Source: Candidatus Nomurabacteria bacterium (GTDB lineage Bacteria > Patescibacteriota > Dojkabacteria > SC72 > JAHDCA01). From it: a stretch of 64,000 nucleotides of DNA. Shown here piece after piece: positions 1-64,000 of the stretch (its first letter is position 1; each line of letters starts with the position of its first letter). The stretch lies in NCBI GenBank assembly GCA_020632395.1, contig JACKFQ010000002.1, forward strand, positions 83,662 to 147,661, in the 5' to 3' direction. Made by a program: the position numbers and the translations under genes. The notes below the pieces were generated by a model. The model did not search any database. It saw only the letters and a list, made by a program, of their open reading frames with translations, and had not been told where the DNA came from.

Positions 1-122
1 CGTGGACCCCAATGATGATCGGTCGAACGCTCCGTATCAAATCCAAGTACCTCCGAGCCAGAACCTAGCAATCCAGCAGAGTATTTGAGTCCATGAAATT
101 CTGTTTCGATGAGAGTTTTCAC
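1..122 (-). CDS. N-terminal fragment of a protein running off the left edge; possible Pol-beta-superfamily nucleotidyltransferase (GS-x7-DTE motif)
   Basis: Minus-strand frame reads VKTLIETEFHGLKYSAGLLGSGSEVLGFDTERSTDHHWGP... from a GTG at 122 to beyond position 1. By eye this stretch is about 48% GC, versus under 30% for the adjacent array. Not in the ORF track because it is partial. Confidence 0.3.
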   Translation of the reverse strand, partial: MKTLIETEFHGLKYSAGLLGSGSEVLGFDTERSTDHHWGP

Positions 123-203
123 GACCTCTTTGTAAAATTGTTCACACAGTTGTTATCTTGGAATAAACTTTGTCAAATTTGAAGTATTTAGTTTTTTACT
201 AAC

Positions 204-641
204 CTATTCGAACTTTTTGTAGAACGTTTTTTGTAGATAGCAGGTAATTGCCATTCGACTTGCATCAAAATGAGGTGTCGGGAGATTTTTTGGATCTACC
301 CATAGCCACTCATCGCATTTTTCTGGTTCCATTATTTTCAGCTCACCGGAAAAGTCCTGGGCAAGTAAGGCGATCGAAACGTAGTGTAACCCTTCTTTGT
401 TGTAAGTTTCTAAGTTGTTGGTTACGGCTACCACTCGTGGATTTTTAATGTCCAAGTCGGTTTCTTCTTTAATTTCTCTAATCGCGCCATCTTCAAATGT
501 TTCGCCTGGCTCTAGATGCCCGCCTGGAATGGAATAGTATGGAGCATGGCTATTTTTTCTTTTGCCAATAAGGACTTTTCCGTCGTGATTTACAAGAATC
601 ACGCCTAATCCAACTCTTGGTATGTTTTTTTGTTTCGTCAT
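204..641 (-). CDS. NUDIX hydrolase
   Basis: Nudix box GGHLEPGETFEDGAIREIKEETDL (GX5EX7REUXEEXGU) in the 145 aa ORF. Confidence 0.85.
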   Translation of the reverse strand: MTKQKNIPRVGLGVILVNHDGKVLIGKRKNSHAPYYSIPGGHLEPGETFEDGAIREIKEETDLDIKNPRVVAVTNNLETYNKEGLHYVSIALLAQDFSGELKIMEPEKCDEWLWVDPKNLPTPHFDASRMAITCYLQKTFYKKFE

Positions 642-670
642 ATTTTAGAAAGGTTAGTTTAAAAATCTCG

Positions 671-701
671 CATAACGTTTCCCGATGAAGCGAAGTTTTG
701 C
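671..701. repeat. Cassette-junction conserved block 1, copy A (cATAACGTTtcccgATgaagCGAAGTTTTGC)
   Basis: One of seven related 30-35 bp elements, one in each intergenic region of the 0.2-5.6 kb array. They share the palindromic core ATAACGTTA followed by ATAT and GAAGTTTTGC. Confidence 0.7.
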
Positions 702-764
702 AAATTCCTTATGTAAATTAATATTTATTGGCAAAATTTGGACGGAGAAAACAATAAATTAATT

Positions 765-1142
765 TTAGCTCCGTAACTTTACTATAGTGTCCTTGAGTTT
801 CTTCATCAAATCGTCTTTATCGGTATATTCTATAAATTTATCAGTCACGATTTTTAGTGAGCTAGATGTTCTTTGTCCTGAATGATAAATACAAATAATT
901 GGACACTTTGACAAATCAGCCCACCCAAGCTCGATTCCCAGGCCTGTCGATGGATAAGAAACCTCCGCGATCATTAAGTCGCATGTCTTTATTATATCTC
1001 GCGTTACAAAATCACTAGCGTCTTCATAGGCTTCGTGCGGCAAGATAATTTCATGCTCCGTGTTCAATAAGCTTGAACGAATTGGTTCATATAGCTCTTT
1101 TTCAAAATCGTAATCGGTAGAGTGTCCAATATATATTTTCAT
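765..1142 (-). CDS. Nucleoside 2-deoxyribosyltransferase-like protein (flavodoxin-like fold)
   Basis: Motif STGLGIELGWA resembles the NDT catalytic-Glu motif (G-T-x-x-E-x-G-x-A). Size is 125 aa. Confidence 0.55.
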   Translation of the reverse strand: MKIYIGHSTDYDFEKELYEPIRSSLLNTEHEIILPHEAYEDASDFVTRDIIKTCDLMIAEVSYPSTGLGIELGWADLSKCPIICIYHSGQRTSSSLKIVTDKFIEYTDKDDLMKKLKDTIVKLRS

Positions 1143-1228
1143 AGAAGAGGGGATAAGATTAATTTATTGTTTTATGTAGTCGCATACACATTGTTAGATG
1201 ATGTGACATAATGGATATGGAGTCATTT

Positions 1229-1260
1229 CATATAACGTTAGCGTGTATGCAAAGTATGCC
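1229..1260. repeat. Cassette-junction block 1, copy B (catATAACGTTAGCGTGTATGCaaagtatgcc)
   Basis: Shares the ATATAACGTTAG core. Its stem portion GTGTATGC has an inverted partner GCATACAC at 1182-1189, followed by attGTTAGAT. Confidence 0.65.
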
Positions 1261-1401
1261 TAAGAACGGAACTGATATTATCTTCTCAAGATTTAAGCGA
1301 ATAGGCAAATTGGGGCGAGCCATTTTTAGAAATCAGTTGCACTGGACACGACAAAATGGCTCACAGCATAGCTGCTGTTGTGTGATGTAAAAAGAAAAGC
1401 G

Positions 1402-1794
1402 CTATATGCTCTTCATCTGAATCATTTTTGCCATTGCTATATATAAAACAAGACCTACCGAATAAATGATAATATAGGGGGCAATGGCAATCCAACGGTT
1501 AATGTAAAACAGATCAACATTTTGAAATGATCTTTCTATTGTCGAACCTACTACAAAAAAACTAAGAGCAACTAATGTATTGAGTAGAATTGTAAAATAC
1601 TGCCTACTGTCATCAACATGTATTAACTTTGTAATGAAGTAAGCTATTACGATATAAGCAATGGCAAAAATGCTCGTAATTGGCAATTGCAAAATCCATC
1701 TGCCATCTGAAGGAACATTTAATAACACATAAATTGTGTTTGCCACAAGAATTATCAAGAAACTAATGATAACTGAATTTGCAATTGTTTTCAT
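1402..1794 (-). CDS. Small integral membrane protein (about 4 TM helices), function unknown
   Basis: Hydrophobic segments fill most of the 130 aa ORF. Confidence 0.5.
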   Translation of the reverse strand: MKTIANSVIISFLIILVANTIYVLLNVPSDGRWILQLPITSIFAIAYIVIAYFITKLIHVDDSRQYFTILLNTLVALSFFVVGSTIERSFQNVDLFYINRWIAIAPYIIIYSVGLVLYIAMAKMIQMKSI

Positions 1795-1846
1795 ATGGGT
1801 TTGTTATTAAATAGTAGTAGCATTTTACCATTTCGTTTTGTTTCGT

Positions 1847-1874
1847 ACAACGTTATGGATATGCGGAGTTTTTC
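1847..1874. repeat. Cassette-junction block 1, copy C (acAACGTTATGGATATgCGgAGTTTTTC)
   Basis: Core AACGTTAT plus GGATAT and AGTTTTTC, matching the other junction copies. Confidence 0.6.
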
Positions 1875-1929
1875 TGGAACGTACTGGAGTGAAAGCGCTA
1901 GTGTACCCTGGAGTTTGTCCTTCAACCCG

Positions 1930-2448
1930 TTACTTCTCATCAAGATAAGAATTAATTGCTTCATCAATAATCGTAATATCTTTGATTTTTTTACTTTCAG
2001 GATTTTTACTAAATTCTTTAATCCATTCAATACAGTCATCAATATTTTCAACAACTAAATCAGAAAAGGTCAATAGAAAAGGATGAATCCAATCATCGAT
2101 TTTTGTACCATCAAAAACAATATTTGATCTTCTATGATGTGTATCTTTTGGAATTATTGAAATTACAGGTCTTTTGAAATATTTTGCAATTACCATTTCT
2201 TGAGCAGTTCCAGCTCCAAGTTTCTTCTTAGAATCAACGATGATAATATCTGCTGTTTTTACGAGATTAGAATCATGACCAACTAATTGCAAAGGTTTAG
2301 TTTCATCTTTCCATGCATCACCATCTGTAATTTCAACATTGGGAATTTTTGAAAGTTTTTCTTTGTATTCAACTTTCCAATCTTTCCAATTTTCTCTAAC
2401 ATCATCTCCTTTTGGTATTGAACCTAATAAAAAATTTTTAAGCGTCAT
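1930..2448 (-). CDS. Nucleoside 2-deoxyribosyltransferase-like protein, second paralog
   Basis: Motif KLGAGTAQEMVIAKY resembles the NDT active-site region. Size is 172 aa. The ORF-track entry 1791..2054 is an overlapping shadow ORF. Confidence 0.5.
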   Translation of the reverse strand: MTLKNFLLGSIPKGDDVRENWKDWKVEYKEKLSKIPNVEITDGDAWKDETKPLQLVGHDSNLVKTADIIIVDSKKKLGAGTAQEMVIAKYFKRPVISIIPKDTHHRRSNIVFDGTKIDDWIHPFLLTFSDLVVENIDDCIEWIKEFSKNPESKKIKDITIIDEAINSYLDEK

Positions 2449-2510
2449 ATATTTTGTGAAAATCCTTTATAAATTAAATCTTATTCTTCTAATGGTTGTA
2501 GGGTAAATTT

Positions 2511-2543
2511 CATTTAACGTTCCTGCGTATGCGATGTTTTTGC
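2511..2543. repeat. Cassette-junction block 1, copy D (catTTAACGTTcctgcgTATgCGatgTTTTTGC)
   Basis: Degenerate copy of the junction core. Confidence 0.55.
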
Positions 2544-2550
2544 GACCAAC

Positions 2551-2645
2551 GGGAGCAAAAATATGGGTGAAGCCCGAGCCGAGGGCTGAACCGTATATCC
2601 CTTGTTATACGCCCCGACGACAGAAAGGAGGAGAGCGCAGCGTGG
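2551..2645. repeat. Cassette-junction blocks 2-3, copy D (about 95 bp)
   Basis: About 90% identical by eye to 4401-4494. Contains the CGTATAtcccttgtTATACG hairpin and GGAGGAGAGCGCAGCGTGG. Confidence 0.75.
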
Positions 2646-2774
2646 CTTGAGTTCAAAAAATATTTTTCGTTCTGATTCATCAGAGAGGCTTTCGGTTATT
2701 TCTTATAAATTTGATTTTTTCGTTTTTCTTTTTCCAAGAGGGGTTAGGGATGAATTGGAAAAAATAAAAACTCC

Positions 2775-3440
2775 TTATTCTTTTTCATTAATAACAAACC
2801 ATTCTCCTTCACTAATCACTTCAATTTTGTTGTCAATAATCTTTAATGCAGAATCATCATCAAGTGCATAAATTGTTTTGCTTATTTCTTGACCAACTTT
2901 TTCTATATTTTCTCTTCTCATTTTTTTAAACCATTCAGAATTCAAATGTGGCAAGAAATAAAAATCTACAAAGTTTAAACCTTTTAATTCTTCAGTTTCA
3001 AGCATATCTTCTTCATAAATCACTTGGGATAATTTCAATGCTAAATCAGGATTAGTAACCATACTTCCAGCAGAAACACCAACATAAACTTTATCTTTAA
3101 ATAAATCAGACAACATTTCAGATAAACCTGATTTATTTAGCCATCTCATTAGATGATAAGTATTTCCTCCTTCAAAAAACAAAACATCAGCTCTTTCTAA
3201 ACTCGGTTTCCATATTTTTTCATCAACAGCTGAAATATCAGTAATTTCAATTGATTTGAAATTTTGTTTTTTCAAATTCACTAAATCAGTAATTAGCCAA
3301 TCTTTATCGCCCGATTCAACATTGCTTGCAGTAGGAATAAAAACAACTGTTGTTTCTTCTGGTTTCTTTCCAGTTAATTCAAACAAAGCATTGGCAATTG
3401 AATTGTTTGTTAGTCCGCTTGATGTTAATAGTAGTTTCAT
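2775..3440 (-). CDS. Peptidase E / S51-family dipeptidase
   Basis: LLLTSSG ... FIPTAS ... FFEGGNTYHLMRWL ... VYVGVSAGS match S51 peptidase motifs. Size is 221 aa. Confidence 0.8.
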   Translation of the reverse strand: MKLLLTSSGLTNNSIANALFELTGKKPEETTVVFIPTASNVESGDKDWLITDLVNLKKQNFKSIEITDISAVDEKIWKPSLERADVLFFEGGNTYHLMRWLNKSGLSEMLSDLFKDKVYVGVSAGSMVTNPDLALKLSQVIYEEDMLETEELKGLNFVDFYFLPHLNSEWFKKMRRENIEKVGQEISKTIYALDDDSALKIIDNKIEVISEGEWFVINEKE

Positions 3441-3604
3441 AATAGTAGGAGTAAAGAATTAAAATTTATAAATCAATCGTTTTCGGAACGAAGTGGAGAA
3501 AACACATTATTATCCCCCTCTTTTATTTTAGAAAAAATCAAATTTATTCCCTTTTTAGAAAGCCTATTTTCATTATTCATCTTAGAAAAATATTTTTTGA
3601 ATTT

Positions 3605-3638
3605 CACATAACGTATCCGAATATGAGAAGTTTTTTGC
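3605..3638. repeat. Cassette-junction block 1, copy E (cacATAACGTATCCGaATATgaGAAGTTTTTTGC)
   Basis: Junction core. A possible partner arm CGGATAatcagtGTTATAC lies at 3785-3803, just before the stop codon of the upstream gene. Confidence 0.6.
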
Positions 3639-3813
3639 CGGATTTCCCAGTATTTATGTACAGTTTAGCACATTCGTTCGACATTTGAATATGCTTTAAT
3701 TGATCGCCATTCGTAGGCAAAAAATTTGGATGGAATGAAAAAGACAAGTCCTTAAATTATTCAAAAGTGTCTTTTTCATGGAACCGGATAATCAGTGTTA
3801 TACGAGAGTTGAA

Positions 3814-4341
3814 TTAAGCGGCTCCTAGCAGTTTCAACATTTTCTCAGACCAATCAGTATTGCCCTTTGTTATTTCCTCCTTGAAAAATTTTATCATCAG
3901 CTGTTTTGGCTCATCCGATATTGCACAGTGCTTAATTTCTGGCCAAAATTCACGATACCATAATCCGATATTATCATGTTTTAAGTCGCAAGCACCGCCA
4001 TTTGGATCAGGTTCAATAAACAAAATCCTGTCTACGTGATTTGTAACAGAAGCTCCCAAGCATTGAATACAAGGTTCAAGCGTACTGTATAGAGAGACAA
4101 TTTTTGAATTATCCTTACGAACTTCCGCCAGCTCTTTGCCGTACTTAATTATTAGAGAATTTTCGGCATGATTCACAAAGGATTTTTGTTTATTGATTTC
4201 GTTGCCAGCGACGCCAAGCGTTTTATTATTGATAGCCAAAACAGCCCCCACAGGATAGTTCCCAAGCTTGAAAGTTTCTCTAGCAATACTGATGGCCGAC
4301 TCCAAGCATTGTTTATCGAATTGTGTTATTTCTTGCACCAT
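3814..4341 (-). CDS. CMP/dCMP-type (cytidine/deoxycytidylate family) zinc deaminase
   Basis: HAE (VNHAENSL) and PCxxC (LEPCIQCLG) zinc-binding motifs. Size is 175 aa. Confidence 0.75.
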   Translation of the reverse strand: MVQEITQFDKQCLESAISIARETFKLGNYPVGAVLAINNKTLGVAGNEINKQKSFVNHAENSLIIKYGKELAEVRKDNSKIVSLYSTLEPCIQCLGASVTNHVDRILFIEPDPNGGACDLKHDNIGLWYREFWPEIKHCAISDEPKQLMIKFFKEEITKGNTDWSEKMLKLLGAA

Positions 4342-4360
4342 ACAGAGCTTAATTCAATTT

Positions 4361-4391
4361 CATATAACGTTAGGGATATACGAAGTTTTGC
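4361..4391. repeat. Cassette-junction block 1, copy F (catATAACGTTAGGGATATACGAAGTTTTGC), the best-preserved copy
   Basis: ATATAAC-GTTA-GGGATATACG is the reverse complement of CGTATATCCC-TT-GTTATAC at 4442-4460, with a 2-nt versus 4-nt bulge. Confidence 0.75.
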
Positions 4392-4400
4392 GGAGTGAAA

Positions 4401-4494
4401 CGGAGCAAAATTTGGGTGAGGGGCGAGCCGAGCACCGAACCGTATATCCCTTGTTATACGCCCCGACGACCAAAGGGAGGAGAGCGCAGCGTGG
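4401..4494. repeat. Cassette-junction blocks 2-3, copy F
   Basis: Near-identical to 2551-2645. Contains the right arm of the attC-like inverted repeat. Confidence 0.75.
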
Positions 4495-4516
4495 TTCGTG
4501 GCGATAGCCGAGAAAG

Positions 4517-4553
4517 TCAGAAGTCGGCTTTTTTCTTTTTTATGAGCGCACAC
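4517..4553. repeat. Left arm of an imperfect inverted repeat flanking the methyltransferase gene
   Basis: TCAGAAGTCGGCTTTT ... TGAGCGCACAC are the reverse complements of AAAAGCCGACTTCTGA and GTGTGCGCTCA at 5425-5464. This arm abuts the stop codon. Confidence 0.7.
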
Positions 4554-5381
4554 CTATTTTTTCTTAACAATTATCATCATATGTCCACTTAAATCAACAA
4601 TTATTGGATCGGTGCAAATTTTGTTATGAATGGCTAACCAATTTTTCCATGCTTTTGGATATTTCTTTGCAAATTTATTTGTCGCTTCAGGATTTACATT
4701 TAAGCCTTCAAGACCCACTTTCTCAAGAATTTGCACATCTTTTTTGGTAAAAATGGACTCAAGCTCTGATGAGGTAAAATAATGACAATAGCCATCTCCT
4801 CTCCATTTATAATCTTCACCATCAGATACCAGTCCCTCGAAATGCTTTTTGTAAACTACTTCTTGTGGCCAACCAAGAGGAGTGGCTAGGAGTACCCCAT
4901 ACTTGCTCATTACTGAAACAAAAATTAAAGCACCCTTTTTTGCGACTCTAATTAATTCGTCAATTGCTTTTAGTCTTTCGGATTCTGGGCTGACATGAGA
5001 GAGTGGTCCGCCCAAGCACAATACTACATCAAAAGAATTATTTTCAAATTCAGATAAGTCTGTAATAGACCCCTCTACAATATCTTTAATTTTTGTTTGT
5101 ACCTTTGCTTTTTTAATTTGTTCCCTAGCAAGTTCTAGGTGTTCTGTGACCAAATCCAGAAGAACAACATCATATCCCATTTTTGCCAATTCAATTGAGT
5201 ATCTTCCGGGACCACCACCTGCGTCAAGAATTACTCCAGATTTTGGAAGATATTTTTTTAGGAATTTTATTGATGTGTCAAATTCTATTTTATGAAAGGG
5301 GTCTTGTGCTAATCTATTCCATTCATAAAGAGCATCTTTTTTGTAATTCTTTTTGGTTAGTTTTGTAGTCTTGTTTGCCAT
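4554..5381 (-). CDS. Class I SAM-dependent methyltransferase
   Basis: Motif I VILDAGGGPGRYSIELAK with the acidic residue at VVLLDL. Size is 275 aa. Confidence 0.8.
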   Translation of the reverse strand: MANKTTKLTKKNYKKDALYEWNRLAQDPFHKIEFDTSIKFLKKYLPKSGVILDAGGGPGRYSIELAKMGYDVVLLDLVTEHLELAREQIKKAKVQTKIKDIVEGSITDLSEFENNSFDVVLCLGGPLSHVSPESERLKAIDELIRVAKKGALIFVSVMSKYGVLLATPLGWPQEVVYKKHFEGLVSDGEDYKWRGDGYCHYFTSSELESIFTKKDVQILEKVGLEGLNVNPEATNKFAKKYPKAWKNWLAIHNKICTDPIIVDLSGHMMIIVKKK

Positions 5382-5424
5382 AATAATATTGTAAAGTATA
5401 AATGATTTATAATTGTTGTGTTAA

Positions 5425-5464
5425 GTGTGCGCTCATTCCTTCTTAATTAAAAGCCGACTTCTGA
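5425..5464. repeat. Right arm of the inverted repeat flanking the methyltransferase gene
   Basis: GTGTGCGCTCA ... AAAAGCCGACTTCTGA. A 16-nt and an 11-nt perfect reverse-complement match to 4517-4553, with different spacers. Confidence 0.7.
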
Positions 5465-5466
5465 TT

Positions 5467-5500
5467 GCGTATAACTCGTTACTATACGAAGTGTTTTCGC
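5467..5500. repeat. Cassette-junction block 1, copy G (attI-equivalent position next to the recombinase)
   Basis: gcGTATAACtcGTTActATACGAAGTgTTTTcGC lies between the first array gene and the divergent tyrosine recombinase gene. Confidence 0.6.
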
Positions 5501-5590
5501 AATTTGTACAGAAATGCATATACTATGCGAACAGTTTCTGACAAAATAACTCTAAACTAATTATCAATATCATCTCATAAAAAACAACAA

Positions 5591-6403
5591 ATGAAAAAAG
5601 AAATTACAGCAACTGTACGAGAATTAAAAATTCGCAATTACAGTTCTAAAACAATAAAAAGCTACACTAGTGGAATTCAAAAATACTTTCGGTTCAAGAA
5701 AAATAATTTCCAACAGCTAGATATCCACAATATACAAAACTTTTTACTCTCCTGTTCAGATAAAGGACTGTCTGCTAAGACAAGAGATCTATATTTGAAT
5801 TCAATTAAATTCTATTACCACAACGTCATTAAAACTTCAAAAAAGGTAGACATCAAATCTGCAAAACAAAATAAAAGTCTCCCTGTTATATTGAATCGCA
5901 AGGAAATCACAAAGTTGAGTGAAGTCATAAATAACCCCAAACACAAATTAATCATCTTGCTAGCATATGGAGCAGGATTAAGAGTTAGCGAAGTCGTCAA
6001 CTTAAAGGTCAAGGACGTAGATATTGATAATCTCACACTCCATATTAAGAAAGCCAAGGGGAAAAAGGATAGAATTACTATTATCCCAGAAAAAATTAAG
6101 GATGATCTGAAATTGATAATTAATTCAAGAGATCAAAACGAATATGTTTTTACAAGTGAACGAGGAGGAAATCTTACAACTCGTACTGCACAAAAGATTT
6201 TTACTAATGCTCTGAAAAAAGCAGGAATTAAGAAGGAGACGACATTTCATTCACTACGCCATAGCTTTGCAACTCACTTACTAGAAAACGGAGTTGATAT
6301 CAGATATGTTCAAGAATTACTTGGTCATCAAAATATTAGAACCACACAAAGATATACTCAAGTTACAAATCCGAAACTAAAAAACATTAAAAGTCCCCTC
6401 TGA
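5591..6403 (+). CDS. Tyrosine site-specific recombinase (XerC/XerD/phage-integrase family, 270 aa)
   Basis: Box I LRVSEV, box II HSLRHSFAT, catalytic Tyr in LGHQNIRTTQRYTQV. About 91 residues separate the box I Arg from the box II His, matching the Xer spacing, so no IntI-type insertion. Confidence 0.9.
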   Translation: MKKEITATVRELKIRNYSSKTIKSYTSGIQKYFRFKKNNFQQLDIHNIQNFLLSCSDKGLSAKTRDLYLNSIKFYYHNVIKTSKKVDIKSAKQNKSLPVILNRKEITKLSEVINNPKHKLIILLAYGAGLRVSEVVNLKVKDVDIDNLTLHIKKAKGKKDRITIIPEKIKDDLKLIINSRDQNEYVFTSERGGNLTTRTAQKIFTNALKKAGIKKETTFHSLRHSFATHLLENGVDIRYVQELLGHQNIRTTQRYTQVTNPKLKNIKSPL

Positions 6404-6561
6404 AAAGAAACATTTTCTAAGACTCGAACCCAATTATTAGAGTTATATAGGCATTCTTGCTTATGGAGTGATATTTACCTTACTTTGCGTCATTTCTACG
6501 AACTGCAAGATTAGTCCGCTGTATAAGGCTTTTAAAATGCTGAAGAAAAAGCTGACCTAAC

Positions 6562-6711
6562 TGGTCGGGGAGACAGGACCATCTCGGCAAACATGCCTCG
6601 ATGTATGATGCAGAATAATTCTACTGCATCATAGGTCCCTGCAGTAGGTTCAAGTCCAAATACACCATCCATACAGAGTAAACGACCACCTAACGGTGGT
6701 CATTTACTCTG
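6562..6711. repeat. 150 bp module at the 3' end of tRNA-Pro(CGG); duplicated at 22862-23012
   Basis: Nearly identical to the copy at 22862-23012. Begins with GTCGGGGAGACAGGAC, a 16-nt direct repeat of the tRNA 3' end. Contains the hairpins TGATGCAG/CTGCATCA and GACCACC-TAAC-GGTGGTC. Confidence 0.8.
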
Positions 6712-6785
6712 TCGGGGAGACAGGACTTGAACCTGCGACCTCTGCAACCCGAATGCAGCGTTCTAGCCATCTGAACTACTCCCCG
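6712..6785 (-). tRNA. tRNA-Pro, anticodon CGG
   Basis: Manual cloverleaf: acceptor CGGGGAG/CTCCCCG, D-stem GTTC/GAAC, anticodon arm CTGCA-TTCGGGT-TGCAG, T-arm GCAGG-TTCAAGT-CCTGT, discriminator A. Length 74 nt with no encoded CCA. Confidence 0.85.
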
Positions 6786-6875
6786 AGTACAATATTTCTC
6801 TTAGGTATATCTGGCAAATGAGCCTTATAATAACAACTTTACGAACGTAGTACTATATACGAATTCCACTATCCA

Positions 6876-7208
6876 TCAAGACTTATTTGTTTTTTGTGCC
6901 ACTTTTTCGGGTAGAAGGTTATGGATCGCAAGAAATGGCAATAATGCAAATGACCCTACGAATAGAACCGCTAAAGCAAAAGGATATCTTCGCTTGCTCT
7001 TTTCACTATTTAGGATCCAAAAACAAGATATTGTCGAGAAAACACCTATATCAATGAACATAATGCGAGCGAAAGAGCTTTCCTCCAAAACGGATCTCAT
7101 CGGTATAAAATCGTTCATTAGTTGTGGGTCAAATATGGCATAGATGACCAACAATACCCATACGACGATGAATGTTATCCCTAGTCGTCTCTTCTCAGAT
7201 GAATTCAT
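6876..7208 (-). CDS. Small membrane protein (2-3 TM helices)
   Basis: Hydrophobic 110 aa ORF. Confidence 0.4.
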   Translation of the reverse strand: MNSSEKRRLGITFIVVWVLLVIYAIFDPQLMNDFIPMRSVLEESSFARIMFIDIGVFSTISCFWILNSEKSKRRYPFALAVLFVGSFALLPFLAIHNLLPEKVAQKTNKS

Positions 7209-7297
7209 GATCTTCTTTGTAACTAATAATTAAAATGTTCAACCAGAAAACAGATCAAGCCTATAGTTGCTAAGCTGCTTTACTTTTATAAACCTCT

Positions 7298-8368
7298 CTA
7301 ACTATAAGTTAGCTGGGTAGACAACTGCTTCACCATCTCCACTACAACTGCAGGAGCCACTATACTATATGATTCTACACCATTGTCATCGATAAAAGTC
7401 CACTTCGTATCCTTCCGTACTACCTTACCATCTACTACCTCATAAGATGCACGAGGTGTTAATTCGTAATCATCAAGTATATCAGCTGCGATCTCCACCG
7501 GAACAGAATTTCTCACAAAGATCTTTGGAACGCCATGCAGGTCAAAGATCTTTCGGATCAACTCATCGTCCATCTCTATCCTTTCCCGGATAGTTTCTAT
7601 GCCAAGAGAATCCCCCTCTTTCTCAACCATTCGCTCAGAGCTACATTCAGGGTTATCACAAATCAGGTAAAACTCATCCTTATCAGGGTCATAGCCAGCT
7701 TCCTTTGTGGGGAAAGCCCACAGATTTCTTGATGTATGACATTTGGGGCAGATCCTCCTGTATTTGATGCGTGTATCAATTACTGATTCGGGAACATCCA
7801 GTAGCATGAAAAGATCAGGGTCATCGCGATAATTGATCAGCTCTCTAAAATACAGTGAGTATGTCACCTGATCCATATTTCTAGGAAACCCATCAATGAA
7901 CAGATTTCTCCTACCGGCCTTTTCGATCTCGCGTTTAACGAGAGCGAGAATGAACTCGGTAGGTAGAAGATGTGCGGTAGAGCGATTCATAAAGGCCTCT
8001 ATTGCATCATTTATGGATATAAAACCTCTATAATTAGCTTTCAGATACTCTTCCAGAGCTTGCCTCTCTACTGGATCGTTCTTGATCTCATCAGCAGCCC
8101 TTACGATATCACCTACAGAGAGGTGTTTGATCATATCAGAGCCAAAGATCTCAGCTAAGAGCTTAGTGAAAGTTCCTTTACCTGCTTGTTTCTTTCCAAG
8201 AATGTAGACTATGAACGTATTATCTCTCATATAATCTTTCAGATCGGCAATCTCTTTACCGATCTTATCTTGAAAATATACTTGTCTTTCTGCCGGATCT
8301 GACAGATCATAACTATCACGACCTGATCTAGTCTTTGTGTTTGGCATAGGAAAATCTAACCCCTTCAT
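7298..8368 (-). CDS. Atypical adenylate-kinase-family protein with N- and C-terminal extensions and a zinc lid
   Basis: P-loop GKKQAGKGT, HLSVGDIVRAA, FIDGFPRN, and a zinc lid CPKCH ... CDNPEC. At 356 aa it is longer than the operon adk at 229 aa. Confidence 0.55.
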   Translation of the reverse strand: MKGLDFPMPNTKTRSGRDSYDLSDPAERQVYFQDKIGKEIADLKDYMRDNTFIVYILGKKQAGKGTFTKLLAEIFGSDMIKHLSVGDIVRAADEIKNDPVERQALEEYLKANYRGFISINDAIEAFMNRSTAHLLPTEFILALVKREIEKAGRRNLFIDGFPRNMDQVTYSLYFRELINYRDDPDLFMLLDVPESVIDTRIKYRRICPKCHTSRNLWAFPTKEAGYDPDKDEFYLICDNPECSSERMVEKEGDSLGIETIRERIEMDDELIRKIFDLHGVPKIFVRNSVPVEIAADILDDYELTPRASYEVVDGKVVRKDTKWTFIDDNGVESYSIVAPAVVVEMVKQLSTQLTYS

Positions 8369-8386
8369 TCTGTTATTCGTTAAAGA

Positions 8387-9502
8387 TTATTTACAATTTG
8401 CGATTATCCATTCTTTTATTAGGTCCTTGAATTTCATTAGATCCTCAAAGTCTACCCATTCATCCTTAATATGCGCTGATGAGCATGTTGGCATAGTCAT
8501 AAGCACTGGGATACCCTTTGCACTAAAAAATGCTGCGTCCGAACCACCATGCGATCTGATTATTTCGGGTTGGATACCATGATCATGGGTAATCTCCTGC
8601 CAGATCTTAGTCGGACCTGATCTTGGATCATTATTAACCGCACTACTCCAATGTATAGTGGTTAATAGTAGGTTACGCGATGTAAATTCTTTGGTGACAA
8701 GCTCTTGTATAATTAACGGATCAAACTCGGCAGGTATCCTTATATCAAGAAACATTTCGGCACTATCCGGCACCATATTTATAGCAGATCCACCTTTGAT
8801 CATTCCAATATTTACAGTAGGTATCCAATCATTCGAAGCTGTAGGTGTTCCCCACCTAGTAATAAATTCGTCATGTAGCCAACTGTATGCTTCGGTAAGT
8901 TGATTTATAGCATTTTTGCCCAGCCATGGTCTTGCTCCATGTGCTGCCACTCCCGTTGCAGTACATTTCAGATGCCACAACCCTTTCTCAGCTACACAGA
9001 TCGACCAGTTTGGTCCCGAATCAGGTAGAAATACAACTCCGGGTCGATACCCAACATCATTCAAGAGATACTGCACACCATTATCACTACCGACCTCTTC
9101 ATCAGATGTGAACATAAGTGCGACATCGAGTTTATTTCCTTCTGAAATGAGTTCCTTATATGCATATATCATTGCGACATCTACCCCTTTCATATCACTA
9201 GAACCCCTTGCATAGATCCTCCCATCCTTCTCATAAGGTTCAAATTGATCACTATCCAAGGGAGGTACCACATCAACATGGCCACTCAACATGATCTTCG
9301 GTGTAAGGGTTTTTCGTTGTGAGATAACAATTGAAGGGATATCATTCTTTTCGTACTTTTCAATATTCAGATCAAGATCACTTACTAACTGTTCGACAAA
9401 TTTAATCGCTTCATGGAGTTTTGGAATGTTGTCTGATGTTGACCCGATCTTTAAGAATGATAACAGAGCTTCTTTCATGGTTAAGAGGATATCATATATC
9501 AA
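8387..9502 (-). CDS. M20-family metallopeptidase (ArgE/DapE-like deacylase)
   Basis: SGHVDVVPP and GRIYARGSSDMKG motifs. Size is 371 aa. Confidence 0.75.
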   Translation of the reverse strand: MIYDILLTMKEALLSFLKIGSTSDNIPKLHEAIKFVEQLVSDLDLNIEKYEKNDIPSIVISQRKTLTPKIMLSGHVDVVPPLDSDQFEPYEKDGRIYARGSSDMKGVDVAMIYAYKELISEGNKLDVALMFTSDEEVGSDNGVQYLLNDVGYRPGVVFLPDSGPNWSICVAEKGLWHLKCTATGVAAHGARPWLGKNAINQLTEAYSWLHDEFITRWGTPTASNDWIPTVNIGMIKGGSAINMVPDSAEMFLDIRIPAEFDPLIIQELVTKEFTSRNLLLTTIHWSSAVNNDPRSGPTKIWQEITHDHGIQPEIIRSHGGSDAAFFSAKGIPVLMTMPTCSSAHIKDEWVDFEDLMKFKDLIKEWIIANCK

Positions 9503-9518
9503 ACATTTCTGTATACTT

Positions 9519-9947
9519 CTATCCAGTCTTTACAACATTTGCAATATCCCCGACGCACATCCAAGCGGATGAGATCCCGTAACCCTTCTTATCGATCTCA
9601 AACGGTTTGATCTTCCTCGGTTCTTTCAGGAATACAAGAATACAATATCTTTTTTTCTCATAGTACTCATTATATGTCGTAGTTTTCATACTGATCTCGT
9701 CACCATGGTCATGTGCTATCTTCTCGAACAGCTCTTTGTTTAGATTTTCATACTGTTTTACTCTCAAGACTTCTGCACATGCAGTAACAGGATCACCCGA
9801 ATATTTAAAAAACACCCGGTCACCCTTTTTTATCTTTCCCCAAGGAGCTATACGATTTACATACCATCGGGATTCGATCCTTTTCTTTCTCGAAAGTATA
9901 TCCTCGATCAAACCGGAAGACCTTTTCATGATCGCCACATGATCCAT
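9519..9947 (-). CDS. ASCH/PUA-like domain protein
   Basis: Small beta-rich protein of 142 aa with an ASCH-like N-terminal region. Assignment is tentative. Confidence 0.4.
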   Translation of the reverse strand: MDHVAIMKRSSGLIEDILSRKKRIESRWYVNRIAPWGKIKKGDRVFFKYSGDPVTACAEVLRVKQYENLNKELFEKIAHDHGDEISMKTTTYNEYYEKKRYCILVFLKEPRKIKPFEIDKKGYGISSAWMCVGDIANVVKTG

Positions 9948-10191
9948 AGTTTTGATGAGTTAAAAATTTTATATATAAAAAAACCGAACTTTTGTTACTA
10001 GATCTTGATGCTGGATCGTGATACTAGGTTCTAATACTTGGGCTTGATACTGGGATCTTCTTGCGAGTGAGTTTTTACTTAATGTACTACCTCAAGATCC
10101 CCTCTTACTTAAATGCCTTCGTGAGTACTTTCTGGTATGTCCTATTCGATACTTTAAGAGAGTCCTGCAGAGAGGATCCCACCAATACTTA

Positions 10192-11421
10192 CTAAGATCC
10201 CCTGCTCTTATACCATTCTTTGAGAGTATCAAAGGAGATCCTCTGCCCAAACTCCAATGCACCAAGTTCAAAAAGCTTTAAAGCGATGAAATAGCTAATG
10301 ATCAACTGCAATATCAGAGCAACTATCGATGCAACAATTTCGAATGAAGATAAGACTCCTATACCATTCCTAAAGAGCAATATCAAAGGAGAAGAAATCG
10401 GTACATAACTTAAAATTAGAGCAAGGGTTCCATCAGGATCCGCTATCAAGAAACCTATCATATACAAAGGAAGTATCGCCAACATTATAAATACAGAAGA
10501 AAAACTCTGCGATTCTTTGAGGGTTGGCATTGCCGCTCCCACACCAACCATGATATTAGCTAGTATCACAAAGCCAAGAAATGCATATAAAAATGAAGGT
10601 ATGGCCTGTACCGGGTCGATACTTATCTGACTTACATCTATAGGTAATGAGGCATCCGAGATCTTTAACCCCATAACCCCTAAAGTTATCAGAAGTGTGA
10701 TCTGAGTCACAACAATACCTATCAAGCCTAGCAATTTCCCTTTTATAAGATCATCTGAGCGAATAGAGGTGAGTATGATCTCCATCATTCTCGACTCTTT
10801 TTCTTCTGCCACACTTGCCAGGAGATAACTCGTGCCAGATGTTATCATCAAAAAATATATTACAAATGCTCCGATCGGAACTATGTAATCTTCAACTTTT
10901 TCCTCTACCTTTTCGCCATTTTCATATACATTCAGCTCTACTCCGGGAGGTGTTTCTAAGATCAGATACTGCGTCTGGTCAAGGGTCGAAAGCACAGAGC
11001 TACGTAATAAAGCTACTGCTGTGCTATTGTACTGATTATTCTCTATCACATTGAGATTGATCCTGTAGATCTCGATCTTTCCTTTGCCTTCCAGAAGCGA
11101 CTGAGGATAATAAAAGAATACTGAGGCACCACCATCCAAAACGATCTCTTTCCCCTCCTCGATCGTAGAGACGAACTCCACACCTTCTCCTTGTACTGCT
11201 TCGGTATCAATTAGACCAGTTTCATCAAGTACCAATAATACATTATCCTTGTCGAATTTCTGGATCTCTTCGAATTTCTGCTGTGCCGTTTCTGCTGAGA
11301 ACGTATTTAGTAACGAGACAATAACTATCAAAATTGGCAATAACAGGGTAGAAAGCCAAAAACTCTTCTTCCTTACTACAGTTATGTATTCTCTTTTAGC
11401 GACAAGTAGTAGTTTGTTCAT
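10192..11421 (-). CDS. ABC-2 type exporter permease
   Basis: N-terminal TM helix, a large extracytoplasmic loop and a C-terminal cluster of TM helices. Immediately downstream of an ABC ATPase. Confidence 0.65.
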   Translation of the reverse strand: MNKLLLVAKREYITVVRKKSFWLSTLLLPILIVIVSLLNTFSAETAQQKFEEIQKFDKDNVLLVLDETGLIDTEAVQGEGVEFVSTIEEGKEIVLDGGASVFFYYPQSLLEGKGKIEIYRINLNVIENNQYNSTAVALLRSSVLSTLDQTQYLILETPPGVELNVYENGEKVEEKVEDYIVPIGAFVIYFLMITSGTSYLLASVAEEKESRMMEIILTSIRSDDLIKGKLLGLIGIVVTQITLLITLGVMGLKISDASLPIDVSQISIDPVQAIPSFLYAFLGFVILANIMVGVGAAMPTLKESQSFSSVFIMLAILPLYMIGFLIADPDGTLALILSYVPISSPLILLFRNGIGVLSSFEIVASIVALILQLIISYFIALKLFELGALEFGQRISFDTLKEWYKSRGS

Positions 11422-11422
11422 T

Positions 11423-12322
11423 TTAGTTATTGCCTTTCATTATATCTATGAAGATCTGCTCAATAGTAGGTAAATATCGCTCAAACGATCTGATCTTCAC
11501 CCCTTCATTTAATAGTTTCTTTAAAACTTCATTATCCTCTGCTGGTTTTACTGTTCTTACTAAATACCCTTCTCTAAAAGGGGTTGTACTGATACCGTCA
11601 ATCTTAGGTATAGTTGTACCTTCAGGGATCACGATGTAGTACGATCCATCTGCAGCTTCTTCTCTGACCTTGTTTACACTCCCGTCCAGCGCAATACGAC
11701 CGTTATGCAGTATGCCAACTTTGTTCGCGACTTTTTCGACCTCTTCTAATATGTGAGTACTAAATAGTACGGTTGTGCCATTATCTCGTAGCTCCATGAT
11801 CATATCTATCAGAAGTTTTCTATTTACAGGATCAAGACCTTTTGTAGGCTCATCTAGTATAAGAAGTTTTGGTTGGTGGATGAGAGCTAAACCAAGCTGA
11901 ACCTTCTGTTGTTGCCCAGATGATAGTTTTCTGATCTCTTGCGACCCCTTTTCTGCAATTCCCACACTTTCAAGATACTCTCTCGATGCTGTTGTAGCAT
12001 CCTTCTTGCTCATACCTTTCAAAGTAGCGTGATACACTAGGGCATCTAATGTTCTCATACCCAAATACAGTCCTCTTTCTTCAGGAAGATAGCCTAAGAT
12101 ATGTGCTTGTTTCTCTGTATATCTTTGGCCATAAACAAGGAGCTCTCCTTGATAGATAGTATAGATGTTCAATAAGCATCTGATCGTTGTGGTTTTACCT
12201 GATCCGTTAGCACCTATCAGGGCATAAACTTCACCAGAGTCTATCTGAAGATCCATTTGTTTGATAACTTCTTTATTTCCGAAAGATTTATGGAATTTTG
12301 AAATATCGACTGCATGGTTCAC
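11423..12322 (-). CDS. ABC transporter ATP-binding protein
   Basis: Walker A GANGSGKTT, signature LSSGQQQKV, Walker B LLILDEP. Confidence 0.85.
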   Translation of the reverse strand: MNHAVDISKFHKSFGNKEVIKQMDLQIDSGEVYALIGANGSGKTTTIRCLLNIYTIYQGELLVYGQRYTEKQAHILGYLPEERGLYLGMRTLDALVYHATLKGMSKKDATTASREYLESVGIAEKGSQEIRKLSSGQQQKVQLGLALIHQPKLLILDEPTKGLDPVNRKLLIDMIMELRDNGTTVLFSTHILEEVEKVANKVGILHNGRIALDGSVNKVREEAADGSYYIVIPEGTTIPKIDGISTTPFREGYLVRTVKPAEDNEVLKKLLNEGVKIRSFERYLPTIEQIFIDIMKGNN

Positions 12323-12533
12323 GATAATATTGGTCTGTAATACAAGATATTGGGTCTAATTATGATTATAATACAAAATGATGTGGGTGTCAGAACTTTC
12401 TATCGGCATACAAGTATGTATATCTCCGAGCATTTAGCTTCATTTATAAATTCACAAAAAAGTGCTGATCGTAAACTTGGATTGAGTAGGCAAAGGTGAT
12501 AAATTAGTATAAACATTCTCAATTATTCCAACT

Positions 12534-15500
12534 ATGGTGTCCAAAAGTAAACAGAAAAAACGATCAAAAAACAAACAGTTCGAACTAAGGATGATACTTT
12601 TGGGGATTGTATCACTCACTCTGTTTCTAGTTTCCTTACTCATATATCTCTATAAAAGTGAGTCGATAATTGATAAATACAACATCATTGCAAGTGATTT
12701 CTCTGACAGTTCCTTCTCAATATCCTTCAGCACATTACAACCTAAGTATTTTCAAGCAGTCCTTTTAACCGAAGGAGAGGGGATCTCAAAACTGATATCT
12801 TCAAAAGCTACATCAGAGACTGAAGATATCAGGATCATCGAAAGAGTTTCTGATACTTTCAAACCCGGATATTATACCCATTATTACACATTCAAAAAAA
12901 TAGATCCTAATGAGAGCTATCGGGTCGCATTAAAGGACTCTACGGGGAGATTATGGAAGACTGATAAAGTTATCTTCCCAGAGGATTGGGAGGAGAGACA
13001 TAAGGTTCAGAAAGGTGACTCTGATCCATTGCCACTTTCAGGTTCTGTATCCTATGAAGGTGAATTTGTTCAAGGTGCATTGGTTTATGCAACATATAAT
13101 GGCATTACGATCTCAACGATCACAGCTGAAGAAGGTAAGTTCGTTTTAGAAGCTGCAAAATTTGGTTTACACGGATCTGACTTTGAAGACACACTGTCAA
13201 TACCTATAAACGTAGACCTATCATATCTAGGTGGCTACGACACCTCACTCACATACACCACAGAAGAACTTAGTAGTAGGACAGAAAAAGATCTAGGACT
13301 CATCTGGAGTACAAGAAGTATGGACTGGGGATCAGATATCATGCCGAAGAAAAAAAGTGAAAATCTTCTTGTCTCAGAGGTCTATGCCTGCTCTGCCGGA
13401 CAAACAAGGATCTGTCGCTCTGATACGAGTCGTGGGAGAGCTTGTTTACCAGGTAGTACCTGTGCATGGGAGGTCGATGAAGAAGGTTACCCTATCATCT
13501 GTTCATGCACATCACAAAGCTCAGGTTCCTCTGGTACTGCTGGAAATTCGACATCAACATCAGCTCCTGACATGTCTAACGCCGGATGGGAGAATGGTGT
13601 ACCGGAGGTTGGAGGGAGTACACCTCTTGATAGTCAGCTATGTGAATATAAATGTTCGGTAGCATGCTCGTCAGAGCACTCTGATGGAAATTGGTATGGT
13701 CAATGTGGTAACCCCGACAAAAGCGATGCAGGTATAGACACTTGCACTTGTATAAAGCTCGAGGGAGAGATGAGTAGCTATACAACACCAGCATATGACC
13801 CTAATCAGTTCGGTTCTGGGCAAGGAGGTTTCAATTGCCCAGCTGGTCAAGATATCTATGTGTCAAAGCCCGGGGTGATTTTTTGTGTACCTGCAGATGC
13901 ACCTAAGGTAGGTTACAAGGTCGACCCATCTTTAGTACAGATATTCACAGCGATCAAAGAGGCGATCGAGTCTGTCGGGGTCAAGGCTGGACTGATCACG
14001 GGAGGTTTTGGAGGAGGAGGAGGATCATACACAACTGACAAAAGTGGAAGACCCGTCATAAGGTTAGATTGGAATGAGCCGAATGTTGCATTAACAGCTG
14101 CTCATGAAGCGATGCACCAGGCTGGTGATCAGGCAGCCTCTTGTTATAGGAGTTTACCCGTGATACATAAAGAATTTTGTGCAGATTACTGTTCCTTGAG
14201 CACACCCTTAGAGATTGGTTATGCATTTAAGTATAAAGGATCCTATAGACTTCCAATGGAGATCGCTTCAGAAGAGTGGTATGGAGGTGAGACAGATCTG
14301 GATGCGATAAGAAATAGTCAACGATATAAGAATGACTGCCTAGATCCTGACGGTATGTGCCGAGGAGGAATATGCGACATTGTGAATAAGGTGAATATAA
14401 CAGATGTTGTAGGGAGACGTTACGCACAAACCCATAATGAATACAGTGACGGTGTGAGGGGTTTGGAATATGTGGGGTCTGGAATAAAGAGGAATTGGAA
14501 TCTACCAGATGATGATACTGTAGGAAGCGATGATCCTGCGATCTCTGAAACAGATACTTTCGATCCTGATCGTGATGAACCTGCATCAAATGAAGCTGTT
14601 TCTAATACAGACACCCCGGTTTGTACCTATGAAGAGGTGGGAGAGATCATTTATGAATTTAAGAATGCATACTATTACGAGATACTCAGTAGTATGCCAC
14701 CAGGTACAGAAGTCGATACAGAGGACCTGTTAGACTGGTTGTTAGAAAAGATCACAGATTACTATGGTTATGATCAGAACAAAGCGCAGTGCATAATTGA
14801 TCATCTTGACCAGTACCCAAATCTACTGCATTTTGATTCGTTACTTGTTTGGGATGACACAAAAGATGCTTATATAGTGACCACAAACAGTATGGGTTTT
14901 GCTGATTTTGCAGGATTGATAGAGAATGGATTTGATTTGCTTGATCCTTCAGATCTAGACGAGCAAACAAGTTATTCCTTGCCCGCTATACCGAGAGTAG
15001 ATACCTCTGGACTTTATGAGATCTATTCAGCTTTTCCAATCGATTACGATTCCGAGACAGGATCATTTTTGATCAGTTACGATCCGGATGTAGAAACTCA
15101 ATCGGAAAGTCTGTTGCAGAAAGCTTATGCAAGCGAACCGACTGTTCATCAGATCGACCCTTCCAATGCAAAGATGTTTCTATTTACGGATACAAATGAG
15201 AATCAAAAATACGATCCAGAGGGAGAGCAAATCGAGAAATTTGCAGGTATACCTATCATAATAAAACGGGCGCCCGAACAAACCCAACATAGCTATCAAT
15301 TGAACAAGGGTTTGAACATGATAGCGTTTCCTTTCGAAGCTGAAAGTTTTACAGCAAAATCACTATTAGATAAAATAAACACACAAGGTGGAGATGCAAC
15401 AGAGATATCCACGATACGAGATGGTACCTGGCAGGTTTATAAGAAATCCAAATTTGTAGATTACACATATAAGGACTTCCCTATTGAGATCGGAAAAGGA

Positions 15501-15794
15501 TATTTCGTATTTACTGAACGGGATTCTACTCTACATCTGTGGGGCAATGAAGTTGACTTTACATATGAGATCTTCTCTGGATATGGGAGTGTGGGTTTCT
15601 CGGATACTCTGATCGAACAGTATAAGACCGCATATGGATTACTCCTCGCTGATAGTCAGATATATGAGATCACAAAATATAAGGATGGAAAATTCTATTC
15701 CGTTATCAGATCCGATGGTGACATATTTGGGTATGATTATGACCTCTCAAAATATGAAGGGTATTTCATTAGAAAATTACGATCTTCAAACTGA
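12534..15794 (+). CDS. Giant secreted or membrane-anchored Cys-rich surface protein (1086 aa)
   Basis: N-terminal TM helix LRMILLGIVSLTLFLVSLLIYLY, Cys-rich blocks, a Gly run and an acidic C-terminal half. No recognisable catalytic motif. Confidence 0.6.
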   Translation: MVSKSKQKKRSKNKQFELRMILLGIVSLTLFLVSLLIYLYKSESIIDKYNIIASDFSDSSFSISFSTLQPKYFQAVLLTEGEGISKLISSKATSETEDIRIIERVSDTFKPGYYTHYYTFKKIDPNESYRVALKDSTGRLWKTDKVIFPEDWEERHKVQKGDSDPLPLSGSVSYEGEFVQGALVYATYNGITISTITAEEGKFVLEAAKFGLHGSDFEDTLSIPINVDLSYLGGYDTSLTYTTEELSSRTEKDLGLIWSTRSMDWGSDIMPKKKSENLLVSEVYACSAGQTRICRSDTSRGRACLPGSTCAWEVDEEGYPIICSCTSQSSGSSGTAGNSTSTSAPDMSNAGWENGVPEVGGSTPLDSQLCEYKCSVACSSEHSDGNWYGQCGNPDKSDAGIDTCTCIKLEGEMSSYTTPAYDPNQFGSGQGGFNCPAGQDIYVSKPGVIFCVPADAPKVGYKVDPSLVQIFTAIKEAIESVGVKAGLITGGFGGGGGSYTTDKSGRPVIRLDWNEPNVALTAAHEAMHQAGDQAASCYRSLPVIHKEFCADYCSLSTPLEIGYAFKYKGSYRLPMEIASEEWYGGETDLDAIRNSQRYKNDCLDPDGMCRGGICDIVNKVNITDVVGRRYAQTHNEYSDGVRGLEYVGSGIKRNWNLPDDDTVGSDDPAISETDTFDPDRDEPASNEAVSNTDTPVCTYEEVGEIIYEFKNAYYYEILSSMPPGTEVDTEDLLDWLLEKITDYYGYDQNKAQCIIDHLDQYPNLLHFDSLLVWDDTKDAYIVTTNSMGFADFAGLIENGFDLLDPSDLDEQTSYSLPAIPRVDTSGLYEIYSAFPIDYDSETGSFLISYDPDVETQSESLLQKAYASEPTVHQIDPSNAKMFLFTDTNENQKYDPEGEQIEKFAGIPIIIKRAPEQTQHSYQLNKGLNMIAFPFEAESFTAKSLLDKINTQGGDATEISTIRDGTWQVYKKSKFVDYTYKDFPIEIGKGYFVFTERDSTLHLWGNEVDFTYEIFSGYGSVGFSDTLIEQYKTAYGLLLADSQIYEITKYKDGKFYSVIRSDGDIFGYDYDLSKYEGYFIRKLRSSN

Positions 15795-15822
15795 TTGGAG
15801 AAACTGATCAGTAAAGCAAATT

Positions 15823-17499
15823 CTACAGATCAACCAGAGAGTTGTATGTCACATTAGTAAGATTTGGTGTGCATCCACTATTCAGAAATAAACCTGTTGT
15901 GGTACCGAAGAAATCAGTATTACTGATCGTTGGATTGCATGTAACATTTGTTATATAGCCACCGTACGTCGTCCCTACCCCTGTTGCTGTAAAATCAGAA
16001 CCCGATATTGAGGGGGAAGATGTTTCGACATATAAAGCATAAGAGGTCGGAGACGAGTCGATATTCTCAATATTTACAGATGTATTTGTGACTGATACTG
16101 GGGTCTTGTTTATTCTCACACCATATACCGTTCCATCTGATGATTTATTTATATTTATAGTTGAATCTGTAATTGATGAGGAGTTTATGATCCCATAAAA
16201 TCCATACGTCGTAGTTCCACTCCCAGTTACTGACAAATTAGCAACTACATTATCTATCAACATAGTATTTCCAGATGATACCGGATAGAACAATCCTACT
16301 GATTTGGTCGCAGAAGTGTAATTTATCACACTATCATAGATCCGGGTCTGTGCTGCCGAATTCGTATATATGATCTTATCAATAGTATTATTCGAAGTAG
16401 CATTATTTGTAATTGTGATATCTGAATCATACATACTGAAATTCGAAGCCCAGAAGGTATTCACAATACCAACATCGTCTCTTGTGCCAGAGCCACTTTT
16501 TACTTCAAGAGCAATATTCATATTATAAAATCTACCTCCTCCTGCATTATGAGTTATCGCATATAATCCATCTCCTGCAGGAGGTTGCTTAGCGTTTACG
16601 GTTACATTATTAGCTATCATAAAGCTACCTGTCCTAGTCAAAAGTGGGTATATAGGTCCAGTATTTGTATCGATCTCGATATTCACATTCTTTACATAAC
16701 AAGGATTTGCAGCACGACGAGAATATGCATCGATTGGTGCCCACCAGGATATGTTTCCCGACCGTTTTATCGTTAGATCACGTATACTTGAGGAGTTACT
16801 CATATATGCATTATTTAACAATACGGTCTTTCCGACACCAGATCCTCTAACTTCGACATATTCCTTTATATCGATACTTTCATTATATGTGCCAGGCATA
16901 ACAAAGATAGTGTAACTCTTGGTTGCTGAGCTATCAGTGATCGAATTCATTGCAGAAGTGATTGTAGTATAGGTTTGTCCTGATCCGACAACAATAATAT
17001 CTTCATCATTCACAGTGATAGGAGTTTGATCAGTTGGGATGAAGATCCCATCGATCATTGCAGTTCGTTGGTTAGAACCTTTTACCTTCACCTCATAACC
17101 AGTCCCTAAGCTATCATCCTCAACATCTGGGGATATTGGAATATCGACTACATAATCAGGGATCAAGTCGTCTAAACTGATCATGCCTCTGGATTCACAT
17201 TCGGATCTTGGCACACCACTCTTACAAACTTCTTTGTATATTGAGCTAACCCCCTCAGGATAACCGCTATTATCGATCAGATACTGGTCTATCGCACTAT
17301 ACAGAGCATTTAATTCATTCTTAGTCTCTGAGACCTTTGCGGACTCGTACATCTTTGTTGGATTTATTGCAATAGCAACAACAGCACCCAATAATGCTAT
17401 CAAACCGACAACGACCAAGATCTCGATAAAAGTAAATGCTGGATATGTTTTCGAATGCTTTAAAAAATATATATTATTCATATAATCTTGTTGTCTCAC
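15823..17499 (-). CDS. Type IV pilin-like protein with a large Ser/Thr/Asn-rich C-terminal domain (558 aa)
   Basis: Prepilin signature PA|FTFIEILVVVGLIALLGAVVAIAI with Glu at +5. The long C-terminal region is rich in NxT/S sites. Confidence 0.7.
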   Translation of the reverse strand: MRQQDYMNNIYFLKHSKTYPAFTFIEILVVVGLIALLGAVVAIAINPTKMYESAKVSETKNELNALYSAIDQYLIDNSGYPEGVSSIYKEVCKSGVPRSECESRGMISLDDLIPDYVVDIPISPDVEDDSLGTGYEVKVKGSNQRTAMIDGIFIPTDQTPITVNDEDIIVVGSGQTYTTITSAMNSITDSSATKSYTIFVMPGTYNESIDIKEYVEVRGSGVGKTVLLNNAYMSNSSSIRDLTIKRSGNISWWAPIDAYSRRAANPCYVKNVNIEIDTNTGPIYPLLTRTGSFMIANNVTVNAKQPPAGDGLYAITHNAGGGRFYNMNIALEVKSGSGTRDDVGIVNTFWASNFSMYDSDITITNNATSNNTIDKIIYTNSAAQTRIYDSVINYTSATKSVGLFYPVSSGNTMLIDNVVANLSVTGSGTTTYGFYGIINSSSITDSTININKSSDGTVYGVRINKTPVSVTNTSVNIENIDSSPTSYALYVETSSPSISGSDFTATGVGTTYGGYITNVTCNPTISNTDFFGTTTGLFLNSGCTPNLTNVTYNSLVDL

Positions 17500-17676
17500 T
17501 GTACAAAGGCAGCAGATAAATGAACTATATCAGTACAATTTTAAAGGAATGATCAAATAATTACAAAAGTTTTTCATAGAGCCTACTTGCAAAGCGCGAT
17601 ACTAACTGCTATCAAAGGATATCTTTCGTATTAGGTAAGTTGGGATCAGGGATTAAATTATTCTTAATACAACTGT

Positions 17677-18354
17677 ATGAACGAACCGCAAAATAACAAT
17701 CGCATAGTACTGATCACAGGTACAAGTCGAGGAATTGGACTTGCCACAGCAAACACATTTTTACAGAAGGGGTATACAGTTCTGGGGACATCAACAAGTG
17801 GTAGATCCCCTATCTCTCATGATCATTTTAAAGCATATGAGCTTGATCTGTCGTCTCAAGATTCAATAGATTCTCTAACTAAAAAACTATTAGATGAAGG
17901 AAAACAGATCGATCATCTAATAAACAATGCTGCAATAATGATAGATCAGCAAGATGGGAAAATCGACATGAAAAGATTGCGGGATACTGTTGAAGTGAAT
18001 TTATACGGTACAATATCATTAACAGAAGGATCGATCCCTATGCTTCGTACAGGAGGCTCGATCATCAATATCTCGTCAGAATTAGCCTCATTATCTCAAA
18101 GGATGACTAATAGAGCATACTCTTACAGGATCTCAAAAACAGCTTTGAATATGTATACTTTGACATTGAGTCAGAGGCTGGAGGAGAAAGGGATCAGAGT
18201 ATATAGCTTTGCTCCGGGATGGGTTAAAACGGACATGGGTGGTGAGAATGCCCTCAGAGATCCAGAAGAACCTGCCTTAGAGATCTTCAGACTCAGTACA
18301 TCCGAACAGAGGTCCGGGTATTTCTATGAAGTAGATAGTGTACGAGATTGGTAA
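17677..18354 (+). CDS. Short-chain dehydrogenase/reductase (SDR)
   Basis: TGTSRGIGLATA nucleotide-binding motif and YRISKTALN (YxxxK). Confidence 0.8.
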   Translation: MNEPQNNNRIVLITGTSRGIGLATANTFLQKGYTVLGTSTSGRSPISHDHFKAYELDLSSQDSIDSLTKKLLDEGKQIDHLINNAAIMIDQQDGKIDMKRLRDTVEVNLYGTISLTEGSIPMLRTGGSIINISSELASLSQRMTNRAYSYRISKTALNMYTLTLSQRLEEKGIRVYSFAPGWVKTDMGGENALRDPEEPALEIFRLSTSEQRSGYFYEVDSVRDW

Positions 18355-18466
18355 AAGATGTGTGATACTATCAAACTGTTGACCCGATCGATCACCCAAG
18401 ATAACAAATATCTTTCAAAGCAGTGACCAGATCTTTAGGTGGTCTATCTTCGACATTTAAAACTGA

Positions 18467-18503
18467 AACCCCCTCTTCAGATATTCTCTGTTTAGAGGGG
18501 GTT
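18467..18503. terminator. Bidirectional rho-independent terminator between convergent genes
   Basis: Perfect 10-bp stem AACCCCCTCT/AGAGGGGGTT with a 17-nt loop and T-rich flanks on both strands. Confidence 0.5.
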
Positions 18504-18523
18504 ATTTCAGCTTTCGGTAACAA

Positions 18524-19771
18524 TTAGTCGTCAATCTCTACAAAAAGAACCTGTCCAGCTGAGTATATTGACATACCAACACCAAAGTCGGTCTTAACTA
18601 GATCCAAACCTAATTTGGTATCTCTACTATTGGTGTTATATACTAACTCAGGGGAAACCCAATTGATCCCATCAGTGGAACGAGCTCTGACCAACTTACC
18701 AACTGAATTCAGGTAAGTTTGCCAGTAGGCTTCAATAACCCCTGACTCACGTACATAGAGTTCTACTGCACCTTGATAGTTATCAGGTCCACCTTCGATC
18801 ACTGTAAGATTTTGTGTCCCATAAGGATCGATCCTAAGTAGTTGTATTTCAGAAGAAGAATTTGCAGCATCGACAGTTGCCCAACCATATAGTCTATCTC
18901 CATTTGGAAGGAATATCTGATCAACATCAACAGAATAATCACCATGAAAACCAGAATAGATCTTGTTTATCACTCGACCACTCTTCGAATAGACATCTGT
19001 TATCCTCTCAGTATTTCCAGAATCAAGCGTTGTCCATGTCGTAACAATTCCGGTTTTCTTCGAGTACTCAACATCTACAGAGATCTCATCTATGAAAGGT
19101 GATGTTTCCTTTGACACTCTCTTCAAGTCTTTCCATTCACCTGTCAGAGGATCGAAACGAGTTTCATAGATCCTAAAATTCCCTGTATTACCTTCATACA
19201 AGGAAAAAGCTGCAAAAAATGTGCAAGAATCAGTAGAAGAAACTGCAGTATTTCTGAAACGAGGAGGTCCTGCGAGAAGCATATCCTCTAATTGAATTTC
19301 CTCACCACCTGTAACCTTAGTAGCTGGCAGGTTTAATCTCGTTATGCTCCATGTCTTTCCGAGATCCTTTGATTCCGACAGATAAGCAAAAAAACTGTTG
19401 TGTACAGTTGAATACATACTTGATGCAACTACAAGGGTATCCTTACATATATGTAAAGATGGGTACTGACTATAGTTCTCATCTGTTGAAAGAAGAACAT
19501 TCTGACCCCACTCTGTACTTCCAGCTTTCCTAGTGCTGTAATACAACTTACTTGGATTCTCAAAATCTCTGGAATCCTTCCAGACCGCATGTAGATTTCC
19601 ATACTGATCCTGTACAACTTCAGCATGAGAGTCCACCATGTAGTCTGTAGCTGGTGGGGTATCATTGATCACGGAAACTCTGACTCCTTCGGACGAATCT
19701 CCAGCATACAGAGGTGATACCGTAGAAAGCACCACTGCTACAAGGGAGAGAAATGAAATAAATTTTCGCAT
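18524..19771 (-). CDS. Secreted BNR/Asp-box repeat protein (sialidase-like beta-propeller)
   Basis: Signal peptide MRKFISFLSLVAVVLSTVSPLYA. Asp-box motifs SKDLGKTWS and STDGINWVS. Confidence 0.55.
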   Translation of the reverse strand: MRKFISFLSLVAVVLSTVSPLYAGDSSEGVRVSVINDTPPATDYMVDSHAEVVQDQYGNLHAVWKDSRDFENPSKLYYSTRKAGSTEWGQNVLLSTDENYSQYPSLHICKDTLVVASSMYSTVHNSFFAYLSESKDLGKTWSITRLNLPATKVTGGEEIQLEDMLLAGPPRFRNTAVSSTDSCTFFAAFSLYEGNTGNFRIYETRFDPLTGEWKDLKRVSKETSPFIDEISVDVEYSKKTGIVTTWTTLDSGNTERITDVYSKSGRVINKIYSGFHGDYSVDVDQIFLPNGDRLYGWATVDAANSSSEIQLLRIDPYGTQNLTVIEGGPDNYQGAVELYVRESGVIEAYWQTYLNSVGKLVRARSTDGINWVSPELVYNTNSRDTKLGLDLVKTDFGVGMSIYSAGQVLFVEIDD

Positions 19772-19901
19772 ATGCGAATAGTAAAAATTTAGATAGGATA
19801 ATAAACGAATATCTATGATTAAAGTAACATACAGGGGTGCAATACCTTTCTCGATGATAACCTATAGTGTACAATTCTGATCGAATTAATGATATTAAGT
19901 T

Positions 19902-22103
19902 ATGAACACTGAGCAATTCGTTCCAGGTGAATATGGTGTATCTATTTCCGACAGGGTTCTCGGTCGGTTAATTGAGGTATTTGGATCTGCGGCTTTAACT
20001 GGGTCTCAAGATTCTCAATGGCATATTTACCCTAATTCACACGAAGCATTAGATGGTATATCACATACGATAACATATGAGCAGATACAGGCATTCTCAC
20101 CTGCCATGCTTCTCGTGCTGTTACTGATAATAGAAGAATCTGATGAAGAGTCTTATCTTGCTGCTATGGAAAATCAAGCATATAGGCCAACATATACCAG
20201 AACAGCTGAGACTGATGAAGAATTGAATCCTGATTTGGATGAAGTACCGCAGAACCATGCCAGAGGTCTCATTCAAGATCTTTTAGCTTTGAAACTACGT
20301 GACACTGACATGGTCCCTGGATTTGCAAATGATGTTGCGAGATATCTCTCAACAGACCCTGCTTTATCAGAAGCATCCATTAGAAGATCATTCTGGGAAA
20401 TACAGGCTGCTTTCTATCAGATTCTGGACGATGATCGGGAACTATTTGAGAAAAACCTTAGATGTTTCTTGGATCGATCATATGTGATCGATCCCAATTG
20501 GGGTCTAGTCGTTGATACCTTCCTCAACTCAAAACTCGAATTTGAAAAGATCCCACCTGAAGCATTCGAAGCTAAAGAAATAACTATTTTTTCAAGAAAC
20601 CAGGATATTTTTGATTATGTTATCGATTACCTACTCCATCATATAAGGACCCAAAGTCTAACCAGAAAACAAGTAGACAATATAGTATCCTTACTACTAC
20701 ACAATTACATGGCTGGTAATGATGTGATGATTGCTTTTGATATGCTCATACGTCGGAGAGGAGCAAATTTTGATATCCTTGTTTTCGCTAAAAAGAATCC
20801 AACAGTCTCAAAAAAGATACTAGAACACATATTTCATTTACTTTTAACAGAACCAGACACAAATTATCCTGTTGATGTTCAAAAGACCTTGGTAGAGGGA
20901 TGGATACTTCTAGTTAGATTACCTGTTTTAAAAATATGTCAAATACCTTTTGCTAAAGAAATCTTAGAAAAATATGCGTCTAGTCTAAAGATACCCCCTA
21001 GTGTAGCAGTCGGATTGCTTACTAAACGGCAAGATACTCAACAGGTGTTAGTCTCTTCAGACTCTGAGGAAGAATGCCAAGAATCTAGGAGAATACCAGC
21101 AACACATTATCTGCCTACTGAAATTACTACCAGATTAATCTCACATTTTCAGTGGGAAGAGCTTTCAACTGTAGGAATAGATCTTGATAAACTCTCGCTC
21201 GTGCAAGTTTTCCAATTAATTTTCTGGTTTTGGACAAATGGATATGATTTCGACATATATTATGGTATTCCCGCCCAAAACCCAGATCGATCTATCCCAA
21301 TTTTTGTAAAAAACCTGTCGAAACATCTGGAGCATCTATTGAAAAGATCAAATGCTGGGGAGCTTGATTCATTTTGTCAGGTTCTTGCAGAAAAGTTGAA
21401 CCATGGTGAACCTACAGCAGGTATCAATCCATACATATACGCAGACACCGTCTCAAGATTTCTTGTAGAGTACATAGAACCAGAGCTGAGACTTACGTTG
21501 TTGAAATCATTACAATGTGTAGATTACCCAACCGCCATAGTTTTAGCCCACAACCTTAACATGGAACAAGAGCTATACCAAAACCCTCCTGACCAGAAAA
21601 TCCCTGTAATAAACGCGATCCGTTCTGATGCAGAGTTCTCACTCAACGTTCTAAGGACGATTATCGACAATAACCATGAGTATCCAAACACTCCATCTCA
21701 TGTCTACTTGTTACTGCTACGAAAATCACTTTTTCCCCGAGGAAACAAACTTTTTACAATGACGGATAAGACACTCTTACGGAAAATATTGGGAAAAGTA
21801 GAACGTTCTGATCGAAACCAAATTCTCGATGAGCTAATAGAAAGAATATTTTGGACATATTCCCAACAAACCCAAGACCTGTTAAGGCTTTCGGCTTTCC
21901 TCGAGCTAGCTACGCCATCAGAGGTATATGCTTTTTATAGAAAACTTTATTTCATAGGTCAGGAGGATCCTAGAATGAGAGAACATGTTCTTAAACATAC
22001 GAAATTATTGATGGGTACGTTACCTATAGCAAATAAGATTGCTATGGCGTCTAAGTCGCTCCCGCGACCTTACGGTCGGGGTTTCGGCTCTTCATTCAAA
22101 TGA
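19902..22103 (+). CDS. Large hypothetical protein (733 aa), probably cytoplasmic and helical
   Basis: Long ORF with coding-like composition and no motif I recognise. Confidence 0.45.
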   Translation: MNTEQFVPGEYGVSISDRVLGRLIEVFGSAALTGSQDSQWHIYPNSHEALDGISHTITYEQIQAFSPAMLLVLLLIIEESDEESYLAAMENQAYRPTYTRTAETDEELNPDLDEVPQNHARGLIQDLLALKLRDTDMVPGFANDVARYLSTDPALSEASIRRSFWEIQAAFYQILDDDRELFEKNLRCFLDRSYVIDPNWGLVVDTFLNSKLEFEKIPPEAFEAKEITIFSRNQDIFDYVIDYLLHHIRTQSLTRKQVDNIVSLLLHNYMAGNDVMIAFDMLIRRRGANFDILVFAKKNPTVSKKILEHIFHLLLTEPDTNYPVDVQKTLVEGWILLVRLPVLKICQIPFAKEILEKYASSLKIPPSVAVGLLTKRQDTQQVLVSSDSEEECQESRRIPATHYLPTEITTRLISHFQWEELSTVGIDLDKLSLVQVFQLIFWFWTNGYDFDIYYGIPAQNPDRSIPIFVKNLSKHLEHLLKRSNAGELDSFCQVLAEKLNHGEPTAGINPYIYADTVSRFLVEYIEPELRLTLLKSLQCVDYPTAIVLAHNLNMEQELYQNPPDQKIPVINAIRSDAEFSLNVLRTIIDNNHEYPNTPSHVYLLLLRKSLFPRGNKLFTMTDKTLLRKILGKVERSDRNQILDELIERIFWTYSQQTQDLLRLSAFLELATPSEVYAFYRKLYFIGQEDPRMREHVLKHTKLLMGTLPIANKIAMASKSLPRPYGRGFGSSFK

Positions 22104-22269
22104 AGGATATTCATACTGAAAAGTGTTCCGGAGTAAATGTACAGATGCCTTGTGTATAGTGGTAATTCGTGTCAACAATTCTTTATCAGGATGCAGTTCA
22201 TTATCAAATACAATTTGTGTCTCAGTTAAGAAATAGAGTTTACTTCAAAGAATAAACTTTCACAAAGAC

Positions 22270-22707
22270 TTAAGTATGATCAACAAGATCCAACCTCATA
22301 GTATAGAACGACTCACCTGGTGGGTAATCAGCGATCTCACCGATGATATAGAACCCGAAATTCATGTAAAATTCTAAAGCTTGGAAACTGTATGTTTCTA
22401 GGAAAATATACGAGCAGTTTTTCGATCGTGCAATTTTTATTGCACAGTCCAATAATTTACTTCCTATACCAGATCTTCTGTGGCGATCTTCAACGTATAG
22501 GTTCTCGATCTTCATACATTTCCAATAGATCTGTGCATGTAGACCAGCGATCAGTTCTCGTTCTGAATGCTCTTTAATATTTATGTACTGGATCGATCCA
22601 TCTCTTCTGTATTCATGATGATATTTAGAGTTAACATTGTTGTAAGTTCGGATCTTATTCTTTAACCACTCTTCAAAATCTTGTTGTTGAGTATAAGTTA
22701 CTTTCAA
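22270..22707 (-). CDS. GNAT-family N-acetyltransferase
   Basis: Motif A HRRSGIGSKLLDCAI. Size is 145 aa. Confidence 0.7.
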   Translation of the reverse strand: MKVTYTQQQDFEEWLKNKIRTYNNVNSKYHHEYRRDGSIQYINIKEHSERELIAGLHAQIYWKCMKIENLYVEDRHRRSGIGSKLLDCAIKIARSKNCSYIFLETYSFQALEFYMNFGFYIIGEIADYPPGESFYTMRLDLVDHT

Positions 22708-22861
22708 ACTGATGATGTTTAGGTTAATTTGTTAATTATATTGATCTATAAATACTTTAGCGATGCTATATGAACTTTAGTTAGCCGCTTGATCCGGGCC
22801 TGCTATGCAGATCATTATCTGCGCACGATCTCCTTAGCAGCCCTTACGGACCGTCTATCGT

Positions 22862-23012
22862 CTGGTCGGGGAGACAGGACCATCTCGGCAAATATGCCTC
22901 GATGTATGATGCAGAATAATTCTACTGCATCATAGGTCCCTGCAGCAGGTTCAAGTCCAAATACACCATCCATACAAAGTAAACGACCACCTAACGGTGG
23001 TCATTTACTCTG
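22862..23012. repeat. 150 bp module at the 3' end of tRNA-Pro(GGG); second copy
   Basis: Near-identical to 6562-6711, including the 16-nt direct repeat of the tRNA 3' end and both hairpins. Confidence 0.8.
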
Positions 23013-23086
23013 TCGGGGAGACAGGACTTGAACCTGCGACCTCTTGCACCCCATGCAAGCGCTCTAGCCATCTGAACTACTCCCCG
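23013..23086 (-). tRNA. tRNA-Pro, anticodon GGG
   Basis: Identical to the 6712-6785 tRNA except in the anticodon arm: CTTGC-ATGGGGT-GCAAG here versus CTGCA-TTCGGGT-TGCAG there, and one D-stem base. Confidence 0.85.
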
Positions 23087-23185
23087 ATAAGGATATTGTA
23101 CATTATGAGAACGAAAATAGTAACAGGAAAAGGGCTGTGTGCCCTTTTCAAGAAATATGTTAATAGTAATGAGAGCCAATAATTA

Positions 23186-23857
23186 TCACAACGTAACTTC
23201 AAGAATTATCCACAAGCCATCCTCTCCTCGATCATCTGTTTTCAATTCGAAACTCTTTTCTGATGTAAACGCAAATTTATAACTACTTCCGCTATCGGTA
23301 GGCATCCATGTTAGCTCAGGTAATTGATTACCCAGATCGGTCACTGTTTCTTCTTTTGCTACATAGTCTTTGACAAGATCTCCATACTCAGCCATAAGAG
23401 TTCCGTCTTCCAGCTGATAAACTTTGATCATAGGGTAAGGCTTATCTTCAGAAGCTCTTACCTTCCATTCAAACATGAATTTTCCTCCAGCAACTTCGTA
23501 CGAATAACCCACTACTGATGCACCATCAGCTGAACTTGCTGTACCTATAGTCAATTCTCCTGCATCTGTCACAATCTGTTCCTCCTCAACAGGGTCTGTT
23601 GTAACGGTATCTTCATCAGGCATATCAACTACAGTATTATCTGCATCACTCCCCTCATCATCAGGCTCATCTAATACTGGGTCATCATTTTCATCTACCT
23701 TATCTCCTGTATCATCGACCTTATCATCTTCCTCTCCAACGATAGTTACGTTCTCGAAATTTTCTTCTTCAACTTTATCGTCATCTTTTCTGAACAGTCC
23801 TATCAGTAAAGCTCCTGAGAGCAGAATTACTGCAAGTACGGCGAGTTTTTTAAACAT
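23186..23857 (-). CDS. Secreted or membrane-anchored acidic protein
   Basis: N-terminal signal/anchor KKLAVLAVILLSGALLIGL, then a D/E-rich low-complexity region. Confidence 0.5.
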   Translation of the reverse strand: MFKKLAVLAVILLSGALLIGLFRKDDDKVEEENFENVTIVGEEDDKVDDTGDKVDENDDPVLDEPDDEGSDADNTVVDMPDEDTVTTDPVEEEQIVTDAGELTIGTASSADGASVVGYSYEVAGGKFMFEWKVRASEDKPYPMIKVYQLEDGTLMAEYGDLVKDYVAKEETVTDLGNQLPELTWMPTDSGSSYKFAFTSEKSFELKTDDRGEDGLWIILEVTL

Positions 23858-23980
23858 CCTTTTGGGTATGTCAATTTAGTAATTACCTTATTATACGATA
23901 TGCTCTCCTCATAGCAACAAGGCAACTTTCATGGCAATTTCTAATGTGCTACTATTGTATATATAAAATGCCCAATTAGA

Positions 23981-25261
23981 ATGAAAGAAAAGAACATCAC
24001 AGTAAGTGACATCCAAGAAACACCTAAAGAAGATAAGGAGGTGCAAATATCTATCGAAGGAGAATCCCCAAAAAGAAAAAAAGCTCCTCCCACAATATTC
24101 CAAATTATTAAATCTCGATTCTTTAACCGTACAGTCGGTGTGATATTGCTTATGACAATTACTACTCTGTCTGTATTTGGATGGCTACTCTACACAGTTA
24201 TCTCGTTTAATCCTCCATCATCAACTGCACTATCAAAATTCACTGAAGATTTCATCCTACCAGTGACCCTAGAACGACACCCACTTACTAGCTACGGACT
24301 GATCGAACCTTCAGAGCCCAGGATCAAAGAGAACCCTATCAATGGCAATCTACTAACGGCTTCTGAGTTCGACGAATACTCTGATAGAAGACCAGTCGCA
24401 GTGATGATCAATAACCACTATGCCGCAAGACCCAGCTCAAATCTACAGAAAGCCGATATCATCTATGAAACCCTCGTAGAATCAGGAATTACCCGTCATA
24501 TGGCAGTGTTTTGGCAAAATGCAGTAACTAAGGTAGGTTCGATCAGAAGTGCAAGACAACCCTACCTAGAGTGGCTAAGCGAATATGATGCTATCTATAT
24601 CCACGATGGGTATGCATCAAGTACAGATCCCCGTATCAACGCAGGTGGTAATATTTGGAACTATGATATACATTCGATATCAACACAGGGTGCATGGAGA
24701 GATAGTACAAGATTTGCTCCCCACGATGAATACTCATCTATTGCCTACGCATTAGACATTGGCGAGAAGAATGGCTGGACTGGAATGATATCCGACTTTG
24801 CACCATGGAAATTCAAGAACGACGCAACATCAGAAGAAAGAGGAGATCTCGACCGCGTGGACATCAAATTCCATACTCGGCTTACTAATGGTGGTATGTA
24901 TGATGTTTCCTGGCAGTATCAGAAAAACACCAATAGTCTTCTCAGAAGTATCGGAGGTGTGCCAGATATTGACCTCGAAAGTGGCGATCAGTTACGCGCA
25001 AAGACTGTCATTATCCAAGAGACCTCAATAATTCCTTCTGGTGACGAGAAAGCACATGTGATAACCAGGACAACCGGAGAAGGTGATGCTCTGATCATCC
25101 AAGATGGGAAAGTGATCGAAGGTAAGTGGGAAAAGAAATCAAGAACAAGTAGAACTAGATACTATAATCGTGATGGTAGAGAGCTTCTTATCAATCGTGG
25201 ACTGATTTGGGTAGAGATCATTTCCACAGATGACAGTTCCTTTGCTATAATAGAGCAATAA
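23981..25261 (+). CDS. Membrane-anchored protein, possibly DUF3048 (YerB-like)
   Basis: TM helix at about residues 55-75. The region RPVAVMINNHYAARP ... ITRHMAVFWQ is reminiscent of DUF3048. Assignment is tentative. Confidence 0.45.
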   Translation: MKEKNITVSDIQETPKEDKEVQISIEGESPKRKKAPPTIFQIIKSRFFNRTVGVILLMTITTLSVFGWLLYTVISFNPPSSTALSKFTEDFILPVTLERHPLTSYGLIEPSEPRIKENPINGNLLTASEFDEYSDRRPVAVMINNHYAARPSSNLQKADIIYETLVESGITRHMAVFWQNAVTKVGSIRSARQPYLEWLSEYDAIYIHDGYASSTDPRINAGGNIWNYDIHSISTQGAWRDSTRFAPHDEYSSIAYALDIGEKNGWTGMISDFAPWKFKNDATSEERGDLDRVDIKFHTRLTNGGMYDVSWQYQKNTNSLLRSIGGVPDIDLESGDQLRAKTVIIQETSIIPSGDEKAHVITRTTGEGDALIIQDGKVIEGKWEKKSRTSRTRYYNRDGRELLINRGLIWVEIISTDDSSFAIIEQ

Positions 25262-25278
25262 TATTATCCACTTGATAC

Positions 25279-25851
25279 ATGCTAAGTAAACTCTTCATCT
25301 CAAAGGTGAGGATCAAGATGCTCAATCAATTCCTAATGGATCCCCAACAGGAGTACCATGTAAGGGGCTTGGTTCGGATACTTGAAGAGGAGATAAATGC
25401 AGTTCGAAGAGAGCTTCAGAACCTCGAATCTGCGGGTATCCTGATCTCAAAAAGGAAAGGTAATAAACTCTTCTATAAATTAGATGAAAGTTGCAGATAC
25501 CTTGTGGATCTAACAAGACTTATGTATCAAGACCGAGATGACATAGTCGAGATACATACAGCAATTTCGAAAGTCTCAAATATCCAGATGGCGTTGATCA
25601 CAGAGAATTACCTGAAGAACTCCTATGAACACGATTACGATATTGATATGCTGATACTCGGAGAGGTCGATGTGAATGAACTTACTGTAGCGATCAAAAA
25701 GATAGAGGAGAAGCTCGGAAAAGAATTGCGTGTGACAGTACTACATCAGAAAGATCTAGAGTTCTCATATAAGAAAAGAGATGATTTCTTGCTAAACATA
25801 CTCCGGGGGGATAAAATCTTCCTGATCGGATCAGATAAAGATCTCATATGA
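25279..25851 (+). CDS. Putative regulator: winged-helix N-terminus plus possible minimal-nucleotidyltransferase-like C-terminus
   Basis: N-terminal wHTH-like segment VRGLVRILEEEINAVRRELQNLESAGILISKRKGNKLFYKL. C-terminal YDIDMLILGE resembles an NTase motif. Confidence 0.4.
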   Translation: MLSKLFISKVRIKMLNQFLMDPQQEYHVRGLVRILEEEINAVRRELQNLESAGILISKRKGNKLFYKLDESCRYLVDLTRLMYQDRDDIVEIHTAISKVSNIQMALITENYLKNSYEHDYDIDMLILGEVDVNELTVAIKKIEEKLGKELRVTVLHQKDLEFSYKKRDDFLLNILRGDKIFLIGSDKDLI

Positions 25852-25852
25852 A

Positions 25853-27232
25853 ATGAATATCAAAATCAAACGAATATTACCTAAAAGCTTTGACCTGAAA
25901 CGGTATTCCGTGATCTTAGGCTTATCACTTATCACTACGATAATGCTCGCATCAGCACTTATAGCTATGCCATATACAGAAAAGATCTCCTCCAAACTTC
26001 AATACGATCTAAACCTAAAAGAGAACAGCTACAAAGCACGAAGGTACACAGTAGAATTAGATCTGACAAATGAAGATCCTGATAAAGTGGAACAGAAGAT
26101 CGTACGCACCAAAGATATCATAATGAAACGATTACTGGATTACGGTGTTGAGAGCGTTTCGATCACTGAAGCAAATGATACAGATCCATCAGACGACATT
26201 ACAGCTGAAGTATCAAATGAAGGCATACCCGTCGAAACAACCGGATTGCAGGATGACACATCAGGCGATAAAGAACAGAAGCGATATCTTGATATACAGG
26301 TAGATACATCAAAAGATATCGACATAATAAGTCAGATCATCAGATCTAGATCTTTTATACGGATAGTCACCCCAAAGGAAGATGTTGATTTTAACAATCC
26401 CGATGACCAGATAGCCCAGTATTTACCTGATAATTATAATGATACTAAGTTCACAAGATATTCCTTTCGAAATATTGCCATAAAAGAACTACCTACCTCG
26501 ACAGGAGGTACTGCATATTTTGGTATATATAAAGTCAATCCAACAGACAAAGGGGACTTCCTTGATCTACTGGACAAATATGCAGGACAGCGGATCGGTA
26601 TAGAGATAGATGGTTTCGTATCGCCCACTTTAGTACCCTCACAATTTGACCGAGGTGCTCAAACAAATAGAAGTGTCAACCCCGAGTTTGCTCCTGTAGT
26701 TGGTCAGAACAGATCTGAAGCTCAGATAGCAGACATCCTTCTCAATAGTGGTGTTATACCATTGCAATATAGTGTGACCGACGAAGTAGATCTTGCATCT
26801 TCCGTTATAAAACCCGACTACCCTACTGCATTATTTGCTATCTTGGCTGGTGTGATCGCAACTATCGGATTTATTGGATTTAGAAATAGAAAAGAGCAGG
26901 AGGAAACAGTTATCTTCTTCCTTTCTGCGATAGGTACTCTAAGCGTTTGGATCACCTATCTTAAATTCTTCTATCTGCCAGTAGATCTAGATGTAATGAT
27001 CCTTACAGGATTTATATTGATCTATCTTGTAAAGCTATTTACATATAGACGTAAGGGAACTTTCGAATTGGAAATTGTCGTATTAGCGACATCAATAATG
27101 TTCGTATGGCTAACAGGAGGTTATACAGACCTACTAGCCAAGGCTGTGCTAGAAGTGGCGTTATTTGCGCTCATTATAGTCAATATGATGGGCTACTACA
27201 TCAATAATATCAGGAGATACCTACTGAAATGA
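25853..27232 (+). CDS. Integral membrane protein (N-terminal TM, large soluble domain, C-terminal multi-TM)
   Basis: Hydrophobicity pattern only. Size is 459 aa. Confidence 0.5.
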   Translation: MNIKIKRILPKSFDLKRYSVILGLSLITTIMLASALIAMPYTEKISSKLQYDLNLKENSYKARRYTVELDLTNEDPDKVEQKIVRTKDIIMKRLLDYGVESVSITEANDTDPSDDITAEVSNEGIPVETTGLQDDTSGDKEQKRYLDIQVDTSKDIDIISQIIRSRSFIRIVTPKEDVDFNNPDDQIAQYLPDNYNDTKFTRYSFRNIAIKELPTSTGGTAYFGIYKVNPTDKGDFLDLLDKYAGQRIGIEIDGFVSPTLVPSQFDRGAQTNRSVNPEFAPVVGQNRSEAQIADILLNSGVIPLQYSVTDEVDLASSVIKPDYPTALFAILAGVIATIGFIGFRNRKEQEETVIFFLSAIGTLSVWITYLKFFYLPVDLDVMILTGFILIYLVKLFTYRRKGTFELEIVVLATSIMFVWLTGGYTDLLAKAVLEVALFALIIVNMMGYYINNIRRYLLK

Positions 27233-27753
27233 TAGACAGCTTAATAAGACTGTTCGATATGACAACTTGGTATGAACTCAAAATACTGATCGGTGCATCT
27301 CTGATCATATCTGTGACATTCTCAGCATTCAATTATTATAAGAGTAGATCATACAAGCTGACCGCTTTTCCGATGTTATCACTTCTTTTCTCAATGATGA
27401 CATTCCTACTGCTCTCATATCTAAACGAGAAGCTGTTTGGCGAAATGGAAGGTGGTTATCTACAGGCAGGATTTTTCCTCACATTCATGATCACAACGCT
27501 TAATTGTGCGATCTATATTTTTGAATACTCATCAGAGATAAAAAAGAAATCTTTTGATCCTGATCATGTAAATAGACATCATTTTGCTTCAACATTAAAT
27601 ACAGTAGTTATGATGGTGTTACTCGGGGTATCTTTTGGATTTTTCACTCCAACAGTACTTGGACAGACAGTTGTCATCACCGCTTTATCATCGATCATAA
27701 CTGTAGCACTGAATCATCTGTATGCATTTAGATCGATCCGTGACGATCAATGA
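27229..27753 (+). CDS. Integral membrane protein
   Basis: 174 aa with 4-5 TM helices. Start overlaps the stop of the upstream gene. Confidence 0.5.
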   Translation: MIDSLIRLFDMTTWYELKILIGASLIISVTFSAFNYYKSRSYKLTAFPMLSLLFSMMTFLLLSYLNEKLFGEMEGGYLQAGFFLTFMITTLNCAIYIFEYSSEIKKKSFDPDHVNRHHFASTLNTVVMMVLLGVSFGFFTPTVLGQTVVITALSSIITVALNHLYAFRSIRDDQ

Positions 27754-28637
27754 GCTCTGACAAGAGCATAAAACACCCTATCATCGTGCTAACGGGTTGT
27801 ACTGCATCTGGGAAGTCCTCAATGGCCCTAGAACTTGCAAAACAGTACAAATGGCCCATCATCAACGCCGACAGCAAACAGGTCTACAAAGAGCTTTCTA
27901 TCGGCACAGATAAACCTATTGCTGACAAAATCATATCTGATCGACATTGGATCGTATCTGAAGTTGATCACTATCTCTATGGGTATGTAAGCCTAACTGA
28001 GGGTTACAATGTATCAAGATATCAGGCTGATGTTAGCTCTCTACTACACAACACCACAACAACTGCCTTAATGGTTGGAGGAACCGGATTATATATCGAT
28101 GCTGTGACAATGGGATTTCAACTTCCTGCCACGACTAATGATCCTGAAGATCTGTCTGACAGATCTATCGAAGATCTACATTCGATGCTCGGAAAAAAGA
28201 CCCTCGCGTTAAATCCTTCAGATAAAATGAATCGCCGAAGACTGATCCGACTGATAGAAAGCTCCGGTATGAGAGGTTCAAAAAAAGAACCACTCGATCA
28301 CCTGTATCTTGTCCTCGATCGCACCAAAGAGGATCTAAGAAGACGATCAGAGCAAAGAATTGATGAGATGTTCAATAATGGTCTCCCAGAGGAGGCAGAA
28401 ACTTTGAAAGAGCTGATCTGTAGCAAAGATGGTGTCAATGTGATCGGATATAAGGAATTTAGGGAATATTTTGAAGGAAAGATCTCGTTAATACAGGTCA
28501 AGCAGAACATACTAACGCATACAAGACAGTATGCAAAGCGTCAACGGACATGGTTTAGACGAAGAAAAGATGCGATCTTCATCAAGAACATAAGTGAAGC
28601 TAGGTCTCAGATAGAAAATTTCTTTAACGATCGATAG
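27750..28637 (+). CDS. miaA: tRNA dimethylallyltransferase
   Basis: P-loop LTGCTASGKSS and INADSKQVYKELSIGTDKP. Confidence 0.85.
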   Translation: MSSDKSIKHPIIVLTGCTASGKSSMALELAKQYKWPIINADSKQVYKELSIGTDKPIADKIISDRHWIVSEVDHYLYGYVSLTEGYNVSRYQADVSSLLHNTTTTALMVGGTGLYIDAVTMGFQLPATTNDPEDLSDRSIEDLHSMLGKKTLALNPSDKMNRRRLIRLIESSGMRGSKKEPLDHLYLVLDRTKEDLRRRSEQRIDEMFNNGLPEEAETLKELICSKDGVNVIGYKEFREYFEGKISLIQVKQNILTHTRQYAKRQRTWFRRRKDAIFIKNISEARSQIENFFNDR

Positions 28638-29164
28638 CTACCCTTTTCTGAGTGTACTAAGTGGAATGCATCTACATCAAATCGAATTTCCTTTAGTATA
28701 CTGCTGTTAAGTTCGTCTAATGAATGAGAAAGGTTTCTGTACTCCTCCTCTGACAGATCTTTCCTTACCCTTCCAAGTGTAATATGTGGAATAAACTTTC
28801 TATCTCTCCTATATCCAAGCTTTTTGGATAGGTCGTATACTAATTCTCGTAATTCTTCCGCTCCATCAAAAACTGGCATAAATACCAACTCCTTATTCTG
28901 TCTTGATATCCCCAATCTAACCTGTCGTACAGAGATCTTAAAGGACTTTCGTTTAAAATACCTTAATTTCAGGTTTAGGAGCTGTCTTTGTATTAGATTG
29001 AATTTTGGTCCAAAGAAAAGAAGTGTTATGTGGTAGCTGTTCCTGTCAACGTAGTTGACAGGAACAGCTTGATTGTCGAAGACCTTTCCTGCCTCAGCCA
29101 AGGTCTTGCTTATTTTCAGACAAGTTTCTTTATCTGGGAAAACGCCAAGGAAATAGTTCATCAC
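28607..29164 (-). CDS. thpR: RNA 2',3'-cyclic phosphodiesterase (2H phosphoesterase, LigT/ThpR-like)
   Basis: Two H-x-T-x motifs: YHITLLFFG and PHITLGRV. Confidence 0.75.
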   Translation of the reverse strand: MMNYFLGVFPDKETCLKISKTLAEAGKVFDNQAVPVNYVDRNSYHITLLFFGPKFNLIQRQLLNLKLRYFKRKSFKISVRQVRLGISRQNKELVFMPVFDGAEELRELVYDLSKKLGYRRDRKFIPHITLGRVRKDLSEEEYRNLSHSLDELNSSILKEIRFDVDAFHLVHSEKGSYRSLKKFSI

Positions 29165-30429
29165 CTAGATATCTTATCCTTACCGATAAATTCTCTCAAT
29201 ACTTCTGGAATTGTGATCGATCCATCTGGGTTCTGATATGTCTCGACTATGGCAACCATCAATCGACTGGTTGCTAGACCAGAAGCGTTCAATGAATGCA
29301 TCAATTTTGGTTTACCACCATCTGTTGGTCGATATCTCATATTTCCCCTACGGGTTTGGTAATCCCGAGCATTCGATATCGAGCTAACTTCGATATATCG
29401 GTCAAGTACAGGCAAATAAACCTCGATGTCATATGTCTTTGCCATACCTGCAGAACAGTCTCCTGCAGCTAACTTCATGACGTTGTGGTGTAACCCCAAT
29501 TTTTCAACCAGATTTGCCGCCTTATTCACTAATTCTATAAATGCCTCATCTGAGCCTTCTTCTGTTGTATATTGAAACATTTCTACTTTATTGAACTGAT
29601 GCATTCTGATCAATCCTCTCTCATTTGCACGATAACTCCCTGCCTCTTTTCGATAACACGGAGTGTATGCAAATAGTTTTCGAGGTAGCTCTGCCTCTTC
29701 CAAGATCTCATCTCTGTATAGGTTGGCAAGTGCGGTTTCGGCAGTAGGGAGAAGACACGAGCCATCCGTTGTCCAATATACATCATCTCTAAACTTCGGA
29801 AGTTGACCTGCTACATAGGCTGATTGTTCAGTAAGGAGATGTGGTGGTAGTATCATTGTATAGCCATCTCTCACATGTTCTCTGATAAAAAACTGCAACA
29901 GTGCCCACTCGAGCAAGGCTCCATCTCCGACATACATTGCCATCTGGGCACCTCCTAACTTTGCTGCCCTCTCAAAATCAAAGATCCCTAATTCATCTGC
30001 AAGTACGGTGTGATCCTTCAACTCAAAGTCGAATGTCGGTTTCTCACCAAATGTTCTTTCTATCTGATTATTCTCTTTTTCTCCCGGTAGAACATCATCA
30101 TCCGGAATATTCGGAAGTATCTCTACAGCATGTGTGAGTGCCTCATCAGCTGTTTTCACCTGATCTTCGGCCTCTTTCACCTCCGATGATTTTGCTTTGA
30201 GGTCAGCCACGAGTTTCTTGAACTCATCACTACCTTTATCTGTACTGGCCATCTTTTCATTATAAGAGTTCTGTTCAGCTCTTAGCTGTTCAAATCTCTT
30301 AAGTGCTTCTTGCTTCTTGTCGTAAAGATCTATCACTCCTTCCAGATCAAGATCTTTTAGATCCATTCTTTTCAGCAGAGCATTTCTGACATATTCGGTT
30401 TCATTGATTATTCGCTTAATATCTATCAT
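29161..30429 (-). CDS. serS: Seryl-tRNA synthetase
   Basis: N-terminal coiled-coil arm and class II motifs (TPCYRKEAGS). Confidence 0.9.
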   Translation of the reverse strand: MIDIKRIINETEYVRNALLKRMDLKDLDLEGVIDLYDKKQEALKRFEQLRAEQNSYNEKMASTDKGSDEFKKLVADLKAKSSEVKEAEDQVKTADEALTHAVEILPNIPDDDVLPGEKENNQIERTFGEKPTFDFELKDHTVLADELGIFDFERAAKLGGAQMAMYVGDGALLEWALLQFFIREHVRDGYTMILPPHLLTEQSAYVAGQLPKFRDDVYWTTDGSCLLPTAETALANLYRDEILEEAELPRKLFAYTPCYRKEAGSYRANERGLIRMHQFNKVEMFQYTTEEGSDEAFIELVNKAANLVEKLGLHHNVMKLAAGDCSAGMAKTYDIEVYLPVLDRYIEVSSISNARDYQTRRGNMRYRPTDGGKPKLMHSLNASGLATSRLMVAIVETYQNPDGSITIPEVLREFIGKDKISR

Positions 30430-30465
30430 TTGAGTACTAGTAAAATTTATGATCGAAAAGGATAA

Positions 30466-31017
30466 CTACTTTAGCCCCAGCTCGTTCTTGATCCCTCTCA
30501 TGGCGTTGATGACAGTTTCTATATGTTCATCGAGTGTGACTCCCAGTTCAGAGATACCGATCTCTATATCTTCTCGTTTTACACCTTTTGCAAATGCCTT
30601 ATCTTTAAGCTTCTTCTTGACCGATTTTACCTCAAGGTCTGAGATCTGTCTCGGCCTAGGTAATGCACATGCTACTATAAATCCTGTTAGTTCATCAACT
30701 GCAAAAAGAGCCTTGGCCATTAAGGTTGGCCGAGAGAGTGGCAATCCTCCGTCTACATGTCCAACTATTGCCTGGATCACATCCTCACCGATGCCTTTAC
30801 TTCTTAGTAACTGATATCCCCATTCTGATGGATGTTCATTACCCATCTTCTCATAATCAAAGTCGTGTAAAAGTCCTGTTATAGCCCATCTTTCTTCATC
30901 TTCGCCATATTTGCGTGCATACGCGCGCATAGCACACTCCACAGCAAGCATGTGTTTAACAAGATTTTCATTTTTTGTGTATTCTTTCACCAGTTGTAAT
31001 GCTTCATCTCTACTCAT
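30466..31017 (-). CDS. HD-domain phosphohydrolase
   Basis: H ... HD motif (LLHDFDY). Size is 183 aa. Confidence 0.65.
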   Translation of the reverse strand: MSRDEALQLVKEYTKNENLVKHMLAVECAMRAYARKYGEDEERWAITGLLHDFDYEKMGNEHPSEWGYQLLRSKGIGEDVIQAIVGHVDGGLPLSRPTLMAKALFAVDELTGFIVACALPRPRQISDLEVKSVKKKLKDKAFAKGVKREDIEIGISELGVTLDEHIETVINAMRGIKNELGLK

Positions 31018-31083
31018 GATATCCTGTCGATGATATAAAACTATTTAGCTATTATAATGCAAATGAGAACAGTTGTAAGCTAT

Positions 31084-31908
31084 CTAACCGCCAGCACTTG
31101 TATATGATCTGATAGAGAAGTTCCATACCTGTAGAGCTATGAACAGTGTTGTCACAGCAGCAATGATAGAGAACCAAACAAAGTCCCATGTATATGTACC
31201 TGATAGCAGACGTGTTGGAACTACTGCTATGAATGCGATAGGAAATATTGTGAACATGAGGATCTTTATATTCTGAGAGAATATATCGATCGGAAATGAT
31301 CCTACTTTGCTTATACCCTTTAAGAATTCGAGGATTCCGTTCTTCACTGATATGAAATTCATCGCAGCAACAGAAATGTTCAAGGAGAACCATACTATAA
31401 AGGCTGACAGCAGACAGATGATCGAACCCAATATCCCTATCCATGTAATCTCGTTCATATGACGGATCACATAGTATCCAACCATAAGAATTCCGGGAAC
31501 CGCTGGTATCGCATCATCTATAAAGAACTCCATTAAGCTGGCAGAAAATACCGAACCAGTAGGATAAAGCAACAAAAGATCAAATTCCCCCCGCAACACT
31601 TTCTCTTCTAATCTCCAAAGGTTCACATTGAATATTCCCCAACCGAGATAAATGACAATATTGTAAAACCCTACCAAGAGATAGTACTCATCTACTGTCC
31701 ATCCTCGGATATATTCACTTTCAGCAAATACAGATCTGATCAGAAGTACTTGGATCGCAACGATCAGAAACATCCTAACTACTTTTGAAAAAAACTCGAA
31801 TCGATATGTCATGGCCTTGGTGAGGCTTTTACGCAAAACTGCAAACCAAACTTTTGGGTAGTAGATGAGCAGTGTTCTCATTGTTGTTTTATATCCCTTC
31901 AGCCTCAT
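31084..31908 (-). CDS. ABC-2-family-like membrane protein (6 TM)
   Basis: Polytopic membrane protein paired with a homologous neighbour. No ATPase gene is adjacent. Confidence 0.45.
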   Translation of the reverse strand: MRLKGYKTTMRTLLIYYPKVWFAVLRKSLTKAMTYRFEFFSKVVRMFLIVAIQVLLIRSVFAESEYIRGWTVDEYYLLVGFYNIVIYLGWGIFNVNLWRLEEKVLRGEFDLLLLYPTGSVFSASLMEFFIDDAIPAVPGILMVGYYVIRHMNEITWIGILGSIICLLSAFIVWFSLNISVAAMNFISVKNGILEFLKGISKVGSFPIDIFSQNIKILMFTIFPIAFIAVVPTRLLSGTYTWDFVWFSIIAAVTTLFIALQVWNFSIRSYTSAGG

Positions 31909-32707
31909 ATCTGCGAATCGCCATTTTATATGTAAATTGGTAGATAAAAGATAGTGCCACTAGCCAAAAAAGTGCTATACCGAAGCCTCTACCTATCTGA
32001 TCATGAGTAAGATCTCCAGATATGATCTCTATGGGAAATGAGAGTACATATCTGAACGGTAGCATCTCAAACAGGAAAAAGGCTCCAACAGCTAGCACTT
32101 TGAGCGGGATATACTCTCCGGAGAGTATTGATACAAAATTTATGTATAAAGCTCGTAGACCGTATATCTGTTTGCTGAAGAAAGCTACTAAAGCGAAGAT
32201 ATTGCCCAGTATGAAATTCATGATATATCCGATCAGTAGTGCGAAAAGAAATAGGGTAAAAGAGTTGGGCGTGAGCTCATAACTTATTAGGTCTCTAAAT
32301 AGATAGTAACCGACCAAAAGAAATGGCAGTATAAGAAGTAATCGAATGGTCCTAATTGCCATACTCATACCTAGCATTTCAGACATATAGCTGAACGGTT
32401 TGACCAGATATTTTGAGAATTCTCCTTTGATTATTGAATTTGATATGAACTGTATAGACCAATCTTGTGTCAGTCTGCCAACTATCGTAACCATAAAGTA
32501 GTATGATACCATCTGATCTGCAGTAAAGTCCCTATCTCCCGTACTTGCAACAACACTCCAAAGGGTTGCGAATATCAACGGCTGTGTGGCATCAGAGATC
32601 ACCCACAGAAGGATCTGCCATCGATAGGTCAGTTCAGAAGAAATGCCCATCTTGAACTCCATCAAGGCTACTTTAAAGAATTGTGCGATCCTTGAGATTG
32701 TTTCCAT
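31889..32707 (-). CDS. ABC-2-family-like membrane protein (6 TM), paralog of the previous gene
   Basis: Similar topology. Overlaps the neighbouring gene by 20 nt. Confidence 0.45.
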   Translation of the reverse strand: METISRIAQFFKVALMEFKMGISSELTYRWQILLWVISDATQPLIFATLWSVVASTGDRDFTADQMVSYYFMVTIVGRLTQDWSIQFISNSIIKGEFSKYLVKPFSYMSEMLGMSMAIRTIRLLLILPFLLVGYYLFRDLISYELTPNSFTLFLFALLIGYIMNFILGNIFALVAFFSKQIYGLRALYINFVSILSGEYIPLKVLAVGAFFLFEMLPFRYVLSFPIEIISGDLTHDQIGRGFGIALFWLVALSFIYQFTYKMAIRRYEAEGI

Positions 32708-33301
32708 TTATGTAAATCTGATCTGTTCACTCTCTAATATACCATCCTTCTTGTTCAGGGAGGTCCTTCTCTTTATTCTGTTTCGTTTCTTTTCTTCGTT
32801 TTTTTGCGTTCTTTCACCTTTGTCAGGATCATCATTTGGAGATCTTTTGACTTTCACTGATCTACTTTTTTTAGATATTGCATCAGGTTCTTTCTGAGCG
32901 CTCTTCCCTTCGTTCGATATTTTAGCTTTATTACCTTTATTCTTTTTTCGTGTACCCTTTTTACGAGGTTTGCTTGCTGATTGGTCTTGTTTTGTGACTA
33001 TATCATCTGTCTTTCCTGCTTCTTTTCTCTCATTCTCAAGCTCTTTCAATTTCCACATAAACAATTTCCCTCTATTTTTTGCATTTGGATAATCTACAGC
33101 AAATGAAAATGCCTGCATTATCAATGCACGAGGTTTCTCTTTTGCGAGTTTGATGTATAAAGATGACCTTGCGGTATCCTCTAATTTTGAGGCGATACGA
33201 AGTCCGAAATCTTGATATTCTCTACTAACATACTTTCGTCTTTCGACGAAGTCTTTGATAAGATCATCTTTACTGGATATCAATTTCTTTATGGATTCCA
33301 T
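32708..33301 (-). CDS. Lys-rich basic hypothetical protein
   Basis: 197 aa with a low-complexity K/R-rich C-terminal half. Confidence 0.4.
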   Translation of the reverse strand: MESIKKLISSKDDLIKDFVERRKYVSREYQDFGLRIASKLEDTARSSLYIKLAKEKPRALIMQAFSFAVDYPNAKNRGKLFMWKLKELENERKEAGKTDDIVTKQDQSASKPRKKGTRKKNKGNKAKISNEGKSAQKEPDAISKKSRSVKVKRSPNDDPDKGERTQKNEEKKRNRIKRRTSLNKKDGILESEQIRFT

Positions 33302-33331
33302 TACGTCCTTTATTTTTCAGGGGTAGCCTGA

Positions 33332-34666
33332 TCACTTCAGTTTCGGGAGTCGATCAAACACTGCAAAATCTCCGTATTCTTTCAGTAATTTGTTGGCATC
33401 GTCTTCATCTCCCTGTTCCATTATTCTCAATGTGAGGTGTGATAATGCCTCGAGATCTGATGCTAGCTGAGTGTAGTCGATTGCCATCTTCCCATCTTCG
33501 ACTTTGAATGCTCCAGATCGGAATCCGATATTGAACATAACAGCGAATCCTTTTGCATAATCCAATAGAGCCCCACTCTCTTGATAATGATTACACATAT
33601 CTGTCGCAAATATAGCAAAGGCCATTAACAGATCTTGATACTGTTCTAGCGTACTAAATCCATTCAGTATGTGGTATTTTGCACTATCTAAACCTACTGC
33701 GTGTGCATTCAACTCACGAATGAAATCGTAATTCGATTTGAGTCGGCTCTCTGTACTAGAGAATTTTACCGTACCTTCAGCGATCTCATGTAATGCAACC
33801 CAATTGAACATTGCTGCACGAAGTTTCTCCACATGCTCTTCGTCACAGTTGTCACAGAAGAATTTCATCAGTGGAACATGTCTCTTATCAAATTTCATAC
33901 TCATAGATGTTGTGAAAACAACAACTTTTGTACCGTATTTCTTAACAAGCTCGGGTTCATTTGGTAGGTTAGCACTAGAAACTAAATGTGTTGATTGCCT
34001 ACCTGCAAACATCAATACATCATCTATACGTACTTGTATCTGATTTTTCTCTAATTTTGAACCAAAAGATGTTTCTGGCTGAGGGAGTCTGATGTTCTTC
34101 ATCACATCTATCATATTCAGGATATCTTGGGTGGCTGTTTGATTCAACACACGCAGATTGAACTGGAATGTTTTCTTTCTTCCTAATAGATTATCCTCAT
34201 AGGTTTCAAAAGGTCCTGCTGAGAACTCGATCTTGGTTTGAGGGTTTTCTAAAAATGCAATAAGTGAAGCTTGATAATCTCCTGCCGAACAAGCCTTAAT
34301 GACCTTATCAATATAGATCTTCAGATCAGGATCATCACTCGCATCCTTAGCTTGTGTAAGTAGAGCAGAGAACTCTTTGAGATCATCTCCGTACTCATCT
34401 ATATAATCAACTGCTTCTAACTTCCCATTGACCCGTCTAACCAATGTAGTCCCAGAGAGTAAAGCCGGATCCTTCTCTGCGGCAGCTAAAATCTCTTCCT
34501 TGGTCGCATCCTCGGGATATACGGTCAAACGTCCTGTGTCTTGATCTACTTGGCGTTGCCAGACCTTATGGATAACATTGCCGGCTTCTAAAAGTATATC
34601 AACAACTCTTCTTTCGCTCTCAGAAAGCATGCTTTTATCATACTCGAACAATCTAACGTTCTGCAT
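33332..34666 (-). CDS. Hypothetical protein (444 aa)
   Basis: Long ORF with coding-like composition and no motif I can assign. Confidence 0.45.
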   Translation of the reverse strand: MQNVRLFEYDKSMLSESERRVVDILLEAGNVIHKVWQRQVDQDTGRLTVYPEDATKEEILAAAEKDPALLSGTTLVRRVNGKLEAVDYIDEYGDDLKEFSALLTQAKDASDDPDLKIYIDKVIKACSAGDYQASLIAFLENPQTKIEFSAGPFETYEDNLLGRKKTFQFNLRVLNQTATQDILNMIDVMKNIRLPQPETSFGSKLEKNQIQVRIDDVLMFAGRQSTHLVSSANLPNEPELVKKYGTKVVVFTTSMSMKFDKRHVPLMKFFCDNCDEEHVEKLRAAMFNWVALHEIAEGTVKFSSTESRLKSNYDFIRELNAHAVGLDSAKYHILNGFSTLEQYQDLLMAFAIFATDMCNHYQESGALLDYAKGFAVMFNIGFRSGAFKVEDGKMAIDYTQLASDLEALSHLTLRIMEQGDEDDANKLLKEYGDFAVFDRLPKLK

Positions 34667-34684
34667 ATTATCCTGGTTGAAAGA

Positions 34685-35149
34685 TTATTTTATTTCCAAT
34701 ACTCGATACTCCTTTTCTACTATTCCTGTTGATACAACGACTGTATCTCCTACTCGTTTTCCGATCAAAGCACGACCCACTGGTGATTCATCAGATATCT
34801 TCTTATTGATTGGATCGGCTTCCAAGGAATTTACTATCGTATACTCTTCCTCATATTGTCCAAAACCTACCCTTACTACTGATCCTATCTCAACTTGACT
34901 AGAGTTTGGGTTATCATGAACAATATCGTAGCTTGACAGTATCTCCTTTAACTCAAGAATCCTCTTTTCTAGATATCTTTGATCCTCAAATACATCTGAA
35001 AATGTAACGTCATCCTGATCATTTGGGAGACTTCGTAGCCAATCTAAACTATCTGCTATCTTCTCTCTGCCCTTGGTTTGCAGGTCTTTTAATTCGTTCT
35101 CAAGTTGCTCGACTTTTTGGGCAGATAACTGATACTTATTTTTCTTCAT
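34685..35149 (-). CDS. greA: Transcription elongation factor GreA
   Basis: N-terminal coiled coil plus a C-terminal FKBP-like domain (SPVGRALIGKRVGDTVVV). Confidence 0.8.
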   Translation of the reverse strand: MKKNKYQLSAQKVEQLENELKDLQTKGREKIADSLDWLRSLPNDQDDVTFSDVFEDQRYLEKRILELKEILSSYDIVHDNPNSSQVEIGSVVRVGFGQYEEEYTIVNSLEADPINKKISDESPVGRALIGKRVGDTVVVSTGIVEKEYRVLEIK

Positions 35150-35227
35150 TCGGCCGATCAGACAAGTTAAGTGTTCGGTCCAAGTCTGGAGTCTTAACAG
35201 ATATTATATCCTTATTCGGATAGAATA

Positions 35228-35923
35228 TTAAGACTTCTTTGCATGCTTTGTTTCTGTTATTATATCGATCCTGTTACTTCTGGTCGTTTTTTCTGACTGA
35301 GCTTTTCTCCAGGCTGTAATTCTAGCATGATTTCCTGAAAGTAACACCCCGGGAACCTTCCATCCATTAAATTCCTCAGGTCTGGTGTAATGAGGATACT
35401 CCAAAGCCCCCATTTCAAATGATTCTTCTATAGATGACTGTTCGTTTCCTAGTACACCAGGAACAAGTCTCGTCATGCCGTCAACTAACACCAATGCTGC
35501 AAGCTCACCTCCAGACAAAATATAATCTCCTATGGAAACTTCGATATCAACGAGATGCTTATGGACTCTCTCATCAAAGCCTTCATAGTGTCCGCACAAT
35601 ATAATATAGTGATCATCACTCGTGGTTAGCTTACGCATCAATGACTGATCGAGCCTTTTTCCACGAGGTGTAGTTAGTACGACTTTACTCTCTTCTCTCT
35701 TTAACTCTCTTAATGCCTCATAGATGGGTTCGATCCTCATAACCATTCCTGCACCACCACCGTATGGTCTATCATCCACACTCTTATGGACATCACGGGT
35801 CCATTTACGTAGGTCGTGCACAAAATAGCTTACTAACCCTTTGCTTTCTGCTATCCTACTAACACCGTATTTCAAATGATCCTCTACCTGTTCAGGGAAG
35901 ATCGTGATTATGTCAAATCTCAT
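35228..35923 (-). CDS. trmD: tRNA (guanine37-N1)-methyltransferase
   Basis: MRFDIITIFPE start and the TrmD fold motifs. Confidence 0.9.
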   Translation of the reverse strand: MRFDIITIFPEQVEDHLKYGVSRIAESKGLVSYFVHDLRKWTRDVHKSVDDRPYGGGAGMVMRIEPIYEALRELKREESKVVLTTPRGKRLDQSLMRKLTTSDDHYIILCGHYEGFDERVHKHLVDIEVSIGDYILSGGELAALVLVDGMTRLVPGVLGNEQSSIEESFEMGALEYPHYTRPEEFNGWKVPGVLLSGNHARITAWRKAQSEKTTRSNRIDIITETKHAKKS

Positions 35924-36062
35924 GATCGTTAACTGAGTAACGCTGTATTATACATACTGGTTGAGATTTTCACACCCCCGTAGGATATGTGTAATATAGC
36001 AGTCAGATGCCAAATGATTCTTGACATAATTTGACGGTTCTCAACCTGGGTTTGACACACTT

Positions 36063-37166
36063 CTAATTCATCAGTAGATATCCGGTACCTCTATCCGTAT
36101 AGATCATACTACTAGTAGCTCCGTTATGTTCTAATTTCTTTCGCAGTCTTTCTACATTCTTATTCACAGACTGCAAACTGAATTCCTCAGCTTCATCACA
36201 TCTAACAGTTTCCCACAGATCAAGATAGCTGACGGTACGGTTACTACTTCTGATAAGACACTTCATCAAGGATGCCTGTTTAGCTGAGAGACCTACCAAT
36301 TTACCCTCTTTGTACAAGATACTTCCTTCAGGATCACACCTAAATAAACGACCGTTATTCCTTATCCCTAGTCGTTCTCTAAAATTGATACTCTGTTTGA
36401 TCTGATATGAGGTAGGTTTCTTACATAGCCATTTAATATATTTGTCAGAATCGACATCCAATATATCGGCGAGTTCTGTTTCATTCAACATCCAATCCAC
36501 GATAGTTTGAGAATCATGCCATACACCTTCATACTGACCGTAGACTTTAGGTCGGGTCAAAGCCATCGCTATCATTTTTGCAATATACCATGGCTCATTA
36601 TCAATCCTATAAAAGATCCTGATCTTCTTATGACCATTGAAGATCCGTTGATAGGATCCTGCAGGACCATGAGTTGTGGGATGAATATCTATCTGATCTA
36701 GTTCAATATGAATCTTGGGGAACAATTCCTGAAACTTCCGAAAAAATCCATCCTGGATCTGACCCCATTTCTTTTCTCGATGAGTGTAATCTAGCTCCGT
36801 GACCATTTGATCTCGCATAAGTTGCTCAATATCTTTCCGCATGGGGTATTCAAGGGTTCGTAGATTATAGTCCCCAAAATTTTTCACCTTTCTCCAAAAT
36901 CCCGGAATCCTCAAATAGTTCAGATCAGGAAGGGAAACGATCCTAAACCCGTTGAATTTGGTTTCTTTTGTATGTGGGATCACGATGAATCCATTTATCT
37001 TGTAAAATCCCCTGGAAAGATTGGCTGCTGTATGTAGCAACCGGATTGCTTCGGTACGTTGGTTGTAGATCCAATTGACCTTGCATCTGTTCATACTATA
37101 GGGATTATACAACGCTGCAATTACATATACAAGATATATATACAGATATATATCTACCATTATCAT
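36063..37166 (-). CDS. Putative DNA-binding protein with an OmpR/PhoB-type winged-helix C-terminus and an unknown N-terminal domain
   Basis: C-terminal LMKCLIRSSNRTVSYLDLWETV ... VERLRKKLEH ... IYTDRGTGYLLMN fits the trans_reg_C pattern. No receiver domain is present. Confidence 0.5.
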   Translation of the reverse strand: MIMVDIYLYIYLVYVIAALYNPYSMNRCKVNWIYNQRTEAIRLLHTAANLSRGFYKINGFIVIPHTKETKFNGFRIVSLPDLNYLRIPGFWRKVKNFGDYNLRTLEYPMRKDIEQLMRDQMVTELDYTHREKKWGQIQDGFFRKFQELFPKIHIELDQIDIHPTTHGPAGSYQRIFNGHKKIRIFYRIDNEPWYIAKMIAMALTRPKVYGQYEGVWHDSQTIVDWMLNETELADILDVDSDKYIKWLCKKPTSYQIKQSINFRERLGIRNNGRLFRCDPEGSILYKEGKLVGLSAKQASLMKCLIRSSNRTVSYLDLWETVRCDEAEEFSLQSVNKNVERLRKKLEHNGATSSMIYTDRGTGYLLMN

Positions 37167-37251
37167 ACAGAAGAAATAGCTGCACCGAAGGCTTATTCCT
37201 CTAACTTAGGAAGTATCTACAAAGGGAACTTATCGAGAGGATCCAGAATTA

Positions 37252-38607
37252 TCACCAGAGCAAGGCGATCAGTGCAGGGATAGTGATCACAAATATTGTC
37301 AGGATCAATCCAGTTCTCACCATATCTAATGTTCGAATATATCCCGATGAATATGCAATAGCTGAAGGCGGTGTCCCTACAGGTAGTATAAAATCCAATG
37401 AAACACCTATTGTGGTCAAAAGTACTAACACAGTTGGGTCTAAACCTAAACGAGTTGCTAGTGGAATGACCACAGGGATCATAACGACTGCAGCTCCGGT
37501 ATTGGATGCTACGACTGTAAATGCGATCCCAATAAGCAAGAGCAGTATATAAAATGGAAGTACCGGAAATTGCGAGAGAAAACCACCGATCCCGGATGCA
37601 ATATACTCATTGACTCCTGTACTTCCCACTGCTTCGCCTAAAGTTAATCCTCCTCCGAACAGCAAAAGCGTTTCCCAATTCAATTTGTTCAGATCCTGAG
37701 TATTTAAGAACCCAATACCAAACAGGACAATAATTGGAATGGTAGCGATAAGATAAGATGATAATCCAACATATGAGCCAAATAGCCAAAACATCATAGT
37801 AACCAAAGCCAAGACCAGAACAAATTTACCAGATCTGGAGATCTTTGCATTATCCTCGTGAGGATGAAGCTCTTTCTCTTTGGTACGATACAGAGATCTG
37901 ATAACAACAAATATCACAAGTAAAATGACTACTGTGATAGGGATCATATAAACCATCCATTCACTGAAAGTGATCTGTCTGACATTGAAATCTTGAAGAT
38001 ATTTCACAGCTAATGCATTTGGTGGGCTTCCAATTATCGTACCAAGTCCGCCAGTAGTTGCAGCATAAGCTATAGCTAATGGAAATGCCTTATACAAAGG
38101 GTCCTTCTCTGATATATCGCTTTTTTTCAATATCGATATTGAGATCGGGAGTAGTAGTGCAGCTGCGGCTGTATTTGACATCCACATAGATAGTATCGCT
38201 GCTATTACCATCAAACCGAACATTACCTTATACGGATCTCTACCAAACAGGCGAAGACTCTTTCGTGCAATAAATTCGTCGACCCCATATTTGATGAATG
38301 CCGTTGATAATACGAATCCACCCATGAAAAGTACGATTATCGGATCAAAGAAAGGGTTGAAGGCTTCTTTTGGAGTTAACCCACCAAAGAATATAAGTAC
38401 AAAGGCGATAATGAATGATGTGACATATAGTGGCACAACCTCTGTCAACCAGAATATACCGGCAATAATAAAGGTTGCCAAAACGACCCGTTGTGAGGCG
38501 ACTAGCTCTTTAGGAAGATAGTACACCAACATTGATAAAACCACAGTAAGTGTGATCACCCATAACTGCTTTTTGAGGGTCTTTTTATCTGGACCGTGAT
38601 CTTCCAT
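37252..38607 (-). CDS. DASS/ArsB-superfamily anion transporter (SLC13-like permease)
   Basis: 451 aa, polytopic, with hairpin-like re-entrant segments. Confidence 0.65.
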   Translation of the reverse strand: MEDHGPDKKTLKKQLWVITLTVVLSMLVYYLPKELVASQRVVLATFIIAGIFWLTEVVPLYVTSFIIAFVLIFFGGLTPKEAFNPFFDPIIVLFMGGFVLSTAFIKYGVDEFIARKSLRLFGRDPYKVMFGLMVIAAILSMWMSNTAAAALLLPISISILKKSDISEKDPLYKAFPLAIAYAATTGGLGTIIGSPPNALAVKYLQDFNVRQITFSEWMVYMIPITVVILLVIFVVIRSLYRTKEKELHPHEDNAKISRSGKFVLVLALVTMMFWLFGSYVGLSSYLIATIPIIVLFGIGFLNTQDLNKLNWETLLLFGGGLTLGEAVGSTGVNEYIASGIGGFLSQFPVLPFYILLLLIGIAFTVVASNTGAAVVMIPVVIPLATRLGLDPTVLVLLTTIGVSLDFILPVGTPPSAIAYSSGYIRTLDMVRTGLILTIFVITIPALIALLW

Positions 38608-38755
38608 GATCGAGGAGATAAGTTACGCCATGAACATATTATACCCAGATATTTTCTGATACAAGTTTTTCACAGAATACGCTGAACATCTTATCCAACA
38701 ATTTGGATGGTGGTACCATACGCGTAGGAGAAGATCTGAAAAACAAATAGTGGGG

Positions 38756-38830
38756 TTGGTACCGCCACGGGGAATCGAACCCCGATTGCATGGTTGAGAA
38801 CCATGTGTCCTAACCGTTAGACGATGGCGG
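38756..38830 (-). tRNA. tRNA-Glu, anticodon CTC, with encoded CCA
   Basis: Manual fold: TCGTCTAACGGTTAGGACAC D-region typical of tRNA-Glu, anticodon loop TTCTCAA, T-arm CGGGG-TTCGATT-CCCCG, 3' TACCA. Confidence 0.75.
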
Positions 38831-39018
38831 CATCTCTGACGCGAGATTTTACCATAATTTCTGTTAGAGAACAGTATAACATCATATGTCGAAATCCCCC
38901 AGTTCTAGAGTACACTTAGCTTGTTGAGTTGGAAAAGTTTTTCGTATAGAATACTCCTCTGTGTTTAATAAAGTACGAACTTCACAGATTAGAACAATAA
39001 CATGATGGACTAAAGATA

Positions 39019-39480
39019 ATGCCTGAATCAACACATACGATGACCCAGAAAGGCTTAGACGAATTGAAGGTAGAACTTGATCACCGTATCAATGTCAAAA
39101 GAGAAGAATTAAGGTCTATCGTAGAAGACTCCATTCAAAAAGGAGATATCAGTGAGAATGAAGCCTATGAGCTCGCTCTTGAGGAGACAGAGTCTAATGA
39201 GATGCGGATCGCAGAGCTAGAGAGAGTTATTGGAAATGCTGTTATAGCTACAGATACAGGTATTCACACCGTATCAATAGGTAATACTGTATCAGTAAGA
39301 AGCAGTTCTGGAGATTTGGAAATCCAGATCGTGGGTCAAGCAGAGGCAAATCCACTAGATAATAAGATCAGTGATGCAACACCATTGGGGCAATCATTGA
39401 TCGGAAAGAAAAAGGGTGATAAGGTGACGATCAGCCTTCCAAAAGGTGATGTTGAATATGAGATACTGAATATCTCTTGA
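39019..39480 (+). CDS. GreA-family transcription elongation factor, second paralog
   Basis: Same two-domain architecture as greA (coiled coil; C-terminal SLIGKKKGDKVTI). Confidence 0.7.
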   Translation: MPESTHTMTQKGLDELKVELDHRINVKREELRSIVEDSIQKGDISENEAYELALEETESNEMRIAELERVIGNAVIATDTGIHTVSIGNTVSVRSSSGDLEIQIVGQAEANPLDNKISDATPLGQSLIGKKKGDKVTISLPKGDVEYEILNIS

Positions 39481-39520
39481 ACCATACGCTTTTGATATCT
39501 TCTGCTGTAATATTAAGTCG

Positions 39521-40228
39521 TTATGGGTGTACAAAAGTTCCTGATTCTAAAACGCTCGAAAGAGATGGTTGTTCATCAATAGTGCTTCCTCCTGAAACAA
39601 AGAACGAGATCCCTTTCTGCGAGGCGAACCGTGCCGCTAAAACACCAATTGGTATGTTCTGTCCTGGTCTATGAGTAATATTACCTGCAGTCAATCCAAA
39701 GGTTCTGAAATAATCCTCCCAAGTGATGTCTTTTATGATCGTTGCTGTAGGGTCTTTAGATGGGTCAGCAGTATATATGTGATCGATATTTGATAGCTTA
39801 TGTACTTTCTTGATACCCAATATATGTGCTAGGACGACACTATCCATATCTGTACTCCACCCTTCTTTGAATCCGCCTGTGACGACATATTTCGGGCCAT
39901 CATCCACCACCATCTCTAATGCTTGACCCAAAGTTTTCGGAACCATGATACTGTCTTCCCCCAGTAGAGAACGGAGTATCTCAGCATTCGTATTTGTGAT
40001 CGCCATTCCAACTCGATGTTGTGAGTTCTCTGTAGACATGAATGGTCTCACCTGACCCACGAGGTGTCGTGATAGTTTTCCCCCACCTACAATTATTACT
40101 ATTCTAGAATAATCTTTTTTCGCCTCTTTGAACCATGCCTGAAATTTATTGAGAAATTCAAGATTCAAAGACAAAGAAAGATCATACAATAATGAACCTC
40201 CCAACTTTAAAATGATTTTGTCTTGCAT
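39521..40228 (-). CDS. pyrH: UMP kinase
   Basis: Amino-acid-kinase-family motifs IILKLGGS and IVIIVGGG. Size is 235 aa. Confidence 0.65.
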   Translation of the reverse strand: MQDKIILKLGGSLLYDLSLSLNLEFLNKFQAWFKEAKKDYSRIVIIVGGGKLSRHLVGQVRPFMSTENSQHRVGMAITNTNAEILRSLLGEDSIMVPKTLGQALEMVVDDGPKYVVTGGFKEGWSTDMDSVVLAHILGIKKVHKLSNIDHIYTADPSKDPTATIIKDITWEDYFRTFGLTAGNITHRPGQNIPIGVLAARFASQKGISFFVSGGSTIDEQPSLSSVLESGTFVHP

Positions 40229-40237
40229 CTGCCAGGT

Positions 40238-41035
40238 TTAGAAACTTAATAAGATCATCAAGGCCATAAGTGAAAAGAGTACTGGTCGTATGAATTCACC
40301 TAACCTTCTTTCACCAGATAACCGTATACCCCAAACTGATACTATCGTATAGAAAACCGTGGACATATACAACGGATAGCTGATCGCACTGTAATTAACA
40401 AAATATAAAGCAGATAGTAGGAGGGTTCCTATGGAGGCTAATAATATGTATGTACCATTCCTGTTCAATTGCTTATTCAAGATCAACTGATGCAATAATA
40501 AGAACGATCCTACTACCACAGTTCCGGCGATTCGTTGTTGACTATTTGTTCCGATAAGAACAAACCCGCTTACACCCACATAAAATAAAACAAGATCTAC
40601 AAACTGGTATGCTATGCGGGTACCGACCTCCACAGAGAACACTCGTCGATAAGAAGATCGAATATTGATAAGCAGGATATACATAGTTATTGAAGCTACT
40701 AGTAGAAGTAACTGTTTGAGCATCATATTCACAGAACTATAGAGATATAAACATATAGCAATATAGAAGATCGTCGGAGTAAAGAAATATGCAGAAAACC
40801 TTCTTTTTAGATCTATCCAGAGCAGTACCTCACTATGTTCAGAGATCACTTTCCCTCCAAAATTCGAGTAGTTTGAAACCATCCATGTTGCTAGTAATGA
40901 AAAACCTATCATAGCAAAGATGATAAAAAGCCAACCAAGTCCGATGACCTGAGGGATCACCATCATCTCGAACACCACAAAAAGGATTATAGAATAGAAC
41001 ATCTCCCTTTTGTAGTTATTTATAGTTCTTAACAT
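40238..41035 (-). CDS. Integral membrane protein (about 8 TM)
   Basis: Hydrophobicity only. Confidence 0.45.
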   Translation of the reverse strand: MLRTINNYKREMFYSIILFVVFEMMVIPQVIGLGWLFIIFAMIGFSLLATWMVSNYSNFGGKVISEHSEVLLWIDLKRRFSAYFFTPTIFYIAICLYLYSSVNMMLKQLLLLVASITMYILLINIRSSYRRVFSVEVGTRIAYQFVDLVLFYVGVSGFVLIGTNSQQRIAGTVVVGSFLLLHQLILNKQLNRNGTYILLASIGTLLLSALYFVNYSAISYPLYMSTVFYTIVSVWGIRLSGERRLGEFIRPVLFSLMALMILLSF

Positions 41036-42531
41036 CAGTTGATCACCCCACTTAACTCAACTAATGTGCCGACCATCACCAAGAATACAAAAAGTGCCAT
41101 AGTTAAAAGATAATTCCCATGCTGGTTGGACATCCTATGCTTCTTGTAATAAAACACCTGAACCAATAACAAGAGAAGTAAAAAGATCGCAACACCAAGA
41201 TTTACTTTGCCTTTCAGACTCATTGTCGTCAAGTTTGAGATCATCGAATCAAAGAACGATGTAGTCGATACAGGCAGAACTGAACCAACACCAAGTAACA
41301 TATCACCAGAGACCTCAGACTCAGTTGTATTTCCATACTGATCTGAAAGTATCAAAACTTGTCCATCCTGATCGACATTATCTACCACTGATCGTGGTAG
41401 ATAGGCCATATATGATCCATCGCTGTCTTTTGCGAAACCGTAAGTCTCACTACCGACTGTTAAAAAGACTTCTGCAGAGGGGTCATCAGTATACACCCTG
41501 ACTTCTGCATGATTATTATCGATCTTTACCGCGATCCTGCCACCTACTAGTGTTGGAGCTTTCGAATCAATAATAAATTTTAGTTCGTCTGTTATGCCTG
41601 TATCCCCTCCCTCAACATCCTCTAATACCGCTACAACCGATTGCTCACCCTCTGACCAATCCGAACCCTTATCGATACTCCAACTACTCGAAGAGCTCTC
41701 AGATGTTCCCACAATATCATCGCCACGCCTGAGAGTTACCGTGTATTGACCTAATGACCCGACATATCCATCAACAGTACCTTCTACATCGATTGATGGA
41801 TCAGTAATAACCTCTCCATCTGTTGGTCTAACTATACTGATGCTCTTGATCTGGCCTGTTTCGCTATCTGGGAGTGGTGTCTCGATCTCAGGGGCAGGAT
41901 CTGGTTGTGAAGGTAGTTCTGGTACTGTGTCTGCTACCGGAGCAACAGGTGTTGGTGCCGGAGTTGGTGCTGGTGCTGAAACTGTTGTAGAACCAAACAT
42001 CTGTACAACCAGTACTACACTCTCCCCCTGTAATGTACCCTCAACAGTAGCCACTCCGATATCCTTATAATTCTCATTTATGATGTTTGCCCGATGTGTA
42101 GGACTTGCCATCCATGCTTGATGTACACCTTCAGCTGTCACAAACCCCTTAGCTAAGTTCTCCCCAGCAAACACATATCCGTATCCTGCACCTGAAATAA
42201 ACTGCCAGGGGCTTTCACCATTCGGACCAAAATGATCCCAATAGTCTTTTGATAACATATCTTGAGCTTTTGCCTGTGCTGCCGCAGATAATCTCGCATC
42301 CGTCTTAAGTGTCGATAATCCCTGATTTGTTCTCTCACTATTTGTTAGGGCAATGATGTTGGAAGGATTGATACTGCTAGCAAAAACCCTTGATGAGGCA
42401 CCAGGTATCAATATATCTATAAATAGATTGAACATCAGCAAAGCGATGGTTAATACCGAAAGAAAACCCTTGCGCATAAGAACAGGGTAATACTGGTTCT
42501 TTTTTGTTGGAATAATGAGTTGAGTTATCAC
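41035..42531 (-). CDS. Secreted CAP/SCP/PR-1 domain protein with a Pro/Thr linker and a C-terminal TM anchor
   Basis: CAP motifs (GENLA ... HQAWMASPTHRANI), a PAPTPAPTPVAP linker, and a C-terminal hydrophobic helix. Confidence 0.6.
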   Translation of the reverse strand: MITQLIIPTKKNQYYPVLMRKGFLSVLTIALLMFNLFIDILIPGASSRVFASSINPSNIIALTNSERTNQGLSTLKTDARLSAAAQAKAQDMLSKDYWDHFGPNGESPWQFISGAGYGYVFAGENLAKGFVTAEGVHQAWMASPTHRANIINENYKDIGVATVEGTLQGESVVLVVQMFGSTTVSAPAPTPAPTPVAPVADTVPELPSQPDPAPEIETPLPDSETGQIKSISIVRPTDGEVITDPSIDVEGTVDGYVGSLGQYTVTLRRGDDIVGTSESSSSSWSIDKGSDWSEGEQSVVAVLEDVEGGDTGITDELKFIIDSKAPTLVGGRIAVKIDNNHAEVRVYTDDPSAEVFLTVGSETYGFAKDSDGSYMAYLPRSVVDNVDQDGQVLILSDQYGNTTESEVSGDMLLGVGSVLPVSTTSFFDSMISNLTTMSLKGKVNLGVAIFLLLLLLVQVFYYKKHRMSNQHGNYLLTMALFVFLVMVGTLVELSGVIN

Positions 42532-42715
42532 AGGCAGTTATATTTTGAATTCTAGATCCAGTTTAAAGGAAAAGTTGATAGGTGGCAATTGATGAAATGA
42601 TGTCTTGCTTGAAAAAAGTTATCAGGACCTTGCCTTATACATGCTTTTTCAAACTTGTATAAGTCAAGGCCCTGATCTCATGTACTCTGCAGTGTGCAGA
42701 GTGATGCCGGCAGTA

Positions 42716-42988
42716 TTACTTCACAGCTTCCTTCAAACCCTTTCCTGCTTTGAAAGCGGGAACTTTGGTTGCGGGAAGTTGTATTTTAGCCTTAGTCTGG
42801 GGATTGATCCCGACTCTTGCGGCTCTATGTCGAACTTCAAATCTTCCGAAACCGGTCAGAAGAACAGAATCTCCCTTTGCGAGAGCGCCTGTGACAGCCT
42901 CGAGCATTGCATCGATAGCTTCACCTGCCTGCTTTTTGGTCAATCCGACTTTGTCGGCAACGACCTGTTGTAGATCTCTTCTTAGCAT
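42716..42988 (-). CDS. hup: HU family DNA-binding protein
   Basis: 90 aa with the classic HU arm RFEVRHRAARVGINPQTKAKIQLPATKVPAFKAGKGL. Confidence 0.9.
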   Translation of the reverse strand: MLRRDLQQVVADKVGLTKKQAGEAIDAMLEAVTGALAKGDSVLLTGFGRFEVRHRAARVGINPQTKAKIQLPATKVPAFKAGKGLKEAVK

Positions 42989-43098
42989 GCCTTGGTCCTC
43001 CTTTCTTCTGAGATAGAGCGTGGAAAGCTTATATTAATGCTTTTCCTCACACTAGCTTAAAATATAAGATTTTTAGGGGCTTGTCAAGAACTGCGTAC

Positions 43099-43899
43099 CT
43101 ATAGGATTTTATTTATACGCCTTATTGCAACAGCCTTTCTTGAAGTTTCGATGTCGATTAGTACAGCATCAAACCTTAATGGGCCATCTTCTTCTATTTC
43201 GAACCGTGGTGAGTAAGGGAACATATTTTGTTGGAATATCACGTCTTTTTTAACCCAGAGGACAGAATCCATCGGACCAGCCATACCAACATCAGTGATA
43301 TATGCGGTACCCTTTTCTAGTATCCTTTCATCAGCAGTTGGAATATGAGTATGAGTTCCTACTAAAGCGCTTATGCGTCCATCAAAATAAAAGCCGGCCG
43401 ATAGTTTTTCAGATGTAGACTCTGCATGAAAATCCACTAAGATCCCTGCATAACTATCGATGTCGATATTATCCAGAAGATCATTTAAAGCCCTAAACGG
43501 TTCTGACAGGGTGCGTTCATTCATGAACGCTATACCCATAGCAGAAATGACTAGAAAACGACCTTTTTTGCCGAGATCGATCTCACCATACCCTTTCCCT
43601 GGAAGATCTGCCGGATAATTGAGCGGTCTGATCACTGGTAACTCACCTGAGAGAACATCGTGAAATTCATTGTTTCGCCAGATATGGTTTCCCGCTGTAA
43701 AGAAGTCCACACCACTACCCATCAGTTCTCTGACTGTTTCAACAGTTGCGCCCCTTCCGTGTGCCACATTTTCTGTATTTGTGATCACTAGGTCTATCTC
43801 AAGCTCTTTACGCAATTTTGACAGGAAGTGGGCGACTGCACGTCGCCCTGGCTTCCCACTGACATCACCAATAAAAAGGAGTCTTATCATTAACGACAA
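43099..43899 (-). CDS. ymdB: YmdB-like metallophosphoesterase (TIGR00282 family)
   Basis: LLFIGDVSGKPGRRAV start. Sits beside rny, as in Firmicutes. Confidence 0.75.
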   Translation of the reverse strand: MSLMIRLLFIGDVSGKPGRRAVAHFLSKLRKELEIDLVITNTENVAHGRGATVETVRELMGSGVDFFTAGNHIWRNNEFHDVLSGELPVIRPLNYPADLPGKGYGEIDLGKKGRFLVISAMGIAFMNERTLSEPFRALNDLLDNIDIDSYAGILVDFHAESTSEKLSAGFYFDGRISALVGTHTHIPTADERILEKGTAYITDVGMAGPMDSVLWVKKDVIFQQNMFPYSPRFEIEEDGPLRFDAVLIDIETSRKAVAIRRINKIL

Positions 43900-43914
43900 C
43901 CTTTCAATTCAAAT

Positions 43915-45447
43915 TTACATTGCAGTTTCTTGAACCCTATATTCTCGGATCACTGTGACCTGCACTGTACCCGGATATGTTTGGGTTTCCTGGATCTTTG
44001 CCGCAATATCCTTTGCTAGCACCGCTGCCTCAGCATCGTCATAGCTCTTAGGTTTGACGATAACTCTGACCTCTCGTCCTGCATGAATAGCATACACATC
44101 ATCGATCTTATCTTTTGCAAGATCCTTAGCAACATTCTCGATCCCTTCAACTCTCTTGATGTACTGCTCATAGCTATCTTTTCGAGCCCCTGGTCTTGCA
44201 CCAGAGATAGCATCTGCCAGATATACGACCATCGCTTCGATCGATTGTGGTTCGATATCCAAATGGTGAGCTTCGATAGCATTCACCAATTTATCAGGCA
44301 AACCATACTTTCGTGCGATCTGCCCAGAGATGTGATGATGTGCACCCTCAACTTTGTGAGTTAGGACTTTACCTACATCATGGAGTAGACAGGCTTTCTT
44401 CACCAGATCTACATCTGCATTCAGTTCGGATGCTAATGCTGCACCCAAACGCACTACTTCGATCGTGTGTTTCATCAAGCTTTGACCGTAGCTTGTTCTA
44501 TATTTCATCTTTCCGATCAATTTCAACAACCCAAGATCCATTCCTGGCCATCCAGCCTCATCGGCTAAGATCTGACCATTTTTCTTGATCTCAGTGGCAA
44601 TCTCATTCTTTGCTTTTCTAACTTCCTCTTCGATAGTACCCGGATGTATCCTGCCATCTTTGATCAGCTTGTCCATAGCTACTTTTGCTATCTCCCTCCT
44701 AAGCGGATCAAAAGATGATAAACCTATCGCATTTGGAGATTCATCTACTATCACATCTACACCTGTGATCTTCTCAAATGCTCTAATGTTTCGGCCATCT
44801 TTTCCGATCACCCTACCTTTGACCTTCTCATCTTCAAGTTTGATTGTCGATGTGGTAGTTTCACCAACATAATCAGTCACGATCCTCTGCATACTTTCGA
44901 TCAGTATCTGCTTGGATCGTTCTTCAGCAACCTCTTCTGATCGTTTCTCAGCTGCACGGATCAGTGATGCCTCATAATTCTTGATATCTTCCTCTACCTC
45001 TTTGAGGAGTTTCTGTTTTGCCTCTTCTCTAGTAAGACCGGAGATCTTTTCAAGCTCTTTTTTCAGCTTAGATCTCTCATCTTCTACTATCTGCTTCATT
45101 CTTTTATACTTGATCTTCTCCTCTTCAAGTGTCGTAGCCTCCTGTTCGATCATTTTCGAGCGTTGATTTAGGGTCTTTTCCCTCTCCATCAAAAGATTTT
45201 CCTGCTCTACAAGTTCTTTTCGAACGGTTTTTGCTCTTTCTTCTGCTCTCTCTCGGATCTCCAATGCTTCTCGTTCTGCTTGCTCCATTTTTTCAGAAGC
45301 CCTCTTTTGAACGATAGTTCGAACTTCTTCTTCGGTATAATCCTCAGCCTTTGTGGGCCTACCTTTCTTCATACCGTAGTTGTATGCTCCAACCGCACCA
45401 ACGGATAACGAAATGAGAACAGTAACGAGTAATGTTACTGGTTCCAT
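43915..45447 (-). CDS. rny: Ribonuclease Y
   Basis: N-terminal TM helix, a coiled-coil region, a KH domain (GRVIGKDGRNIRAFEKITGVDVIVD) and an HD domain (LLHDVGK). Confidence 0.9.
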   Translation of the reverse strand: MEPVTLLVTVLISLSVGAVGAYNYGMKKGRPTKAEDYTEEEVRTIVQKRASEKMEQAEREALEIRERAEERAKTVRKELVEQENLLMEREKTLNQRSKMIEQEATTLEEEKIKYKRMKQIVEDERSKLKKELEKISGLTREEAKQKLLKEVEEDIKNYEASLIRAAEKRSEEVAEERSKQILIESMQRIVTDYVGETTTSTIKLEDEKVKGRVIGKDGRNIRAFEKITGVDVIVDESPNAIGLSSFDPLRREIAKVAMDKLIKDGRIHPGTIEEEVRKAKNEIATEIKKNGQILADEAGWPGMDLGLLKLIGKMKYRTSYGQSLMKHTIEVVRLGAALASELNADVDLVKKACLLHDVGKVLTHKVEGAHHHISGQIARKYGLPDKLVNAIEAHHLDIEPQSIEAMVVYLADAISGARPGARKDSYEQYIKRVEGIENVAKDLAKDKIDDVYAIHAGREVRVIVKPKSYDDAEAAVLAKDIAAKIQETQTYPGTVQVTVIREYRVQETAM

Positions 45448-45723
45448 ATATTACTGTGTAACAAGTTATAACAGTTGTTACTGTATATAGAGGATCTGCC
45501 CGTCCGGCGGGTTATTACCCAAAGGGATGAAAAACACTTTTACATCAATGTAATAAGATTTTCGCAAACTCATCAATTGTGACATGATAGGTCATTACAG
45601 TTATTTGCATGTTGGTTTTTGATGAATTCCCACTAACCATAAGGGTCAACTTCTTCTATAAACAGATAATCTCCAACCGTATATTATACCATCTATTCAG
45701 AAGCAACAGGAGTGTCGAACTGT

Positions 45724-46818
45724 TCAATTCATGATCCTTAATATATCGGAATGAGAAATATCCATCAGATCTGATATATTCTCATTTATGGCATTTACAT
45801 ATCTCTGGAAAAAGGTCAGGTTGTGAATTGTAGCTAAAGACATTCCAGTTATTTCATTATTTTTTAATAATTGATGGATATACGCCCTAGTATGCTCCTG
45901 ACAAGCCTCACAGTTACATTTACTATCTATAGGTGATGTATCTGTAGAATACTGAGAATTACCTATCCTAAGGACTCCATCATCAGTATCAGTTGAATAT
46001 AATGTGCCATGTCTTGCGTTTCGAGTAGGCAGAACAGTATCAAATAGTGTGTAGCCTAATTTTGCACAAGCGAGTATATCCTCTGGTTTCCCCACCCCCA
46101 TAGCATATTTCAGAGTTCCTTTTGGAGTATTCTCAACAACACATTTCAACTGCTCAACAACAAGTTCGCCCGAATCATCCAAAACATAACCCCCAAAGTT
46201 ATAACCATCAAAACCGATATCAACGAGGGCATTGGCACACTTCTCTCGCAGATCATTGAAATTTGCTCCTTGAACTACAGAGGTCAGGAACTTCCCTTTT
46301 CTCTCAGAACTCGGATATTTCAGATAGTGAGCTTTGCATCTCTCAGCCCACTGTATTGTATTTTTTACTGATACTTCAGCTTCTTCGCGACTTGTCTCTG
46401 CTTTTCGGCAATCATCCAGCACCACGAGAATGTCAGTTCCCAATTTCATTTGTATATCTATACTTTTTTCAGGAGTTAACTCATATGTTGTACCATCCCT
46501 GGGGGATTTGAAAGTCGCGCCATCATGATGTATCTTTCCTTCCCACTTTTTTGTATGAAGAAGTGAAAACACCTGAAATCCTCCAGAATCTGACAGTATA
46601 AGACCTGGCCAATTCATGAACTTATGGACACCCCCTAATTGGGCTACAGTATCGGCACCAGGACTGATGAGCATATGCAAGGTATTGACTACGATATGAC
46701 TTGTACCAGTTGCATGCAATTGCTCTGATGTTAATCCTCTAACAACGCCACGAGTGGCATCTGGCATAAATGTCACCACTCCATGTAGATCTGTTGGTGT
46801 TGGTCTTCTATTATTCAT
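45724..46818 (-). CDS. tgt: Queuine tRNA-ribosyltransferase
   Basis: TIM-barrel Tgt motifs and the zinc site CNCEACQEH. Confidence 0.85.
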   Translation of the reverse strand: MNNRRPTPTDLHGVVTFMPDATRGVVRGLTSEQLHATGTSHIVVNTLHMLISPGADTVAQLGGVHKFMNWPGLILSDSGGFQVFSLLHTKKWEGKIHHDGATFKSPRDGTTYELTPEKSIDIQMKLGTDILVVLDDCRKAETSREEAEVSVKNTIQWAERCKAHYLKYPSSERKGKFLTSVVQGANFNDLREKCANALVDIGFDGYNFGGYVLDDSGELVVEQLKCVVENTPKGTLKYAMGVGKPEDILACAKLGYTLFDTVLPTRNARHGTLYSTDTDDGVLRIGNSQYSTDTSPIDSKCNCEACQEHTRAYIHQLLKNNEITGMSLATIHNLTFFQRYVNAINENISDLMDISHSDILRIMN

Positions 46819-47849
46819 ATTATCAGCATTGAATCTCCATAACTTAGGAACTTATACCTCTCCCGGACAGCCTCCTCATAAGCCTTCATCATCAGTTCAT
46901 AACCCATAAAACTAGACACTAGTGCTAATAGGCTGGTTTTTGGTGCATGAAAATTTGTTACAAGAACATCTACTATCTTCCATACATAACCTGGATAGAT
47001 ATATATATCTGTTTCTCCTGTATACGGCTCTATCTTTCGGGTCACCGGATCCGTGGCACTTTCGACAACCCTCGTTACCGTAGTTCCAAAAGCCCACAAC
47101 CGTCCACCTCGCGTCTTTAGATCATTGATAGTGTCACATGTAGTTGGCTCTATTCGTATCTTTTCTGTATGGATATGATGTTCCTCGATATTGTCACTCC
47201 TAATTGGTGCAAATGTTCCCCATCCGACATCTAACTGGACTTTTTCTACATAAGCACCCTTCTTCTTAACCTTTTTTAAGATATCGTCTGTAAGGTTCAA
47301 ACTTGCAGTAGGAGCTGCCGCCGAATGTCCTCTCTCTGAAAAAACCGTGTTGTACCGCTCTAGATCTGTAGCGACATCATCTCGTTTGATATATGGTGGT
47401 AGCGGAACATGACCATACTTATCAAAAAGATCTTCGGGAGAACCAATTTCGATCTGTGCGATCCAGATAGGTTGTTCGGGGATCTGCTCTTTCAAGACGA
47501 GTAGGTTTTTCGTGGGATCATTTACATATAGCCTCATACCTTTATGGGCATTTCGACCTCCGATCAGCAGTTCCCACTCATTCTTACCCAACTGTTTATT
47601 AAAAAGAACCTCAAAAGTTCGATCGTTGGCTTGATCTTTCATATATACCCGAGCTTTAGGTACATGAGTTCGATTTAGTACGATCATATCGTTCTTTTGG
47701 ATGTATTTTGGAATATCTGCATAACTCCCATGTTCGATCGATCCTGTAGTTCGATCCACTATCAAAAGACGAGATGAGCCCCTCTTCGCAGGGGGATCGT
47801 AGACAATCAGTTCAGCAGGTAGGTTGTAATTTAATTTCTCTGTTCGCAT
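46815..47849 (-). CDS. queA: S-adenosylmethionine:tRNA ribosyltransferase-isomerase
   Basis: N-terminal LNYNLPAELIVYDP, conserved in QueA. Size is 344 aa. Confidence 0.85.
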   Translation of the reverse strand: MRTEKLNYNLPAELIVYDPPAKRGSSRLLIVDRTTGSIEHGSYADIPKYIQKNDMIVLNRTHVPKARVYMKDQANDRTFEVLFNKQLGKNEWELLIGGRNAHKGMRLYVNDPTKNLLVLKEQIPEQPIWIAQIEIGSPEDLFDKYGHVPLPPYIKRDDVATDLERYNTVFSERGHSAAAPTASLNLTDDILKKVKKKGAYVEKVQLDVGWGTFAPIRSDNIEEHHIHTEKIRIEPTTCDTINDLKTRGGRLWAFGTTVTRVVESATDPVTRKIEPYTGETDIYIYPGYVWKIVDVLVTNFHAPKTSLLALVSSFMGYELMMKAYEEAVRERYKFLSYGDSMLII

Positions 47850-47890
47850 CTGGATGATTTTAGCAAAAATAGCGTATAATCAGTATCATT

Positions 47891-48823
47891 ATGATAAGAA
47901 CATTATTTCTAGGGTCAAATTGGGAGGCTCTCGCCACTTTCAGAACCTTGATCGATGACGATAGGTTTGAGATCGTTGGTTTGATAACACAACCTGACAA
48001 GCCAATCGGTAGGAAAAAGATCATCGAACCGACTGAGATCAAAAAATTCGCTCAAGCGAATCATATCAAGGTTTTTCATACTGAAAATGAGAAGAAGAAC
48101 TATCTCCAAGCATTGGATATATTCAAACCAGACCTTGTTGTTTGCAAATCTTTTGGAGAGCTAATACCTGAAGAATTCATAAATTACCCTAAATATTCCA
48201 CAATAAACGTACACTACTCACTACTTCCAAAATTTCGCGGAGCTGTGCCAATCCAAAAAGCGATCTTAGAGGGGGAACAGGTTACAGGTATAACTTATGT
48301 TGAAATGGTCAAAGAACTTGATGCAGGGGGAATTCTAAAACAATTCAAAGAACCTATCAAAAGTGACGACACAAATCAATCATTACGAGAGCGCTTAGTT
48401 AAGATTACAACTGAAACTATCGGTGATATTTTAGAAAGTTGGGTAAATGGTGAGATCATTACAACACCACAAAATGACGCTGAGGCCACTTACTGTTGGC
48501 AGAAAGATATTTCAAAAGATAATGCGTTTGTTGATCTGACAAAAGATGATCCGATCCTAGCTGAGAGGATGATTAGAGCTCTTGTACCATGGCCGGTAGC
48601 ATGGACAGATCATAATGGTAGTAGGCTAAAGATCTTCAAAGCTCATATTTTAGAAATTAAGCTTGATATTTCTCCTGGAGAATTCAAACTTTATGAAGGG
48701 TCTCTAATTGTTGGGAGTACGGTTCAAGACAAGGTACTACGACTTGAAGAGGTACAGCCAGAAGGGAAGAAAGTCATGAAAGGCGATGAATATGCTAGGG
48801 GGCAACATATTTTGCGTGTTTGA
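47891..48823 (+). CDS. fmt: Methionyl-tRNA formyltransferase
   Basis: Formyltransferase N-terminal domain (SLLPKFRGAVPIQ) plus the C-terminal Fmt domain. Confidence 0.85.
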   Translation: MIRTLFLGSNWEALATFRTLIDDDRFEIVGLITQPDKPIGRKKIIEPTEIKKFAQANHIKVFHTENEKKNYLQALDIFKPDLVVCKSFGELIPEEFINYPKYSTINVHYSLLPKFRGAVPIQKAILEGEQVTGITYVEMVKELDAGGILKQFKEPIKSDDTNQSLRERLVKITTETIGDILESWVNGEIITTPQNDAEATYCWQKDISKDNAFVDLTKDDPILAERMIRALVPWPVAWTDHNGSRLKIFKAHILEIKLDISPGEFKLYEGSLIVGSTVQDKVLRLEEVQPEGKKVMKGDEYARGQHILRV

Positions 48824-48837
48824 ACTTTTTTGAGTAG

Positions 48838-49315
48838 TGCAAGTATCCCATAAGCCGGATCCTGTTTATGTGGTCATCTATCTAAGCGGTTCTGACCTTG
48901 CTTCAGGTGGGGGTTACCACGCACTTGCTTATTGCTAAGCGAGCCGGTGGTCTCTTACACCACCATTTCACCCTTACCCCCGCTAACTTATAGTGTCGAG
49001 TGTATCCAATGCTTGTAGTTCGATTTACATTACGCTCTTCTCCCTGACTTGAGACCCTATTTCTCAGTTCGTTCCGGGTCAGCTTTTGGGAGTTTCTGCG
49101 ACAAACTATGCGTTTCTATTTGCGATCTAAAGTGCGATTTTACCTGCAATTCGGCTCTATAGGTTAGCGGGGGCGGTATAACTTTCTGTTGCCCTTTTCT
49201 CCGAAAGATCACTCCCTCCCAGCTCACACTGGCACCTACCCTTTAACGATGGGCCATCATGAAGTCCGGACTTTCCTCTAGGTTTGACCCTAGCGACCAC
49301 TTGAGATACTTGCCC
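48838..49315 (-). ncRNA. rnpB: RNase P RNA, bacterial type A
   Basis: Minus-strand sequence contains AGGAAAGUCCGGAC (P4 5' strand), GGUGCCAG, GCAACAGAAAG ... ACCGCC, GGUAAGGGUGAAAUGGUGGUGUAAGAGACCACC, ACAGGAUCCGGCUUAU (P4 3' strand), and a P1 pairing GCAAGUAUC/GAUACUUGC. P12 appears expanded. Confidence 0.8.
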
Positions 49316-49372
49316 TTGATTATATCATTGTCGAGAGATTTTATGCGATAGAGCAACTTTCAGACAGGAGGT

Positions 49373-49408
49373 GCGGATCTAAAGGCGGATCTAAAGGCGG
49401 ATCTAACG
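49373..49408. repeat. Tandem repeat, 3 copies of the 12-bp unit GCGGATCTAAAG
   Basis: Copies are directly visible; the last copy has one substitution. Located about 60 bp upstream of the rnpB 5' end. Confidence 0.6.
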
Positions 49409-49643
49409 GTCGAGGACATTGAAACCGCGTACTGATAACAATATTAAACCCAAACTCTGATCATTATTTCAGATCGGGATAGCTCGAGTTGTACGATCTG
49501 TGTTTTTAAACAGGCTGTTTATGGATCAAACTAAGAGATCTATTACTGTTATCAGTACAAGATCACCACGCATCTCATCAAGTATTTGATAATTAACATC
49601 ATATTCAGGAGTAATTAATACTTCCTAGATATGATCTTGGACA

Positions 49644-51020
49644 ATGTATCATGAGATCCGAAGCATAATTCGTCATAGAGGAGAACTAACTGATGTAGCT
49701 ATTCAGTGTGGGATCTCTAGGGGGATCCCGATGATCAAGATGTACGGCTCAATTAGTCGAGAATACTCAAGATATCGGGAATTACTGCCCTATACCTTCG
49801 CACAGGTCGGAAGGAAGCTACCCCAGCGGAAGATCCATATCAATTATTCATCTGATAGCAGTGGTATACAGACCCGAGATCTTGATCTACCAACAGCACT
49901 ATCTATTTATTCAGCAATAAATGCATATGAACAGAGAGACCTGTATGCTATAGGTGAACTCTCCATGGACGGGAAGATCTCGCCTTCAGATGAAACAGGT
50001 GCATTACTTTACATTCTGGATAGCCGATCGGACTTGCGAAAAGCCTCAGTCTATGGAGCTAACCTGATCATCTCAGCAGAAACCTTATTTCCGAATGTAG
50101 AATATATTCAGACCCCAACTTTACTCCACTGTATACGGAATTTAGAAGGAGATATTGATGAATCGAACCAGCGCGGTCAGACAGTTCTGAAAAATTCGCC
50201 TAATTCGGCAATTGTGGAAAGTTCGGATCTGCCACACTTTCTGGCAATCGCATTGGGATTGAATTGTGTTGTGATCGATGAAGATAATTATGCAACCCTA
50301 CCATCAGCGACAGCGAGATCAGCTCATCAGAACGAGGGCGTGTACTCACTTGAGCTAAAAAGGCTCACCAAGGCTATCGGACGCTACCTAGAGCCGATAT
50401 GTTACGACGGAGCTATGATCAATGGTATTACTGGTATTACCCATTTACAGAACCTTCTAGAGCTTTCTAAGAGAACTGGTTCTGGCTGTGCACTATATCT
50501 CAATCTGACATTAACTGATATCAAAGATCAAAAGATACAAGAGCAAGTGATCAAGTTACTTTCTATCCGAACAGGTGTGATCGTGAGTATCCCAAGATGT
50601 CCGTGTGGATGTAGCAAGAGTTGCTCCTGTTCGACAACCGACAGATTAAAACACAAAACTTTCGTTAAAGGTCTTTATGAATCCGTGAGAATAGTTCTCA
50701 GGAATTCTGACATAGGGAGGATCACTCCTCCAAGTTGTTGGTTTGAGGGGGGTAAGAAGAGATTAATGTGGAAAAGTGGGGCCGAAGCACTTTATAGCAA
50801 CACAGAAAACTCAAATCTAAACATAATCAGTAGTGAAGGAGTAAAGAAAACAGCAAATCACAAGAATATACCTCCAGAATTGATCCTAGATACAACAGAT
50901 CACAAAGGACAAAGTACGTTTCTCAAGTACTTCTCTAAAGCAGATTATCTAGATGAGGAAATGAAAGCGACACTCAGAAGAGTGTCGCGAACAAGTCTAG
51001 AAAACATTGAGCTCTTTTAA
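49644..51020 (+). CDS. ComM/YifB (Mg-chelatase-like) family protein with a degenerate, P-loop-less AAA+ core
   Basis: N-terminal Lon-like domain aligns with YifB (ISRGIPMIKMYG ... RKIHINYS ... DLDLPTALSIY ... GELSMDGKI). The NPCPCG-like motif IPRCPCGCSKSC is present. No GPPGTGKT Walker A motif is identifiable. Confidence 0.55.
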   Translation: MYHEIRSIIRHRGELTDVAIQCGISRGIPMIKMYGSISREYSRYRELLPYTFAQVGRKLPQRKIHINYSSDSSGIQTRDLDLPTALSIYSAINAYEQRDLYAIGELSMDGKISPSDETGALLYILDSRSDLRKASVYGANLIISAETLFPNVEYIQTPTLLHCIRNLEGDIDESNQRGQTVLKNSPNSAIVESSDLPHFLAIALGLNCVVIDEDNYATLPSATARSAHQNEGVYSLELKRLTKAIGRYLEPICYDGAMINGITGITHLQNLLELSKRTGSGCALYLNLTLTDIKDQKIQEQVIKLLSIRTGVIVSIPRCPCGCSKSCSCSTTDRLKHKTFVKGLYESVRIVLRNSDIGRITPPSCWFEGGKKRLMWKSGAEALYSNTENSNLNIISSEGVKKTANHKNIPPELILDTTDHKGQSTFLKYFSKADYLDEEMKATLRRVSRTSLENIELF

Positions 51021-51415
51021 CGTTTGGAGAATTGTGGTTTCTTTCGAGCTTTTCTTCGGTTATATTTCTTTCTCTCAACCATCCTTGGGTCTCGTGTCAC
51101 TAATCCTTTCTTTCGAAGATCAGGTTTGAGAGTCTCATCCATTTCGATCAGCGCTCTTGCGATACCCAATCTTACTGCTTCTCTCTGACCTGTAATACCA
51201 CCACCTACAACATGAGCTGTAAAATACATCTCTTTTTCCTTACCTGAGATGGCTAAAGGAGAGATAACATCTGCATATTCTCCTCGTGCATCAAAGTACT
51301 CTTCCGCGGGGACATCATTTACAACAGAAGCTTTACTTCCTGTGTATATCCTAACCCTCGCTGTGGAGGTTTTTCTTCTTCCGATTCCTTCAAAATATCT
51401 CTCAGCCACGTTCAT
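51017..51415 (-). CDS. rpsI: 30S ribosomal protein S9
   Basis: GRRKTSTARV and a C-terminal KR-rich tail. Confidence 0.9.
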   Translation of the reverse strand: MNVAERYFEGIGRRKTSTARVRIYTGSKASVVNDVPAEEYFDARGEYADVISPLAISGKEKEMYFTAHVVGGGITGQREAVRLGIARALIEMDETLKPDLRKKGLVTRDPRMVERKKYNRRKARKKPQFSKR

Positions 51416-51418
51416 TCA

Positions 51419-51856
51419 TTATGATAACTTATATTCTACTGGCTTCTGTGCTGAATGCTTATGATCACTGGTAGGGTACACAAACAATCTCGTCATCATT
51501 CCTGAGCGAAGTTTATTGTTTGGTAGCATGTTCTTTACTGCATTCTCGATCACAAATTCACTTTTCTTCTGTATCTGCTTATCAAAAGTAATAGTCTTTG
51601 CTCCTCCTGGATACCCACTATGTCTAAAGTATGTTTTCTGAGTAGCCTTATTACCAGTCACCTTAACCTTATCACTATTGATCACGATCACATAGTCACC
51701 ACAGTCCAGATTAGGTACTTTGTTGACTTTGCCTTTACCGATAAGTAAAGAAGCGATCACTGTTGATACTCTTCCTAAAACCTGGTCGGAAGCATCGACT
51801 AAATGCCATTTTCTTTCAATATCTGTCGGTTTTACCCAGGTTGTGTTTTGTTTCAT
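51419..51856 (-). CDS. rplM: 50S ribosomal protein L13
   Basis: WHLVDASDQVLGRVST N-terminus. Confidence 0.9.
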   Translation of the reverse strand: MKQNTTWVKPTDIERKWHLVDASDQVLGRVSTVIASLLIGKGKVNKVPNLDCGDYVIVINSDKVKVTGNKATQKTYFRHSGYPGGAKTITFDKQIQKKSEFVIENAVKNMLPNNKLRSGMMTRLFVYPTSDHKHSAQKPVEYKLS

Positions 51857-51880
51857 CTAATTAATAGTAATATATTACAA

Positions 51881-52444
51881 TTATATTCCGGATCGGCTTC
51901 TTGCTCGCTCTTTTCCAACAAATCTGTTCTTTAGATTCTTTGCTAGACTTTTCGCTTTATCACTCTCTCTTTCCTCTTTTGCTTCTCGTAATTCAACAGC
52001 ATCCTCATCTTGGACTGGAGGTTTTTTATCCTTCGTATCCTGTTTCAAAGGTGTCTTTTGAACAACACTCTTCTGAGTCTTTATATCCTTCTTGACCTTT
52101 GAAGAGAATCCTTGAAGGGATACCCTCGATACCTCAGCATTGTCTCCATCTCTAAATCCAACCTTAACGATCTTGACCTTTGGAGATGACTTGAGATATT
52201 CGACCATCTTGTTTGCTGAGCTATCATCACCTAATAGGGTCAAAAGTTCATATTTCCTTACCTTCTCTGCCTTTGAGTTCAGATCGTTCAAGTACGACTC
52301 TACATTAGCTTTTAAAACTTTTGCTTTTGGAGTAGTTGTCGTCACCTTACCATAGGTTAAGATAGATCTTACCTGATTCTTGATCAAAGATCTTCGATGC
52401 GACACCTTCCTACCTAATTTTCTTCTTCCTGCTAGCTTATACAT
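51881..52444 (-). CDS. rplQ: 50S ribosomal protein L17, with a C-terminal extension
   Basis: GRRKLGRKVSHRRSL core, plus about 70 extra basic/acidic residues. Confidence 0.85.
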   Translation of the reverse strand: MYKLAGRRKLGRKVSHRRSLIKNQVRSILTYGKVTTTTPKAKVLKANVESYLNDLNSKAEKVRKYELLTLLGDDSSANKMVEYLKSSPKVKIVKVGFRDGDNAEVSRVSLQGFSSKVKKDIKTQKSVVQKTPLKQDTKDKKPPVQDEDAVELREAKEERESDKAKSLAKNLKNRFVGKERARSRSGI

Positions 52445-52449
52445 CTGTA

Positions 52450-53421
52450 TTACTCTGATTTAATTTCAATATTATACTGACCTAGTAGATCCAAAACTTC
52501 ACTAAGAGATTTGTTACCGAAACCTGGTAGATTTAATAGGTCTGTAGTAGTTGCATTTGATACATCTGCGATAGTTTCAAAACCCCCGGCTAGAAGTCCT
52601 GACTTTGATCTCTTTGATATTGGAAGATCTTCAACCCTCCAAGAGAGAACTTCTTCATTCACCGAATCTCCGCTACCTTCTGCAACAACTTCCTGTACCT
52701 CTCGAGCCTGTTCGGCTAACTCCTCAACTTCTCTTACAGGAACACCTAGTGCAGCCATAACCTTACCTGCAAAATCTTGTAGGATCTTTGCAGAACTTAG
52801 TAGTGCATCTTGTGGTGTGACACTTCCATCAGTTGTGACAGTAATGTGGACAGCATCAAGATCGGTAGCTTGACCCTTACGAGCATTGACTACTTCAAAA
52901 CTTACTTTCTTGACCGGAGAAAAATCAGCATCGACAGGGATCATACCCATTTCGGTTCTATGATCCTCATCAGCAGGTCTATATCCGATACCTTTTTCGA
53001 TGGTCAATTCTAGTTTTAGTGCAGATGTCTTACTAGTTAGAGTTGCTATGTGCATATCTGGATTTGTTACCTCAACAGGACCAGAGATCTGTACATCAGC
53101 ACCAGTAACCTCCCTTTGACCTGTAACATCGATCATACAAACCTGAGGGTCATCGGACTCTAACCTAAAACGCAATCCCTTTAGATTCAAAAGAACTTCA
53201 ACAACATCTTCCTTCATACCTTCGATTGTTGTGTATTCGTGATCTACACCATGAACCTTAACAGCTGTTATTGCAGCTCCTGAGAGGCTAGAAAGTAGGA
53301 TCCTTCTTAGCGAGTTGGCCAATGTATGACCATACCCCCTAGGAAGTGGAGTGATCTCATATTCACCAACTACACCTTCTTCTCTGATTGCTTTAACTTT
53401 TAGATCTTTGAAATCTATCAT
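52450..53421 (-). CDS. rpoA: DNA-directed RNA polymerase alpha subunit
   Basis: NTD and CTD motifs present. The start is placed at the internal Met MIDFKDLK because the longer ORF, which runs to 53514, would overlap rpsD. Confidence 0.85.
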   Translation of the reverse strand: MIDFKDLKVKAIREEGVVGEYEITPLPRGYGHTLANSLRRILLSSLSGAAITAVKVHGVDHEYTTIEGMKEDVVEVLLNLKGLRFRLESDDPQVCMIDVTGQREVTGADVQISGPVEVTNPDMHIATLTSKTSALKLELTIEKGIGYRPADEDHRTEMGMIPVDADFSPVKKVSFEVVNARKGQATDLDAVHITVTTDGSVTPQDALLSSAKILQDFAGKVMAALGVPVREVEELAEQAREVQEVVAEGSGDSVNEEVLSWRVEDLPISKRSKSGLLAGGFETIADVSNATTTDLLNLPGFGNKSLSEVLDLLGQYNIEIKSE

Positions 53422-53440
53422 TCTTATATAATTCTTAAGC

Positions 53441-54052
53441 TTATCTAGAATAGAACTCAATAATAAGGTTCTCCTTGATCCCTGGATCAATATCCTCTCG
53501 GGATGGAAGCCCAATTACTTTACCTCTCTGTGTTTGAGACTCTAACCAAGGAGGAGTTGTTATCAACTTCTCACTAGGAACAAGCGTAGGTTTACTGACC
53601 TCTACCTCATCACCTATCTTTACATTGTGAGAAGGGATGTTTAAGGTCGCACCATTCACTCTTACATGCTTGTGAGTCACAAATTGTCTCGCTGCAGACC
53701 TTGATGGTGCCAATCCTAATAGGTAGATGACATTATCAAGTCGTGTTTCTAGTAAGGAAAGTAGCTCTAATCCTTTATCTGAATTATTTACCTTAGATCG
53801 TCTATCTGCTTCCTTATACATATTTTTGAATTGCCTTTCTCGTACACCATACATTCTTTTTACTTTCTGCTTCTCTCGAAGTTGTAGTCCGTAGTTAGAT
53901 AACCGCACTCTTCGTTTATTTCCATGTTGTCCAGGTGGATAAGGCTTCCTAGCGACAGCGTTCTTATCCGAATAGGATCTTGAACCCTTTAGAAATAGAT
54001 TAACGCCTTCTCTTCTACTTAGTTTGCCTTTTGGTCCTGTATATCGTCCCAT
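53441..54052 (-). CDS. rpsD: 30S ribosomal protein S4
   Basis: MGRYTGPKGKLSRREG start. Confidence 0.9.
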   Translation of the reverse strand: MGRYTGPKGKLSRREGVNLFLKGSRSYSDKNAVARKPYPPGQHGNKRRVRLSNYGLQLREKQKVKRMYGVRERQFKNMYKEADRRSKVNNSDKGLELLSLLETRLDNVIYLLGLAPSRSAARQFVTHKHVRVNGATLNIPSHNVKIGDEVEVSKPTLVPSEKLITTPPWLESQTQRGKVIGLPSREDIDPGIKENLIIEFYSR

Positions 54053-54075
54053 TTATCAATATTTTGAAATAATTA

Positions 54076-54456
54076 TTATTTTCTAGGTTGCTTTCTTGGT
54101 CTACAGCCGTTGTGAGGGATAGGGGTTCTGTCAGTGAGCATCGTCACTTTCAAACCTGCAGAATCTAAACCTTTCACCGCTGCATTCCTGCCAGTACCTG
54201 CTCCGGCAATATATACCTTCACTTCTTTTAACCCATATTTCTTCATAGCTGCCAAAGCTGCTTCTTTAGCTGCTTTTGTAGCTGCAAAGGCTGTACTTCG
54301 CTTCGAACCAGAGAATCCGACTGCTCGTGGACTACCCTGAACCAAAGTTGCACCTTCTTGATCTGTTATCGTGATGATCGTGTTATTGAATGTAGCCTGA
54401 ATATAAGCATTCCCAGACTGTACATTTCTTTTCTTTGATTTGGTCTTCTCAGCCAT
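54076..54456 (-). CDS. rpsK: 30S ribosomal protein S11
   Basis: Conserved core (ATFNNTIITITD ... GSKRSTAFAA). Confidence 0.9.
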   Translation of the reverse strand: MAEKTKSKKRNVQSGNAYIQATFNNTIITITDQEGATLVQGSPRAVGFSGSKRSTAFAATKAAKEAALAAMKKYGLKEVKVYIAGAGTGRNAAVKGLDSAGLKVTMLTDRTPIPHNGCRPRKQPRK

Positions 54457-54483
54457 CTAATTATCCTACTAAATTACAATTAA

Positions 54484-54867
54484 TTAGGTCTTGGTTATCT
54501 TCCGCTTCAACCCACCGACCGCTTGTGATTTACCCTTCCTTGTCCTTGCATTCACTCGTGTTCTTTGACCCCGAACAGGCAAACCCAGCTTGTGTCTTAC
54601 ACCTCTGTACGATCGGATATCCTTCAATCTCTTAATATTTCTAAAAACCTTCTGTCTCAACTCACCCTCAACCTCATAATTATCTTCAATATATTTTCGT
54701 AATTCGTTAAGCTCTTTTTCAGAAAGATCTGACATAATCTTATCAGGATCGATCCCAAGATCAGAAAGGATCTGAGTAGCTATAGAATCTCCAATCCCAT
54801 GGACATAAGTTATGGATATACTAACTTTCTTATTTTCAGGGATCTCTATGTTGGCGACTCTAGCCAT
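54484..54867 (-). CDS. rpsM: 30S ribosomal protein S13
   Basis: MARVANIEIP start. Confidence 0.9.
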   Translation of the reverse strand: MARVANIEIPENKKVSISITYVHGIGDSIATQILSDLGIDPDKIMSDLSEKELNELRKYIEDNYEVEGELRQKVFRNIKRLKDIRSYRGVRHKLGLPVRGQRTRVNARTRKGKSQAVGGLKRKITKT

Positions 54868-54885
54868 TGATCTTTAATAATAATA

Positions 54886-55002
54886 TTATCCTTGCCTTTG
54901 CTTATGCTTTGGCTCTCTTTTGCAGTAAACATACACTCGACCTTTACGTCGAACTATATAACAGTGCCTGCACCTGGTTTTTACAGACGATTTTACTTTC
55001 AT
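54886..55002 (-). CDS. rpmJ: 50S ribosomal protein L36 (38 aa; absent from the ORF track)
   Basis: Manual translation gives [38 protein letters not shown], with the Zn ribbon C-x2-C ... C-x4-H. Confidence 0.85.
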
Positions 55003-55009
55003 TATCCTA

Positions 55010-55252
55010 CTATTTATATCTATAAACGATACGTCCCTGATTTGGGTCGTAAGGAGTCATCTCGACCTTGACCTTATCACCTTCAAGAATTCGGATGTAG
55101 TACATCCGCATCTTTCCGGAAAGGTAGCCAGTGACTACATGCTTCCTACCATTTACCTCTATCTCTACTAAGAATTTAGTATCAGGCAGGCATTCCTTCA
55201 CTACGCCGTCGATCTCTACTACTTGTTTACTTGCCTGGGACATTATGTCCAA
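55010..55252 (-). CDS. infA: Translation initiation factor IF-1
   Basis: S1-like OB fold ending in the GRIVYRYK tail. Confidence 0.9.
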
Positions 55253-55321
55253 TTTATACTAAAATCTTAAGCTTTCCTTAAAAATCCATCGGATTATAAC
55301 AAAGGATCTATACATATGCAA

Positions 55322-56065
55322 TTACCATGATGTCAGAATTTTTGGCTTCTGATCAACAACAATTGTATGCTCGAAAAGTGCTGAGAGCATACCATCTTCC
55401 GTATAGCTTGTCCAGCCATCATCTATAGAAATAAAGATGTCTGGTAGACCCTGATTTACGATAGCCTCTATAGCTAAGGTTTGGCCTCGGTATAACTCCT
55501 GTCCTTTACCTTTTCGCCCATAGCCAGGCACATATGGTTCCTCGTGTAGATCGTACCCTATTCCATGTCCAACCATTTCTTTTACAACTGAATATCCATT
55601 CTTCTCAACAATTTCCTGCATAGCATGACCGATATCACCGACATGATTTCCCGGCTTTGCATTAGCTATCCCTGCCAAGGTAGCATCTTTGACAACATTA
55701 ACGAATTTCTTTATCTCATCTGAAACTTCACCGATAATTACGGTATACGATGTGTCACTGTAGACATCCTTATACTTGATACCAAAATCTACACTGAGAA
55801 CATCCCCATCCTCAAGGACATAATCATCAGGTATTCCGTGAACCACTACATCATTAACACCAGTACATAACGTAGCAGGGAAACCTTCATATCCTTTGAA
55901 TGCTGGGATCACTTTATTATCAATACATAACTGCTCTGCATACTGATCTAGTTCGATCAAAGATACTCCTACGGAAACTTTGGAAAGTACATTTCTGAGG
56001 ATCTCAGAACAGATCACTCCTGCTTCCTCCATCTTCACGATCTTTTCTGGGTCATACTTACGCAT
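55322..56065 (-). CDS. map: Type I methionine aminopeptidase
   Basis: Metal-binding D/D/H/E/E pita-bread motifs. Confidence 0.9.
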   Translation of the reverse strand: MRKYDPEKIVKMEEAGVICSEILRNVLSKVSVGVSLIELDQYAEQLCIDNKVIPAFKGYEGFPATLCTGVNDVVVHGIPDDYVLEDGDVLSVDFGIKYKDVYSDTSYTVIIGEVSDEIKKFVNVVKDATLAGIANAKPGNHVGDIGHAMQEIVEKNGYSVVKEMVGHGIGYDLHEEPYVPGYGRKGKGQELYRGQTLAIEAIVNQGLPDIFISIDDGWTSYTEDGMLSALFEHTIVVDQKPKILTSW

Positions 56066-56747
56066 ATTTTTGCAACTCCTTCAGTAAATTTTCATGAATT
56101 ACCTCAATCGAAGGTGTTGCGTCGATCTCAAGCAGGATACCTCTGCTACGATAGGTATCTAATATTGGTTTTAGATCGTCATTATACCATTCCAAGCGTT
56201 TTGCTATAGCATCAGGATTGTCATCCTCTCGTTTGACAAGAGGTGTTCCATCATTATCACAAAAACCTTCTTTTTTCTCTTTTTTGTATAGTGAATGGTA
56301 TGTAGTACCACATTTTTCACAGTAGGTTCGCAGAGACATCCTCTCGATAGCTGCTGATTCTGTAAGTTTGAAATGTACAAAAAGATCTAAGGTTCGGTCG
56401 AACTTCTGAACAAGTTTATCAAAAAGATCGATCTGTGTTTCTTTTCGGACAGGTGATACAAAGAACCATGGTTTTTTGGGGTCAAGCCTAGGTAACCACT
56501 CCTCAAAGATCAAATATACATCTTCATCAGAAGCTAGCTTGCCAACCCTGGTATTCTCATAGGCGCTAAGTGCTCTGGGATGACCTTCTTTTTTTAATAT
56601 CTCCATTAAGCTACTAAACCCTATCCTTTCATAATCGATCGTTCTTTCAAGGAGATCCAATTGCGTATCTTTCCCTGAACCTGATGGCCCATGAAAAATT
56701 GCAGTTCTGAGTGTTTTTTTAGAGGTATCTATCATAACTTCGTACAA
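56058..56747 (-). CDS. adk: Adenylate kinase (canonical operon copy)
   Basis: GPSGSGKDTQ P-loop, LID with CEKCG. Confidence 0.9.
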   Translation of the reverse strand: MYEVMIDTSKKTLRTAIFHGPSGSGKDTQLDLLERTIDYERIGFSSLMEILKKEGHPRALSAYENTRVGKLASDEDVYLIFEEWLPRLDPKKPWFFVSPVRKETQIDLFDKLVQKFDRTLDLFVHFKLTESAAIERMSLRTYCEKCGTTYHSLYKKEKKEGFCDNDGTPLVKREDDNPDAIAKRLEWYNDDLKPILDTYRSRGILLEIDATPSIEVIHENLLKELQKYA

Positions 56748-57990
56748 CGATCATTGATTCGATCTGACGTTTGATCTCAAGTACTGTACCAATAATGATC
56801 AGTAGACCAGTTCCTGACATTATCGTTGCAGATAATATACCTGTCTGAACAAGCACATTTGGGAGGATTGCAAGTGTAGCTAAAAATACTCCCCCTACTG
56901 CAGTTAATCGGAATGATGATTTCCTCAAGAAAGATGCAGTTTGTTTACCAGGCCTGATACCGGGGATGAAAGCTCCTTGTTTCTGCAAATTCTCAGCTAA
57001 CTCATCCGCGTTGAAAACAACTGTCACATAGAAGAATGAAAATGCTATTACCAGGAGGAATGTTGCTATATCTACCGTAAGTGGGTTAGAAAGATATCGT
57101 ATGATATCAGATGAGATCTCAGTCAATTTGGTATTGAAATCCCTACTCACTAGGAATTGTGCTATCAATTGTGGGAAACTTATCAATGAAACGGCAAAGA
57201 TCACTGGCATCACACCAAATTGTGTAAGCTTGATAGGGACATAATTATCTTGCACACCAGTAGCCCTAACTCTGCGTGAGTACATTACCTTTATTCGTCT
57301 CTCTCCTTGTGTGAGGAAAATAGTTATTGCAAAGATCGCCAAAAGGATAAACACAAACCATATCATCTGTAACGTATCAGCTGTTCTGATATTGTTAGAA
57401 ACAATGCTTGGTAGAGAAGCGAGAATTCCTATAGCTATGAGGTAGGATGATCCTTGCCCTATACCTTTATCTGTAACAAGTTCGCCCATCCACATCATCA
57501 GTAGTGCGCCTCCTGTGAGAGCACTAACCATGGTAATGAGTTCCAAAGTTTGTAGTTCTCCGACCAATCCGAAGCCTCTAAGAGTTGAGTATATAACGAA
57601 TGATTGAAGGATTGCGAAAGGAACTGTGAGATACCGTGTGTACATACTAATGATCCTTCGACCCTGTGAACCTTCCTTCCGAAGTTCTTCTAGTTTGGGG
57701 ATAACGGTTCCTAGAAGTTGGAGGATGATAGAAGCATTGATATATGGTCCTAATCCGATAGCTACAATTGATGCAGTCTCAAGCACTCCACCAGAGACCG
57801 TTGATATTGTATCTCCGATACCACCTAATTGACCAAATAACTGTGAAAGACTTTCACGATCTATACCAACAACAGGTACAGCAGCAAGCAATCTGAAAAT
57901 TACCAATATAATGACGATAAAGTAGACCCTCTGTCGGATCTCAGGTGTAGAGTAGGCTGCTTTGATTGATTGGATAGAGTCCTTTAACAT
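56719..57990 (-). CDS. secY: Preprotein translocase subunit SecY
   Basis: 423 aa with 10 TM helices and the operon context. Confidence 0.9.
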   Translation of the reverse strand: MLKDSIQSIKAAYSTPEIRQRVYFIVIILVIFRLLAAVPVVGIDRESLSQLFGQLGGIGDTISTVSGGVLETASIVAIGLGPYINASIILQLLGTVIPKLEELRKEGSQGRRIISMYTRYLTVPFAILQSFVIYSTLRGFGLVGELQTLELITMVSALTGGALLMMWMGELVTDKGIGQGSSYLIAIGILASLPSIVSNNIRTADTLQMIWFVFILLAIFAITIFLTQGERRIKVMYSRRVRATGVQDNYVPIKLTQFGVMPVIFAVSLISFPQLIAQFLVSRDFNTKLTEISSDIIRYLSNPLTVDIATFLLVIAFSFFYVTVVFNADELAENLQKQGAFIPGIRPGKQTASFLRKSSFRLTAVGGVFLATLAILPNVLVQTGILSATIMSGTGLLIIIGTVLEIKRQIESMIVVRSYDRYL

Positions 57991-58022
57991 TTACTTGATA
58001 ACAATTTGATAAAGATATGATA

Positions 58023-58466
58023 CTACTTGACCTGACCTTTGGCATCCAATATCTTCTTTTTTGCTGATTCAGATACCAGAAGTCCTTCTACAACAACTTT
58101 TTTCTTGATCGAACCTAATCCAAGAACTTTGACATTCTCTTTAGATTTTTTGATCAAACCCTTCTCCCGAAGTGTATCTAAACTGACGGTATCGCCATCA
58201 CTAAAATACTCTTCAATGGTATGAACATTTATCACCTGATTCTCGATCCTATACGGCTTATTAAATCCTCTGTATTTAGGCATTCTTCTAAAGAATGGTG
58301 TATTCCCTCCTTCAAACATTACCATTGATTTGTGTCCTGATCGCGACTTCTGTCCTTTAACACCACGACCAACTGTATGACCTCCTTTTGTAGAACCGTA
58401 TCCACGACCTACTCTTTTCTTAGGCATTACTCGATTTTTTCTTTTTGGTAGGTTCTGTAATTTCAT
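58023..58466 (-). CDS. rplO: 50S ribosomal protein L15
   Basis: GRGxGSGxGKT-like N-terminus (GRGYGSTKGGHTVGRG). Confidence 0.9.
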   Translation of the reverse strand: MKLQNLPKRKNRVMPKKRVGRGYGSTKGGHTVGRGVKGQKSRSGHKSMVMFEGGNTPFFRRMPKYRGFNKPYRIENQVINVHTIEEYFSDGDTVSLDTLREKGLIKKSKENVKVLGLGSIKKKVVVEGLLVSESAKKKILDAKGQVK

Positions 58467-58485
58467 AAGTATTGTTTAAGAAATA

Positions 58486-59289
58486 TTACTCACTTTTTGA
58501 TTCTGATGTAGATCCGGTATTCTTAACCTCTGAAGTTGGCTCGACTGGTTTTTCTGCTGTAGTGGGTTTCTCGACAGGTTTCTCAGCTGGTGCGGGCTTC
58601 TCTACTGGTTTCTCAACCTTAACTTCCTTAGTCTCAGCTCTTGGACCGGAGTTTCTTCTTGAGTTATCTCCTCGGCCTCTGTTGCCCCCACCTTTTCTAC
58701 CACCACCTCGTCGATTACCCTTTCCTTCTCCTTTATCCTGTTCTTTGTTCTTCTTTCTTAATAATTCTTCTCGAGCTTTTCTCTCTTTATCCAATTGCTC
58801 CTTGAGGTTCAACCTGTCTTTCATATTGTGCATTCTCTCAAGAACTCTTTTACTTCTCAGTTCTGTTAGTGCTTCAAATGTACAGTAAGCATTTGCTACT
58901 AGGTCACTAGATCCCATGATCTTGCCATATACATTGTCTACTCCACACATTTCGAGGACAGTCCTGACGGAGGATCCTGCGATCACCCCTGTACCTGGTC
59001 GTGCAGGTCTCAACATGACCTTAGCAGCACCCTTCTTTTGAACTATCTCATGAGGGATAGTGTCACCAACTACTTGTATTTTTCGTGCATTCTTTTCTGC
59101 TTTTTTGATAGCTTTCTCGACAGCGGATCTAGTATCGGTACCTCTACCTAGTGCTACTCCCACAGTTCCATTCCTATCACCAACAACAACCATCGCGCTG
59201 AAGCGAAGTCTTTTACCTCCAGCTGTGACCTTGGCCACTCTTCTGATAGATACTGTCTGTGATTCGTATTTGCTCTCTCTTCTTCTCAT
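58486..59289 (-). CDS. rpsE: 30S ribosomal protein S5 with a long K/E/P-rich C-terminal extension
   Basis: S5 core in the first 160 aa, followed by about 100 aa of KPVEKPA-type repeats. No L30 gene lies between rpsE and rplO; the gap is 19 nt. Confidence 0.85.
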   Translation of the reverse strand: MRRRESKYESQTVSIRRVAKVTAGGKRLRFSAMVVVGDRNGTVGVALGRGTDTRSAVEKAIKKAEKNARKIQVVGDTIPHEIVQKKGAAKVMLRPARPGTGVIAGSSVRTVLEMCGVDNVYGKIMGSSDLVANAYCTFEALTELRSKRVLERMHNMKDRLNLKEQLDKERKAREELLRKKNKEQDKGEGKGNRRGGGRKGGGNRGRGDNSRRNSGPRAETKEVKVEKPVEKPAPAEKPVEKPTTAEKPVEPTSEVKNTGSTSESKSE

Positions 59290-59309
59290 TAGTTACTTTT
59301 ATTAGATAA

Positions 59310-59639
59310 TTACATTTGTATCCCAGATTCTCTCACTCCATCGGCAACAGCCTGTACTCTTCCGTGATAAACATATCCACTTCGATCAAATACAGCTGTT
59401 GTAACCTTCTTCTTTTTTAACTCTTTTCCGATCTCGATACCGATCTCCTTAGCTCTCTTAAGATCCTTAGAGGTTCGCTTTGACATCAACACCTTACCGG
59501 TTACATCATCAGCTACTCCAACCAGAAGATATTTGTTGCTTTTATAAACAAAGATCCTTGGTCTCTCTGAAGTTCCCGAAAGCTTCTTCCTGATATATTT
59601 TTTTCTTCTTATTCTTCTGACTTCTTTCTTATGTGCCAT
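59310..59639 (-). CDS. rplR: 50S ribosomal protein L18
   Basis: Conserved core and operon position. Confidence 0.9.
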   Translation of the reverse strand: MAHKKEVRRIRRKKYIRKKLSGTSERPRIFVYKSNKYLLVGVADDVTGKVLMSKRTSKDLKRAKEIGIEIGKELKKKKVTTAVFDRSGYVYHGRVQAVADGVRESGIQM

Positions 59640-59660
59640 AACGGTTACGTATTGATATTA

Positions 59661-60209
59661 CTACTTCACAACTGCCTTCGCACTCTTCTGTCTAACATAT
59701 TCTCCCTCATATCTGATACCCTTTCCTTTATAGGGTTCCGGTTTTCTATATTCTCTTATTCGTGCTGCGACCTCTCCTACCTTCTGTTTATTATGACCTT
59801 TGACTACGATTGTTGTTTCATCAGGCACCTCAAAGGTAATGTTTTCTGGTGCAGGAAAAATAATCGGGTGATTCCATCCTAAGGACATTGATAATCCAGT
59901 ACCCTCTGTTTTTACCCTGTATCCTACTCCATGTATCTTTAATGTCTTTTGGAAACCGTCCTTTGCGCCAATAATTGCACTATCTATAAGGCTTCTGACT
60001 GTTCCATGTAGTGATCTTGTTAACTTTGTTTCATCGGTTCTATCTACTGTAATAGTATCACCATCGATATGAATATTGATACCTTGAGGAATGTAAACGA
60101 TATTCTCCCCTAAAGGACCTTTAACGATAAGTTCATCAGCAGAAACTTCTACTGATACACCTTCTATAATTTTTATTGGTTGTATTCCGATCCTAGACAT
60201 CTTTACCAA
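59661..60209 (-). CDS. rplF: 50S ribosomal protein L6
   Basis: Two-domain L6 fold. Confidence 0.9.
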   Translation of the reverse strand: MVKMSRIGIQPIKIIEGVSVEVSADELIVKGPLGENIVYIPQGINIHIDGDTITVDRTDETKLTRSLHGTVRSLIDSAIIGAKDGFQKTLKIHGVGYRVKTEGTGLSMSLGWNHPIIFPAPENITFEVPDETTIVVKGHNKQKVGEVAARIREYRKPEPYKGKGIRYEGEYVRQKSAKAVVK

Positions 60210-60586
60210 ATATTACAAATATATTCTCCACCGACACCTTTTGACTTTGCCATTGCTCCTGTCATCAAACCATCAGAGGTACTGATGATCGATATCCCTC
60301 TACCATTCATGATGGGTATGATCTGCTTTGAACTGACATACATTCTCTGACCTGGTGTACTGACCTTAATAAAGTGCCTTACAACAGGATCTCCCGCTTC
60401 ATTATATGTAGGATTAACGATGATCGTATCTCCCTCCACTTTAAAATCATCAATAAAACCTTCGTGTTTCAAGATCTCAACGATCGATAGAACCATCTTA
60501 CTATTTAGTAATTCTATCTCATCAGCTCCACGCTGAATCCCATTGTTCATTCTTGCTAAACTGTCCGCGACTATGTCATTTACCAT
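60203..60586 (-). CDS. rpsH: 30S ribosomal protein S8
   Basis: Conserved core and operon position. Confidence 0.9.
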   Translation of the reverse strand: MVNDIVADSLARMNNGIQRGADEIELLNSKMVLSIVEILKHEGFIDDFKVEGDTIIVNPTYNEAGDPVVRHFIKVSTPGQRMYVSSKQIIPIMNGRGISIISTSDGLMTGAMAKSKGVGGEYICNIW

Positions 60587-60602
60587 AATAGTTTCAATAA
60601 TA

Positions 60603-60797
60603 TTACCAAATAGCTTTCTTTACACCTGGGATCTGCCCTTCATGTGCCATCTGTCTGAAGCATATCCTGCATAAACCGAATTCTCTGATATAACCCCTAG
60701 ATCTACCGCAAACCATGCATCTATTGTAAGCTTTTGTCGAGTGCTTCTGTTTTAACTGATATCTTCTCTGTTGTACGACCTTAGACTTTTTTGCCAT
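60603..60797 (-). CDS. rpsZ: 30S ribosomal protein S14, Zn-ribbon type Z
   Basis: 64 aa, MAKKSKV ..., with C-x2-C ... C-x2-C. The longer ORF running to 60851 is an N-terminal artefact that overlaps rplE. Confidence 0.85.
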
Positions 60798-61335
60798 CTT
60801 TCTTAAAAGGGAATCCGAATTTATCCAATAACAGCTTTGCATCCTTATCATCCTGAGCTGACGTAACTATAGTAACCTGCAAACTCCTTAATTTCTGTAC
60901 TTTATTTGGGTCGATCTCTGGGAATACTGTATGCTCTTCGATACCTAATGAGTAATTTCCAGACCCATCAAAAGCTTTATATGATACACCTCTAAAGTCT
61001 TTTGTTCTAGGGAAAACAACATTTACTAGTTTATCAAAGAATTCCCACATCTTTTCCCCTCTAAGTGTTGTATATACTCCAATATCCATTCCCTCTCGCA
61101 ATTTGAATGTTGATACTGCTTTCTTTGACTTTGAAACAACAGCTTTCTGACCAGTTATCAACTCTATGATCTCAACAACCTCTTCAATAGCAGAACTGTT
61201 CGTAGTTGCTTCACCAACACCCGAATTAACAACTATCTTTCGTAGGGTAGGGACTTCCATAACATTCCTATATCCACCCTCTTTGAGTAGTTCTACCTTT
61301 ATTTCTTTTTCATAGATTTCTTTTAATCTTGCCAT
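60781..61335 (-). CDS. rplE: 50S ribosomal protein L5
   Basis: [13 protein letters not shown] start. Confidence 0.9.
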
Positions 61336-61343
61336 ACTACTTT

Positions 61344-61793
61344 TTATTTATCTTTTGTTTCTGACTTTTCTTTTTTGACCTCTACTTTTTTAGTATCTTT
61401 TGCTACCTCTTTCACATCTTCTTTTTTAGTATTCTGTGTTGATTTGGGTTTAACTGCTTTTTCGTTTCCTTTACTGACTGGCTTTGTATCAACAGGCTTA
61501 CCAGTTCGTACAGAGATCCTTTCCTTCCCTCTACCATTTGTTGACATCTTGACCCTTGTTGCCTTACCACTCTCAGGATCAACCAACATAACCTTTGATA
61601 CAGGAAGAGGCTTAAGAACAGTTGCAATCTCTGCTACTCTACCCCGTCCATCTCCCTTTACACTTTTCTTGAACTCATTGATCCCTTCCACTACAACCTT
61701 CATATCCTTTCTAAAAACACGAACCACTTTTCCGGTCCTCCCAGAATCTTTCCCGTAAAGTATTTTTACTGTATCACCTTTCCTTATTTTCAT
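61344..61793 (-). CDS. rplX: 50S ribosomal protein L24 with a C-terminal K/E-rich extension
   Basis: KOW motif MKIRKGDTVKILYGKDSGRTGKV. Confidence 0.85.
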   Translation of the reverse strand: MKIRKGDTVKILYGKDSGRTGKVVRVFRKDMKVVVEGINEFKKSVKGDGRGRVAEIATVLKPLPVSKVMLVDPESGKATRVKMSTNGRGKERISVRTGKPVDTKPVSKGNEKAVKPKSTQNTKKEDVKEVAKDTKKVEVKKEKSETKDK

Positions 61794-62158
61794 AATACTT
61801 CTGGCGCTCTAGATAATATCTTGTCAAATTTCTTTTCTTTTAATTCTCTTGCTACAGGTCCAAATACTCTAGTTCCCAAAGGTGCTTTCTTAGCATCAAT
61901 TAGGACACATGCATTATCATCAAACCTAATATACGAACCATCAGATCTCTTTGTTTCTTTAGCAGTCCTGATCACTACAGCTTTAAATACCTGGTGAGCC
62001 TTGATATTACCATTTGGTAATACATCTTGGATAGCTACAGTTATGACATCTCCAACTCGTGCCCACCTTCTTCTTGAAGCACCTGGGATGCCGATAACCT
62101 TAGCCTTTTTGGCTCCGCTATTATCTGCAACAATTAATACGCTTTCTGTCTGTACCAT
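61790..62158 (-). CDS. rplN: 50S ribosomal protein L14
   Basis: MVQTESVLIVADNSGAKK start. Confidence 0.9.
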   Translation of the reverse strand: MVQTESVLIVADNSGAKKAKVIGIPGASRRRWARVGDVITVAIQDVLPNGNIKAHQVFKAVVIRTAKETKRSDGSYIRFDDNACVLIDAKKAPLGTRVFGPVARELKEKKFDKILSRAPEVL

Positions 62159-62169
62159 AATTACTACCT

Positions 62170-62427
62170 TTATTTATCAAGTACTTTCACAACTACCCAT
62201 CTTACGGTCTTTGAGTATGGTCTGGATTCTCTTATTACAACAGTATCACCTTCTACAACATTCATCTCATTATGTGCCATGAACGAATTTCTGCTCGATA
62301 CGATCTTGTGATATACAGGATGTCTCACAGGTGCTTCTACAACTACCTTAACAGTATTTTGCATCTTAGTGCTGACAACTGTTCCTTGTAATTCTCTACC
62401 CTTATTTTTTCGTTGTTCCAAAGCCAT
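62170..62427 (-). CDS. rpsQ: 30S ribosomal protein S17
   Basis: Start placed at MALEQRKNKGRELQGTVVS (85 aa). The ORF track extends to 62586 through a non-homologous N-terminal stretch that overlaps rplP. Confidence 0.8.
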   Translation of the reverse strand: MALEQRKNKGRELQGTVVSTKMQNTVKVVVEAPVRHPVYHKIVSSRNSFMAHNEMNVVEGDTVVIRESRPYSKTVRWVVVKVLDK

Positions 62428-62491
62428 GCTTAAAACCATAAAATTACGCTGAAGGATTCTATCAGTAATCCCTTTACTAATCAATAAAAAA

Positions 62492-62905
62492 CTACAGTTC
62501 TGTTCTCGTGACCATCTTAGTCTTGATCGATAATTTGTGTGACGCCAATCTGAACGCCTCTTTTGCGATCGTTTCTGTGACCCCACCGATCTCGAACATA
62601 ACCGTACCAGGCCTCACTACTGCAACATATCCCTGTACATCTCCTTTTCCGGCTTCCATTTTTGCATTAGTAGGCTTCGCAGTATATGATTTTTGAGGGA
62701 ATATCTTGATCCATACCTTTCCTTTTCTCTTGATGTAACCTACGATAGCTCGCCTTGCAGATTCTATCTCTCTAGAGTTTATCCAACCTCTACCTGTTGC
62801 TTTAAGACCATAATCACCAAAGTCGACATTGTTGTTGGCCATTGCGACACCACCCATCTTGCCTCTAAACTCTTTTCTAAATTTTGTTTTCTTTGGTTGT
62901 AACAT
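62492..62905 (-). CDS. rplP: 50S ribosomal protein L16
   Basis: MLQPKKTKFRKEFRG start. Confidence 0.9.
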   Translation of the reverse strand: MLQPKKTKFRKEFRGKMGGVAMANNNVDFGDYGLKATGRGWINSREIESARRAIVGYIKRKGKVWIKIFPQKSYTAKPTNAKMEAGKGDVQGYVAVVRPGTVMFEIGGVTETIAKEAFRLASHKLSIKTKMVTRTEL

Positions 62906-62935
62906 TTTTATTGTATCTTATTCATTTATTCGTAA

Positions 62936-63580
62936 TTATCTGCTCTCAGTTTCTGCAGATTCTGGTCGGTATACCCATACTTTAATTCCAAACTTACCTA
63001 AATCGTGTGTTTCAGCAACATCTTTTGCAAAATCAATATTCGCTTTTAAAGTATGTAGAGGTACCGGACCATCATGATGTTTGATGGTTCTTGCTTGAGA
63101 AGCACCGTTGATCCTACCAGAAACCCAGATCCTGATACCCTTTGCTCCTGATGCCTTTGCTTTTTCGATCGCATTCATTGCTAATAATTTTGGAGGCATC
63201 CTCCTCAATAGACCACTTGCTATCTCAGCAGCGATAATACTTGCAGACATATCAGGTTTTTTAACTTCACTAACCTTTAATTCAATATTTGTATCAACTA
63301 CTTTTTTCAATTTTTTAGTTATTGTTTCGATACCAGCGCCTCCACGCCCAATCGCTACACCAGGTCTTGCTACATATACATTTACTTCACAAGCTCCGAC
63401 TGTCCTAGAGATCTCAACTCTGTCGATACCGGCAGCAGAGAGTTCTTTTCGAACAAGATCTCTGAGCTTCTTATCTTCATGTAGGAACTTAATATATTCG
63501 GGGCCCTGCTTATACCACCTAGATTTCCAGGTTTTACTGATCCCCATCCTCATTGCATTTGAATTGATCTTGTGTCCCAT
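62936..63580 (-). CDS. rpsC: 30S ribosomal protein S3
   Basis: MGHKINSNAMRMGI ... KH domain. Confidence 0.9.
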   Translation of the reverse strand: MGHKINSNAMRMGISKTWKSRWYKQGPEYIKFLHEDKKLRDLVRKELSAAGIDRVEISRTVGACEVNVYVARPGVAIGRGGAGIETITKKLKKVVDTNIELKVSEVKKPDMSASIIAAEIASGLLRRMPPKLLAMNAIEKAKASGAKGIRIWVSGRINGASQARTIKHHDGPVPLHTLKANIDFAKDVAETHDLGKFGIKVWVYRPESAETESR

Positions 63581-63583
63581 ATC

Positions 63584-63931
63584 TTACTTCGACATCGAAA
63601 CCTCTAAATTTAGGTTGGATCTTCTTTTGTTGATCTTATTAACTCTTGCTCTTGATGCGAACCTATATCTCTTGAGAGTAGGTGCTTCATCAACCGAGAT
63701 ATGAGTGATAATAAGTTTCTCCGGACTCCCCTCAAACTTCTCCTCTGCACTGCTCACAGCTGATTTTAGTGCTTTTGTAACAAATATTGCACCCTTCTTG
63801 TTAGTAAATCTCAATAGATCGAGAGCTTTTTGTACATTCATGCCACGAACCATATCAGCTACCAATCTCAATTTCAACGGAGATTGGGCTAAGTTCTTTG
63901 CTTTAATTTTTGTCTTTTTTATCTCGACCAT
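63584..63931 (-). CDS. rplV: 50S ribosomal protein L22
   Basis: Conserved core and operon position. Confidence 0.9.
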   Translation of the reverse strand: MVEIKKTKIKAKNLAQSPLKLRLVADMVRGMNVQKALDLLRFTNKKGAIFVTKALKSAVSSAEEKFEGSPEKLIITHISVDEAPTLKRYRFASRARVNKINKRRSNLNLEVSMSK

Positions 63932-63949
63932 GTTTATCTATCTATAAAT

Positions 63950-64000
63950 CTATTCAAATCTACCAGAACTTCCATATACTTTCGCTAGTTTACCCTTCTT
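63950..64000 (-). CDS. rpsS: 3' end of a gene running off the right edge, probably ribosomal protein S19
   Basis: Minus-strand frame ... KKGKLAKVYGSSGRFE ends at TAG 63950-63952, which is 18 nt upstream of rplV. Identity is inferred from operon order only. Confidence 0.35.
   Translation of the reverse strand, partial: KKGKLAKVYGSSGRFE

Follow-up and report, generated by a model that had tools for sequence, protein, structure and literature searches.

Cassette array, recombinase and attI-like site

The window analyzed here is a 64-kb stretch of a contig from Candidatus Nomurabacteria bacterium. Its left part carries an array of seven unrelated ORFs, all on the minus strand (204–5381, within region 1–5474), with hairpin sites of attC architecture between them; the left end of the window cuts the array, which runs on beyond it. 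After the array come an attI-like site and then a divergently oriented tyrosine recombinase gene. An earlier sequence-only reading of this DNA had likened the junctions to the repeats of chromosomal integrons. The view that they are sites of the integron attC type is supported by their form as imperfect inverted repeats, by the unrelated co-oriented ORFs between them and by the neighboring attI-like site and divergent recombinase gene. The genes and cassettes are as follows.

1–4367, minus strand: rest of the array, with five further ORFs
204–641, minus strand: NUDIX ORF
765–1142, minus strand: 125-aa ORF
1402–1794, minus strand: 130-aa membrane ORF
1930–2448, minus strand: 172-aa ORF
2518–3611, minus strand: S51-peptidase cassette (ORF 2775–3440)
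3814–4341, minus strand: deaminase ORF
4368–5474, minus strand: methyltransferase cassette (ORF 4554–5381)
5465–5500 (approximate), plus strand: attI-like duplex site, ATTGCGTATAAC-TCGTT-ACTATACGAAGTGTTTTCGC; the first cassette joins at 5474|5475
5591–6403, plus strand: 270-aa tyrosine recombinase, Xer/IntI-like, without the IntI-specific insertion (Pfam Phage_integrase and SAM_4)

The recombinase scored 232.8 against the NCBIfam model XerA_Arch/integron integrase (cutoff 220), which was its best and only above-cutoff NCBIfam match, and 212.8 against the IntI model TIGR02249, below the cutoff of 265 and in two stretches. Its best PDB match is an integron integrase, and P. abyssi XerA aligns to it over the full length (1e-43). 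Residues 6–174 and 197–270 align to residues 6–178 and 244–317 of VchIntIA (2a3v), leaving 22 residues where VchIntIA has 65, so that the IntI-specific domain near patch III is absent, a feature that had been overlooked previously. Homologues found beside the same cassette tails in other genomes are ∼263–265 aa long and likewise have no insertion. The IntI-specific additional domain is reportedly needed for attC recombination by canonical IntI (Messier & Roy 2001; MacDonald 2006), and its absence here therefore counts against an integron-type explanation. The attI-like motif, in the form ATTKCRYATAAC-TCGTT-WMTATACGAAGTGTTTTCG, lies 90–120 nt upstream of the recombinase gene in the window and of integrase homologues at at least five other loci (L051, L091, L029, L114 and L083).

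The S51 cassette also has conserved non-coding arms (2646–2760 and 3515–3605) that are mutually inverted. Selection for arm-to-arm pairing was considered and rejected, because the identity between the arms around an ORF is no higher within a cassette (0.68) than between cassettes (0.67); the inverted arms are two separately conserved families with motifs in common.

The repeated block and its hairpin sites

A repeat search of the 64-kb window returned a direct repeat of 88 nt (2558–2645 versus 4407–4494), 89% identical and ungapped, which reaches 2551 and 4401 once one 1-nt gap is allowed; over the full 95 nt, the global identity of the two copies is 87.4%. This agrees with the previous description of a ∼95-bp block of ∼90% identity shared by two junctions, as does the equal position and orientation of the copies, each of which lies 40 nt to the right of a shared junction motif (CATATAACGT/CATTTAACGT). 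At up to three mismatches, both the 34-nt core and the 19-nt distal part of the block occur exactly twice in the window (shuffles expect 0 in each case), and this search gave no third copy, inside the array or outside it. The two copies are composed as follows.

2551–2645, plus strand: block copy 1, 3′ tail of the S51-peptidase cassette
2551–2566: copy 1, inner-stem half
2567–2591: copy 1, side hairpin, stem AGCCC/GGGCT, loop GAGCCGA at 2576–2582
2592–2601: copy 1, L arm CGTATATCCC
2604–2610: copy 1, R box GTTATAC
2611–2645: copy 1, extension
4401–4494, plus strand: block copy 2, 3′ tail of the methyltransferase cassette
4416–4440: copy 2, side hairpin, stem GGGGC/GCACC, loop GAGCCGA as in copy 1
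4453–4459: copy 2, R box
4460–4494: copy 2, extension

The block thus combines the ORF-proximal arm of an attC-like hairpin with a side hairpin, the R box (GTTATAC) and an extension of 35 nt; the ∼35 nt that lie outside the hairpin site had not been recognized before. Copies 1 and 2 carry different alleles at two places, the stem of the side hairpin and the first mini-hairpin of the extension (described below), and these alleles are widely distributed.

A coding role for the block was rejected: ORFs on either strand are short, and their frame and extent differ between the copies. An SD-like GGAGG with a GTG opens frames of 2 to 30 codons, with no conservation of length. The plus-strand ORFs 2602–2871 and 4268–4507, with the common peptide YAPTT..RRAQRG, exist but are by-products of the repeat, as the earlier reading had proposed, because neither frame nor length is conserved outside the block. 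A tRNA fragment was rejected as well, the tRNA/tmRNA scan having given three ordinary tRNAs only. No group II intron matched in Rfam and no reverse transcriptase appeared in the Pfam results, which argues against a group IIC-attC intron or other attC-targeting insertion; nor does such an insertion fit a block that is 95 nt long and belongs to the site itself.

The sites between the ORFs are imperfect inverted repeats with ends RYYYAAC and GTTRRRY, all in one orientation. Putative crossover points are given where they could be placed.

668–764, plus strand: junction past the 125-aa ORF, with arm CGCATAACGTTTCCCGATGAAGCGAAGTTTTGC
1229–1390, plus strand: attC-like site past the 130-aa ORF, identified by eye, CATATAAC to GTTGTGTGATGTA
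1844–1923, plus strand: weak attC-like site past the 172-aa ORF, with the shared motif CGTACAACGTTATGGATATGCGGAGTTTTTC; putative crossover 1850|1851
2511–2613, plus strand: three-way attC-like hairpin, site of the S51 cassette; putative crossover 2517|2518
3605–3806, plus strand: long (200-nt) attC-like site of the deaminase cassette; putative crossover 3611|3612
4361–4462, plus strand: three-way attC-like hairpin, site of the methyltransferase cassette; putative crossover 4367|4368

With CM R1, the sites of the S51 and methyltransferase cassettes scored 88 bits (E 1e-21) and 112.5 bits, respectively, high scores that are circular since the CM was built from the block-bearing family. Independent CM support therefore comes from the low-scoring, diverged sites only, namely 3605–3806 (24.6 bits, E 5.5e-4), where the architecture is kept in a different sequence, and, as weak evidence, 1844–1923 (11.9 bits, E 1.9). 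Both 1229–1390 and 668–764 fell below the CM threshold, the latter being a sequence reading only. The site at 1229–1390 has a large side hairpin (GAGCCATTTT/AAAATGGCTC) and an R-box flank, TGTTGTGTGATGTA, of the type seen in the sites of locus L114. Relics of the block had been proposed at ∼730–747 and 1303–1322, within these two junctions. They are genuine, if short, matches to the part of the site architecture formed by inner stem and side hairpin, but they are not decayed copies of the block; the two junctions belong, as distinct members, to a heterogeneous collection of sites. The sites range from 80 to 200 nt and differ in sequence, and the block is present in two of the seven junctions, which does not agree with differentially decayed copies of one ∼130-bp site homogenized in the manner of VCRs.

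In the block-bearing family, the hairpin consists of R and L stems, the latter of 11 bp, together with an A/T-rich inner stem and the side hairpin with its invariant GAGCCGA loop. An asymmetric 3 × 1 internal loop separates the R and L stems, and the L stem has no bulged (extrahelical) base in the family consensus. In an alignment of 59 copies (A2), 92.9% of cells are paired and 15 pairs vary on both sides, the long A/T-rich outer stems, which RNAalifold alone missed, having been imposed by hand and then tested by pair counts. Covariation was 0.178, compared with 0.060 in shuffled and ≤0.064 in slid alignments, and both-sided changes in the side-hairpin stem were found in 18–22 sequences. Within the window, the methyltransferase-cassette site is typical of the family: its L stem has 11 bp, and its DNA fold is −21.9 on the plus strand versus −18.3 on the minus strand. 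The distal arm of the S51-cassette site pairs imperfectly with the block arm, and this site folds poorly (−18.7 kcal/mol, z −0.78). Column pair 91/120 reads A·C on the coding strand in 58 of 59 sequences, equivalent to G·T on the plus strand. Together with the fold energies of copy 2 and the strand-limited mini-hairpins described below, this pair points to the plus strand as the probable folding strand.

The hairpin is not obligatory, since in ∼20–25% of the family the extension is joined instead to a plain 11-6-11 duplex site without a hairpin, in minimal form GGGGCGTATAA-CAAGGG-TTAAATGAAAT. The core is of Xer/dif type, with two ∼11-bp arms, a 6-bp center and a recombinase without extra domains. 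Its halves, GGGGCGTATAA and TTATGTGAAAT, match the arms of E. coli dif, the only dif compared, at 9/11 and 10/11 positions. The L arm AACTTCGTATA also resembles a loxP arm, which may be coincidence.

NN-GNA-NN mini-hairpins make up the 35-nt extension, with G/A and a short stem that covaries as their frame; similar units occur in a variable unit after the extension and at the hairpin apex. The R box lies 2–3 nt upstream of the extension in 113 of 116 metagenome copies. In the variable unit, a paired 3-bp stem fits 66 of 120 copies versus 28.8 in controls, with at least nine stem types, whereas the extension itself gives no covariation signal because most of its positions are invariant. The GNA mini-hairpins and their G·T variants (GTGTAGC and GTGCAGT) were found exclusively on the plus strand. 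DNA mini-hairpins of this kind are stable, bind SSB poorly and are found at ssDNA priming origins (PMC13037366), the closest known system for the extension being those of the phage G4 origin and RSF1010 ssiA (GCGNAGC and CCGAAGG; PMC13037366). As in those elements, the heptamers here (GCGAAGC, GCGTAGC, GCGCAGC and CCGAAGG) are confined to one strand and adjoin a structure that needs the single-stranded form; unlike them, the units have no known primase or replication function, recur two to four times per cassette and stand within a frame of conserved G/A residues and a short outer stem. We propose that the extension may be an accessory element that works on the single strand on which the hairpin site folds.

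Distribution of the block and alternative explanations

A 20-mer of the block matched 107 species-representative genomes labeled as CPR bacteria, DPANN and other archaea, and other phyla, the labels being those of MAG titles and mobile DNA being easily mis-binned. The block itself was present at 90–96% identity in more than 100 other species-level genomes, both bacterial and archaeal, and in nearly all genome copies an opposite-strand ORF ends 60–200 nt to the right. The extension was recovered from at least 120 metagenome contigs, where it nearly always follows an ORF and lies 2–3 nt from an R box. The window copies are ∼95% identical to foreign copies versus 87% to each other, with 93 foreign copies closer to copy 1, and 76 closer to copy 2, than its sister. 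Beyond the window, the CM located 200 sites in 100 loci, often four to seven per locus and on one strand. An integrase homologue lies within 8 kb at 12 loci; in L114 (770-kb contig) and L116 (768-kb contig), homologues of 72 and 65% identity stand beside a divergent ORF array, with ten same-strand sites and one site, respectively. Recombinases 62–85% identical to that of the window were found in distant phyla (Pacebacteria, WWE3, Omnitrophota, Cloacimonetes and Delongbacteria), and those at archaeal loci with the same tails are 37–42% identical. This pattern suggests that the recombinase has spread horizontally with the cassettes and is not a vertically inherited housekeeping gene.

Whole cassettes also recur. 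The S51 cassette (2561–3612) is 84% identical to locus L084, with homology stopping at 3612, and the methyltransferase cassette (4449–5500) is 83% identical to L011. Across genomes, the conserved stretch ends at ...CCCTRAC G|TT, the canonical crossover, and the left flank past G|TT is variable in 59 copies. By these comparisons the cassettes behave as discrete units, recurring in different contexts and apparently bounded at G|TT. As to a vehicle, no plasmid match was found in PLSDB, and a search for phage contigs gave a single IMG/VR contig.

The block is probably the ORF-proximal end of a recombination module carried by two different cassettes in an integron-like platform. As judged from the sequence comparisons, the likeness of the window copies comes from the tails of the two cassettes, which belong to a single cosmopolitan family, and not from local duplication. 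The wide occurrence of the block suggests that many lineages share a system of cassette exchange operated by an Xer-type recombinase, and we read the locus as a new Xer-like integron variant because it combines a recombinase without the IntI-specific insertion with dif-like core sites. In the proposed mechanism, the plus strand of the window (the complement of the ORFs) would be extruded as single-stranded DNA, and the R and L stems would rebuild a dif-like core from two inverted recombinase-binding arms, CGTATA(A/T), with 6 nt between them. A single-strand exchange by the recombinase at AA|C, of the kind known from integron attC × attI/attC recombination and from CTXphi integration by XerCD, would then excise and insert cassettes. 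The extension could exclude SSB and nucleate or mark the folded site, or, alternatively, could prime complementary-strand synthesis of the excised cassette.

Elements such as CTXphi, TLC and VGJ in Vibrio exploit Xer and accumulate at dif, and CTXphi ssDNA integrates via a hairpin of two inverted dif-like halves. The locus might accordingly be an IMEX-type array at dif, in which the recombinase would be the host's single dimer-resolving Xer (as XerA, XerS or XerH), the attI-like site the chromosomal dif, and the cassettes small integrative elements piling up there via Xer. XerA_Arch as the sole above-cutoff NCBIfam match, the full-length alignment of P. abyssi XerA, the resemblance of the core halves to dif arms, the minimal 11-6-11 duplex sites and the lack of a second Xer-like gene in the 64-kb window would all suit such an array. 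We nevertheless consider it unlikely, given the recurrence of close recombinases in distant phyla and of more distant ones at archaeal loci with the same tails, an integron integrase as best PDB match, and the absence of a GC-skew switch at the locus in what are short, noisy data. The IMEX and integron-like readings overlap in mechanism.

Less probable again is an RNA element, whereby the block would be a structured part of the cassette mRNA 3′ UTR, acting in stability, termination or control of next-cassette translation through the anti-Shine–Dalgarno-like CCUCCUUUC, or else an antisense plus-strand small RNA. The block is GC-rich within an AT-rich spacer, and CTCCTCCTTTC resembles the 16S 3′ end. 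RNAalifold placed a coding-strand stem in the extension (columns 8–15 with 32–40), with G·U pairs and four changes (three C-to-U and one G-to-A) that preserve pairing, but the best-supported pairs favor the plus strand (G·T versus A·C). A plus-strand, terminator-like GCCGA...TCGGC with a T-run follows copy 2; this hairpin is limited to the methyltransferase cassette, being present also in L011, and is missing after copy 1. Rfam 15 had no match at the block, either across the whole window at gathering score or in 1–5600 at E ≤ 10, and a promoter/terminator scan showed no enrichment over shuffles. The tight 2–3-nt linkage to a sequence-variable R box fits a DNA recombination role better, and the two roles can coexist.

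Homogenization within the array, as in the VCR-like repeats of a sedentary chromosomal integron under concerted evolution, appears very improbable. The near-identical site halves at equivalent positions in a single array, and the breaking of Logan contig assemblies at the block, would be in keeping with it; the restriction of the block to two of seven junctions is not, and neither are the allelic differences between the copies in side-hairpin stem and first mini-hairpin, these alleles being widespread. The closer foreign copies argue against local homogenization, which is refuted in the form in which it had been put forward, and against a MITE. A MITE or generic dispersed repeat, placed by chance in two spacers, is scarcely credible: for all the copies across genomes and the ∼100-nt inverted arms flanking ORFs, the window has none outside the array, placement relative to ORF end and R box is constant, target-site duplications are absent, the boundaries coincide with G|TT crossovers and the arms do not co-evolve within a cassette. 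The sequence-only reading had named such a repeat, unlinked to the array, as the outcome that would refute it; the block is indeed widespread, but as a cassette 3′ tail beside the R box.

Relation to known systems and significance

Integrons, the textbook gene-capture device, handle gene cassettes by means of IntI, attI and attC (Mazel 2006). The locus resembles them in its divergent tyrosine recombinase, adjacent attI-like site, co-oriented unrelated ORFs with inverted repeats RYYYAAC/G|TTRRRY, better folding of the ORF-complementary strand, and cassettes common to several genomes with G|TT boundaries. It differs in that the 270-aa recombinase lacks the ∼40-aa IntI-specific insertion and falls under the IntI cutoff. 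In attC sites, extrahelical L-box bases and an unpaired central spacer set strand choice; the L stem of the family consensus is without extrahelical bases, so that the integron mechanism may not be simply transferable. Further differences are the side hairpin and its invariant loop, the 35–60 nt of conserved mini-hairpin extension outside the site, plain 11-6-11 duplex sites at some junctions, and cassettes that are non-compact, many sitting in a shared non-coding frame of ∼150 nt 5′ and ∼250 nt 3′. As with integrons, the same sites occur in bacteria and archaea, and archaeal attCs 95–100% identical to bacterial ones have been reported (Ghaly et al. 2022; PMC9668308). VCRs are similar in having attC sites of >100 nt, a branched variable region and high identity between some array sites; they are homogeneous within an array and lineage-specific, whereas the array here is heterogeneous and the block cosmopolitan.

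Among Xer-dependent systems, CTXphi attP(+) and IMEX share an Xer-type recombinase without an extra domain and dif-like core arms, and in the CTXphi attP(+) forked hairpin inverted dif-like halves ∼60–90 nt apart rebuild a duplex core on the folded strand. Those elements are phage genomes at the terminus, whereas here single-gene cassettes form long direct arrays beside the recombinase gene, with a dedicated attI-like site conserved alongside it. The pdif modules of Acinetobacter plasmids likewise place single genes between Xer-type sites, but pdif sites are duplex, alternate in orientation and have neither hairpins nor GNA mini-hairpins. In cer and psi, accessory DNA adjoins the XerC-side core arm, which is the location of the extension here, but it consists of ∼180 bp of duplex DNA binding ArgR, PepA or ArcA, again without hairpins or GNA mini-hairpins. 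No description of integron-like systems with Xer-type integrases in CPR/Patescibacteria or DPANN was found in the literature searched, the coverage of which was incomplete, and the mini-hairpin extension and shared non-coding frame have no counterpart described for integrons in that literature.

The origin of integrons from Xer-like recombinases is assumed and, to our knowledge, undocumented. The locus may represent an intermediate, with integron layout, attC-like hairpins and cassette sharing, yet dif-like cores and a recombinase without a supposedly indispensable domain. Because integron-finding tools require the IntI-specific domain, such platforms would score as attC clusters without an integrase, and this bias may distort estimates of how integrons are distributed among CPR and DPANN genomes. 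The ∼95% identity of the block and its flanks across genomes labeled as different domains indicates recent or strongly constrained gene flow, for which the block could serve as a simple sequence tag in metagenomes.

It is possible, although on balance doubtful, that the block is the signature of a cosmopolitan and so far undescribed type of cassette platform between Xer/dif and integrons. Such a class would jointly have an Xer-like integrase without the insertion; dif-like cores, present either as plain duplex or as halves separated by a hairpin that can fold; a mini-hairpin accessory, resistant to SSB, that works on the single strand, for instance for second-strand priming of excised cassettes or as a folding license; and a standard non-coding “chassis” for unrelated genes, swapped among CPR, DPANN and other phyla. 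If so, many archaeal and candidate-phyla “attC clusters lacking integrase” would be complete platforms whose integrase is rejected by the tools, and the class would offer a living model of the emergence of integrons from Xer recombination.

The cassette array and its repeat

The repeated block of about 95 bp lies in a cassette array next to a recombinase gene, the relevant features being as follows.

1-5474, all minus strand: cassette array of seven unrelated ORFs, with NUDIX, nucleoside-deoxyribosyltransferase-like, small membrane, 172-aa, Peptidase_S51, cytidine-deaminase-like and SAM methyltransferase products
2518-3611, minus strand: S51 cassette
4368-5474, minus strand: methyltransferase cassette
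2551-2645 and 4401-4494: block copies 1 and 2, each comprising half of an inner stem, a side hairpin, the L arm, the R box and a 35-nt extension
2604-2610 and 4453-4459: R box GTTATAC of copies 1 and 2
2611-2645 and 4460-4494: 35-nt extension, outside the hairpin, of copies 1 and 2
5591-6403, divergent from the ORFs: tyrosine recombinase of 270 aa, followed by tRNA-Pro

The window contains a bacterial RNase P RNA, which marks its source as a bacterium, and has a GC content of about 39%. Exact-protein look-up and Logan contigs (L001-L006) showed that the array extends past the left end of the window; there, a gene fragment is followed by ORFs of 163 aa and 200 aa (the latter with an attC-like arm after it) and a GNAT ORF, then by DsbD on the other strand. 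Several short-read contigs start or break inside the block because it is a repeat.

A repeat search of the window recovered an ungapped direct repeat of 88 nt at 89% identity (2558-2645 against 4407-4494), which reaches 2551 and 4401 with one gap; global identity of the two copies was 87.4% over 95 nt. The near-identical segments described in the sequence-only reading are thus a genuine direct repeat, and the plus-strand ORFs with a common peptide that it listed are present as by-products of the repeat. With 3 mismatches allowed, a 34-nt core and a 19-nt distal part each occurred exactly twice in the 64-kb window (expected, 0).

Crossovers were inferred as cuts at RYYYAA|C on the plus strand. 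The resulting positions (2517|2518, 3611|3612, 4367|4368 and 5474|5475) would put each copy entirely inside one cassette, at its 3' end: copy 1 in that of the S51 peptidase, copy 2 in that of the methyltransferase. The S51 cassette (2561-3612) matched a Shapirobacteria MAG (L084) at 84% identity, with the match stopping at the crossover, and the methyltransferase cassette matched an Uhrbacteria MAG (L011) at 83%; whole cassettes recur across genomes. In the block alignment, copy 1 was 95.8% identical to copies from three foreign genomes, and copy 2 was 94.7% identical to other foreign copies. Because 93 foreign copies were closer to copy 1, and 76 to copy 2, than the sister copy was, the block is neither a free dispersed repeat nor the locally homogenised VCR-like repeat that had been suggested; it belongs to a cosmopolitan family of cassettes, whose tail it forms.

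A 20-mer spanning the R box and extension matched 107 stretches in the species-representative genome set. By MAG titles, from which taxon labels were taken, the bacterial carriers were Kerfeld-, Uhr-, Magasanik-, Gracili-, Pacei-, Peri- and Saccharibacteria, SR1, Omnitrophota, Cloacimonadota, Atribacterota, Ignavibacteria, Chlorobium, Gammaproteobacteria and Bdellovibrionales, and the archaeal ones Woese-, Pace- and Nanoarchaeota (one single-cell genome among them), Methanosarcinales, ANME-1 and Altarchaeum. In nearly all genome loci an opposite-strand ORF ends 60-200 nt right of the block. An extension-only 23-mer matched at least 120 metagenome contigs; among the matches listed, the extension begins 2-3 nt after the R box in 113 of 116 copies, and the adjoining R box varies (GTTATAC, GTTAAAC, GTTATGT, GTTAGCC). 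Leftward conservation of the aligned copies ends exactly at ...CCCTRAC G|TT. No carrier was found among PLSDB plasmids, and a single IMG/VR contig had the block. This predicted viral contig, L240 (IMGVR_UViG_3300001335_000566, 71 kb), has the 20-mer at 1305-1324, and its block matches copy 1 at 94.7% identity.

Unrelated ORFs of 200-830 aa were also seen in a common non-coding frame (window 2646-2760 and 3459-3635; loci L007-L113), whose edges lie about 20 nt 5' of the start codon and about 19 nt 3' of the stop codon. The S51 cassette has a 5' leader of about 170 nt that recurs at 75-88% identity in about 35 loci, and the 3' tail of about 250 nt does so in about 50. The two arms carry common motifs in inverted orientation (TTCAAAAAATATTTTTC, GATAGGCTTTC, ATAAATTTGATTTTTTC and AGAGGGG); co-evolution of the arms within a cassette was not found (0.68 within, 0.67 between). 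An inverted repeat of its own flanks the methyltransferase ORF (4508-4604 and 5409-5467; AGTCAGAAGTCGGCTTTT / AAAAGCCGACTTCTGA and TGAGCGCACAC / GTGTGCGCTCA), and directly after copy 2, on the plus strand, there is a terminator-like GCCGA...TCGGC with a T-run. Both features also occur in L011 and so travel with the cassette.

An attC-like hairpin at the junctions

Every junction reads ...RYATAAC GTnnn (A/T)ATRCGAWGTTTT... on the plus strand, with a partner arm ending in TGTTRYRY farther right. Read on the coding strand, the order is R'' (GTATAAC)...R' (G|TTATRT) and the layout is therefore that of attC. For the structure, 59 aligned block-family copies from other genomes were tested against a three-way hairpin of R stem, 11-bp L stem, inner A/T stem and side hairpin. 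In this model 92.9% of cells were paired and 15 pairs showed both-sided changes, with a covariation score of 0.178; shuffled controls gave 0.060, and sliding the partners gave no more than 0.064. The side hairpin has an invariant GAGCCGA loop, and its stem exists as AGCCC/GGGCT, GGGGC/GCCCC, ATGGC/GCCAT and ATTGC/GCAAT. One pair was A.C on the coding strand, corresponding to G.T on the plus strand, in 58 of the 59 copies, and copy 2 folded as DNA at -21.9 kcal/mol on the plus strand against -18.3 on the minus strand (copy 1 gave a weak fold); for these two reasons the folded strand is likely to be that complementary to the ORFs, as in integrons.

A covariance model of the site detected four junctions in the window. 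On a 770-kb contig (L114) it found 10 same-strand sites between ORFs that lie upstream of a 72%-identical recombinase, and in 100 other loci it found 200 sites, frequently with 4-7 in the same locus and all on one strand. On L114, site pairs spaced by only about 65 nt (5716-5999 and 6838-7107) flank that array's S51 cassette, and among them an 86-nt site is duplicated (5716-5801 and 6838-6923), its two copies having the same right flank. These close pairs may represent mini-cassettes that lack an ORF, or a duplication.

On the coding strand, the R''-side half and the next cassette start read GGGGCGTATAA-CAAGGG-...-TTATGTGAAAT. E. coli dif is GGTGCGCATAA-TGTATA-TTATGTTAAAT (sequence and position checked in MG1655), and the arms match its arms at 9/11 and 10/11 positions. 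On folding, the R and L stems would rebuild two CGTATA(A/T) arms in inverted orientation, separated by 6 nt. Integron attC sites and the CTXphi attP hairpin, a substrate of XerCD, follow the same logic. In about one-fifth of loci the hairpin is absent and the extension adjoins a dif-like 11-6-11 duplex site instead. The plain duplex site, GGGGCGTATAA-CAAGGG-TTAAATGAAAT on the coding strand, was seen in L054, L064, L065, L082, L089, L102 and about 15 other loci; L035, L057 and L077 look like the hairpin with an internal deletion (TAACGTTAGGG-TCCCTTGTTATAC), and the same 107-aa cassette has a full site in L051 and a minimal site in L082.

The extension and its mini-hairpins

Most positions of the extension are invariant. 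Heptamers of the form NN-GNA-NN (GCGCAGC, GCGAAGC, GCGTAGC, ACGAAGT, GTGAAAC, CTGAAAG, CCGAAGG) make up the hairpin apex, the extension and the variable segment after it, as well as a unit of the S51 5' leader (3479-3505), and can be read in this way on the plus strand only. Variants covary, for example GC-GCA-GC with GT-GCA-AC. A frame of G/A residues plus a short covarying outer stem (CAC/GTG, TTC/GAA, TGC/GCA, CGC/GCG and others) fits 66 of 120 long variants, against 28.8 in controls. Such DNA mini-hairpins are "extraordinarily stable", poor SSB binders and present at single-strand priming origins (PMC13037366), and since the plus-strand heptamers are of this kind we propose that the extension acts as an accessory element when the single strand is folded. 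Less probably, it may have a function at the RNA level in the cassette 3' UTR.

The S51 leader unit, GTTTTC-GGAACGAAGTGGA-GAAAAC on the plus strand, is a copy of the attC-like apical stem with its GNA mini-hairpin and is kept in many loci.

The recombinase and its relation to integrons

The 270-aa recombinase scored 232.8 with the NCBIfam model [quoted passage not shown], above its cutoff of 220, and 212.8 with the IntI model, below its cutoff of 265, the latter match being in two pieces. Among solved structures its best match is V. cholerae IntIA, which has 65 residues at the position of the IntI-specific domain against 22 here; P. abyssi XerA aligned end to end. Relatives numbered more than 7,700, many of them 270 aa long and 62-85% identical in distant phyla, often on contigs of 1-2 kb. 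In 12 loci, some of them archaeal, an insertion-less homologue is found no more than 8 kb from the block. In L007 (2103-3918), the homologue is split in two about 1 kb apart, residues 179-270 being 71% and residues 10-180 36% identical to the window protein, which suggests a disrupted or chimeric gene.

An attI-like duplex site 90-120 nt upstream of the recombinase gene is conserved in the window and at least five other loci. In this region (5481-5524), sigma-70-like hexamer pairs overlap divergently, TGTACA-18-TATAGT on the minus strand towards the cassettes and TTCGCA-17-TATACT on the plus strand towards the recombinase gene, a predicted layout resembling Pc/Pint; the promoter scan overall gave no enrichment over shuffles.

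An element of about 147 nt follows each of the two tRNA-Pro genes, CGG and GGG (regions 6540-6726 and 22841-23027), and is 98% identical between them. A duplicate of the tRNA 3' end (GTCGGGGAGACAGGAC, four times in the window) bounds the element. It includes an 18-bp hairpin and a stretch resembling a T arm with ACCA (GGTTCAAGTCC...ACACCA), and may be a small tRNA-Pro-targeted element or a linked RNA gene.

On sequence grounds, the system has the layout, and appears to have the working mode, of an integron. However, the IntI insertion, one of the defining features, is absent and the L stem shows no extrahelical bases, so that it is better viewed as a new, Xer-like integron variant than as a member. 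No description of such platforms, the extension or the common cassette frame was found in the literature searched, coverage of which was incomplete. Archaeal integrons and cross-domain attC identity have already been published; across 75 genomes that carry attC arrays, that study found no more than six IntI genes (PMC9668308). We speculate that an overlooked insertion-less integrase would help explain this scarcity of IntI.

Follow-up and report, generated by a model that had tools for sequence, protein, structure and literature searches.

Positions 1-6403 of the 64-kb stretch of DNA analysed here (the window) very probably constitute an integron-like gene-capture platform of a bacterium of the Candidate Phyla Radiation (CPR; Patescibacteria), in which cassettes would be excised and inserted at AAC/GTT triplets. 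The same site system adjoins the gene for this recombinase in many CPR bacteria. The defining component of integrons is an integrase that has a unique extra domain for reading the extrahelical bases of folded attC sites, and CPR genomes are small and thought to hold few mobile elements. Integron logic carried out by a recombinase that lacks that domain, and that falls between IntI and archaeal XerA in similarity, would make a Xer origin of integrons testable and would point to a general way in which CPR bacteria gain genes and their strains come to vary. For the CPR as a whole, the balance tips slightly towards an ancient integron-type platform, composed of a compact Xer/XerA-like recombinase without the IntI domain and of single-stranded three-way-junction sites with AAC/GTT core boxes, and possibly the sister or the ancestor of integrons. 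If so, structure-specific cassette recombination would be independent of the IntI insertion, and cassette recombination would be a major route of gene flux in the reduced CPR genomes. No integrons or cassette arrays in CPR bacteria were described in the full-text literature that we searched, and an account may exist elsewhere; the IntegronFinder 2.0 paper makes no mention of integrons in these bacteria.

Organization of the window

Between positions 204 and 5381 lie seven ORFs, all on the minus strand, followed by the plus-strand recombinase gene and a gene for tRNA-Pro (Table 1). The array comprises at least seven one-gene cassettes of 560-1107 bp, each read away from the recombinase gene and each ending in a structured site of roughly 100-200 nt, and it may continue past the left edge of the window. 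Homologues of the S51 peptidase of cassette 3 are found as cassettes in two other loci (L024 and L017) as well.

Table 1 Features of the cassette array and of the recombinase locus. A caret marks the end of the AAC triplet.
Feature	Position	Strand	Description
Cassette 7 ORF	204-641	-	NUDIX hydrolase
Site A	670-760	+	AAC 674-676; 19.6 bits, E=0.03 (weak)
Cassette 6 ORF	765-1142	-	125 aa; weak match to nucleoside 2-deoxyribosyltransferase
Orphan 3'-arm-like piece	1180-1205	+	CGCATACACATTGTTAGATGATGTGA; in leader of next cassette
Site B	1230-1383	+	AAC 1234-1236; 46.6 bits, E=8e-9; model match 1224-1389
Cassette 5 ORF	1402-1794	-	130 aa; probably membrane protein
Site C	1845-1933	+	Degenerate half site; AAC 1849-1851
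Cassette 4 ORF	1930-2448	-	172 aa; no family match
Site D	2512-2610	+	Closest paralogue of F; AAC 2516-2518; 84.9 bits
Cassette 3 ORF	2775-3440	-	Peptidase family S51; cassette ~2519-3612
Site E	3606-3803	+	Long version; AAC 3610-3612; 41.8 bits, E=1e-7; model match 3600-3809
Cassette 2 ORF	3814-4341	-	Cytidine/deoxycytidylate-type deaminase; cassette ~3613-4368
Site F	4362-4459	+	Structured cassette recombination site; plus = bottom strand relative to cassette ORFs
Site F, R'	4362-4368	+	ATATAAC
Site F, bulge	4369-4371	+	GTT
Site F, L'	4372-4382	+	
Site F, stem 1	4383-4391 with 4405-4413	+	Loop GGAGTGAAACGGA
Site F, linker	4414-4419	+	GGGTGA
Site F, stem 2	4420-4424 with 4432-4436	+	Loop GAGCCGA
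Site F, GAAC	4437-4440	+	
Site F, L''	4441-4451	+	Followed by T 4452
Site F, R''	4453-4459	+	GTTATAC
Site F, 3' extension	4460-4494	+	Conserved, GCCCCGACGAC...GAGAGCGCAGCGTGG; includes GCGCAGC mini-hairpin motif
Cassette 1 ORF	4554-5381	-	SAM-dependent methyltransferase; cassette ~4369-5475
attI-like site	5467-5531	+	GCGTATAAC^TCGTTACTATACGAAGTGTTTTCGC; AAC 5473-5475; ~118 nt upstream of recombinase ATG
Tyrosine recombinase	5591-6403	+	270 aa, Xer/XerA-like; divergent from cassettes

A compact recombinase without the IntI-specific domain

The product of the recombinase gene matches Phage_integrase (6e-45). It passed the NCBIfam model NF040815 recomb_XerA_Arch (232.8 bits; cutoff 220) and failed the integron-integrase model TIGR02249, which it matches in two stretches (212.8; cutoff 265). 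Its best solved relative is an integron integrase, that of Vibrio cholerae (2a3v; E = 8e-45), followed by P. abyssi XerA (4a8e; 1e-43), with which it aligns over the full length; the match to E. coli XerD is far weaker (4.5e-19). Conserved motifs of IntI4 and XerA have aligned counterparts in GLRVSE, HSLRHS, LGHQN and RYTQV of the recombinase, and the catalytic residues found in both (the box I Arg, the H-x-x-R motif, the box II His and the Tyr) are kept. Residues 174-197 of the recombinase face residues 178-244 of IntI4; the 22 aa that stand here against 65 leave ~43 residues missing, and the IntI-specific domain (around patch III) is therefore absent. Archaeal integron integrases, by comparison, carry the IntI domain (Ghaly et al. 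2022, PMC9668308).

In metagenome-assembled genomes of CPR/Patescibacteria, homologues at 55-85% identity and 270-275 aa long number more than 8000. No second recombinase paralogue was found in the window, and the plasmid database returned generic XerA-like genes alone (~40% identity). Xer-related recombinases of the candidate phyla make up the 'Cand' subgroup of Smyshlyaev et al. (2021, PMC8138268), who describe no function for them and treat the subgroup beside class-specific recombinases that may replace Xer. Three features of the recombinase count against a role in gene capture: it lacks the domain by which canonical integrases read the extrahelical bases of attC; it passes the XerA cutoff and fails that for integron integrases; and a housekeeping role would also be compatible with its occurrence in very many CPR genomes.

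Indeed, the XerA score, the spread of homologues across the CPR, the placement in the 'Cand' subgroup, the lack of a second paralogue in the window and a site with Xer-like arms of the CATAA type all fit another reading, the most serious of the rivals, which we regard as unlikely. Here the recombinase would be the sole chromosome-dimer resolvase, as in XerS/difSL and XerH/difH, the site at -118 would be dif, and the cassettes would be IMEX-like hitchhikers that integrate via a folded single-stranded DNA site, as CTX phage does. However, a GC skew of the terminus type was seen in 2 of 39 loci (the right flank was positive in 14, and at least +0.10 in about 5), a test that is of moderate strength and not decisive because the flanks are short and the left-flank skew is confounded by long arrays. 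The window shows no switch, its skew being negative throughout the locus. Each inserted unit is a single ORF that has a structured site of its own and the same orientation as the others, an organization typical of integrons and not of phage or island IMEXs. As GC skew and ORF orientation around the gene revealed no terminus pattern in the 39 loci, we rejected a dif site at the terminus as the main reading. The two readings overlap and are not mutually exclusive; they part over which function of the recombinase and its site would be primary.

Structure of the best-preserved site

Site F is intact and is the best preserved site of the window array. Its 5' arm is ATATAAC-GTTA-GGGATATACG (4362-4382, plus strand) and its 3' arm is CGTATATCCC-TT-GTTATAC (4441-4459, plus strand), with 58 nt between them. 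A preliminary description of this DNA had placed the arms at 4363-4381 and 4442-4460 around a centre of 60 nt; the inverted repeat is there, but these coordinates are one base off and the centre is 58 nt. It had also held the match to be perfect except for 4 nt that face 2 nt. The pairing stands, but the outermost R pair is A.C, and in the register of the family the partner of A4372 is T4451, so that GTT faces T in a 3 x 1 internal loop. We place the putative crossover of the site at AAC 4366-4368.

When folded as single-stranded DNA, the plus strand of site F pairs both arms and the inner hairpins (-18.8 kcal/mol, z = -2.45 versus shuffles), and a stable hairpin with an asymmetric bulge forms, as had been anticipated; the minus strand reaches -14.6 kcal/mol (z = -1.3). 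Site F scores 100.3 bits (E ~1e-21) against the covariance model described below, and relatives at 72-86% identity occur in many distant genomes. The 3' extension that follows the site is common to junction D and to sites of other loci. A scan of window positions 1-8000 with Rfam, which has no attC family, gave a tRNA alone at E <= 1, and no match to site F was found in the phage database.

Other sites of the array

Each junction of the window reads ...AAC-GTT..., followed by a TAT-containing box and AGTTTT. Junctions D and F have an 88-nt repeat in common (89% identity); the 3' arm of site D is identical to that of F, and its L' arm has diverged (CTGCGTATGCG), so that the pairing of the L stem is partly kept, G.T pairs included. 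The arms of site E (5' ACATAAC-GT-ATCCGAATATGAG; 3' CGGATAATCAG-T-GTTATAC) enclose a site of about 200 nt in total, in which stems 1 and 2 are long and well formed and the outer stem is weak and missing from the minimum-energy fold. The covariance model chose for site E the same partner arm (3785-3803) that the preliminary description had proposed. At junction B, the repeat reported at 1182-1200 and 1232-1250 exists and forms in the minimum-energy fold, but its partner arm had been misassigned: taken as a site of the family type, this repeat has an inverted topology, with the R boxes by the loop, and we rejected it. The model puts the 3' arm of site B at ~1365-1383, where an arm of the family type is present in degenerate form; the 5' arm is ATATAAC-GTT-AGCGTGTATGC, and in the minimum-energy fold its L' arm is captured by the orphan piece listed in Table 1. 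At site A, the 5' arm (GCATAAC-GTTT-CCCGATGAAGCG) is clear and stem 1 (AAGTTTTGC with GCAAAATTT) is present, but no 3' arm is convincing. Site C, which the covariance model missed, has a typical 5' arm (GTACAAC-GTT-ATGGATATGCG), and its 3' half is absent. Because sites A and C, the outer stem of E and the L stem of D are degenerate, much of the window array may be frozen, and part of it may no longer be mobile.

A family of structured sites upstream of the recombinase gene

A first hairpin scan of related loci, which allowed G.T pairs and accepted 8 of 9 matches, was swamped by background and was replaced by a stricter one, in which an R box of 7 nt and an L box of 10 nt had to be present. Upstream of the recombinase genes, the strict scan returned, on the recombinase-sense strand, 5' and 3' spacers of 4 and 1 nt 22 times and of 3 and 1 nt 8 times, the other strand being the mirror image; downstream of the genes, neither strand reached three matches with the 4 x 1 or 3 x 1 geometry. 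The consensus of 36 sites begins with xxxTAAC^GTTN, an L' box of ~11 nt, stem 1 (AAGTT...AATTT) and TTTGGG(T/C)GA, and continues with stem 2 (often with the loop GAGCCGA), GAACC, L'', T and GTTAxxx.

In an alignment of 38 sites, the AAC and GTT triplets are invariant (38/38), in line with the likeness of the outer boxes to RYYYAAC/GTTRRRY that had been seen in the ATATAAC/GTTATAC of site F. The proposed structure pairs 91% of cells in this alignment, compared with 68.5% in shuffles and 29-47% in slid controls, and 24 of its 32 pairs have changed on both sides. The covariation score is 0.559 versus 0.155 in shuffles, none of 500 of which reached 0.559. In stem 1, which was not used in the selection of sites, pairing stands at 94.7%; both sides have changed in 6 of its 9 pairs, and 36 of the 38 sites keep a G.T pair. 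Pairing reaches 97.4% in the 11-bp L helix, where 10 of the 11 pairs change on both sides. Since arm complementarity was the criterion by which the seed sites were picked, the percentages of pairing in R and L are in part a product of that selection; this does not apply to the covariation, to stem 1 or to the distribution of matches.

From the 38-site alignment we built a covariance model, with window sites B and E outside the seed. In the window, the model found F, D, B, E and, weakly, A, all on the plus strand and all inside the array, and gave no matches in the other 58 kb. Both strands of 82 related CPR loci (1.08 Mb) yielded 152 matches at E <= 0.01; every one of the 152 has the sense of the recombinase gene, upstream of which 151 are found. 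Sites are present in 57 loci, the window included, at up to 10 per 10 kb and with a median spacing of 793 bp (interquartile range 565-1148). The longest ORF between neighbouring sites (123 intervals) was on the minus strand in 113 cases, on the plus strand in 6 and absent in 4, with a median protein of 188 aa; the 113 minus-strand ORFs point away from the recombinase and have the site at their 3' side. Well-formed seed sites measure 86-146 nt, and model matches 31-229 nt (median 101).

The primary site

We compared the region next to the recombinase gene in 80 loci from species-representative genomes. Nearly all contain xxxTAAC^T(C/G)GTT(T/A)(T/C)TAT(A/G)CGAA at about -118 from the recombinase ATG (short form, xxxTAAC^TCGTTACTATACGAAG), the copy of the window lying at 5467-5500. 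A second box nearer the recombinase gene, TATACGAA across related loci, is TATGCGAA in the window (5524-5531). Conservation sets in at the AAC triplet, and further left the loci are unrelated in sequence. A resemblance to this attI-like primary site is seen in the 5' arm of site F, ATATAAC^GTTAGGGATATACGAAGTTTTGC.

Many contigs end 100-320 nt upstream of the recombinase gene, just upstream of the primary site, which is what a hypervariable or repeat-bearing region does to assemblies. Contigs with an identical recombinase or close relatives of it are shorter than 7 kb and mostly break in the same interval. Cassette arrays may explain the frequent breaks of CPR assemblies beside this gene.

Homology between cassettes and between strains ends at AAC

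Among species-level relatives, the comparison of conserved and variable flanks found neither side to be syntenic, so strain-level contigs were needed; an exact-pattern scan of metagenomes supplied them. From the primary site rightwards, contigs L089 and L090 share 99.9% identity over 6036 nt; to the left of ACAAC^TCGTTAC, at the recombinase-proximal site, they are unrelated. Cassettes show the same behaviour. One cassette (91% nucleotide identity over 986 nt; 92% at the amino-acid level) is internal in locus L018 and first in locus L070; identity runs through ...GAATTTCAT(C/A)TAAC and ends at TAAC^, past which L018 switches to the GTTTGCGTG... of another site and L070 to TAGTTTTTATGCGAAG of the primary site. 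A second cassette, shared by loci L049 and L074, has boundaries of the same kind. The arms thus coincide with the points at which gene content changes, as the attC comparison had predicted, both where the L018/L070 homology ends and where L089 and L090 diverge. Consistent with these findings, where one locus contains identical copies of a site, the 4 nt 5' of AAC are the sole difference between them. These boundaries are resolved to the AAC triplet rather than to a phosphate.

The site that belongs to the L018/L070 cassette has compensatory changes in its L boxes (GGGATATACG/CGTATATCCC versus GGGATAAAAG/CTTTTATCCC), and likewise in stem 2. The inner stem corresponds to L''/L', as first suggested, in that pairing rather than sequence is conserved.

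In silico, 36 of 37 sites are more stable as plus-strand than as minus-strand DNA (mean -22.5 versus -19.2 kcal/mol, p = 1.7e-7), and by pair counts the preference is modest (91% versus 87%). The G.T pair that 36 of 38 sites keep points to the plus strand as well. The loops and the 3' extension are rich in GCGAAGC, GCGTAGC, GCGCAGC and GTGAAAC, which we take to belong to the d(GC-GNA-GC) class of unusually stable DNA mini-hairpins; such motifs would fit a site that folds as DNA and not as RNA.

Hairpin-forming sequences that are intergenic and repeated, in a region where some cassettes hold other inverted repeats around their ORF, could in principle be repetitive extragenic palindromes or RNA structures (terminators or 3'-UTR stabilizers) with no part in recombination. 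This is very unlikely, given that all matches share one strand, that all except one lie directly upstream of a single recombinase gene with none in the rest of the window, that the more stable strand is antisense to the cassette mRNAs, and that cassette and strain homology ends at the AAC of the sites. Moreover, a scan for promoters and terminators gave counts not above those in shuffles, with no terminator-like site at any junction hairpin, and no Rfam family matched the sites. A chance inverted repeat in AT-rich intergenic DNA, of a kind common in this region (138 pairs are listed), has a negligible probability in view of the score of site F, its homologues in many distant genomes and covariation far above that of shuffles.

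Comparison with integrons and other systems

The gene-capture platform resembles integrons, such as class 1 integrons and the Vibrio cholerae superintegron with its VCRs, in several respects. Cassettes, most of them with one ORF, form an array that diverges from the recombinase gene, and a primary site adjoins this gene. Cassettes end in an imperfect palindrome with outer boxes ...AAC/GTT..., some of them literally GCCTAAC/GTTAGGC (GTCTAAC/GTTAGAC and GTATAAC/GTTATAC are also present in the family); the L boxes conserve structure and not sequence, and an asymmetric region is unpaired. All sites have one orientation, at the 3' end of the cassette ORFs and beside the recombinase gene and the attI-like site. 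The crossover would fall at the AAC/GTT triplet (in attC, between the G and the TT of R', that is, between AA and C on the bottom strand), and the bottom strand folds better in silico. The lengths are similar as well, at about 57-141 bp for attC and 86-146 nt for well-formed CPR sites.

There are also clear differences. Integron attC sites have two extrahelical bases, T12'' and G20'', on the R''/L'' arm, whereas the CPR sites have a 3-4 x 1 loop (GTTN opposite T) on the R'/L' arm and no bulge within L; the unpaired bases that had been likened to the extrahelical bases of attC differ from these in their pattern. The terminal structure of attC is variable, whereas the CPR sites form a conserved three-way junction with two hairpins, the linker TTTGGG(T/C)GA and the loop GAGCCGA, and carry a conserved 3' extension of ~35 nt. 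The CPR recombinase is ~50 residues shorter than VchIntIA and lacks the IntI domain that contacts the extrahelical bases. Unlike integron cassettes, those of the CPR often have leaders of 90-170 nt, and their hosts are CPR bacteria. The cassette junction is thus attC-like, as had been proposed, though not demonstrably the attC of a canonical integron: the site would work like attC, and the system stands apart from the integron family in its lack of the IntI domain and in its pattern of unpaired bases.

With attP(+) of CTX-phi and with IMEXs, the platform would have in common a folded single strand that forms a Xer-type duplex site with a central unpaired bulge, recombination of that site with a chromosomal site by a Xer-family enzyme, and tandem arrays that can build up at the target. 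IMEXs, however, are phages or islands of several genes that encode no recombinase themselves and integrate at dif in the terminus, whereas the CPR units are single genes of uniform orientation and adjoin a dedicated-looking recombinase gene that does not generally lie at a skew switch. We rejected a CTX-phi-type IMEX on the single-ORF units, their median spacing and the adjacent recombinase gene.

The systems with a single Xer recombinase (archaeal XerA/dif, XerS/difSL and XerH/difH) are similar in that the CPR recombinase passes the XerA model and aligns with P. abyssi XerA. The CPR recombinase gene adjoins its presumed site, as the XerS and XerH genes do. These systems have one dif and no cassette array, whereas in the CPR the primary site is followed by as many as 10 structured sites per 10 kb. 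The pdif modules of Acinetobacter are likewise small gene modules that are bounded by Xer-type sites and shuffled between replicons, but their sites are plain 28-bp duplexes in alternating orientation on plasmids, and folded 100-nt sites, a neighbouring recombinase gene and a unidirectional array are all lacking.

A proposed mechanism

By analogy with integrons and with the integration of CTX-phi, we propose that the site would fold when the plus strand, presumably the reactive one, becomes single-stranded. In the fold, xxxTAAC pairs with GTTAxxx in an outer R stem of 7 bp, an internal loop of 3-4 x 1 separates this stem from an L stem of 10-11 bp, and two inner hairpins joined by the conserved TTTGGG(T/C)GA linker form the centre. 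Protomers of the 270-aa recombinase, the probable catalyst, would bind the R and L boxes of the folded strand. Strand exchange at the invariant AAC/GTT triplet with another folded site would excise a cassette as a circle, and strand exchange between a folded site and the duplex primary site would insert one. The observed parts of this scheme are the fold with its covariation, the strand and position bias of the sites, the one-ORF cassettes and the differences between cassettes or strains that begin at AAC; the catalyst, the reactive strand, the single-stranded intermediate and the exact phosphate cleaved are inferred. The compact recombinase and its structured site offer a pair suited to biochemistry.

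Transcription signals in the array

One terminator-like site flanks site B (1394-1414), at the stop of ORF 1402-1794. Promoter-like hexamers, whose counts are not above those of shuffles, are suggestive in the attI region, at 5481-5510 on the minus strand and 5496-5524 on the plus strand, and in the leaders.

The recombinase gene and its primary site

In several pairs of loci from different species, nucleotide identity of 85–98% was confined to the stretch from the primary site (the attI-like site, at about -120) to the stop codon of the recombinase gene, and both flanks of this stretch had diverged beyond detection. Judged from these sequences, the recombinase-plus-site module would either be under unusually strong constraint or itself have been exchanged between genomes. 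In four related loci (L006, L028, L031 and L068), small hairpins, for example TTAGCCAAC-GAGCGTAGCGAT-GTTGGCTAAC, lie immediately next to the primary site. The same primary site, the same recombinase (60% identity) and one match to the covariance model of the sites were found in L047, a 1.39-Mb contig labelled Candidatus Altiarchaeales archaeon (MCBF01000001.1); either the bin is chimeric or carries a wrong label, or the system extends to Archaea.

Conserved extension and variants of the sites

Beyond the 3' arm of the site, outside the hairpin, lies a conserved extension (...GAGAGCGCAGCGTGG...) that is common to different genomes. This extension contains GCGCAGC, and the loops of the sites contain GCGAAGC, GCGTAGC and GTGAAAC. 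A short variant of the site, of about 72 nt, occurs in L028 as five near-identical copies that read xxxxAAC|GTGGCGCGACTTATCCGAAG...GGATAATCGCTGTTAGAC and differ only in the 4 nt before AAC; these alternate with longer sites that have GCGATGTTGGCTAAC in front, and some of the intervals between sites appear to be gene-less. In the lineage of L074 the otherwise invariant AAC is replaced: the site reads ACATAAT|GCCC..., and the primary site has ACAC|GATGCCC.... The two kinds of site seem to co-vary. Within the window, 30 nt left of the crossover of site B, there is an orphan piece that resembles the 3' arm of a site (L''-TT-GTTAGAT-GATGTGA) and is complementary to the L' arm of site B; this piece may be a scar of aberrant or secondary-site recombination.

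Leaders, trailers and products of the cassettes

The leader of the S51 cassette, which spans the crossover to the ATG, is a module that is 75–85% conserved in distant genomes, where the primary site often directly adjoins a leader module of this type. The copy in L039 contains TTGACA-17 nt-ATAAAT, so a cassette may come with a promoter of its own. The trailer of the S51 cassette holds an inverted copy of the leader module. Long inverted repeats, particular to each case, flank three of the cassette ORFs in the window on both sides, raising the possibility that the leader of a cassette could pair with its trailer and so loop out the ORF.

At the left edge of the window we found a match to a stretch of L024 that lies just to the left of a site there, and the array therefore probably continues past this edge. 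Products predicted to act on nucleotides or nucleic acids, encoded within 204-5381 of the window, comprise a NUDIX protein that matches PDC-S07 (1e-13), a cytidine-type deaminase, a deoxyribosyltransferase-like protein and a SAM methyltransferase that matches PADLOC mad2 (3e-16); these could serve in nucleotide salvage or phage defence.

Positions of the features in the window and in related loci
Feature	Locus	Positions	Remarks
Primary site to recombinase stop	L032 / L035	9869-10831	
Same	L005 / L006		
Same	L023 / L030 / L034		others also found
3' extension	window	4460-4494; 2611-2645	
3' extension	L018	147-200	
3' extension	L070	~8410-8470	
Short site variant	L028	3808-9817	Gracilibacteria
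Listed with short-variant repeats	L054	6423-6516; 9709-9802	
AAC replaced	L074	1506-1617; ~2225-2260	
Orphan arm	window	1180-1205	
S51 leader module	window	3438-3612	
Leader module copy	L064	3879-4054	
Leader module copy	L079	2540-2676	
Leader module copy	L019	5094-5253	
Leader module copy	L039	5569-5723	
Inverted leader copy in trailer	window	2646-2756	
Inverted repeat pair	window	748-772 / 1149-1173	25 nt, 88%
Inverted repeat pair	window	2652-2721 / 3531-3601	two perfect 17-mers inside ~100-nt repeat
Inverted repeat pair	window	4517-4554 / 5425-5464	perfect 16-mer; also a 12-mer
Left-edge match	window / L024	1-195 / 8469-8663	87.7% identity

Follow-up and report, generated by a model that had tools for sequence, protein, structure and literature searches.

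Why should a single methyltransferase gene, which carries no transposase, be bracketed by long inverted repeats? The gene lies near one end of a 64-kb window, the whole stretch of Candidatus Nomurabacteria DNA that was analyzed. An earlier note, made from the sequence alone, described imperfect inverted repeats of 37-40 bp with perfect arms of 16 and 11 nt. It proposed either a mobilisable, MITE-like module that captured the gene or long-range pairing between the 5' and 3' UTRs of the mRNA. We favor, with moderate confidence, a third reading, in which the repeats are the two strands of an unusually long recombination hairpin belonging to a mobile gene cassette. The cassette is part of an integron-like array of the CPR (Patescibacteria) whose recombinase and insertion site resemble Xer and dif rather than those of a classical integron.

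The features needed to follow the argument are these, where R and L boxes are named as in integron attC sites and a slash marks a crossover or breakpoint:
5591-6403, plus strand: tyrosine recombinase (270 aa), Xer/IntI-like, transcribed away from the cassette array
5464-5492, minus strand: attI-like insertion site with a dif-like 11-7-11 layout, ACTTCGTATAG (left arm), TAACGAG (center), TTATACGCAAT (right arm), with the crossover inferred at G(5475)/T(5474)
4368-5474, minus strand: methyltransferase gene cassette (1107 nt), the first cassette of the array
5449-5464, minus strand: 5' arm A (TCAGAAGTCGGCTTTT), which starts at the last base of the 11-nt right arm, or R' box
5425-5436, minus strand: 5' arm B (ATGAGCGCACAC)
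5409-5427, minus strand: 5' arm C (CACTTAACACAACAATTAT), complementary to the 3' end of the ORF at 4586-4604
4554-5381, minus strand: class I SAM-dependent methyltransferase ORF (275 aa), the cargo of the cassette
4542-4553, minus strand: 3' arm B' (GTGTGCGCTCAT), abutting the stop codon
4517-4532, minus strand: 3' arm A' (AAAAGCCGACTTCTGA)
4462-4516, minus strand: conserved GC-rich 55-nt insert between the outer stem and R'', forming an asymmetric side branch in the predicted fold
4368-4461, minus strand: attC core, with R'' (GCGTATAAC) at 4453-4461, L'' at 4441-4452, an apical stem, L' at 4372-4382 and the G of R' at 4368
4347-4368, minus strand: start of the deaminase cassette (GTTATATGAAATTGAATTAAGC), complementary to its own R'' plus an extension at 3797-3819
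3530-3600, minus strand: 5' arm of the neighboring peptidase-S51 cassette (2518-3611)
2652-2721, minus strand: 3' arm of the peptidase-S51 cassette
1149-1173, minus strand: 5' arm of the cassette carrying the ORF at 765-1142, with its partner at 748-772

The repeat itself is real, as the earlier note had stated. An inverted-repeat search recovers the 16-nt pair at 4517-4532 and 5449-5464 with 100% complementarity, and a second pair at 4542-4556 and 5422-5436 (15 nt, 93%) whose perfect core is 12 nt rather than the 11 nt given in the note. A third collinear block, not previously noted, pairs 4586-4604 with 5409-5427 (19 nt, 89%) and reaches into the last codons of the ORF. The 5' arms lie 43-83 nt upstream of the ATG. 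Chance is rejected by shuffling, because local alignment of the 5' flank against the 3' flank gives a score of 32, whereas the maximum in 300 shuffles is 27. Searches allowing up to 3 mismatches show that both arm sequences are unique in the window apart from these two copies. One statement of the note is wrong, namely that no such repeat is seen around the other array genes. The same sequence is indeed absent there, but three further cassettes of the six complete ones in the window have their own significant bracketing repeats. These are located at 748-772 and 1149-1173 (25 nt, 88%; score 35 against a shuffle maximum of 31), at 2652-2721 and 3530-3600, and at 3797-3819 and 4347-4368 (score 29 against a shuffle maximum of 23).

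What kind of array carries these genes? The adjacent recombinase matches Pfam Phage_integrase (6e-45), and its score of 232.8 bits with the NCBIfam model recomb_XerA_Arch is above the cut-off of 220. In contrast, the integron integrase model TIGR02249 matches in two stretches and scores 212.8, below its cut-off of 265. The best PDB match is V. cholerae IntI4 (VchIntIA, 2a3v), but 22 query residues (175-196) stand in place of IntI4 residues 179-243. Thus, the additional domain around patch III that defines IntI (PMC9668308) is absent, and the recombinase does not satisfy this criterion for an integron in the sense of IntegronFinder or Messier and Roy. Full-length alignments in one stretch are obtained with the XerA structures 4a8e and 5hxy.

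The insertion site is likewise dif-like. A conserved site lies about 115 nt upstream of the recombinase start in 56 related loci, and its arms match E. coli and B. subtilis dif (sequences from PMC3025954) at 6.7-8.1 of 11 positions, against a background of about 3 of 11. The left arm matches the reverse complement of the right arm at 7.1 of 11 positions, and the central region is 7 nt rather than 6. On whether the site could be the chromosome's dimer-resolution site at the replication terminus, served by the housekeeping Xer, GC skew does not change sign within the window, which does not include the sequence to the left of the array.

Six attC-type junctions in positions 1-5500 share GTTRNNYGMAAT, a motif that across 80 CPR loci occurs almost only upstream of the recombinase and in cassette orientation. 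A position weight matrix finds 137 attC-type junctions with strong strand bias, and each cassette of the array ends in an imperfect palindrome with R'', L'', L' and R' boxes and conserved AAC and GTT.

Comparison among contexts reveals what moves. The methyltransferase, which matches Pfam Methyltransf_25, _11 and _31, has 2330 homologues at E<=1e-20, some in cassettes and some in ordinary gene contexts. Related loci are numbered here with the prefix L, and W denotes the window. The same cassette occurs behind eight different upstream sequences, following attI or six different attCs (W, L090, L092/93, L095, L096, L100, L101, L102): it lies behind attI in W and L102, behind an attI-like remnant in L090, and behind different attCs in L092/93, L095, L096, L100 and L101. 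At least three different cassettes follow it. Homology always starts at G/TTATACGCAA, 10-11 nt outside the repeat, and ends about 150 nt beyond the repeat on the downstream side, at the end of the attC. The Logan contig L009 ends exactly at 5475. The mobile unit is therefore the integron-type cassette and not the segment from repeat to repeat. Moreover, the arms are tied to the cassette rather than to the gene, because methyltransferase homologues outside cassettes (L091, L097-L099, L103) lack them.

How do the arms relate to the recombination site? Arm A begins at cassette position 11-12, right after the conserved 11-nt box that opens every cassette, and the 3' arm lies just upstream of the attC hairpin. 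When the cassette is circularized in silico, its own junction folds at -59.3 kcal/mol (z = -8.9), with arms C, B and A stacked on the R''-R' and L''-L' pairings, such that the arms extend the attC stem outward. The real array junction, which carries the leader of the next cassette, folds at only -34.8 kcal/mol (z = -0.4). In this cassette the helix is interrupted by the 55-nt side branch. Homologous inserts of 46-59 nt occur at the same position in at least 9 cassettes of other loci, and the insert is part of a repeat shared with 2558-2645 and with L069, L040, L019, L031 and L077.

The pairing also appears to be under constraint. Across seven homologous cassettes, 91.3% of cells are paired, against 37-48% in slid controls, and five pairs have changed on both sides, a number that none of 500 shuffles reached. 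This covariation rests on seven related sequences. Arms persist between cassette copies whose proteins have diverged to 83-88% identity.

Such arms are general in CPR arrays. Among 106 cassettes from 38 related loci, the median complementarity score of a cassette's own two ends is 27.5, against 18 for non-self pairs, and a score of 30 or more occurs in 45% against 0.9% (Mann-Whitney p = 1e-29). Further controls yield 4% for direct repeats, 1% for reversed sequence, 2% for complement only and 1.6% for non-self pairs from the same locus. In 45 strongly armed cassettes, the 5' arm starts at position 12 in 25, and the 3' arm is exactly contiguous with R'' in 13 and separated from it by a conserved 42-59-nt insert in about 12 more. 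Cassettes proximal to attI, which are the most recent insertions in classical integrons, have stronger arms than later ones (median 36 against 24, p = 1e-4). However, boundaries in other loci come from our own position weight matrix, and missed boundaries could contribute to this difference.

Together, these observations lead us to propose that the two arms are an outward extension of the cassette's own attC hairpin. In the free cassette, whether circular or single-stranded, the order would be 3' arm, attC core, 11-nt recombinase-binding box and 5' arm, with a circular junction reading ...CCCTAACG/TTATACGCAATCAGAAG, and this would fold into one long imperfect hairpin. Integration by strand exchange at G/TT, inside one strand of that hairpin, would leave the 5' arm at the head of the integrated cassette and the 3' arm plus attC at its tail, which brackets the gene. 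Our analysis establishes the cassette boundaries, the mobility of the cassette as a unit, the geometry of the arms relative to the attC, the computed fold, the compensatory changes and the generality of such arms. We only infer, in contrast, that the stem keeps the 11-bp binding arm (cassette positions 1-11 paired with R'') fully double-stranded in folded single-stranded DNA, which would let a Xer-like recombinase without the integron-specific domain use the site, much as the CTX-phi attP hairpin mimics dif. We likewise infer that in single-stranded array DNA the arms could bring the two flanking sites together for excision. Folding of the DNA in vivo and action of this recombinase on single strands are without direct evidence, and in the integrated state the arms are about 900 nt apart. 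Mismatches in the arms show no strand bias (52 G:T, 55 A:C), so that a structure used on one DNA strand only, as in classical integrons, where the folded bottom strand of attC is recombined and its extrahelical bases are recognized by the integrase, is not indicated.

Could the arms instead be a functionless relic? In this view, which we consider doubtful but not excluded, cassettes are born as long palindromes, either by capture of a gene into a pre-existing palindromic empty cassette or by fold-back copying at the attC hairpin, and the arms then simply decay. The same chassis of leader, trailer and attC surrounds unrelated genes in W (peptidase S51), L069 and L031, and the cassettes L087_137 and L035_137 have 98% identical ends but different cargo. 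For the S51-type leader, trailers were found only in W, L069 and L031, whereas alignments with L024, L044 and L060 were low-complexity noise. Minimal cassettes without an ORF exist, arms are weaker in attI-distal cassettes, and the parity of mismatch types also fits neutral decay of a palindrome. The five compensatory double changes within one cassette family, and the persistence of arms between diverged copies, speak against this view. Regardless, it concerns origin and is compatible with our structural identification.

Slightly less likely still is that the pairing serves the mRNA. Pairing of the 5' and 3' UTRs of each cassette transcript could close off the mRNA for stability, create an RNase III processing stem that cuts cassette mRNAs out of an array transcript (as in rRNA precursors), or mask the translation start. 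The conserved pairing potential with compensatory changes fits this possibility. In several homologues the complementarity runs up to the start codon and into the stop-codon region, and in the S51-type leader it covers a Shine-Dalgarno-like GAGGGGG. A promoter-like site in attI (5510 to 5481) would place the whole 5' arm in the mRNA, so that an RNA role is not excluded, although a better match (5424 to 5395, 10 of 12) lies downstream of arms A and B. On the other side, selected RNA helices normally show a clear excess of G:U-type over A:C-type mismatches. The parity observed here argues against an RNA-only structure, but does not settle DNA versus RNA. The anchoring of the arms to the recombination boxes would not be required by an mRNA function. 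Strong arms also occur in a reverse-oriented cassette (L064 2740) and in cassettes with little coding potential (L087 1866, L077 142), although this sample is small, and only 3 reverse-oriented cassettes were found, too few for a test of ORF orientation. Searches of positions 1-5700 with Rfam 15 gave no hits at gathering thresholds and no relevant hits up to E = 10, nor did the DUF1874 motif discussed as a possible unusual attC (PMC5737381) match, assuming that it is in Rfam 15. A terminator scan found none at the arms. By eye, AGCCGA-N12-TCGGCT followed by a T-run on the plus strand (4505-4541) looks like an antisense terminator, with a loop longer than the scan allows.

A MITE-like or IS-derived module, whose terminal repeats of about 40 nt around a single non-transposase gene would be used in trans by a transposase, is very unlikely and already contradicted. 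No further copies of the arms occur in the window or, by blastn-short, in 80 related loci, where only T-rich low-complexity matches appeared, and every cassette has different arms. Target-site duplication is absent (GAGAAAG/ versus /TTGCGTA), and the breakpoints lie at the attC or attI crossover rather than at the repeat ends. Nine contigs with the identical protein are collinear with the window and have invariant arms, the only indel being a 7-nt deletion next to the recombinase start. The condition that had been set to refute the earlier proposal, unique arms and a segment that is never polymorphic, is formally fulfilled for the repeat-to-repeat segment, but this refutes only the MITE reading. 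Overall, the interpretation offered in the note holds in part, because pairing of the two ends is supported as a potential under constraint, with a geometry that ties it to the attC hairpin rather than to the mRNA. Equally unlikely is an invertible segment flipped by the neighboring tyrosine recombinase (phase variation), since the nine exact-protein contigs and eight diverged contexts show a single orientation relative to the outer flanks, the arms do not resemble the conserved site of the recombinase, and the repeats differ in every cassette.

A broader possibility, which we put forward only tentatively, is that the CPR carry a widespread cassette-array system that works like an integron but is built on a Xer-type recombinase without the integron-specific domain and on a dif-like attI. 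Its hairpin sites would be extended by long cassette-specific stems so that the folded single strand mimics duplex dif, making the system an extant analogue, or a relic, of the Xer/IMEX ancestor proposed for integrons (PMC4792948). The recurring non-coding chassis and the ORF-less minimal cassettes would then show how new cassettes are made, by placing genes into a pre-existing palindromic empty cassette. How integrons arose from Xer-like recombinases, and how cassettes and their attC sites are created, are long-standing questions. This locus and its relatives in many CPR lineages offer a natural system in which the recombinase still looks like Xer, the insertion site still looks like dif, and the cassette site is a long double-strand-like hairpin. 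With the same end modules recurring around different genes, it becomes testable with cloned components whether such a recombinase recombines folded single strands without the I2 domain, whether the extended stem substitutes for that domain, and how genes enter a cassette. There is also a practical consequence, because integron-finding software that requires the IntI domain will miss or mislabel these arrays, and assemblies break at their repeats, such that most contigs carrying this cassette are 1-2 kb long. Literature searches for integrons in CPR/Patescibacteria and for extended attC stems found nothing specific, although prior description cannot be excluded because most subscription journals were outside their reach.

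Among known systems, the closest are integron gene cassettes and their attC sites (59-base elements), especially the sedentary chromosomal integrons such as the Vibrio arrays. Shared with these are a divergently transcribed tyrosine recombinase, an adjacent attI at the head of a one-directional array of mostly single-gene cassettes, the attC box architecture, the crossover at G/TT that causes the first bases of a cassette to pair with its own R'', and movement of the cassette as a unit. Here, however, complementarity does not stop at the 7-bp R box but covers a conserved 11-12-nt box and then 15 to more than 80 further nucleotides, with a median 5' UTR of 69 nt, so that the ORF is bracketed by cassette-specific inverted repeats. 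Class 1 and Vibrio cassettes are not known to carry such arms. The absence of the IntI-specific domain and the dif-like attI are further differences.

In CTX-phi-type IMEX integration, Xer recombinases act on a folded single-stranded attP hairpin that mimics dif (PMC4792948). The present system similarly combines a Xer-type recombinase lacking an I2-like domain, a target site that resembles dif, and an incoming element whose site is a long, largely double-strand-like hairpin, although single-strand integration is here only inferred. The elements in this case are single-gene cassettes stacked in arrays of at least seven next to the recombinase gene, with integron-type R and L boxes and without phage functions.

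MITEs resemble the cassette in having short terminal inverted repeats around a segment that encodes no transposase, but here there is no multi-copy family, no target-site duplication, and the repeat ends are not the mobility breakpoints. Finally, the pdif modules of Acinetobacter also present genes bracketed by inverted repeats in a Xer-related recombination context (PMC7399989). In pdif modules the bracketing repeats are themselves the 28-bp Xer sites, whereas here arms A and B are not inverted copies of each other, the arms are unrelated to the recombinase site and differ in every cassette, and the dif-like boxes lie outside the arms, in direct orientation along the array.

The inverted repeat lies where the earlier note placed it, and that observation therefore holds. 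Specifically, the sequence TCAGAAGTCGGCTTTT on the plus strand is perfectly complementary to its upstream partner, as is ATGAGCGCACAC, and a third collinear block reaches into the last codons of the gene. The paired segments and the gene that they bracket are as follows.

4517-4532 (TCAGAAGTCGGCTTTT on the plus strand), perfectly complementary to 5449-5464: arms A' and A
4542-4553 (ATGAGCGCACAC on the plus strand), perfectly complementary to 5425-5436: arms B' and B
4586-4604, paired with 5409-5427 over 19 nt (89%): the third block, including arm C
4554-5381, minus strand: the gene for a class I SAM-dependent methyltransferase of 275 amino acids

The arms have no other copy in the window, and the complementarity between the two flanks of the gene exceeds that of all 300 shuffled controls.

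The region from 1 to 5500 is a one-directional array of small genes on the minus strand, separated by imperfect palindromes, in which each junction reads on the minus strand as AAC followed by GTTRNNYGMAAT. To the right of the array, and transcribed divergently from it, lies a gene for a 270-amino-acid tyrosine recombinase (5591-6403). Just downstream of the recombinase gene is the first copy of a 236-nt direct repeat (6561-6796 and 22862-23097, 93% identity) that contains tRNA-Pro(CGG) and tRNA-Pro(GGG). The window is bacterial, with a class A RNase P. GC skew of the plus strand is negative almost throughout positions 1-64000 (cumulative -6.3). The cassette genes therefore lie on the G-rich strand and the attC bottom strands on the other, which is the orientation reported for sedentary chromosomal integrons (PMC5371416).

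The closest relatives of the recombinase (55-85% identity) lie in 80 contigs of genome assemblies (our loci L010-L089), nearly all of which are labelled CPR/Patescibacteria, including WWE3, Dojkabacteria and Saccharibacteria. One contig labelled as archaeal (L052; MCBF01000001.1, Candidatus Altiarchaeales archaeon IMC4) encodes a 60% identical recombinase with the same attI-type site upstream, which could reflect cross-domain spread or a binning or labelling issue. Several other hits are labelled Gammaproteobacteria, Pseudomonadales or similar, and look like mis-binned CPR contigs. In these 80 loci the junction motif is found almost only upstream of the recombinase, and only in the orientation that points away from it. 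One copy lies about 115 nt from the recombinase start in 56 loci, and we term this site attI. The methyltransferase gene is therefore the cargo of the first cassette (4368-5474, 1107 nt).

Read on the minus strand, the cassette starts with the conserved 11-nt box TTATACGCAAT, and arm A begins at the last base of that box. After the stop codon come arm B', a spacer and arm A', followed by a 55-nt GC-rich segment (4462-4516) and then by the attC core, which consists of R'' GCGTATAAC, L'', an apical stem, L', and the R' G at 4368. When the tail of the cassette is joined in silico to its own head, as it would be in an excised circle, the sequence is predicted to fold into one long hairpin in which arms C, B and A stack outside R''/R' and L''/L'. 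The predicted energy is -59.3 kcal/mol, against -31 kcal/mol for shuffled sequences (z = -8.9). By contrast, the real array junction, where the attC is followed by the head of the next cassette, folds no better than shuffled sequences (-34.8 kcal/mol, z = -0.4). In this view, the bracketing repeat would be what remains visible when a crossover between the G and the TT of the junction cuts one strand of a long hairpin about 10 nt from where the outer stem begins.

On the plus strand at 4505-4541, AGCCGA-N12-TCGGCT followed by TTTTTTCTTTTTT looks like an intrinsic terminator facing antisense to the cassette gene, although a terminator scan did not call it because the loop is too long. Similar T-rich tracts (CCTTTTCTTTTTTGG) recur at cassette heads in other loci.

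The cassette, rather than the segment bounded by the repeat, is the mobile unit. The identical protein is encoded on nine short contigs from public read sets, all of which are collinear with the window and have invariant arms. One of these contigs ends exactly at 5475, and six end at 4441 inside the attC repeat. Homologous cassettes (83-88% protein identity) were recovered behind eight different upstream sequences, namely an attI (the window itself and L102), an attI-like remnant (L090) and different attCs (L092/93, L095, L096, L100 and L101), where the L numbers denote contigs carrying methyltransferase homologs. In every case but L090, where part of the box is missing, similarity to the window begins at GTTATACGCAA or GTTATGTGCAA. 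Where the contig is long enough, similarity continues through the attC to the next G-TT crossover point, after which different cassettes follow. In L101, the methyltransferase cassette is followed by a cassette head nearly identical to that of the deaminase cassette in the window (compare 3612-5474), but the pair follows another attC instead of attI. The two-cassette block is thus conserved while the upstream context differs. Homologs in ordinary gene neighborhoods (L091, L097-L099 and L103) have neither the arms nor an attC.

To examine whether the pairing is maintained, we aligned the 3' and 5' arm regions of seven cassette versions. Standard pairs are formed in 91.3% of cells, against 37-48% when the partners are slid by one to three columns. 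Five pairs show changes on both sides that preserve pairing, a number that none of 500 shuffles reached. Examples include G-C to A-T in arm A of L092, two pairs in arm A of L096, and C-G to T-A and to A-T in arm B of L095/L100 and L101. Given that only seven related sequences are compared, this evidence is supportive rather than conclusive.

Such arms are not confined to the methyltransferase cassette, as three further cassettes of the six complete ones in the window have their own bracketing repeats. We used a position weight matrix of the junction to delimit 106 cassettes in 38 loci, and then compared cassette positions 12-110 with the last 330 nt of the same cassette. The median local complementarity score was 27.5, against 18 for non-self pairs, and scores of 30 or more occurred in 45% of cassettes against 0.9% of non-self pairs (Mann-Whitney p = 1e-29). 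Other controls (direct repeats, reversed sequence, complement only, and non-self pairs within one locus) gave 1-4%. Twenty-nine of the 38 loci contribute to the result, and the arms reach 82 nt in one locus (L087). Among 45 strongly armed cassettes, the 5' arm starts at position 12 in 25 and the 3' arm is exactly contiguous with R'' in 13, whereas in about a dozen it is separated from R'' by a GC-rich insert of 42-59 nt that is homologous to 4462-4516. Cassettes proximal to attI have stronger arms than later ones (median 36 versus 24, p = 1e-4), although missed boundaries in distal cassettes could inflate this difference.

The insert forms part of a larger GC-rich module (4407-4516 and 2558-2645 in the window; also L069, L040, L019, L031, L077, L014, L026-L029 and L074) that is conserved at 87-93% between distant CPR lineages. 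The module comprises a 46-59-nt insert 5' of R'', then R''-L'', and then a GC-rich bulge. This degree of sequence conservation is unusual because attC sites normally conserve structure rather than sequence. No Rfam family matches the module.

Some non-coding parts recur around different genes. The peptidase-S51 cassette (2518-3611) shares a leader of about 150 nt (3441-3611 in the window) with cassettes in six other loci that carry unrelated genes (L024, L031, L044, L060, L069 and L102), and with two of them it also shares the complementary trailer (2652-2721 in the window) and the 88-nt attC module. The leader also contains a stretch resembling an attC central hairpin (TTTTCTCCGCTTCGCTCCGAAAAC). 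Similarly, L087 and L035 share 62 nt at the head and 66 nt at the tail (98% identity) around different genes and different inner attC parts. Short cassettes of 166-187 nt that lack an ORF also exist, in which the cassette head pairs directly with R'' (L059, 99-286 and 3385-3572; L078, 77-243; coordinates on the reverse complement of the sequence upstream of the recombinase), and one of them is present twice, identically, in the same array. These observations suggest that non-coding palindromic end modules, which might be viewed as a reusable cassette chassis, can acquire different cargo, and this bears on how cassettes are made.

Does the stem act in DNA or in RNA? If it were selected in the mRNA, then G:U-compatible mismatches should outnumber A:C mismatches, but they do not (52 versus 55 among about 2,200 aligned positions). 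However, parity is also not what a structure formed only by the bottom strand predicts. The anchoring of the arms to the recombination boxes also points to DNA, as does their presence in one reverse-oriented cassette and in some nearly ORF-less cassettes, although that sample is small. A functionless relic remains possible but unlikely, and we regard a role in RNA as slightly less likely still. The latter is retained in part because divergent promoter-like hexamer pairs overlap attI (5481-5524). TGTACA-18-TATAGT on the minus strand (5510->5481) points into the cassettes and would place the 5' arm in a transcript, whereas TTCGCA-17-TATACT on the plus strand points towards the recombinase. A third site, TTAACA-18-TATACT (5424->5395), lies in the methyltransferase 5' UTR downstream of arms A and B. 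Finally, a MITE or an invertible segment is excluded by the positions of the breakpoints and by the absence of a target-site duplication and of any inverted copy. The interpretation offered in the earlier note is partly supported, in that its MITE-like module is ruled out whereas long-range pairing of the two ends is supported as a pairing potential under constraint, although the geometry ties this pairing to the attC recombination hairpin rather than to the mRNA.

The recombinase has V. cholerae IntI4 as its best solved relative and is IntI-like at both ends. However, 22 residues stand in place of IntI4 residues 179-243 (about 65 residues), which constitute the integron-specific domain, and the protein aligns end to end with archaeal XerA structures. 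It passes the NCBIfam XerA cut-off and fails the integron-integrase cut-off. The missing domain is treated as defining for integron integrases (PMC9668308). The attI (5464-5492) has the 11-7-11 layout of a dif site, with ACTTCGTATAG, TAACGAG and TTATACGCAAT as its left arm, center and right arm, respectively. Across 56 loci, the left arm matches the dif sites of E. coli and B. subtilis (PMC3025954) at 6.7 and 7.0 of 11 positions, and the right arm matches at 8.1 and 7.2 of 11, against a background of about 3 of 11.

Escudero et al. proposed that integrons descend from a Xer-like recombinase and IMEX-type elements, and noted that the CTX-phi hairpin mimics double-stranded DNA because XerCD lack an I2-like domain (PMC4792948). 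The CPR arrays fit that description. The cassette boundaries, the folding predictions and the sequence comparisons are results of our analysis, whereas we only infer that the long outer stems would be the means by which the folded site presents a fully paired 11-bp binding arm.

We found no description of integron-like arrays in CPR, or of attC stems extended into cassette-bracketing repeats, in the literature that could be searched, whose coverage is incomplete. We consider the repeat itself to be explained, and the system that it reveals to deserve further attention. By the criteria of sites, array and mobility, the structure works like an integron cassette. Because the recombinase fails the integrase-domain criterion, we do not classify the array as a canonical integron. 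In its recombinase type, its site type and its double-strand-like hairpin, the system resembles Xer integration of the CTX-phi type.
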